A stretch of DNA of 64,000 nt. Origin: Eledone cirrhosa (Eukaryota). A program made the translations under genes and the position numbers. Shown piece by piece: positions 1 through 64,000 of this stretch. The notes below the pieces were generated by a model. That model was not told the origin of the DNA. It was given only the letters and a program-made list of their open reading frames with translations, and made no database searches. Where the stretch lies: positions 17,732,001 to 17,796,000 of the forward strand of contig OZ024766.1 of NCBI GenBank assembly GCA_964016885.1, in the 5' to 3' direction. Each line of letters starts with the position of its first letter. Positions within the stretch are counted from its first letter, which is position 1.

Positions 1-1020
<1,020 letters not shown>

Positions 1021-1236
1021 TATCGTTTCTGAATTTGTTTAGCAAGATTCTTTATCTGAAATCGTGTGTTGAAACCGATATTGTTATACTTTGGGAGGGT
1101 CATGTTGCCAATAAGAAACACACGCACCAGTTGCTTTCACTTCAATTTAATTTAATATATATTTATAAATTTACAAATCTATAAATTTCTGGTTGGTTGG
1201 TTGGTTCCACAACCAGATAGTTGTTTATATATATAT

Positions 1237-1281
1237 AGTCATAGTTCTTTCGTCACACACTCTGTGACCTCTTCAGTGACT
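1237..1281 (-). ncRNA. Minimal type I hammerhead ribozyme motif (family B)
   Basis: Minus strand reads agtca CTGAAGA g gtcaca-gagtg-tgtgac GAAA gaac TA tgact. Stem I agtca/tgact, CUA site. Confidence 0.6.
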
Positions 1282-1379
1282 GGGGATTTCTTTCTTCGTT
1301 TCTGTGCCTTTCCTTTCTTCTATCCTACGCCATTAGGATAGAAGAAAGGAAAGGCACAGAAACGAAGAAAGAAATCCCC

Positions 1380-1424
1380 AGTCACTGAAGAGGTCACAGA
1401 GTGTGTGACGAAAGAACTATGACT
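1380..1424 (+). ncRNA. Minimal type I hammerhead ribozyme motif (family B)
   Basis: agtca CTGAAGA g gtcaca-gagtg-tgtgac GAAA gaac TA tgact. One extra G after the CUGANGA box, 1-bp stem III. Confidence 0.6.
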
Positions 1425-1881
1425 ATATATATATAAACAACTATCTGGTTGTGGAACCAACCAACCAACCAGAAATTTATAGATTTGTAAATTTATAAAT
1501 TTATAAATATATATTAAATTAAATTGAAGTGAAAGCAACTGGTGCGTGTGTTTCTTATTGGCAACATGACCCTCCCAAAGTATAACAATATACATATATA
1601 TATATACATATATATATATACATATATATATATACATATATATATATACATATATATATATACATATATATATATACATATATATATACATATATATATA
1701 TACATATATATATATACATATATATATACATATATATATATACATATATATATACATATATATATACATATATATATATACATATATATATACATATATA
1801 TATACATATATATATATACATATATATATACATATATATATACATATATATATACATATATATATATACATATATATATAC

Positions 1882-1934
<53 letters not shown>

Positions 1935-2086
1935 CATATGTATATATACACATGTATATATACACATGTATATATATATACATATATATATACACATGCA
2001 TATATATATACATATATATATACACATGCATATATATATACATATATATATACACATGTATATATATATACATATATATATACACA

Positions 2087-2136
<50 letters not shown>

Positions 2137-2198
2137 CATATATATATATGTATATATATATACATATATATCCACACACATATATATATACATACGTG

Positions 2199-2230
<32 letters not shown>

Positions 2231-2924
2231 TACATACGTGTGTCTATATATACACATATATATGTATATATATCATATTTCACCAACAGAAACGAAACAT
2301 AAACCATGGAAAACACTGGATAAAGTACAACAATTCAAGGAAGTTAGAAGACAAGAAATCGGAGAAGTCGGGTCCCTAATCTATGGACATTCTGGTTATT
2401 TAAGGTGTCTGGAATATTGAAATGAATGAAATATTATAATAAAGTTCTAATATCTACGGTAAACGATGACAGGAAGACATATATACCATTGGATTTATCT
2501 TGTGTCGCCATTTTTCCTTCTGGAATGACAGAGGAGACGCACAACGTGGAGCTAGCTTTTTATTCTTAGTATCACTTTTACAACGTAGTTTCGTACACAC
2601 GGTTTTTCTGTTTCTTGTTGTGTCTTGTCTTCTGGATGTTAGAGAGAAAGAAAGAATGAAATGAGGATTAGAAAGAGGAAGGAAACGAGAATGTGAGTGG
2701 AGGAGGAGAGAAAAAAGAGAGAAGGTCATAAAGGGAGAATGGAAGGATAAGGGAAAAGAGGAAGAAGGAGGAGAATGAGTAGGGACGCACAATTTGGAGC
2801 TAGCTTACTATTCTTCGTATTACTTTTATTAGGTAGTTTCGTACACACTGTTACCTTATTTCTTTCTTTTCTTTCGTTGTGTGAGAGAAAATAGAGTAAG
2901 AGATGTGAGCAATGTTTGAGAAGA

Positions 2925-3600
2925 AGAAAAACTAAGAGATGTGAGTATTGTTTGTATAATAGAGAGGTAGTAAGTATATAGAGAGGAAAAGAGGAAGAAA
3001 GACTAAGAGATATGGGCAGTGTTTGTATATTAGAGAAGAAGTAAGTATATATAGAGGAAAAGAGGAAGAAAGACTAAGAGATGTGAACAGTGTTTGTGTA
3101 TTAGAGAGGAAGTAAGTATATAGAGAGGAAAAGAGGAAGAAAGACTAAGAGATATGGGCAGTGTTTGTATAATAGAGAGGAAAATAGGAAGAAAGACTAA
3201 GAGATATGAGCAGTGTTTGTATATTAGAGAGGAAGTAAGTATATAGAGAGGAAAATAGGAAGAAAGACTAAGAGATGTGAGCAGTGTTTGTATAATAGAG
3301 AGGAATTAAGTATATAGAGAGGAAAAGAGGAAGAAAGACTAAGAGATGTGAGCAGTGTTTGTATATTAGAGAGGTAGTAAGTATATAGAGAGGAAAAGAG
3401 GAAGAAAGACTAAGAGATATGAGCAGTGTTTGTATATTAGAGAGGTAGTAAGTATATAGAGAGAAAAAGAGGAAGAAAGACTAAGAGATATAAGCAGTGT
3501 TTGTATATTAGAGAGGAAGCTAGTATATAGAGAGGAAAAGAGGAAGAAAGACTAAGAGATATGAGCAGTGTTTGTATATTAGAGAGGAAGTAAGTATATA
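2925..3600. repeat. Purine-rich ~71-bp minisatellite (~9 copies)
   Basis: gactaagagatgtgagcagtgtttgtatattagagagg... recurs at 3001, 3072, 3143 and onward. Confidence 0.85.
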
Positions 3601-3861
3601 GAACGGTTAAAAATACAGACAAAAATATATATAGACTATATATATATATATATATATATAATAGACTATATATATATATATATTTATATATATATTTTTA
3701 ATTGTCGGTCAATCAATGGTAAACATTGATTGCCAAATAAATTAACTATGGTGATATAAAAGATACAGAGGCGAAAAGCAACCAAACAGTGAGTGTGTTC
3801 TGTTATTATTTCTGGCAACATTATTACAACAATATGACCCTCCCCAAGTATATATACACAG

Positions 3862-3906
<45 letters not shown>

Positions 3907-4068
3907 ACCCTCCCCAAGTATAACAATACATATATACACAAACACACACACACACATACATATATATATATGTGTATATATATACACATATATATATATG
4001 TGTGTGACCCTACCCAAGTATAACAATACATATATACACAAACACACACACACACATACATATATATA

Positions 4069-4126
<58 letters not shown>

Positions 4127-4237
4127 ACCGTCCCCAAGTATAACAATACATATATACACACACATATATACATATATACACACATATATATATATATATA
4201 TGTGTGTGTGACCCTACCCAAGTACAACAATGCATAT

Positions 4238-4279
<42 letters not shown>

Positions 4280-4325
4280 GTGTTTGTGTGACCCTCCCCA
4301 AGTATAACAATACATATACACACAA

Positions 4326-4356
<31 letters not shown>

Positions 4357-4487
4357 GGAACGAGTAGGACCCCGACGGCTGAGCTCAAGCCGTTTCGACC
4401 GCTAATTCTAGACTAAATCCTACTACCCTAAGTATTGAGTACTTTGGTGCTTTATGGTCCACATGGTTCCTTACCACATTTCCTTCG

Positions 4488-4550
<63 letters not shown>

Positions 4551-4590
4551 ACCCTACCCAAGCGTAACAATGCATATACACACAAACACG

Positions 4591-4673
<83 letters not shown>

Positions 4674-4708
4674 TTGTGTGTATATGCATTGTTATACTTG
4701 GGTAGGGT

Positions 4709-4753
<45 letters not shown>

Positions 4754-5135
4754 TTGTGTGTATATGCATTGTTGTACTTGGGTAGGGTCACACATATATA
4801 TATATATATATATGTGCGTGACCCTCCCCAAGTATAACAATACATATATACACAAACACACACACACACATACATATATATATATGTGTATATATATATA
4901 TATATATGTGCGTGACCCTCCCCAAGTATAACAATACATATATACACACACATATATATATATATATATACACACAAATATATATATATATAGGAACGAG
5001 TAGGACCCCGACGGCTGAGCTCGAGCCGTTTCGACGGCTAATTCTGGACTAAATCCTATTACCCACTCTACTACCCTAAGTATTGAGTACTTTGGTGCGT
5101 TATGGTCCACCTGGTTCCTTACCACATTTCCTTCG

Positions 5136-5212
<77 letters not shown>

Positions 5213-5247
5213 ACCCGACCCAAGTATAACAATGCATATACACACAA

Positions 5248-5279
<32 letters not shown>

Positions 5280-5299
5280 CTATAAAACTGTTTATATTG

Positions 5300-5365
5300 T
5301 ATTTTGTCTGAGGAAGGCATAGCATATTGTTAATATGGTATCCCTGAAATATATATAATGAAATA
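5300..5365 (+). ncRNA. Type I hammerhead ribozyme motif (family A variant)
   Basis: tattttgt CTGAGGA aggcatagcatatt-gtt-aatatggtatccct GAAA tatata TA atgaaata. Palindromic stem III, AUA site. Confidence 0.7.
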
Positions 5366-5725
5366 AATATGGTTTTATAAATATAGTTTCCATTTATTTA
5401 ATATCGTAAATATACTCCAAATACTTGTCGAGTGCTTTTTAAATATAACTTTCCATATATATATATATATATATATGTGTGTGTTTGTGTGACCCTCCCC
5501 AAGTTTAACAATGCATATATACACACATATATATATATATATATAGGAAAATGTATGACCCCCGACGACAGAGCTCAAGCCGTTTCGACGGCTATTTCTG
5601 GACTGTCCAGAGCTTGAGCTCTGCCGTCTGGGTCATACTTTCTCCTATTACCCACTCTACTACCCTAAGTATTGAGTACTCTGGTGCGTTATGGTCCACC
5701 TGGTTCCTTACCACATTTCCTTCGT

Positions 5726-5759
<34 letters not shown>

Positions 5760-5947
5760 GAACAAAGTGCCTTCCTGCGGTCATATATATATATATATTT
5801 ATATTACATATATAAACCCTACTATGTGTGTATATATATATATATATTACATATATACACTCTATTATATATATATATATATTTGTTTTGCAAGGTTTTT
5901 GATATGAAATCGTGTGTCGAAACAAATATTGTTATACTTGGCAAGGG

Positions 5948-5997
<50 letters not shown>

Positions 5998-6062
5998 CCC
6001 TTCCCAAGTATAACAATATTTGTTTCGACACACGATTTCATATCAAAAACCTTGCAAAACAA

Positions 6063-6094
<32 letters not shown>

Positions 6095-6313
6095 TGTTAT
6101 ACTTTGGGAGGGTCATGTTGCCAACATGACCCTCCCAATGTTTGGCAACATGACCCTCCCAAAGTATAACAATATCGGTTTCAACACACGATTTCAGATA
6201 AAGAATCTTGCTAAACAAATTCAGAAACGAAATATATTTATATATATATACATATATATATATAGGAAAAGAGTTAGGACCCCGACGGCTGAGTTCCCGC
6301 CGAACCTATATTA

Positions 6314-6378
6314 TATTCTATCTGATGAAAGCACACCATAATTTAACTTTGTGTCCTTGAAATATGTATAATGAAATA
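6314..6378 (+). ncRNA. Type I hammerhead ribozyme motif (family A)
   Basis: tattctat CTGATGA aagcacac...gtgtcctt GAAA tatgta TA atgaaata. Confidence 0.72.
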
Positions 6379-6534
6379 AATATGGTTTTATAAATATAGT
6401 TTCCATTTATTAATATATCGTATATTTACTCCAATAATTTGTTGAGTGCTTTATATCAGTTATAAAAATATTTTTAGCTTGTTGTATCCCAACAAATTAA
6501 ATATAACCTTTACATATATATATATATAATTAAT

Positions 6535-6725
6535 TGTTTCTCCGTTAGGCACAAGGCCAGCAAATACCCAGTTTATTACTGGTACTTTATTTTATAGACC
6601 CCGTAAGGATGAAAGGCAAAGTCAACCTCGGCGGGATTTGAACTCAGATCGTAATATATATAACTAATTGTTTCTACGTTAGGCACAAGGCCAGCAATAA
6701 CCCAGTGTATTACTGGTACTTTATA
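6535..6725 (-). mobile_element. tRNA-derived SINE fragments with Deu/Nin-like core
   Basis: tactggtactttattttat.gaccccgtaaggatgaaaggcaaagtcaacctcggcgggatttgaactc; the minus strand carries a B-box GAGTTCAAATCC. Same family as 21945, 42965 and 61692. Confidence 0.75.
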
Positions 6726-7078
6726 ATAAATGGCGATGAATTAGTTTTGCGAGGTTTTTGTTATGAAATCGTGTGTCGAAACAAATATTGTTATTGTTAG
6801 ACACAGAAGTGAAAACCAACCAAACAGTGAGTGTGTTCTGTTATTAATTCTGGCAATATTATTACACAAATATTACCCTCCCCAAGTATATATATATATA
6901 TATATATATATAGGAAAAAGTATGACCCCGACGGCAGAGCTCAAAAATAGCCGTCGAATCGGCTTGAGTTCTGTCGTAGGGGGTCATACTTTTTCCTATT
7001 ACCCACTCTACTACCCTAAGTATTGAGTACTCTGGTGGGTGATGGTCGACCTGGTTCCTTACCACATTTCCTTCGTTA

Positions 7079-9545
7079 TCATCATCATCATCATCATCAT
7101 TTTACGTCCGCCTTTCCCTGCTTGCAAGGGCGGGACGGGTCTTATTCAGCACAGCATCTCTCCACTCGTCACGGTCCTTCGTCATCTCCACCGTGCAGTG
7201 TAAATGTGCGTGAACGACCCAGCATAAATGTGTTGAGAGAGAAACTGTGTCTGAGAGGGATAGAATGTAGTGTACGGGAGAGGAGACTGAGGTGGTATGG
7301 ACATGTGATGTGTTGAGAGAGAAACTGTGTCTGAGAGGGATAGATTGTAGTGTGTGGGAGAGAAGACTGAGGTGGTATGGACATGTGATGTGTTGAGAGA
7401 GAAACTGTGTCTGAGAGGGATAGATTGTAGTGTGTGGGAGAGGAGACTGAGGTGGTATGGACATGTGATGTGTTGAGAGAGAAACTGTGTCTGAGAGGGA
7501 TAGAATGTAGTGTGTGGGAGAGGAGACTGAGGTGGTATGGACATGTGATGTGTTGAGAGAGAAACTGTGTCTGAGAGGGATAGAATGTAGTGTGTGGGAG
7601 AGAAGACTGAGGTGGTATGGACATGTGATGTGTTGAGAGAGAAACTGTGTCTGAGAGGGATAGAATGTAGTGTACGGGAGAGGAGACTGAGGTGGTATGG
7701 ACATGTGATGTGTTGAGAGAGAAACTGTGTCTGAGAGGGATAGATTGTAGTGTGTGGGAGAGGAGACTGAGGTGGTATGGACATGTGATGTGTTGAGAGA
7801 GAAACTGTGTCTGAGAGGGATAGAATGTAGTGTGTGGGAGAGAAGACTGAGGTGGTATGGACATGTGATGTGTTGAGAGAGAAACTGTGTCTGAGAGGGA
7901 TAGAATGTATTGTACGGGAGAGGAGACTGAGGTGGTATGGACATGTGATGTGTTGAGAGAGAAACTGTGTCTGAGAGGGATAGAATGTAGTGTACGGGAG
8001 AGGAGACTGAGGTGGTATGGACATGTGATGTGTTGAGAGAGAAACTGTGTCTGAGAGGGATAGAATGTAGTGTACGGGAGAGGAGACTGAGGTGGTATGG
8101 ACATGTGATGTGTTGAGAGAGAAACTGTGTCTGAGAGGGATAGAATGTAGTGTACGGGAGAGGAGACTGAGGTGGTATGGACATGTGATGTGTTGAGAGA
8201 GAAACTGTGTCTGAGAGGGATAGATTGTAGTGTACGGGAGAGGAGACTGAGGTGGTATGGACATGTGATGTGTTGAGAGAGAAACTGTGTCTGAGAGGGA
8301 TAGAATGTAGTGTACGGGAGAGGAGACTGAGGTGGTATGGACATGTGATGTGTTGAGAGAGAAACTGTGTCTGAGAGGGATAGAATGTAGTGTGTGGGAG
8401 AGAAGACTGAGGTGGTATGGACATGTGATGTGTTGAGAGAGAAACTGTGTCTGAGAGGGATAGAATGTATTGTACGGGAGAGGAGACTGAGGTGGTATGG
8501 ACATGTGATGTGTTGAGAGAGAAACTGTGTCTGAGAGGGATAGAATGTAGTGTACGGGAGAGGAGACTGAGGTGGTATGGACATGTGATGTGTTGAGAGA
8601 GAAACTGTGTCTGAGAGGGATAGAATGTAGTGTACGGGAGAGGAGACTGAGGTGGTATGGACATGTGATGTGTTGAGAGAGAAACTGTGTCTGAGAGGGA
8701 TAGATTGTAGTGTACGGGAGAGGAGACTGAGGTGGTATGGACATGTGATGTGTTGAGAGAGAAACTGTGTCTGAGAGGGATAGAATGTAGTGTACGGGAG
8801 AGGAGACTGAGGTGGTATGGACATGTGATGTGTTGAGAGAGAAACTGTGTCTGAGAGGGATAGAATGTAGTGTACGGGAGAGGAGACTGAGGTGGTATGG
8901 ACATGTGATGTGTTGAGAGAGAAACTGTGTCTGAGAGGGATAGAATGTAGTGTACGGGAGAGGAGACTGAGGTGGTATGGACATGTAATGTGTTGAGAGA
9001 GAAACTGTGTCTGAGAGGGATAGAATGTAGTGTGTGGGAGAGGAGACTGAGGTGGTATGGACATGTGATGTGTTGAGAGAGAAACTGTGTCTGAGAGGGA
9101 TAGAATGTAGTGTACGGGAGAGGAGACTGAGGTGGTATGGACATGTAATGTGTTGAGAGAGAAACTGTGTCTGAGAGGGATAGAATGTAGTGTGTGGGAG
9201 AGGAGACTGAGGTGGTATGGACATGTGATGTGTTGAGAGAGAAACTGTGTCTGAGAGGGATAGAATGTAGTGTACGGGAGAGGAGACAGGTGGTATGGAC
9301 ATGTGATGCGCATGGAGGATGACCGATGGGTGAAGAAGTGCCAGGAAATCCCAGTAGAAAGAAGACACAGAAGAGGTAGACAAGGAAAAACATGGGCGGA
9401 GGTGGTGAGAACAGACCTCAGATCATTGAAGCTCACGGTGGAGATGACGAGGGACCGTGACGAGTGGAGAGATGCTGTGCTGAATAAGACCCGTCCCACC
9501 CTTGCAAGCAGGGAAAAGCGGACGTAAAATGATGATGATGATGAT
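7079..9545 (+). mobile_element. 5'-truncated RTE-clade LINE 3' end with an inverted duplicate terminus and an internal tandem expansion
   Basis: Encodes LREKLCLRGI..RRLRWYGHVMRM..RRRGRQGKTW..DRDEWR (RTE C-terminus) and ends in ggacgtaaaa(TGA)n. 7079-7195 is an inverted copy of 9434-9545. Confidence 0.85.
7229..9308 (+). repeat. 80-bp minisatellite (~26 copies) derived from RTE ORF
   Basis: Unit tgtgttgagagagaaactgtgtctgagagggatagaatgtagtgtacgggagaggagactgaggtggtatggacatgtga, exact 80-bp period. Confidence 0.95.
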
Positions 9546-9706
9546 ACCCAGAAAAAAGACAACCTTAACGGTTGGAGCTTCCTGAAGCCGCATGTTTATT
9601 TTATTTTCAGAGGTTCCCCTCATCTAGAAAGGTGTAGTCAGAACAAATGGGGCTCCTTCACTCCCAGGTGCCCCCCCCCCCCCCCCCCAAAAAAAAAAAT
9701 CCCCTA

Positions 9707-10562
9707 ATATTTGGATGGATGTTGATTCTGCTGACTTCCTCCGACCTTTACAGGATCCTGTATTTCACCCAAACCCACCCCGCAGTCTGTCCAAATATCA
9801 CCCTCCTCACCCAGCTAGCTTGTTGGGGGGTTGCCCCGACCCTAAAACTGGTTGAAACTCCATCAAACTACTATTTGGATGGCCCTTGATTCTGCTGACT
9901 TCCTCCGACCTTTACAGGAGCCTGTATTTCACCCAAACCCACCCTGCAGTCTGTCCAAATATCACCCTCCTCACCCAGCTAGCTTGTTGGGGGGTTGCCC
10001 CGACCCTAAAACTGATTGAAACCCCATCAAACTACTATTTGGATGGCCCTTGATTCTGCTGACTTCCTCCGACCTTTACAGGATCCTGTATTTCACCCAA
10101 ACCCACCCCGCAGTCTGTCCAAATATCACCCTCCTCACCCAGCTAGCTTGTTGGGGGGTTGCCCCGACCCTAAAACTGGTTGAAACTCCATCAAACTACT
10201 ATTTGGATGGCCCTTGATTCTGCTGACTTCCTCCGACCTTTACAGGAGCCTGTATTTCACCCAAACCCACCCCGCAGTCTGTCCAAATATCACCCTCCTC
10301 ACCCAGCTAGCTTGTTGGGGGGTTGCCCCGACCCTAAAACTGGTTGAAACCCCATCAAACTACTATTTGGATGGCCCTTGATTCTGCTGACTTCCTCCGA
10401 CCTTTACAGATCCTGTATTTCACCCCCACACACCCCGCAGTGTGTCCAAATATCACCCTCCTCTCCAAGCTAGCTTGTTGGGGGGTTGCCCGTTTAGTCG
10501 CCAATGACCCGACCCTAAAACCGGTTTAAACCCCATCAAACTACTATTTGGATGGTCATTGA
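9707..10562. repeat. 164-bp tandem repeat (~5 copies)
   Basis: tatttggatgg recurs at 9708, 9872, 10036, 10200 and 10364. Confidence 0.9.
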
Positions 10563-10619
10563 CTCTCCTCAATTCATCTCTACTATACAAACGCTTGTGT
10601 GTATTTACGACACATAACT

Positions 10620-12150
10620 TATTATATATTGCTGTACTATACATATACTAGTGTGTACTATTATATATTAGTATGTACTAGTGTGTACTAATATATATTA
10701 GTATGTACTAGTGTGTACTAATATATATTAGTATGTACTACACATAAGCTATTATATATTATATATTACTCTACTATACATATACTAGTGTGTACTATTA
10801 TATATCACCGTGTACTAGTGTAACTATTATATATCACCGTGTACTAGTGTAACTATTATATATTAATATGTACTAGTGTGTACTAATATATATTAGTATG
10901 TACTAGTGTGTACTAATATATATTAGTATGTACTAGTGTGATTATTATATATTAGTATGTATTAGTGTGTACTATTATATATCACAATGTACTAGTGTGA
11001 CTATATATTAGTATGTACTAGTGTGTACTAATATATATTAGTATGTACTAGTGTGTACTAATATATATTAGTATGTACTAGTGTGTATTTACGACACATA
11101 ACTTATTATATATTGCTGTACTATACATATACTAATGTGTACTACTATATATTAGTATGTGTTAGTGTGTACTAATATATATTAGTATGTGTTAGTGTGT
11201 ACTATTATATATCACTATGTACTAGTGTGTACTAATATATATTAGTATGTACTAGTGTGTACTAATATATATTAGTATGTACTAGTGTGTACTACACATA
11301 AGCTATTATATATTGCTGTACTATACATATTCTAGTGTGTACTATTATATATTAATATGTACTAGTGTGTACTAATATATATTAGTATGTACTAGTGTGT
11401 ACTAATATATATTAGTATGTACTAGTGTGTATTTACGACACATAACTTATTATATATTGCTGTACTATACATATACTAATGTGTACTATTATATATTAGT
11501 ATGTACTAGTGTGTACTAATATATATTAGTATGTACTAGTGTGTACTAATATATATTAGTATGTACTAGTGTGTATTTACGACACATAACTTATTATATA
11601 TTGCTGTACTATACATATACTAATGTGTACTATTATATATTAGTATGTACTAGTGTGTACTACACATAAGCTATTATATATTGCTGTACTATACATATTC
11701 TAGTGTGTACTATTATATATTAATATGTACTAGTGTGTACTAATATATATTAGTATGTACTACACATAAGCTATTATATATTACTCTACTATACATATAC
11801 TAGTGTGTATTATTATATATCACTATGTACTAGTGTGACTATATATTAATATGTACTAGTGTGTACTAATATATATTAGTATGTACTAGTGTGATTATTA
11901 TATATTAGTATGTATTAGTGTGTACTATTATATATCACAATGTACTAGTGTGACTATATATTAGTATGTACTAGTGTGTACTAATATATATTAGTATGTA
12001 CTAGTGTGTACTAATATATATTAGTATGTACTAGTGTGTACCACACATAAGCTATTATATATTGCTGTACTATACATATACTAGTGTGTACTATTATATA
12101 TCACTATGTACTAGTGTGACTATTGTATATTAGTATGTACTAGTGTGTAC
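10620..12150. repeat. AT-rich ~30-bp minisatellite
   Basis: tagtatgtactagtgtgtactaatatatat repeats with interspersed variants. Confidence 0.9.
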
Positions 12151-12180
12151 TAACATGTTCTACTATTGTGTCAGTTGTAG

Positions 12181-12240
12181 ATGGAATTTGTATATTTGTG
12201 GATTACTATAGCGACCAAAATATGATGATAGCATCTAAAG
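12181..12240 (+). CDS. Putative upstream internal exon of the RRM gene (end of an RRM, DGICIFVDY)
   Basis: AG acceptor (alternative AG would start the exon at 12175), AAG|gtaagt donor, open frame, phase-1 end joins 18676. Confidence 0.55.
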
Positions 12241-12272
12241 GTAAGTGAAATATATATTATATACACATGTGC

Positions 12273-12316
<44 letters not shown>

Positions 12317-12695
12317 ATGTATGTGTATATGTGTGTGTGTATGTACTTTTTCATATATATATATATACATATATACATGGTGGCTGCCAACTCGTTTTCG
12401 AGTATGGCCACTACTTTATATCCATGTAGGAGAACCCCTACCGATGCGCTGAACGAGTGTGACTTTTTAGTCCAGCCAGCGACTTGAAAACTCTGGTACA
12501 GACACTACACTTGTGACAATTATTGACACATAGTGCTGGGCCCATGGCACCATGTGACGACAAGTGCAGAGAGATCTCCAGATATAAAGCAATGCCTGTG
12601 CCGTGAAGCTTTTATAGTGAGCAAAGGCACTGCACAAAGCCAGTCCCACTCTCTTAACCAAGATGATATTTACCAAAAAGAAGAACAAGTCAACA

Positions 12696-13050
12696 TCATT
12701 GGATACCATCAGGGTTGCAGGTGTTATATCAGAGTTTTCCTTCTCCTAGAATTCTGCCCTGACAAAGGCTAAGGGGTCATCTCTCCCGGTGATTTTGGAT
12801 GGCCATTGACTCTTAAGAGATCCTTTATCATTGGATACCATCAGGGTTGCAGGTGTTATATCAGAGTTTTCCTTCTCCTAGAATTCTGCCCTGACAAAGG
12901 CTAAGGGGTCATCTCTCCTGGTGATTTTGGATGGCCATTGACTCTTAAGAGCTCCTTTATCATTGGATACCATCAGGGTTGCAGGTGTTATATCAGAGTT
13001 TTCCTTCTCCTAGAATTCTGCCTTGACAAAGGCTAAGGGGTCATCTCTCC
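12696..13050. repeat. 132-bp tandem repeat (~2.7 copies), probably retroelement-derived
   Basis: tcattggataccatcagggttgcagg... at 12696, 12828 and 12960. Confidence 0.8.
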
Positions 13051-13076
13051 CTGTGTGTATATATATATATATATAT

Positions 13077-14005
13077 CATCATCATCATCATCATCATCAA
13101 CGTTTAACGTCCGTGTTCCACGCTTGCATGGGTTTGGACGGGGGTATTCCCACTTGAGGCAAGAGTGATTGTCTTGCTCGCATAGGACTGTCTGGCAGGT
13201 TTTCTACAGTTGGATGCCCTTCCTAACACCAACCACATTTACAGTGTGGGACTGGGAGGTTTTTACCGTGTTGCCTACACGGCCACATTACAGCGTGGAC
13301 TGTGTGTTTTTTTGTCGTGACACCTACACGATCTCATTTGTTTCGGCCTGGATGTTGTGGCACCAACATGACTTTACATAGGAGGGGGGGGGGGGGGTAT
13401 TTTGTTAAAGATGCCTACTGGCTGTAGTAGGTTTTACTATATATTTAGGTAAGGCGGGTCTTCTCTATTACTGAGTACCGCCAAAGGTCTCAGTCCAGTG
13501 ACATTGTCTTGGAGAGGTGTAAGTGTGTGAGGTCAGAGTTTATCAGCTCGTCCAAGGATTTTCTAGGTCTGCCTATTCTGTGGCTACCGTCTATCTTTAT
13601 TGCCCTGCACTTTGTTATACAGCTATCGACTTTCATGCGCATCACGTGTCCGTACCAACGTAGCCTTCTCTCGAGTAAACAACATCTGATCCCTCTTATT
13701 TCTAATTTTTCCCTTAGTTCGTTTATGCTTTGCCGTTCACGTATATTACTATTACACAACCAGTGGAGCATGCAAGCTTCGTTCCTCTCTAGTCTGCGTA
13801 TATCCTCTGCATACAATGCCCAGGTCCCACTGCCATGCAGCATTGCTGTTCGTATGCAGGCATCGTATAACCTGCCTTTCATTTTTAGGGAGAACCCTTT
13901 AGCGGCTAATAGTGGTATAAGCTCGCTGAACTTTTTCCATCCAGTTCTGACTCTAGCTACTGTACTTTCAGAGCACCCTCCCCCACTGCTGATTTTGTCA
14001 CCCAG
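13077..14005 (-). mobile_element. RTE-clade LINE, 5'-truncated (ORF C-terminus, 3' UTR, (GAT)n tail)
   Basis: YLGDKISSGGG..AR..WKKF..KGRLY..RTAMLHGS.TW..RLRWYGHVMRM..GRPRK. Ends in ggacgttaaacg(TGA)n. Confidence 0.9.
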
Positions 14006-14206
14006 GTATATATATATACACACAGGACAAACTTCCATCAGATCCTGTTTCCCAGATTTCACTAAAATGACCATCAATTTATTACAAATCGAATAATATC
14101 AAAACTTTCCCTACTAATCAATACCCGATCAGATTATAAAGATATTGATTACTAGAATAGCCGTTGCCTCGAACAGTTTATCAATTTTAAATATCGATTA
14201 CCCCAA

Positions 14207-14237
<31 letters not shown>

Positions 14238-14565
14238 GTGTGTGTGTGTATGTGTATATAAATATATGTATGTGTATATATGTGTGTGTGTGTGTATATA
14301 TATATGTGTGTGTATATATATATATGTGTGTCTGTGTATATATATGTGTGTGTATATATGTGTGTGTGTATATATGTGTGTGTATATATGTGTGTGTGTA
14401 TATATGTGTGTGTATATATATATGTGTGTGTATATATACATGTGTGTGTGTATGTATAAATATATATTTATATATATACACACACGTATATACATATATA
14501 TACACATACACACGTATATACATATATATACACATACACATGTATATACATATATATACACACAC

Positions 14566-14611
<46 letters not shown>

Positions 14612-15498
14612 ATACATGTGTGTGTATATATATGTATATACGTGTGTGTATATATATGTATATACATGTGTGTATATATACATGTATATACATGTGTGTG
14701 TATATATATGTATATACATGTGTGTATATATATATGTATATACATGTGTGTGTATATATATATATATATATACATATATACATATATATACATATGTACA
14801 TACATGTGTGTATACATATGTACATACATGTGTGTATACATATGTACATACATGTGTGTATACATATGTACATACATGTGTGTATACATATGTACATACA
14901 TGTGTGTATACATATGTACATACATGTGTGTATATATATGTATATACATGCCTGTATATACATGTATATACATGCCTGTATATATATGTACATAAATATA
15001 TATATACATGTGTGTGTATATATATATGTATATACATGTGTGTGTATATATATTTATATATATGTATATACATGTGTGTGTATATATATGTATATAATTA
15101 TGTATATACATGTATATACATACATGTATATATATACATGTATGTACATGCCCTCCACCTCAATAATTATATATTTCTCCCCAACCTACCAAAAGACATC
15201 TGCCCGTATATGTTATACAATCTATGAACATGTTATGTTTACCAAAGTCTTTTTATATCTTAATTGATATATCATAGTAACAGCTAAATCACTACAGCTA
15301 AGTTGCCCTCCCCCCCCAACTCAGAAATGCTGTCCCTGCCCTTATCTCAATAAAGTGGTTGTCATAGAGACATTATCTTATGATATACATGCAAAATCCT
15401 GTACTACTCCCGTCACGAGTGTTTTGTACCCAGTGGAGATTTTTCTTTGGTGTGTAATTTTGTCTGGTAGAGTGTGTAGGTTGGAGATTTGATATCCA

Positions 15499-18065
15499 GT
15501 CCAGGTAGAGCTGCTACTTCTCTGAATTGAGGGATCACAGCTCTGATACTATGGACATGTGGTTAGAATGTCTCAGGTAAGAATCACTAGAGAGTCACTC
15601 CAGGTAGAGCTGCTACTTCTCTGAATTGAGAGATCACAGCTCTGATACTATGGACATGTGGTTAGAATGTCTCAGGAAAGAATCTCTGGAGAGTCACTCC
15701 AGGTAGAGCTGTTACTTCTCTGAATTGAGAGATCACAGCTCTGATACTATGGACATGTGGTTAGAATGTCTCAGGAAAGAATCACTGGAGAGTCACTCCA
15801 GGTAGAGCTGTTACTTCTCTGAATTGAGAGATCACAGCTCTGATACTATGGACATATGGTTAGAATGTCTCAGGAAAGAATCACTGGAGAGTCACTCCAG
15901 GTAGAGCTGTTACTTCTCTGAATTGAGAGACCACAGCTCTGATACTATGGACATGTGGTTAGAATGTCTCGGGGAAAGAATCACTGGAGAGTAACTCCAG
16001 GTAGAGCTGTTACTTCTCTGAATTGAGAGATTGCAGCTCTGATACTATGGACATGTGGTTAGAATGTCTCGGGAAAGAATCACTGGAGAGTCACTCCAGG
16101 TAGAGCTGCTACTTCTCTGAATTGAGAGATCACAGCTCTGATACTATGGACATGTGGTTAGAATGTCTCAGGAAAGAATCACTGGAGAGTCACTCCAGGT
16201 AGAGCTGTTACTTCTCTGAATTGAGAGATCACAGCTCTGATACTATGGACATGTGGTTAGAATGTCTCGGGAAAGAATCACTGGAGAGTCACTCCAGGTA
16301 GAGCTGCTACTTCTCTGAATTGAGAGATCACAGCTCTGATACTATGGATATGTGGTTAGAATGTCTCAGGAAAGAATCTCTGGAGAGTCACTCCAGGTAG
16401 AGCTGCTACTTCTCTGAATTGAGAGATCACAGCTCTGATACTATGGACATGTGGTTAGAATGTCTCGGGGAAAGAATCACTGGAGAGTCACTGCAGGTAG
16501 AGCTGTTACTTCTCTGAACTGAGAGATCACAGCTCTGATACTATGGACATGTGGTTAGAATGTCTCAGGTAAGAATCACTGGAGAGTCACTCCAGGTAGA
16601 GCTGTTTGTTACTTCTCTGAATTGAGAGATCACAGCTCTGATACTATGGACATGTGGTTAGATGTCTCAGGAAAGAATCACTGGAGAGTCACTCCAGGTA
16701 GAGCTGTTACTTCTCTGAATTGAGAGATCACAGCTCTGATACTATGGACATGTGGTTAGATGTCTCAGGTAAGAATCACTGGAGAGTCACTCCAGGTAGA
16801 GCTGTTACTTCTCTGAATTGAGAGATCACAGCTCTGATACTATGGACATGTGGTTAGAATGTCTCAGGAAAGAATCACTGGAGAGTCACTCCAGGTAGAG
16901 CTGTTACTTCTCTGAATTGAGAGATCACAGCTCTGATACTATGGACATATGGTTAGAATGTCTCAGGAAAGAATCACTGGAGAGTCACTCCAGGTAGAGC
17001 TGTTACTTCTCTGAATTGAGAGACCACAGCTCTGATACTATGGACATGTGGTTAGAATGTCTCGGGGAAAGAATCACTGGAGAGTAACTCCAGGTAGAGC
17101 TGTTACTTCTCTGAATTGAGAGATTGCAGCTCTGATACTATGGACATGTGGTTAGAATGTCTCGGGAAAGAATCACTGGAGAGTCACTCCAGGTAGAGCT
17201 GCTACTTCTCTGAATTGAGAGATCACAGCTCTGATACTATGGACATGTGGTTAGAATGTCTCAGGAAAGAATCACTGGAGAGTCACTCCAGGTAGAGCTG
17301 TTACTTCTCTGAATTGAGAGATCACAGCTCTGATACTATGGACATGTGGTTAGAATGTCTCGGGAAAGAATCACTGGAGAGTCACTCCAGGTAGAGCTGC
17401 TACTTCTCTGAATTGAGAGATCACAGCTCTGATACTATGGATATGTGGTTAGAATGTCTCAGGAAAGAATCTCTGGAGAGTCACTCCAGGTAGAGCTGCT
17501 ACTTCTCTGAATTGAGAGATCACAGCTCTGATACTATGGACATGTGGTTAGAATGTCTCGGGGAAAGAATCACTGGAGAGTCACTGCAGGTAGAGCTGTT
17601 ACTTCTCTGAACTGAGAGATCACAGCTCTGATACTATGGACATGTGGTTAGAATGTCTCAGGTAAGAATCACTGGAGAGTCACTCCAGGTAGAGCTGTTT
17701 GTTACTTCTCTGAATTGAGAGATCACAGCTCTGATACTATGGACATGTGGTTAGATGTCTCAGGAAAGAATCACTGGAGAGTCACTCCAGGTAGAGCTGT
17801 TACTTCTCTGAATTGAGAGATCACAGCTCTGATACTATGGACATGTGGTTAGATGTCTCAGGTAAGAATCACTGGAGAGTCACTCCAGGTAGAGCTGCTA
17901 CTTCTCTGAATTGAGGGACCACAGCTCTGATACTATGGACATGTGGTTAGAATGTCTCAGGAAAGAATCACTGGAGAGTCACTCCAGGTAGAGCTGCTAC
18001 TTCTCTGAATTGAGGGACCACAGCTCTGATACTATGGACATGTGGTTAGAATGTCTCAGGAAAGA
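15499..18065 (+). repeat. 99-bp minisatellite (~26 copies) derived from a second RTE family
   Basis: Unit reads LQVELLLL*IERSQL*YYGHVVRMSQER and runs on into RVAGQILQAKPTGRRPR (to ~18145). Confidence 0.9.
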
Positions 18066-18169
18066 GTAGCTGGACAGATTTTACAGGCAAAACCAACCGG
18101 CAGGAGACCCAGGGTAAATCCCAAGGAAGATGGTTGGATAACATTTGGAGACAGTTTCTTATCTAAATT

Positions 18170-18620
18170 TTATGTAAGAACCTTTGTTAAGTTATGTTCC
18201 ATTAGAAATATGGTAATGAAAGGGTTAAAGTGTTTATATTTATCTAAAAACCTTCCATCATAATTTTATGTCGGAACCTTTGTTAAGTTATGTTCCATTA
18301 GAAATATGTTAAGAACCTTTGTTAAGTTATGTTCCATTAGAAATATGTTAAGAACCTTTGTAAAGTTATGTTCCATTAGAAATATGGTAAGAACCTTTCT
18401 TAAGTTACGCTCCATTAGAAATATGTTAAGAACCTTTGTAAATATGTTAAGAACCTTTGTAAAGTTATGTTCCATAAGAAATATGTTAAGAACCTATCTT
18501 AAGTTATGTTCCATTAGAAATATGTTAAGAAACTTTGTAAAGTTATGTTCCATTAGAAATATGTTAAGAACCTTTGTTAAGTTATGTTCCGTTAGAAATA
18601 TGGTAACAGTTGGGGTTAAA
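18170..18620. repeat. 39-bp tandem repeat from a MITE subterminal region
   Basis: aagaacctttgttaagttatgttccattagaaatatg units next to a ...atggtaatgaaagggttaa terminus. Confidence 0.7.
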
Positions 18621-18675
18621 ACATTTGTTACCTCACCTAAATTCTCATACTCCTTTATTTTATTCTTCATTTCAG

Positions 18676-18775
18676 ATGATCGTTCGATAAAGGTGTTTAA
18701 TCTACCTAGGAATATATCCAACGATGTGCTCAGCTTTTTGTTTAAGGAGTCAAGTTCTATCTGCAGGACACCACA
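18676..18775 (+). CDS. RRM gene exon (RRM-A N-half, RNP2-like IKVFNLP)
   Basis: ttcatttcag| acceptor, |gtatgt donor. DDRSIKVFNLPRNISNDVLSFLFKES; phase 1 to phase 2. Confidence 0.8.
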
Positions 18776-18816
18776 GTATGTATTTTAAGGGCTTTAGGGG
18801 AGGGGGGACATGACGG

Positions 18817-18848
<32 letters not shown>

Positions 18849-18964
18849 CACCTGACAGACACCACCAAACGCACGCAGGCACACACACACATATGAAAAG
18901 GGCTGACGCTCGGCTGTCGTCTCTCCTACACATCACATATGACAAAAAAAAGTACATTACTGGG

Positions 18965-19143
18965 AAGGATCGAGCGACCTTCGTCAAATCGGACCGAGGA
19001 AACAATGTTTCCGTTGGTTTTTCCAGTTGCTAGTACTAACTATCGGTCGCAACTCCAGGTAAAAGGAGCAACGTGAAATAAAAATGTCTTGCTCAAGGAC
19101 ATAACGCATCGCCTGGTCCAGGAATCGAACTCACAACCTCAAG
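18965..19143 (-). mobile_element. tRNA-derived SINE (second family)
   Basis: Reverse complement of 53755-53930; B-box GAGTTCGATTCC followed by tgtccttgagcaagaca. Confidence 0.75.
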
Positions 19144-19379
19144 ATCTGAATATATGTATAGTATGTCTAAAAATATTCTGTATGTTTATTTAAAAGCACT
19201 TTGAAGACCATTCACTATGAGTTATAAAGTAGTGACTTTGTCATTTACTTATTCCCGGCAAAAACAAAGGGAAGCAACCGACAGCTGTTTCTCACTCCTT
19301 AGCAGTTTTCAAGACTGCTTACCCCTTTGCTTCTGCAGAGGCTAATAGAAGCTGGATTCTTATAGAATTCCAGTGATAT

Positions 19380-20440
19380 TTAACCCTTTAGCATTCACAT
19401 TACTCTATATATACTATTGTATTGTCACAGTAAAGGCTTTACCTCACATAACATTTACATTACTCTATATATACTATTGTATTGTCACAGTAAAGGCTTT
19501 ACCTCACATAATATCTCACATAACATTTACATTACTCTATATATACTATTGTATTGTCACAGTAAAGGCTTTACCTCACATAATATCTCACATAACATTT
19601 ACATTACTCTATATATACTATTGTATTGTCACAGTAAAGGCTTTACCTCACATAATATCTCACATAACATTTACATTACTCTATATATACTATTGTATTG
19701 TCACAGTAAAGGCTTTACCTCACATAATATCTCACATAACGTTTACATTACTCTATATATACTATTGTATTGTCACAGTAAAGGCTTTACCTCACATAAT
19801 ATCTCACATAACATTTACATTACTCTATATATACTATTGTATTGTCACAGTAAAGGCTTTACCTCACATAATATCTCACATAACATCTACATTACTCTAT
19901 ATATACTATTGTATTGTCACAGTAAAGGCTTTACCTCACATAATATCTCACATAACATTTACATTACTCTATATATACTATTGTATTGTCACAGTAAAGG
20001 CTTTACCTCACATAACATTTACATTACTCTATATATACTATTGTATTGTCACAGTAAAGGCTTTACCTCACATAACATTTACATTACTCTATATATACTA
20101 TTGTATTGTCACAGTAAAGGCTTTACCTCACATAATACCTCACATAACATTTACATTACTCTATATATACTATTGTATTGTCACAGTAAAGGCTTTACCT
20201 CACATAACATTTACATTACTCTATATATACTATTGTATTGTCACAGTAAAGGCTTTACCTCACATAACATTTACATTACTCTATATATACTATTGTATTG
20301 TCACAGTAAAGGCTTTACCTCACATAATATCTCACATAGCATTTACATTACTCTATATATACTATTGTATTGGCACAGTAAAGGCTTTACCTCACATAAT
20401 ATCTCACATAACATTTACATTACTCTATATATACTATTAT
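19380..20440 (+). repeat. 60/72-bp minisatellite inside a TTAA-CCCTTTAG (piggyBac-type) MITE end
   Basis: Starts ttaaccctttagcattcac, followed by ~15 copies of acattactctatatatactattgtattgtcacagtaaaggctttacctcacata. Related copies at 45915-46371 and 62968-63131. Confidence 0.8.
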
Positions 20441-20523
20441 ATTTAAATCCCAGTACATTTAAATTAAGCCATTGGAATTTTTAAGGGTATGTCAATATTT
20501 GTTTATGAAACTGATCTATATTA

Positions 20524-20588
20524 TATTTTATCTGATGAAAGCACACCATAATTTGCCTTGGTGTCCTTGAAATATGTATAATGAAATA
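20524..20588 (+). ncRNA. Type I hammerhead ribozyme motif (family A), intronic and sense to the RRM gene
   Basis: tattttat CTGATGA aagcacacca...tggtgtcctt GAAA tatgta TA atgaaata. Confidence 0.78.
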
Positions 20589-20630
20589 AATATGGTTTTA
20601 TAAATATAGTTTCCATTTGTTAATATATTG

Positions 20631-20664
<34 letters not shown>

Positions 20665-20747
20665 AATGAAGTAATTCCGGGAAAAAAGAGTGCTCTATGT
20701 AGGTTACAGAGCTTATTAGTTATGTAATAAACAACATAAGATAATTA

Positions 20748-20807
20748 TTTCATTTACCAGTGGTTTCTTGAAAGCAAACAAATCTGCTTTCAGTCGTCAG
20801 AATGAAA
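20748..20807 (-). ncRNA. Type I hammerhead ribozyme motif (family E)
   Basis: Minus strand reads tttcatt CTGACGA c tgaaagcag-atttgt-ttgctttca a GAAA ccactgg TA aatgaaa. 7-bp stem I, GUA site. Confidence 0.72.
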
Positions 20808-20895
20808 AAATCCTGGTGTTTTTATTGCATTCAAACTAGGGGTACATATAATTTCTTACATTTTACACTATTCTCATTCTCTCTAAACCCTCCAG

Positions 20896-21035
20896 TTCAA
20901 CAACAGCCATTGTGGAGTTCAGCTGTGTGCGAGATGCAGAGGCCTTCATCCATAAAAGCAAAACCTTAATGGTTGAGGACAATGTCCTCACTATAGAAGG
21001 CTGCTCCCACAAGAATCAAGGACCTTCAAATAAAG
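20896..21035 (+). CDS. RRM gene exon (RRM-A C-half, RNP1-like TAIVEF)
   Basis: ctccag| acceptor, AAG|gtaggc donor. STTAIVEFSCVRDAEAFI..LMVEDNVLTIE; phase 2 to phase 1. Confidence 0.8.
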
Positions 21036-21119
21036 GTAGGCTTGCATTCAATCTTTCGTGTCTTAGACACACACACACACACACACACACACGCATGCAG
21101 TGCAGGTCAAGACATTACA

Positions 21120-21765
21120 AGAAGCACCCAGTCCACTCTGTAAAGTGGTCGTGTTGGCAACACAATGACAAAGAGCACTCAGTCCTCTCTGTAGAGTGGT
21201 AGTGTTGGTGTCATGATATAATGCACCCAGTCCACTCTGTAAAGTGTAGTGTTGGTGTCATGATATAATACACCCAGTACACTCTGTAAAGTGGTAGTGT
21301 TGGTGTCATGATATAATGCACCCAGTCCACTCTGTAAAGTGGTCGTGTTGGCAACACAATGACAAAGAGCACCCAGTCCTCTCTATAGAGTGGTAGTGTT
21401 GGTGTCATGATATAATGCACCCAGTCCACTCTGTAAAGTGGTCGTGTTGGCAACACAATGACAAAGAGCACCCAGTCCTCTCTATAGAGTGGTAGTGTTG
21501 GTGTCATGATATAATGCACCCAGTCCACTCTATAAAGTGGTCGTGTTGGCAACACAATGACAAAGAGCACCCAGTCCTCTCTGTAGAGTGGTAGTGTTGG
21601 TGTCATGATATAATACACCCAGTACACTCTGTATAGTGGTAGTGTTGGTGTCATGATATAATACACCCAGTATACTCTGTAAAGTGGTAGTGTTGGTGTC
21701 ATGATATAATGCACCCAGTACACTCTGTAAAGTGGTAGTGTTGGTGTCATGATAAAATACACACC
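21120..21765. repeat. ~48-bp minisatellite (cac.ctgtaaagtggt family, SINE/RTE-UTR derived)
   Basis: cacccagtccactctgtaaagtggt units. Confidence 0.8.
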
Positions 21766-21944
21766 CGTTTATATAAGCAACGTAATAAATGTTATATAAC
21801 GGACACTAACCGGAAGTGTTGATGTTTGAAAATTTTAAAGTAGTGAATCTTTAAATAAGCAATAAAATTATTTATATTTAATCAACAGCCACGAAATTTA
21901 GGAGATAAATTATGTAATATTCATTCATTATTTATTCAAAGTGG

Positions 21945-22628
21945 ATTGGCAGTATCGGTAGAGGGTCGGACGCCATGCTTTGAAGCATAGAGTTACGTCC
22001 CTTTACTGTCTGGGTTCAAATCCCGCCGAAGTTAACTTTGCCTTTCATCCTTACGCGGGGTCGATAAAATAAAGTACCAGTAATACACTGGGAGTAATTG
22101 CTGGCCTTGTGCCCCCAAAAGTAGAAACATTTATTACGGGGTCGATAAAATAAAGTACCAGTAATACACTGGGGTAATTGCTGGCCCTGTGCCCCCAAAT
22201 GTAGAAACAATTATTACGGGGTCGATAAAATAAAGTACCAGTAATACACTGGGAGTAATTGCTGGCCCCTGTGCCCCCAAAAGTAGAAACATTTATTACA
22301 GGGTCGATAAAATAAAGTACCAGTAATACACTAGGGGTAATTGCTGGCCCTGTGCCCCCAAAACTAGAAACAATTATTACGGGGGGTCGATAAAATAAAG
22401 TAACAGTAATACACTGGGAGTAATTGCTGGCCTTGTGCCCCCAAAAGTAGAAACATTTATTACGGGGGGTCGATAAAATAAAGTAACAGTAATACACCGG
22501 AAGTAATTGCTGGCCCCTGTGCCCCCAAAAGTAGAAACATTTATTACGGCGTCGGTAAAATAAAGTAACAGTAATACACTGGGGGGTATTTACTGGCCCT
22601 GTGCCCCCCAAAAGTAAAAACAATTATT
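21945..22628 (+). mobile_element. tRNA-derived SINE (Deu/Nin-like core) with its ~81-bp 3' segment repeated ~7 times
   Basis: A-box-like tggcagtatcggtag, B-box ggttcaaatccc, gcctttcatcctt..ggggtcgataaaataaagtaccag, then tandem tail units. Confidence 0.8.
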
Positions 22629-22728
22629 TATTCAAAGTAATCCAACTTATTTTACTAACGAGATAAAAAAAAATATATAAAATGGAGGCAGTTCCATACT
22701 TCTTTGTTTACTTTTTGTGATGTTGCAG

Positions 22729-22840
22729 ATCCTTTGGAGTCTCGCCAGTTGTTCATACAAAACATTCCACTATGGACGACCACAGAGTATTTGGATGTGC
22801 TCTTTCCAGGGGCAAAGTCCATCAAAAGGTTGGATGGCTT
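22729..22840 (+). CDS. RRM gene exon (RRM-B N-half, RNP2-like LFIQNIP)
   Basis: ttgcag| acceptor, |gtaagt donor. DPLESRQLFIQNIPLWTTTEYLDVLFPGAKSI; phase 1 to phase 2. Confidence 0.85.
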
Positions 22841-22874
22841 GTAAGTATGGGAAGGGCTATTGAGCTTTTACACA

Positions 22875-23440
22875 AAGTTGTTGTTACTGTTGTTGGTGGT
22901 GTTGTTGTTACTGTTGGTGGTGGTGGTGTTGTTGGTGTTGGTGTTGTTGTTGTTACTGTTGTTGTTGGTGTTGGTTGGTGTTGTTGGTGGTGTTGTTGAT
23001 GTTGTTGGTGTTGGTGTTGTTGTTGTTACTGTTGTTGGTGTTGTTGGTGGTGTTGGTGTTGTTGTTGTTACTGTTGTTGTTGGTGGTGTTGGTGGTGTTG
23101 GTGTTGGTGTTGTTGTTGTTACTGTTGTTGTTGGTGTTGTTGGTGGTGTTGGTGTTGGTGTTGGTGTTGTTGTTGTTACTGTTGTTGTTGGTGGTGTTGG
23201 TGTTGTTGTAGTTGTTGGCGGTGGTGATGGTGGTGTTGTTACTGTTGTTGTAGTTGCTGTTGTTGTTGTTACTGTTGTTGCTGTTGTAGTTGCTGTTGTT
23301 ACTGTTGTTATTGCTGTTGTTGTTGTTGTTGTTACTGTTGTTGTTGTTGTTGTTACTGTTGTTGTTGGTGTTGTTACTGTTGTTGTTGTTGTAGTTGCTG
23401 CTGTTGTTACTGTTGTTGGTGTTGTTGTTGTTGCTGTTAC
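22875..23440. repeat. (GTT/GGT)n low-complexity tract
   Basis: Degenerate trinucleotide repeats. Confidence 0.9.
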
Positions 23441-23744
23441 ACAGACAAAAATAAACACATACAGACATGCATGCACGTACACAAAAACACACACACACAT
23501 ACACACACACACACATGGTGCGGAGTGGGGGTGGCGGGGGACACTAGATCAGGTTACCTTCAGCTGTAGGTTAAACACAGGTGTCACTCCCTGTCCAATC
23601 TCTGACACATTACCCCCTCCCCACCCCCTTTCTGCCAACTTTACAGGTGTCACCACACACACACATAGATATATATACACACATATATATATATTATATA
23701 TAAATATATATATACACACGCACACACACACACACGTCTGTGTG

Positions 23745-23786
<42 letters not shown>

Positions 23787-24028
23787 CGTGTGTGTGTGTA
23801 TATGTGTGTGTGTGTATATATATGTGTATATATATGTGTGTATGTGTATATATATATATATGTGTATATATATGTGTGTGTATGTGTATATATATATATA
23901 TGTGTATATATATGTGTGTATGTGTATATATATATGTGTGTATATATATGTGTGTGTGTGTATATATGTATATATATGTGTGTGTGTGTGTGTATATATA
24001 TATATGTGTGTGTGTGTGTATATATATA

Positions 24029-24109
<81 letters not shown>

Positions 24110-24218
24110 ATATATGTATATATATATATGTGTGTGTGTGTGTGTATATATGTATATATATATGTGTGTGTGTGTATATATGTATATATATATGTGTGTG
24201 TGTGTGTGTATATATATA

Positions 24219-24284
<66 letters not shown>

Positions 24285-24467
24285 TGTGTGTGTGTGTGTA
24301 TATATATGTGTGTGTAGGATATAGCGGATTAAGAGGTGCCTATTGGGTGTATATTTGAGTCCGTGCACAAGGGTGTGTGTGTGTGTGTGTATATATATAT
24401 GTGTGTGTGTGTGTATATATATGTGTGTGTGTGTATATATATATGTGTGTGTGTGTGTGTATATATA

Positions 24468-24510
<43 letters not shown>

Positions 24511-24549
24511 ATATATGTGTGTGTGTGTGTGTATATATGTGTGTGTGTG

Positions 24550-24592
<43 letters not shown>

Positions 24593-24605
24593 GTGTGTGT
24601 GTGTG

Positions 24606-24651
<46 letters not shown>

Positions 24652-24779
24652 TGTGTGTGTGTATATATATGTGTGTGTGTGTGTGTATATATATGTGTGT
24701 GTGTGTGTATATATATATGTGTGTGTGTGTGTGTATATATGTGTGTGTGTGTGTGTATATATATGTGTGTGTGTGTGTG

Positions 24780-24825
<46 letters not shown>

Positions 24826-24883
24826 TGTGTGTGTGTATATATATGTGTGTGTGTGTGTGTATATATATGTGTGTGTGTGTGTG

Positions 24884-24989
<106 letters not shown>

Positions 24990-25074
24990 TGTGTGTGTGT
25001 GTGTATATATATGTGTGTGTGGGATATAGCGGATTAAGAGGTGCCTATTGGGTGTATATTTGAGTCCCGTGCAC

Positions 25075-25107
<33 letters not shown>

Positions 25108-25204
25108 ATTGCCTGGTAACACCCCCACCCCCCCAGCCCCACCACCGTTGACCAGTCGTTCTCCTATTCCGCCATCATCACCTGTTCAATTCTCTCCCCC
25201 ACAG

Positions 25205-25329
25205 CACGGCTGTTGCAGAGTACCGTACCGCCAAGGACATGCAGCTGGAACTGATGAAGACCACAACGCTACGCATTGACCAGAACCAACTGTTGGTCAG
25301 TTCGGCCAGAGATTACCGAAGGAACGCAA
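25205..25329 (+). CDS. RRM gene exon (RRM-B C-half, TAVAEY)
   Basis: ccccacag| acceptor, |gtatgg donor. FTAVAEYRTAKDM..LRIDQNQLLVSSA; phase 2 to phase 1. Confidence 0.8.
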
Positions 25330-25379
25330 GTATGGCTCTTCTCTCCCCCATTGCCGTTATTTATTTATTTATTTTATTT

Positions 25380-26370
25380 CCGTGACCTCTGGCGTCACGC
25401 AGTAATACAGAGTACCCGACCTTCCATGGGTACAAGCTGAAGCATATAGACAATATGCCACCACACCCTCCACCGCAAGGTGGTCGTGGAGGTGCCACGG
25501 CAAAAAAGCACCCAGCACTCACTGTAAAGTGGTCGTGGAGGTGCCACGGAAAAAAAGCACCCAGCACTCACTGTAAAGTGAACGTGGAGGTGCCACGGCA
25601 AAAAGCACCCAGCACTCACTGTAAAGTGGTCGTGGAGGTGCCACGGAAAAAAAGCACCCAGCACTCACTGTAAAGTGAACGTGGAGGTGCCACGGCAAAA
25701 AAGCACCCAGCACTCACTGTAAAGTGGTCGTGGAGGTGCCACGGCAAAAAAGCACCCAGCACTCACTGTAAAGTGGTCGTGGAGGTGCCACGGCAAAAAA
25801 GCACCCAGTCCACACTGTAAAGTGGTCATGTAGGTGTCACAACAAAAATTACCCAGTCCACACTGTAAAGAGGTCATGTAGGTGTCACAACAAAAAGTAC
25901 CCAGGCCACACTGTAAAGTGGTCATGTAGGTGTCGCAACAAAAGATATGCAGTCCACACTGTAAAGTGGTCATGTAGGTGTCACAACAAAAAGTACCCAG
26001 CCCACACTGTAAAGGGGTCATGTATGTAGGTGTCACAACAAAAAGTACCCAGGCCACACTGTAAAGTGGTCATGTAGGTGTCACAACAAAAGATACGCAG
26101 TCCACACTGTAAAGTGGTCATGTAGGTGTCACAACAAACCGCACCCAGTCCACACTGTAAAGAGGTCATGTAGGTGTCACAACAAAAAGTACCCAGTCCA
26201 CACTGTAAAGTGGTCATGTAGGTGTCATGACAAATAGTACCCAGTCCACACTGTAAAGTGGTCATGTAGGTGTCACAACAAAAAGTACCCATTCCACACT
26301 GTAAAGTGGTCATGTAGGTGTCCCAACAAATAGCACCCAGACCACACTGTAAAGGGGTCATGTAGGTGTC
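25380..26370 (+). mobile_element. RTE-tailed non-autonomous retroelement with its 48/49-bp internal unit expanded
   Basis: Head matches the reverse complement of 62600-62700, followed by 49-bp and then 48-bp cactgtaaagtggtc units. Confidence 0.7.
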
Positions 26371-26429
26371 ATGTTGTTGTTTCTGTTGTTGTTGTTGTTG
26401 TTATTGTTACTGTTGTTGTTGTATTCCAG

Positions 26430-26644
26430 ACACCAATCATGGCAGCGCACTGCCACAGAGTGTTTGCCGATATTCCTTGAATCGGAAGAGCAACGGCAGC
26501 CCGCACACATCACTGGCTGGTAAACCGGGCCCCAGCGGTGGGGAAAGATCAAGCCCCAACCGTGGCGGTGGTCGTGATGGGGACAGCGGTGGCAGTGTTC
26601 ACTTCAGTCAAAAGAGGAACAGCACAGAGGCAGAACTCCTTGGG
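26430..26644 (+). CDS. RRM gene exon (low-complexity linker)
   Basis: ttccag| acceptor, GGG|gtaagt donor; phase 1 to phase 0, open frame. Confidence 0.78.
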
Positions 26645-26713
26645 GTAAGTATTGTTGTTGTTGTTGTTGTTGATTGCATTGGTCATGTGATGCGTATGAA
26701 GGACGGCAGGTCT

Positions 26714-26975
26714 ATAATAATAATAATAATAATAATGAAATATTGTGTACAGTGCTCAGGTGCACTACAACTCATCAAAAAGTGTATGTATAGTACATAG
26801 GGTAATGTACAAACATAAGGAAAATGAACAGTGCATGAGTCATGATACACACGTGTGCATGTGTATGGAAGGGGTACATCAGGTGTAGTTTTGGCGTATT
26901 TCGGGAAGCATGAGTGTCTTAAAGGATGCAGTGTCTCGACAGCTAACAACTGATGCAGGTAGTTTGTTCCATGGA
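26714..26975 (-). mobile_element. CR1-type LINE 3' end with (ATT)n tail
   Basis: Minus strand reads PWNKLPASVVSCRDTASFKTLMLPEIRQNYT* (WNxLP..VV..FK motif), then a short UTR and (ATT)n. Confidence 0.75.
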
Positions 26976-54026: not shown

Positions 54027-54129
54027 CAATAACAGATAGTTTAAAGCTAAACTCTGACTGGTAACCATCTCACTCAACAAACATTAGGTTATATTAAAAT
54101 ATAAAATATAAACCCAATTTAAGTGTTAA

Positions 54130-54241
54130 TTCAGGATGGCCGAGCGGTCTAAGGTGCCAGACTCAAGGTGTATACCTTAACCAGAACATTGAGTTTTCTG
54201 GTCCACTATTGTGGGCGTGGGTTCGAATCCCACTTCTGACA
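54130..54241 (+). tRNA. tRNA-Leu-CAA: tRNA-Leu(CAA) with 28-nt intron (54168-54195); possible pseudogene
   Basis: TCAGGATGGCCGAGCGGTCTAAGG..CCAGACTCAAG[intron]TTCTGG, variable arm ccac/gtgg, GTGGGTTCGAATCCCACTTCTGACA. Position 1 is T (T1:C72 mismatch) and there is no adjacent oligo-T terminator. Confidence 0.85.
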
Positions 54242-54384
54242 GAATATATATATATATGTAAAAGTTCTATTTAAATTGTTGGGATACAAGCAAATATTTT
54301 TATAACTGATATAAAGCACTCAACAAATATTTGGAGTAAAAATACGATATTAACAAATGGAAACTATATTTATAAAACCATATT

Positions 54385-54449
54385 TATTTCATTATACATA
54401 TTTCAAGGCCAGCAAGTTAAATTATGGTGCGCTTTCATCAGATAAAATT
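54385..54449 (-). ncRNA. Type I hammerhead ribozyme motif (family A), tandem copy 1
   Basis: Minus strand reads attttat CTGATGA aagcgcacca..gctggcctt GAAA tatgta TA atgaaat; stem II partly degenerate. Confidence 0.65.
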
Positions 54450-54531
54450 ATAATATAGATCAGTTTTATAAATAAATATTGACATACCCTTAAAGAATGC
54501 AACCATTACTGTTGGAAGCTCCCTTTGCCTA

Positions 54532-54566
<35 letters not shown>

Positions 54567-54605
54567 GATATTAACAAATGGAAACTATATTTATAAAACC
54601 ATATT

Positions 54606-54670
54606 TATTTCATTATACATATTTCAAGGACACCAAGTTAAATTATGGTGCGCTTTCATCAGATAAAATA
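54606..54670 (-). ncRNA. Type I hammerhead ribozyme motif (family A), tandem copy 2
   Basis: Minus strand reads tattttat CTGATGA aagcgcacca-taatttaact-tggtgtcctt GAAA tatgta TA atgaaata. Confidence 0.78.
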
Positions 54671-54973
54671 TAATATAGATCAGTTTTATAAATAAATATT
54701 GACATACCATTAAAGAATGCAACCATTTCTGTTGGAAGCTCCCGGTTTTATAAATATAGTTTCCACTTGTTAATATCCTATATATATATATACCTGGCCC
54801 CTTATATATATATCTAAGGGGCCAGGTATACAGTATATATGTGTGATTTGAACATATGTATATATGTTTATCTCTCTCTATTATATTAAATCATTTACGG
54901 CTCAGAAAATCTTTTGTAAGGGACTATTCTAACTCAATATATACTTTTGATTATATATATATATATATATATA

Positions 54974-55022
54974 GATTCTACAGGACTAGAGCTGTTTCAT
55001 TCTTTAGAAATCATCAGGAATC
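54974..55022 (-). ncRNA. Type I hammerhead ribozyme motif (family C)
   Basis: Minus strand reads gattc CTGATGA tttc-taaa-gaat GAAA cag-ctctagtc-ctg TA gaatc. Confidence 0.68.
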
Positions 55023-55026
55023 ATGG

Positions 55027-55075
55027 GATTCCTGATGATTTCTAAAGAATGAAACAGTTCTAGTCCTGTAGAATC
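55027..55075 (+). ncRNA. Type I hammerhead ribozyme motif (family C)
   Basis: gattc CTGATGA tttc-taaa-gaat GAAA cag-ttctagtc-ctg TA gaatc. GUA site; U.U at the base of stem II. Confidence 0.68.
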
Positions 55076-55312
55076 TCATCTATATTAAAACTTTTATACT
55101 CTGCAATGTATTGAGTACCTTACTTACTGTGGTTACCTCCGATTCAACCCGGAATAACGTATATATATATATATATATAGTTATACTTTGGGAGGGTCAT
55201 GTTGCCAATAAGAAACACACGCACCAGTTGCTTTCACTTCAATTTATTATAATAAATTTATAAATTTCTGGTTGGTTGGTTGGTTCCACAACCAGATGAT
55301 TGTTTATATATT

Positions 55313-55355
55313 GTCAAAGTTCTTTCGTCACACATTATGTGACCTCTTCAGTGAC
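55313..55355 (-). ncRNA. Minimal hammerhead motif (family B) in fold-back 55180-55522
   Basis: Minus strand reads gtca CTGAAGA g gtcaca-taatg-tgtgac GAAA gaac TT tgac. Confidence 0.55.
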
Positions 55356-55685
55356 TGGGGAGGTCACAGAATGTGTGACGAAAGAACTTTGACAATATAT
55401 AAATAATCTGGTTGTGGAACCAACCAACAGGAAATTTATAAATTTAATTTATAATAAATTGAAGTGAAAGCAACTGGTGCGTGTGTTTCTTGTTGGCAAC
55501 ATGACCCTCCCAAAGTATAACTATATATATGTATATATATATATAGAAGAGTTAAACAAGATTCAATGAGTATATCAAAGAATGAGTTTTACAGTAGATT
55601 AGAAGCACTCTACGGGAAAAATAATTTTCCAGAGTTAATATTAGAGTATAAATATTAATAAAATAGATGTTCTTTTGATCAATTA

Positions 55686-55740
55686 TATTTCATTATACAT
55701 ATTTCGGATGTACAAGAGTACGTCCTCATCAGACAAAATA
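55686..55740 (-). ncRNA. Type I hammerhead ribozyme motif (family D)
   Basis: Minus strand reads tattttgt CTGATGA ggacgtac-tctt-gtacatcc GAAA tatgta TA atgaaata. Confidence 0.8.
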
Positions 55741-55830
55741 TGATACATGACATACCCTGAGATGTTAAATGGTTAAGACTACCTTGATTAAATCTTAACC
55801 ATTTAACATCTCAGGGTATGTCATGTATCA

Positions 55831-55885
55831 TATTTTGTCTGATGAGGACGTACTGTCGTACATCCGAAATATGTATAATAAAATG
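55831..55885 (+). ncRNA. Type I hammerhead ribozyme motif (family D)
   Basis: tattttgt CTGATGA ggacgtac-tgtc-gtacatcc GAAA tatgta TA ataaaatg. Confidence 0.8.
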
Positions 55886-56029
55886 TAATTGATCAAAAGA
55901 ACATCTATTTTATTAATATTTATATTCTAATATTAACTCTGGAAAATTTTTTTTTTTTCGCGTAGAGTGCTTCTAATCTATTGTAAATCTCATTCTTTGA
56001 TATACTCATTGAATCTTGTTTAATTCTTC

Positions 56030-56536
56030 TATCTCTTTCTCTCTTTCTTTCTTTCTCTCTCCTCTTCTCTCTCCTCTCCTCTCTTCTCTCTCTCTCCTCT
56101 CTTCTCTCTCTCCTCTCTTCTCTCCTCTCTTCTCTCTCTCCTCTCTTCTCTCTCTCTCTCCTCTCTTCTCTCTCTCTCTTCTCTCTCTCTCTTCTCTCTC
56201 CTCTCTCCTCTCTTCTCTCTCCTCTCTCCTCTCTCCTCTCTCTCCTCTCTTCTCTCTCTCTCTTCTCTCTTCTCTCTCTTCTCTCTCTCCTCTCTTCTCT
56301 CCTCTCTCCTCTCTCCTCTCTCCTCTCTTCTCTCTTCTCCTCTCTCCTCTCTTCTCTCTCCTCTCTTCTCTCTTCTCTCTTCTCTCTCCTCTCTTCTCTC
56401 TCCTCTCTCCTCTCTCTCTCATCTCTCTCCTCATCTCTCTCATCTTTCCCACCTCTCTCATCTCTCTCATATCTCCTCTCTCTTCCTCTTCTCTCTATCT
56501 TTCTTTCTCCTCTCTCTTCTCCCTCTCTCTCTCTCT
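56030..56536. repeat. (CT)n/(CTCTC) polypyrimidine tract
   Basis: Nearly pure C/T sequence. Confidence 0.93.
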
Positions 56537-56782
56537 GGTTATATTTAATTTGTTGGGTTTCAACAAGCTTAAACATTTTCTCTCTCCCTCACATATCTTC
56601 TTCCAACTCTAATTTAAATAAACCGTTATCTTTTAAACCTTTCGGACACTCATTTGCATACTTACTCCCTCATAACTTTGTACCCCTCAATAAATGTACT
56701 GTCCCCACTATCCAGGAAGCTCCGTTTAATTAAGGTTGTCTTTTTTCCGGGTATACCGATATTTATTTATAAAACAAATCTG

Positions 56783-56848
56783 TATTTTATCTGATGAAAG
56801 CGCACCATAATTTGCCTTGGTTGCCCTTGAAATATGTATAATAAAATA
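56783..56848 (+). ncRNA. Type I hammerhead ribozyme motif (family A)
   Basis: tattttat CTGATGA aagcgcacca..tggttgccctt GAAA tatgta TA ataaaata; perfect 8-bp stem I. Confidence 0.75.
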
Positions 56849-56890
56849 AATATGGTTTTATAAATATAGTTTCCATTTGTTAATATATTG

Positions 56891-56921
<31 letters not shown>

Positions 56922-56977
56922 ATGTGTATAACGCATTCAATACACATTGAGATGTGTATTGATGATGATGATTGAAT

Positions 56978-58795
56978 GCGTTATGGTGGTGGTAGCAGTG
57001 GTAATAGCGTTATGGTGGTGTTGGTGGTAGTATTAATAGTGGTGGTAATAGCGTTATGGGGGTGTTGGTGGTAGTAGTAGTATTAATAGTGGTTGTAATA
57101 GCGTTATGGTGGTAGTAGTAGTATTAATAGTGGTGGTAGTAGTAGTATTAATAGTGGTGGTAATAGCATTATGGTGGTGTTGGTGGTAGTAGTAGTATTA
57201 ATAGTGGTGGTAATAGCATTATGGTGGTGGTGGTAGTAGTAGTAGTATTAATAGTGGTGGTAATAGCATTATGGTGGTGTTGGTGGTAGTAGTAGTATTA
57301 ATAGTGGTGGTAATAGCGTTATGGTGGTAGTGGTAGTAGTATTAATAGTGGTGGTAATAGCATTATGGTGGTGTTGGTGGTAGTAGTAGTATTAATAGTG
57401 GTTGTAATAGCGTTGTGGTGGTGTTGGTGGTAGTAGTAGTATTAATAGTGGTGGTAATAGCATTATGGTGGTGTTGGTGGTAGTAGTAGTATTAATAGTG
57501 GTGGTAATAGCATTATGGTGGTGTTGGTGGTAGTAGTAGTATTAATAGTGGTTGTAATAGCGTTGTGGTGGTGTTGGTGGTAGTAGTAGTATTAATAGTG
57601 GTGGTAATAGCGTTGTGGTGGTGTTGGTGGTAGTAGTAGTATTAATAGTGGTGGTAATAGCATTATGGTGGTGTTGGTGGTAGTAGTAGTATTAATAGTG
57701 GTGGTAATAGCATTATGGTGGTGTTGGTGGTAGTAGTAGTATTAATAGTGGTGGTAATAGCATTATGGTGGTGGTGGTAGTAGTAGTAGTATTAATAGTG
57801 GTGGTAATAGCATTATGGTGGTGTTGGTGGTAGTAGTAGTATTAATAGTGGTGGTAATAGCATTATGGTGGTGTTGGTGGTAGTAGTAGTATTAATAGTG
57901 GTGGTAATAGCATTATGGTGGTGTTGGTGGTAGTAGTAGTATTAATAGTGGTGGTAATAGCATTATGGTGGTGTTGGTGGTAGTAGTAGTATTAATAGTG
58001 GTTGTAATAGCGTTGTGGTGGTGTTGGTGGTAGTAGTAGTATTAATAGTGGTGGTAATAGCATTATGGTGGTGTTGGTGGTAGTAGTAGTATTAATAGTG
58101 GTGGTAATAGCATTATGGTGGTGTTGGTGGTAGTAGTAGTATTAATAGTGGTTGTAATAGCGTTGTGGTGGTGTTGGTGGTAGTAGTAGTATTAATAGTG
58201 GTGGTAATAGCATTATGGTGGTGTTGGTGGTAGTAGTAGTATTAATAGTGGTGGTAATAGCATTATGGTGGTGTTGGTGGTAGTAGTAGTATTAATAGTG
58301 GTTGTAATAGCGTTGTGGTGGTGTTGGTGGTAGTAGTAGTATTAATAGTGGTGGTAATAGCATTATGGTGGTGTTGGTGGTAGTAGTAGTATTAATAGTG
58401 GTTGTAATAGCGTTGTGGTGGTGTTGGTGGTAGTAGTAGTATTAATAGTGGTTGTAATAGCGTTGTGGTGGTAATAGCGTTATGGTGGTAGTAGTAGTAT
58501 TAATAGTGGTGTTGGTGATAGTATTAATAGTGGTGGTAATAGCGTTATGGTGCTAGTGGTAGTAGTATTAATAGTGGTGGTGGTAGCGTGTTGGTGGTGA
58601 TAGTAGTATTAATAGTGGTGGTAATAGCGTTATGGTGCTAGTGGTAGTAGTATTAATAGTGGTGGTGATAGTAGTATTAATAGTGGTGGTAATAGCGTTA
58701 TGGTGTTGGCGGTGGTAGGAGCAGTGGTAGTATTAATGGTGGTGGTGGTGGGAGTAGTGATTCTGTTGCAGGTAATAGCAGCAGTAGTAGTAGTA
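56978..58795. repeat. 50-bp GGT/AGT-rich minisatellite
   Basis: cattatggtggtgttggtggtagtagtagtattaatagtggtggtaatag. Confidence 0.93.
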
Positions 58796-59209
58796 GGAAT
58801 AGCAATATTTGACCTAAAAACACTAGGAGTAGCTCTCTTACCAGCCAGCCATTTGTCTAGCTAGTCTCTGTAGGGGAGGAGGGGGGTATAGGCTATGTAG
58901 CCGGTAAAGGGACACACACACATCGCTATAGCGTTTCACCAGTCCCTTCCTTCCTTCCTCAATCAGTTACTTAGATGTGTGTATGTAATAATTATTTTGT
59001 ATGAGTAGATGTGTGGTTGGGTTTGTGTGTAACACAGATGTGTGTGGTTGGGTTTGCATTTCTGTTTGTGTGTAATACAGTAGGTGTGTGTGTGTGTTTG
59101 GGTTTGCACTTCTGTTTGTCTGTGTATCTGTTTGTGTATGTATGTGTGAATATGTATGAGTAGATGTGTGTGTGTGTGTGGTTGGGTTTGCATTTCTGTT
59201 TGTGTAACA

Positions 59210-61215
59210 CAGATGTGCGTGTGTTTGGGTTTGCTCTTCTGTTTGTTTGAGTATGTATGTGTGTATGGAACTCAGTAGATGTGTTTGGGTTTGCACTTCT
59301 GTTTGTTTGAGTATGTATGTGTGTGTGTGTGTGTGTGGAACTCAGATGTTTGGGTTTGCTCTTCTGTTTGTTTGAGTATGTATGTGTGTATGGAACTCAG
59401 ATGTTTGGGTTTGCTCTTCTGTTTGTTTGAGTATGTATGTGTGTATGGAACTCAGATGTTTGGGTTTGCTCTTCTGTTTGTTTGAGTATGTATGTGTGTA
59501 TGGAACTCAGTAGATGTGTTTGGGTTTGCACTTCTGTTTGTTTGAGTATGTATGTGTGTATGGAACTCAGATGTTTGGGTTTGCTCTTCTGTTTGTTTGA
59601 GTATGTATGTGTGTGTGGAACTCAGTAGATGTGTTTGGGTTTGCTCTTCTGTTTGTTTGAGTATGTATGTGTGTATGGAACTCAGATGTTTGGGTTTGCT
59701 CTTCTGTTTGTTTGAGTATGTATGTGTGTGTGGAACTCAGATGTTTGGGTTTGCTCTTCTGTTTGTTTGAGTATGTATGTGTGTATGGAACTCAGATGTT
59801 TGGGTTTGCTCTTCTGTTTGTTTGAGTATGTATGTGTGTGTGTGTATGGAACTCAGATGTTTGGGTTTGCTCTTCTGTTTGTTTGAGTATGTATGTGTGT
59901 ATGGAACTCAGATGTTTGGGTTTGCTCTTCTGTTTGTTTGAGTATGTGTGTGTGAAACTCAGATGTGTTTGGGTTTGCTCTTCTGTTTGTTTGAGTATGT
60001 ATGTGTGTGTGGAACTCAGTAGATGTGTTTGGGTTTGCTCTTCTGTTTGTTTGAGTATGTATGTGTGTATGGAACTCAGATGTTTGGGTTTGCTCTTCTG
60101 TTTGTTTGAGTATGTATGTGTGTGTGGAACTCAGTAGATGTGTTTGGGTTTGCTCTTCTGTTTGTTTGAGTATGTATGTGTGTATGGAACTCAGATGTTT
60201 GGGTTTGCTCTTCTGTTTGTTTGAGTATGTATGTGTGTGTGGAACTCAGATGTTTGGGTTTGCTCTTCTGTTTGTTTGAGTATGTATGTGTGTATGGAAC
60301 TCAGATGTTTGGGTTTGCTCTTCTGTTTGTTTGAGTATGTATGTGTGTGTGTGTATGGAACTCAGATGTTTGGGTTTGCTCTTCTGTTTGTTTGAGTATG
60401 TATGTGTGTATGGAACTCAGATGTTTGGGTTTGCTCTTCTGTTTGTTTGAGTATGTGTGTGTGAAACTCAGATGTGTTTGGGTTTGCTCTTCTGTTTGTT
60501 TGAGTATGTATGTGTGTGTGGAACTCAGTAGATGTGTTTGGGTTTGCTCTTCTGTTTGTTTGAGTATGTATGTGTGTATGGAACTCAGATGTTTGGGTTT
60601 GCTCTTCTGTTTGTTTGAGTATGTATGTGTGTGTGGAACTCAGATGTTTGGGTTTGCTCTTCTGTTTGTTTGAGTATGTATGTGTGTATGGAACTCAGAT
60701 GTTTGGGTTTGCTCTTCTGTTTGTTTGAGTATGTATGTGTGTGTGTGTATGGAACTCAGATGTTTGGGTTTGCTCTTCTGTTTGTTTGAGTATGTATGTG
60801 TGTATGGAACTCAGATGTTTGGGTTTGCTCTTCTGTTTGTTTGAGTATGTGTGTGTGAAACTCAGATGTGTTTGGGTTTGCTCTTCTGTTTGTTTGAGTA
60901 TGTATGTATGTGTGTGTGTGTGTGGAACTCAGATGTTTGGGTTTGCTCTTCTGTTTGTTTGAGTATGTATGTGTGTATGGAACTCAGATGTTTGGGTTTG
61001 CTCTTCTGTTTCTTTGAGTATGTATGTGTGTGTGAAACTCAGTAGATGTGTTTGGGTTTGCTCTTCTGTTTGTTTGAGTATGTATGTGTGTGTGTGGAAC
61101 TCAGATGTTTGGGTTTGCTCTTCTGTTTGTTTGAGTATGTATGTGTGTGTGTGGAACTCAGATGTGTTTGGGTTTGCACTTTGTGTGTGTTTTTGGGTTT
61201 GCACTTCTGTTTGTG
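59210..61215. repeat. 55-62-bp minisatellite (~34 copies)
   Basis: ggaactcagatgtttgggtttgctcttctgtttgtttgagtatgtatgtgtgtat. Confidence 0.93.
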
Positions 61216-61691
61216 TATTTACGTGTAGATGTGTGTGTGTGTGTATTTAACTAGTGTGTATGAATGGACAACTTAAATGATTTTAGCTTTTTTTTAACAA
61301 TTGGCAGAAAAGATTTGAAATAGTCTCAACTCAACTCACTGTAAAAGGCCGTGACTCGTGGTGTCTGACACCTTTTTTACCGGCTACATAGCCTGTCAGT
61401 CTATTTTAACCTAACCTAACCTGACCGGCTACATAGCCTCTTCCTTTAAAGTACGATTGCCTGAAGAAACGGGGGCGGGGGAGGGAGGGGGAGACCAGCA
61501 AAGGCCGCATTTGTTTGAAACAAGAGTCAGTGTGTGGGGGAGGAGGGGGGGGGCACGTGAGAAGTCACATGATGTAGCAATAGCAGCAGAACATGGCTGG
61601 TTCTTTGTTCCTCTTTCCCTAAACTGAAAAAAAAAAAAAAAAAAAAAAGCCCTTAGCACAGTTTTGAGAGAGAAACTAATATAAAAAAAAA

Positions 61692-62280
61692 TAATTGTTT
61701 CGACTTTTGGCACAAGGCCAGCAATTACCCCAGTGTATTACTGGTACTTTATTTTATCGACCCCCCGCTCCTCCCCCCGTAAGGATGAAAGGCAAAGTTA
61801 ACCTTGACGGGATTTGAACTGAGATTGGAAAGGGCCTTAACTCTATGCATCAAAGCATACTGCCAACCCACCACCCTAACATAAAAAACTAATGGTTTCT
61901 ATTATATGCACAAGGCCAGCAATTTTTTTTATTTCTTTTTTTGGGGGAGGGGGGGTCGGTTAAATCGATACCCCAGTGCGTTACTGGTACTTTATTTTAT
62001 CGACCTCGACGGGATTTGAACTCAACAACGTAAAGGGACGTAACTATGCTGCAAAGCATGGTAGCTGACACTCTGCCAGATTTCCAGAGTCTTACTAATG
62101 TAATTGCTTCTACTTTTTGGCACAAGGCCAGCAATTATACCAGTGCATTACTGGTACTTTATTTTATCGATCGCGTAAGGATGAATGGTAAAGTTAACCT
62201 CGGCGGGATTTGAACTCGGATCATAAAGGGAGGTAACTCTGCTTCAAAGCGTGCCCGATCTTCTACCGATACTGCCGATA
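61692..62280 (-). mobile_element. Three adjacent Deu/Nin-like SINE copies
   Basis: ggcacaaggccagcaatt..tactggtactttattttatcga..gggatttgaac occurs three times. Confidence 0.78.
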
Positions 62281-62342
62281 AATTCTTTTAATATCCTGTT
62301 TATATATATATATATTAGTTAAACATATATATATATTAGTTA

Positions 62343-62700
62343 ATCATCATCATCACCGTTTTACGTCCGTTCTTCCACGCTAGCATGGGTTAGACAGGTT
62401 GTCCTGTTGTGGGCAGTGTCTGGTCGGCTGACCATGCCTTGCTCATACAGGAACTGATTTGGCTTGGTTTTTACAGCTGGATGCCCTTCCTAACACCAAC
62501 CTCATTTACAGTGAGTGCTGGGTACTTTTTTTCCATGGCGCCTACACGTCCACTTTACAGTGTGGGCTGGGTGCTTTTTTTTTTCCGTGGCACCTCCACG
62601 ACCACCTTGCAGTGGGGGCGGGCATATTGTCTATATACTTCAGCTTGTACCCATGGGAGGTCGGGTACTCTGTATTACTGCGTGACGCCAGAAGTCACGG
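62343..62700 (-). mobile_element. Unexpanded copy of the RTE-tailed non-autonomous element (progenitor of the 48/49-bp arrays)
   Basis: Two cactgtaaa units, ggaagggcatccagctg, and an RTE-like end ggacgtaaaacgg(TGA)n. Confidence 0.75.
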
Positions 62701-62967
62701 TCGTGTGTCCATTGTCTTTGAGAGGTGTAATTGGGTATATATTAGTTAAACATATAAACTAATATATATATATTAGTTAAACATATATATATATATATTA
62801 GTTAAACATATAATATATATTAGTTAAACATATATATATATATATATTAGTTAAACATATATATATTAGTTAAACATATAATATATATTAGTTATATATA
62901 TATATATATATTAGTTAAACATATAATATATATTAGTTATACATATAATATATATTAGTTAAACATA

Positions 62968-63131
62968 TAATGTCTCACTTCTTTCTGTTCAAATCAGCTA
63001 TAACTGGCCACTCATACTGATGTTAAGGTATTATTCTCAAGATAAATAACATCAAAATCTCATATTCGATATTGAGATAATTATCTAAGTTAAAATACAA
63101 TAGTATATATAGAGTGAATGCTAAAGGGTTA
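62968..63131 (-). mobile_element. MITE end (TAACCCTTTAGCATTCAC), unexpanded
   Basis: Terminus matches 19381; body matches 45915-46060. Confidence 0.65.
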
Positions 63132-63320
63132 TTGAGAAACGACCGTGTTCAGCTGTGGTGGAACCATATCTAGCCAATCTTTGTAGCTGACACTCTTGGG
63201 GTCACAAGAAGACCCCCAAATAGTGTTGGCTCTAGTGTGACTGAACGAGAAACTATTTGTTGTGTAGTAAATCATTCTTTTTTTTTTTTTTTTTTTTTTT
63301 TGCCCCAGCAGTAATCCAAG

Positions 63321-63477
63321 ATGTCTGCCGAAGATCCCCAACAGGCTACTATTGTTAATGATGATGATGAAGAGGTAGAAGAAGTGACTCAGGGGGAGAT
63401 GGAAACAGGGGCTGTTCTTCTGGACGAGGAGGAGAAAGTAGAAGGGGACGTTCCTATGGAAGACACCAATGTGGAAG
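63321..63477 (+). CDS. First coding exon of gene 2, acidic N-terminus, product unidentified
   Basis: Long poly-T tract with CAGCAG acceptor (63308/63311), caagATG, MSAEDPQQATIVNDDDEEVEE..., and AAG|gtaagt donor. Confidence 0.7.
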
Positions 63478-63519
63478 GTAAGTTGGACTGGACTACTGCC
63501 TCGTCTTGAGTTTTTTTTA

Positions 63520-63865
63520 ACCCTTTTGAGGGCTGTATATAGATACCACTGTCTGCTTGTCCCTTTTGAGGGCCCTGTAGAGATATCCCTGCCTCCTTGT
63601 CTTGCGAGCTTTTAAACCCCTGGAGGGCTGTATATATAGGTACCCCTGTTTGCTTGTCTTGCAAGCTTTTAACCTCCTGGAGGGCTGTGTATATATATAG
63701 GTACCCCTGTTTGCTTGTCTTGTAAGCATTTAATCCCTTTGAGGGCTGAATACAAGATTCCCCTGCCTCTTTGTCTGACAAGCTTTTAACCCCTTTAGGG
63801 GCTGTATATATAGGTACCCCTGTTTGCTGGTCTTGCCAAGTTTTAATCCCTTCAGGGCTGTATAC
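63520..63865. repeat. ~62-bp degenerate tandem repeat
   Basis: ttttaacccc..gagggctgtatatataggtacccctgtttgcttgtctt units. Confidence 0.7.
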
Positions 63866-64000
63866 ATACATAATATGCCTTGAAATTTTGTTAACGCCTC
63901 AAAAATGCCCTGAAAAAATGTTTTTCACCTAATGCGGGCCCTAGACCATAAAGTAGGTCTTTCTTTGCTCACGGTATGAAGAAGACTTTGACTAATACAT

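Follow-up and report, generated by a model that had tools for sequence, protein, structure and literature searches.

Six short Penelope-like element ends carrying hammerhead ribozyme motifs in an island of the Eledone cirrhosa genome

The hammerhead-rich island at positions 54340-56890 of the window (the whole stretch of DNA that was analyzed, 64,000 nucleotides from contig OZ024766.1 of Eledone cirrhosa assembly GCA_964016885.1, positions 17,732,001 to 17,796,000 of the forward strand) consists of six short ends of Penelope-like elements, probably made by reverse transcriptase (RT) primed on both strands of a TA target. Judging from longer copies, each of the four repeat families in the island is almost certainly the terminal repeat of a Penelope-like element of this genome that encodes a GIY-YIG endonuclease (EN). 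Several features were observed directly: the families are linked to these copies, inverted arms and TA flanks occur, the 3' end has two alternative positions, the 5' ends of families B and D pile up at one base, and family B carries an untemplated G.

A descriptor scan of 54340-56890 returned eight motifs of the form CUGANGA...GAAA...NUH with stems I and II paired, as against a mean of 0.008 motifs and a maximum of one in 2000 dinucleotide shuffles of the same interval. All eight hammerheads of the initial annotation, with both stems and on both strands, are thus confirmed; the cores match the positions given there, and the density is far above that of shuffled sequence. A ninth copy, on the plus arm of unit C at 55355, has a broken core (CTGGGGA). 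Six further hammerhead motifs lie elsewhere in the window, outside 54340-56890. By their conserved core and predicted stems the island units carry type I minimal hammerheads, and the ascription of these to Penelope terminal repeats is supported by core, stems and family links alike. Pairing was surveyed in 113 distinct motifs of the A/D type, gathered without requiring pairing; in these related sequences, whose counts are not independent, the stem I positions are paired in 95-107 motifs and the first two pairs of stem II in 108 and 105, with 22 and 44 double changes. The stems thus covary across copies in A/D-type motifs; family B has few double changes, as its motif is too uniform to show many. 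The closing position 10.1-11.1 is G-C in families C and D, A-U in family A and U.U in 96 of 97 family B motifs. The best fold of family B has the cleavage triplet GUA (H17 at 55070+ and 54979-), a 4-bp stem III, and a stem I formed by GGAUUC/GAAUCU. An earlier cleavage-site assignment for this family was dropped, as GUA gives better stems. Rfam matched none of the eight motifs as a hammerhead, either at the gathering score or at E<=10, and such motifs are therefore likely to be under-annotated. The Rfam miRNA matches obtained in the island reflect its palindromes.

Table 1. Units of the island and their cores. Cleavage sites are predicted; identities are to longer copies of the same family.
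Unit	Position	Strand	Structure	Predicted cleavage after	Identity
A1	54257..54523	-	Family A 5'-truncated end, long (tail) 3' end, core 54441	54393	94% to longer natural copy L360; 83% to RT/EN-bearing L127
A2	54564..54780	-	Family A arm 54564-54745, core 54662, head-to-head with short + arm 54744-54780	54614	
B	54973..55158	.	Head-to-head: - arm 54973-55022 (core 55017), + arm 55027-55158 (core 55032)	55070 (+ arm, GUA)	98.5% to terminal repeat of full-length L264
C	55178..55523	.	Head-to-head, centre 55353; intact core 55351-, broken core 55355+	55317 (- core)	88-92% to EN-bearing L129
D	55546..56029	.	Head-to-head, cores 55732- and 55839+		91-93% to EN-bearing L063
A3	56537..56891	+	Family A end 56576-56891, core 56791, after 43-nt inverted tail piece 56537-56579	56840	90.5% to RT/EN-bearing L127
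Core C3 positions (descriptor scan)	54441-, 54662-, 55017-, 55032+, 55351-, 55732-, 55839+, 56791+				

Units B, C and D are long inverted repeats, and the eight motifs therefore stem from six insertions of four families: A1, A2, B (two motifs), C (one intact, one broken), D (two) and A3 (Table 1). Five of the six insertions are head-to-head, i.e., two-armed, and two of those contribute two motifs each. The division into four families made in the initial annotation holds; its (AT)n spacers are present as (TA)n, except that the tract between units D and A3 is (CT)n. Unit A2 has (TA)n flanks on both sides. In unit B both arms stop at +2 of the predicted transcript; a filler of 4 nt separates them, and the plus arm reaches the tail end. 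The arms of unit C both extend to the short 3' end, within (TA)n, and those of unit D both reach the distal 3' end, with (TA)n on the left and (CT)n on the right; the plus arm of unit D starts at the predicted transcript start (55778). When whole units are folded, 70-95% of the bases are paired. A transcript through B, C or D is predicted to form a long hairpin, so that most motifs there would not fold as ribozymes; according to these fold predictions the motifs of the three units are likely inert passengers. A reading of the units as MITEs was rejected, because centres and arm lengths differ among copies.

With a donor-like site at 50407, an exon with an ATG at 63311-63478 and no unique exon candidate in the interval, the island plausibly lies inside an intron of gene 2. 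None of the 16 frames of the window scored above the Pfam cut-off, and gene 2 was left unnamed. A small hairpin at 54789-54830 matches one other place only. The contigs of four sequencing runs contain no piece that spans the island.

In other copies all four families continue upstream into a GIY-YIG frame, which refutes, for the island, the claim that its units are non-autonomous. The search for autonomous Penelope partners proposed with that claim was successful: longer copies bearing RT and EN are present in the same genome. Family A continues upstream into RT and EN frames (L127, L128), and the A1/A2 subfamily was traced to longer non-coding copies. Family C was traced as far as an EN frame (L129, L130, L135, L136). 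Copies of family D have a common 3' end at (TA)n, a variable 5' length and frequently an inverted arm; the longest extend about 1.5 kb upstream into a GIY-YIG-type endonuclease frame (L062, L063), and RT is visible in L064. The RT and EN of the A and D parents are in broken frames.

The repeat of family B lies downstream of EN, on the same strand, in 8 of the 10 EN loci fetched. At L264 the order is inverted repeat, 5' repeat, open frame, 3' UTR and 3' repeat, and the frame is a single ORF of 758 codons with RT motifs, a Cys-rich linker and a GIY-YIG domain with two internal cysteines. Positions 611 and 631 of this frame agree with the published description of EN+ Penelope-like elements, and the Cys-rich linker is also found in the parents of A, C and D. 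Within the 3' UTR a long TA/TG tract separates the B repeat from the frame and breaks the link between them. Pseudo-LTRs in partial tandem, an inverted 5' copy and an optional tail are all present in L264 and other copies. In the parent frames Pfam gave GIY-YIG matches that miss the curated cut-off (E 1.7e-4 to 0.026) and no match to any of its RT families. The B protein has 407 homologues at about 40% identity, mostly unnamed; a search of the PDB with this protein gave no match. By the shape of their motifs, families A, B and D are putatively Nematis-like and family C is putatively Neptune-like. Family B first looked non-autonomous because its best-scoring copies were all alike. Its reading as a fixed non-autonomous hairpin element was overturned by an unselected sample, in which about one third of 30 motifs continue upstream, and by the search for parents. 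The element class is known, and the families are new in this lineage. No report of octopus hammerheads was found in the literature; supplements, Repbase or subscription journals may hold one.

The places at which copies begin were analyzed by family. Family B has a TATA box 30 nt before the first base of stem I (+1), in an initiator-like context. Family D has a TATA box 31 nt before a similar base, which lies 64 nt upstream of the core, and this TATA box and initiator-like motif persist across divergent D subfamilies. The 5' ends of family B were counted in the first 90 tail-form copies on contig 1 (of 4,755). Twenty-two begin at +1 plus or minus 1. For 62 the start is at most 6 nt upstream of +1, and 48 of these have an inverted arm; two begin in the next 63 nt upstream. 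None of the 90 begins at the cleavage site, with five starting within 5 nt of it, and the description of these elements as ribozyme-processed is accordingly not supported.

Genome-wide, 1,868 copies of family B have G before +1, 416 have A or T, and 7,978 have the templated C; one base further up, taken as a control, G is found in 134 and A or T in 971. The untemplated base is thus G in 82%, as against 12% at the control position. All 63 of the 63 B copies that continue upstream have C at this position, so the G is not a subfamily trait. In each of five B joints, selected because their spacing is 1 nt, a single A or T separates two G-ends; the 3' sites of the two arms differ in four of the five. 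Two of the seven G's at +1 in the B sample can be derived from the arm. In family D, 1,060 of 3,563 copies (30%) leave the template just before +1, and 82 of 2,503 (3%) do so one base further up. The departures in D are to G in 382 of 1,060 (36%), T being dominant, as TA microhomology predicts; the G at the window's own D joint can derive from the left arm and is not evidence. Of 30 family A copies, scored by eye, 11 end about 10 nt or less from the equivalent site, 12 continue and 7 stop further down; this family has no clear TATA box. Family C has no sharp 5' pile-up: the start lies 56-60 nt upstream of the core in 4 of 30 copies. The idea that its stem I holds an initiator is not supported, and the C unit of the window folds elsewhere. 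A splice-acceptor or spliced-leader origin of the G before +1 in family B was rejected, as the upstream letters vary. From the TATA spacing and the pile-up, the pile-up base is likely a capped transcription start. No report of capped 5' ends in Penelope insertions was found in the literature; one may exist in supplements, Repbase or subscription journals.

At the other end, family B has two alternatives: (TA)n is reached 32-36 nt past the core in 11 of 30 copies and 101-105 nt past it in 7. The following course of insertion is proposed, of which the cap and two-strand priming steps, read from copy ends, have a reasonable probability. Copying by the element protein would begin a little inside the uncleaved transcript, at either of two internal sites, and RT would run off the cap, adding a C to the cDNA. 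Such short run-off cDNAs would be made on both strands of the target and joined end to end, either bluntly with one extra base or via microhomology, most likely by a jump of RT onto the 3' end of the other cDNA. In other retroelements an RT can read the cap into one additional G, and can switch to a free 3' end once one base has been added. The pile-up, the untemplated G, the G-to-G joints and the absence of starts at the cleavage site among the 90 B copies together suggest run-off copies of capped, uncleaved RNA on both strands. Each insertion would leave new (TA)n flanks, so that clusters likely feed themselves.

A single cDNA that primes on itself could also give an inverted arm, with the same Penelope origin. 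Such a fold-back is possible but rather unlikely, given that arms often end at different 3' sites, that a joint whose arms both carry G and whose centre is 1 nt offers no loop for priming, and that both strands are extended in vitro (PMC11167929); the short palindromes at several centres (unit C; B copies L146 and L156), together with units C and D of the window, each of which has both arms ending at one 3' site, are on its side. It is unlikely that the 5' pile-up reflects a pause of RT or a stable RNA structure in place of a capped start. Stem I of family B begins with the pile-up base, so that structure could stop RT there, and many B ends (24 of 90) scatter over the 8 nt just downstream; yet the pile-up is 30-31 nt from the TATA box in B and D alike, in D it is 64 nt away from the ribozyme core, and in B the added G occurs at one position only.

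Hammerhead motifs are common throughout this genome. Exact core matches number 9,946 for family A, 10,296 for B, 16,956 for C and 10,281 of the D type, 47,479 in total; reversed-pattern controls gave 0 matches. Twenty arbitrary 10-kb stretches (199.8 kb) contain 18 motifs, i.e., 90 per Mb (95% interval 53-142), which extrapolates to 160,000-430,000 motifs in the 3.0 Gb genome, and about 1 Mb of shuffled sequence contains none. Against this background the local clustering noted in the initial annotation is borne out: the island has 8 motifs in 2.55 kb, about 35-fold more. The best 2.55-kb count among 120 loci anchored on a family member was 5, and at family-anchored loci the density more than 500 nt from the anchors is 131-298 per Mb. 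As motifs are enriched near other family copies too, clustering is general, and the island, a dense cluster of something common in this genome, is a case from the upper tail that was picked post hoc.

A selected or targeted cluster, whether as an intronic island of regulatory ribozymes or as a landing site that the adjacent tRNA-like gene determines, is very doubtful. The density, the 50 kb of neighbouring DNA without motifs (five 10-kb stretches) and a tRNA-Leu-like sequence ending about 16 nt from unit A1 could be cited for it; against it, other family copies have motif-rich surroundings as well, this very cluster was the reason for picking the window, one of the cores is broken, the palindromes would by prediction hide the ribozyme fold, and ARAGORN does not call the tRNA.

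Least probable of all is the initial reading of the units as self-standing non-autonomous retrozymes, cut out by ribozymes, circularized and re-inserted: 62 of the 90 B copies are short and without coding sequence, and contig 28 has a head-to-tail array derived from B, but the island units are not head-to-tail tandems, their ends differ from copy to copy, no B copy of the 90 begins at the cleavage site, and every family runs into an endonuclease frame. At least two head-to-tail hammerhead units make up a retrozyme tandem. In the island the arrangement is head-to-head; A1 and A2 do point the same way, but their ends differ and (TA)n separates them. Retrozymes are also distinguished from truncated ends of autonomous elements, which is what the island units are.

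The array on contig 28 has a 78-nt monomer made from the B repeat and was seen in three samples across 246 kb. In the 22 kb sampled there are 229 cores on one strand with a modal spacing of 78 nt, and 86 of about 282 sampled units pass the strict hammerhead motif. A strand excess of about 2,600-2,900 B matches fits roughly 3,000 array units. By its tandem structure and its intact predicted hammerheads the array fits the retrozyme idea. Whether routine cap-terminated short cDNAs (strong-stop-like), made on both TA strands and joined, are the source of the inverted terminal repeats, which have long lacked an explanation, and of the approximately 10^5 motifs, with the 78-nt array of the young and intact family B as a retrozyme beside its parent, is in our estimate evenly balanced.

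The island itself is ordinary debris of a known element class. It matters as a pointer to how Penelope elements insert; the end signatures make open questions testable. PMC8557442 treats as an open question how tandem and inverted ends arise in Penelope elements, and PMC11167929 calls what follows first-strand synthesis unvalidated. Thousands of near-identical young copies in this genome record both cDNA ends to the base, and these ends argue for a capped, uncleaved template and for priming on both target strands. For animal retrozymes, a Penelope origin has been argued from distribution and phylogeny (bioRxiv 10.64898/2026.07.22.740005); the B-derived array may offer a parent-and-offspring case within one genome, and together with the end signatures it makes this origin testable.

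Expansions of Penelope elements in octopus are described in PMC13282606 and PMC8967140, whose main texts do not contain the word 'ribozyme'. Minimal hammerheads in Penelope pseudo-LTRs are described by Cervera and de la Pena (2014, PMC4209133); truncated elements account for thousands of solo copies there, and pairs occur on opposite strands. The island motifs share with these the type I core, the short stem I, the small palindromic helix III (families A and D), the unpaired base after position 9 (family C) and opposite-strand pairs 100-700 bp apart. Family B differs in its 4-bp stem III with an 8-nt loop and in the U.U pair closing stem II (96/97). The extrapolated 160,000-430,000 motifs exceed the 2,000-9,000 per genome given there, with the reservation that the descriptors differ.

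The parents resemble the EN+ Penelope-like elements (Neptune, Nematis) of PMC8557442, with their inverted truncated copies, tails and TA targets: the order is RT, Cys-rich linker and then GIY-YIG, and copies show the partial tandem, the inverted 5'-truncated copy, the optional tail and (TA)n targets. Tails are about 60-95 nt in families B and D, as compared with 30-40 in that work. The Poseidon protein of Anolis nicks and extends both strands of AT-rich DNA in vitro, starts internally at two sites and takes uncleaved RNA as template, ribozyme cleavage being unneeded (PMC11167929). Common to Poseidon and, under the proposed course of insertion, the present families are two internal RT starts that define the tail, AT-rich targets, the extension of both strands and an uncleaved RNA template; genomic 5' ends, a cap-derived base and end-to-end joining of cDNAs do not appear in the accessible text of that work. 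A start site within the terminal repeat is on record for Drosophila Penelope (PMC2377424, PMC8557442). Non-LTR retrozymes, for which an origin from Penelope terminal repeats has been proposed (PMC7229834, bioRxiv 10.64898/2026.07.22.740005), resemble the island units in their type I hammerhead and short non-coding units, and differ in being tandem. The contig 28 array has a monomer of 78 nt, shorter than the 150-450 nt of reported retrozymes, and its likely length exceeds the 300-unit maximum in bioRxiv 10.64898/2026.07.22.740005.

Loci L442-L444, fetched from contig 28 of the host genome (samples between 30,500,001 and 30,746,000), consist of a 78-nt monomer repeated head-to-tail. The monomer derives from the terminal repeat of family B, a Penelope-like element that carries a hammerhead in that repeat. 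Each unit contains one hammerhead, and the array lies on a single strand throughout the sampled stretches. The same joint between monomers also turns up among contigs from four sequencing runs. The array is retrozyme-like.

A second tandem arrangement was observed at L450 (contig 1, 67,880,300-67,881,700), where the B repeat occurs as three tandem units of about 221 nt; these run on into the first part of the reading frame, and every unit holds a hammerhead. Family B is young, and its copies L264 (full-length) and L262 contain within their 3' UTR a TA/TG microsatellite of 1.5-3 kb, which is similar to the family's own target and in which other insertions accumulate.

Hammerhead motifs also occur in the window outside the island (Table). 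Among these six, two form a family C pair arranged head-to-head, and another represents a fifth family. More hammerhead families, differing in stems II and III, were seen in the flanks of L012, L168, L203, L214 and L215.

Features of the window beyond the island's eight motifs
Feature	Window position	Strand	Remarks
Hammerhead motif	1276	-	motif scan
Hammerhead motif	1385	+	motif scan
Hammerhead motif	5308	+	motif scan
Hammerhead motif	6322	+	motif scan
Hammerhead motif	20532	+	motif scan
Hammerhead motif	20800	-	motif scan
Open frame	33863-40048	+	2,061 codons
Candidate histone 3' stem-loop	48953-48998	-	Rfam match, 37 bits
Probable first non-coding exon	50240-50407	+	unnamed gene
tRNA-Leu(CAA)-like sequence	54130-54241	+	Rfam, 37 bits
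Small hairpin	54789-54830		two 12-nt arms flanking (TA)n
Donor-like GTATGT	55815-55824		upstream of D ribozyme; same motif upstream of family A ribozyme
Pyrimidine tract with AG	~55945-55965		family D; downstream of ribozyme
Probable first coding exon	63311-63478	+	same gene as non-coding exon; acidic 52-codon start

The two exons probably belong to one unnamed gene lying either side of the island. A Pfam search with the long open frame gave no match. The tRNA-like sequence ends about 16 nt from unit A1, a family A end, and encloses an insert of intron size; it received no ARAGORN call and is not followed by a T-run. The small hairpin has an exact match at just one other site in the genome. 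Given the donor-like motifs and the pyrimidine tract, the A and D ribozymes may lie within a 5' UTR intron; Drosophila Penelope possesses an intron of this kind.
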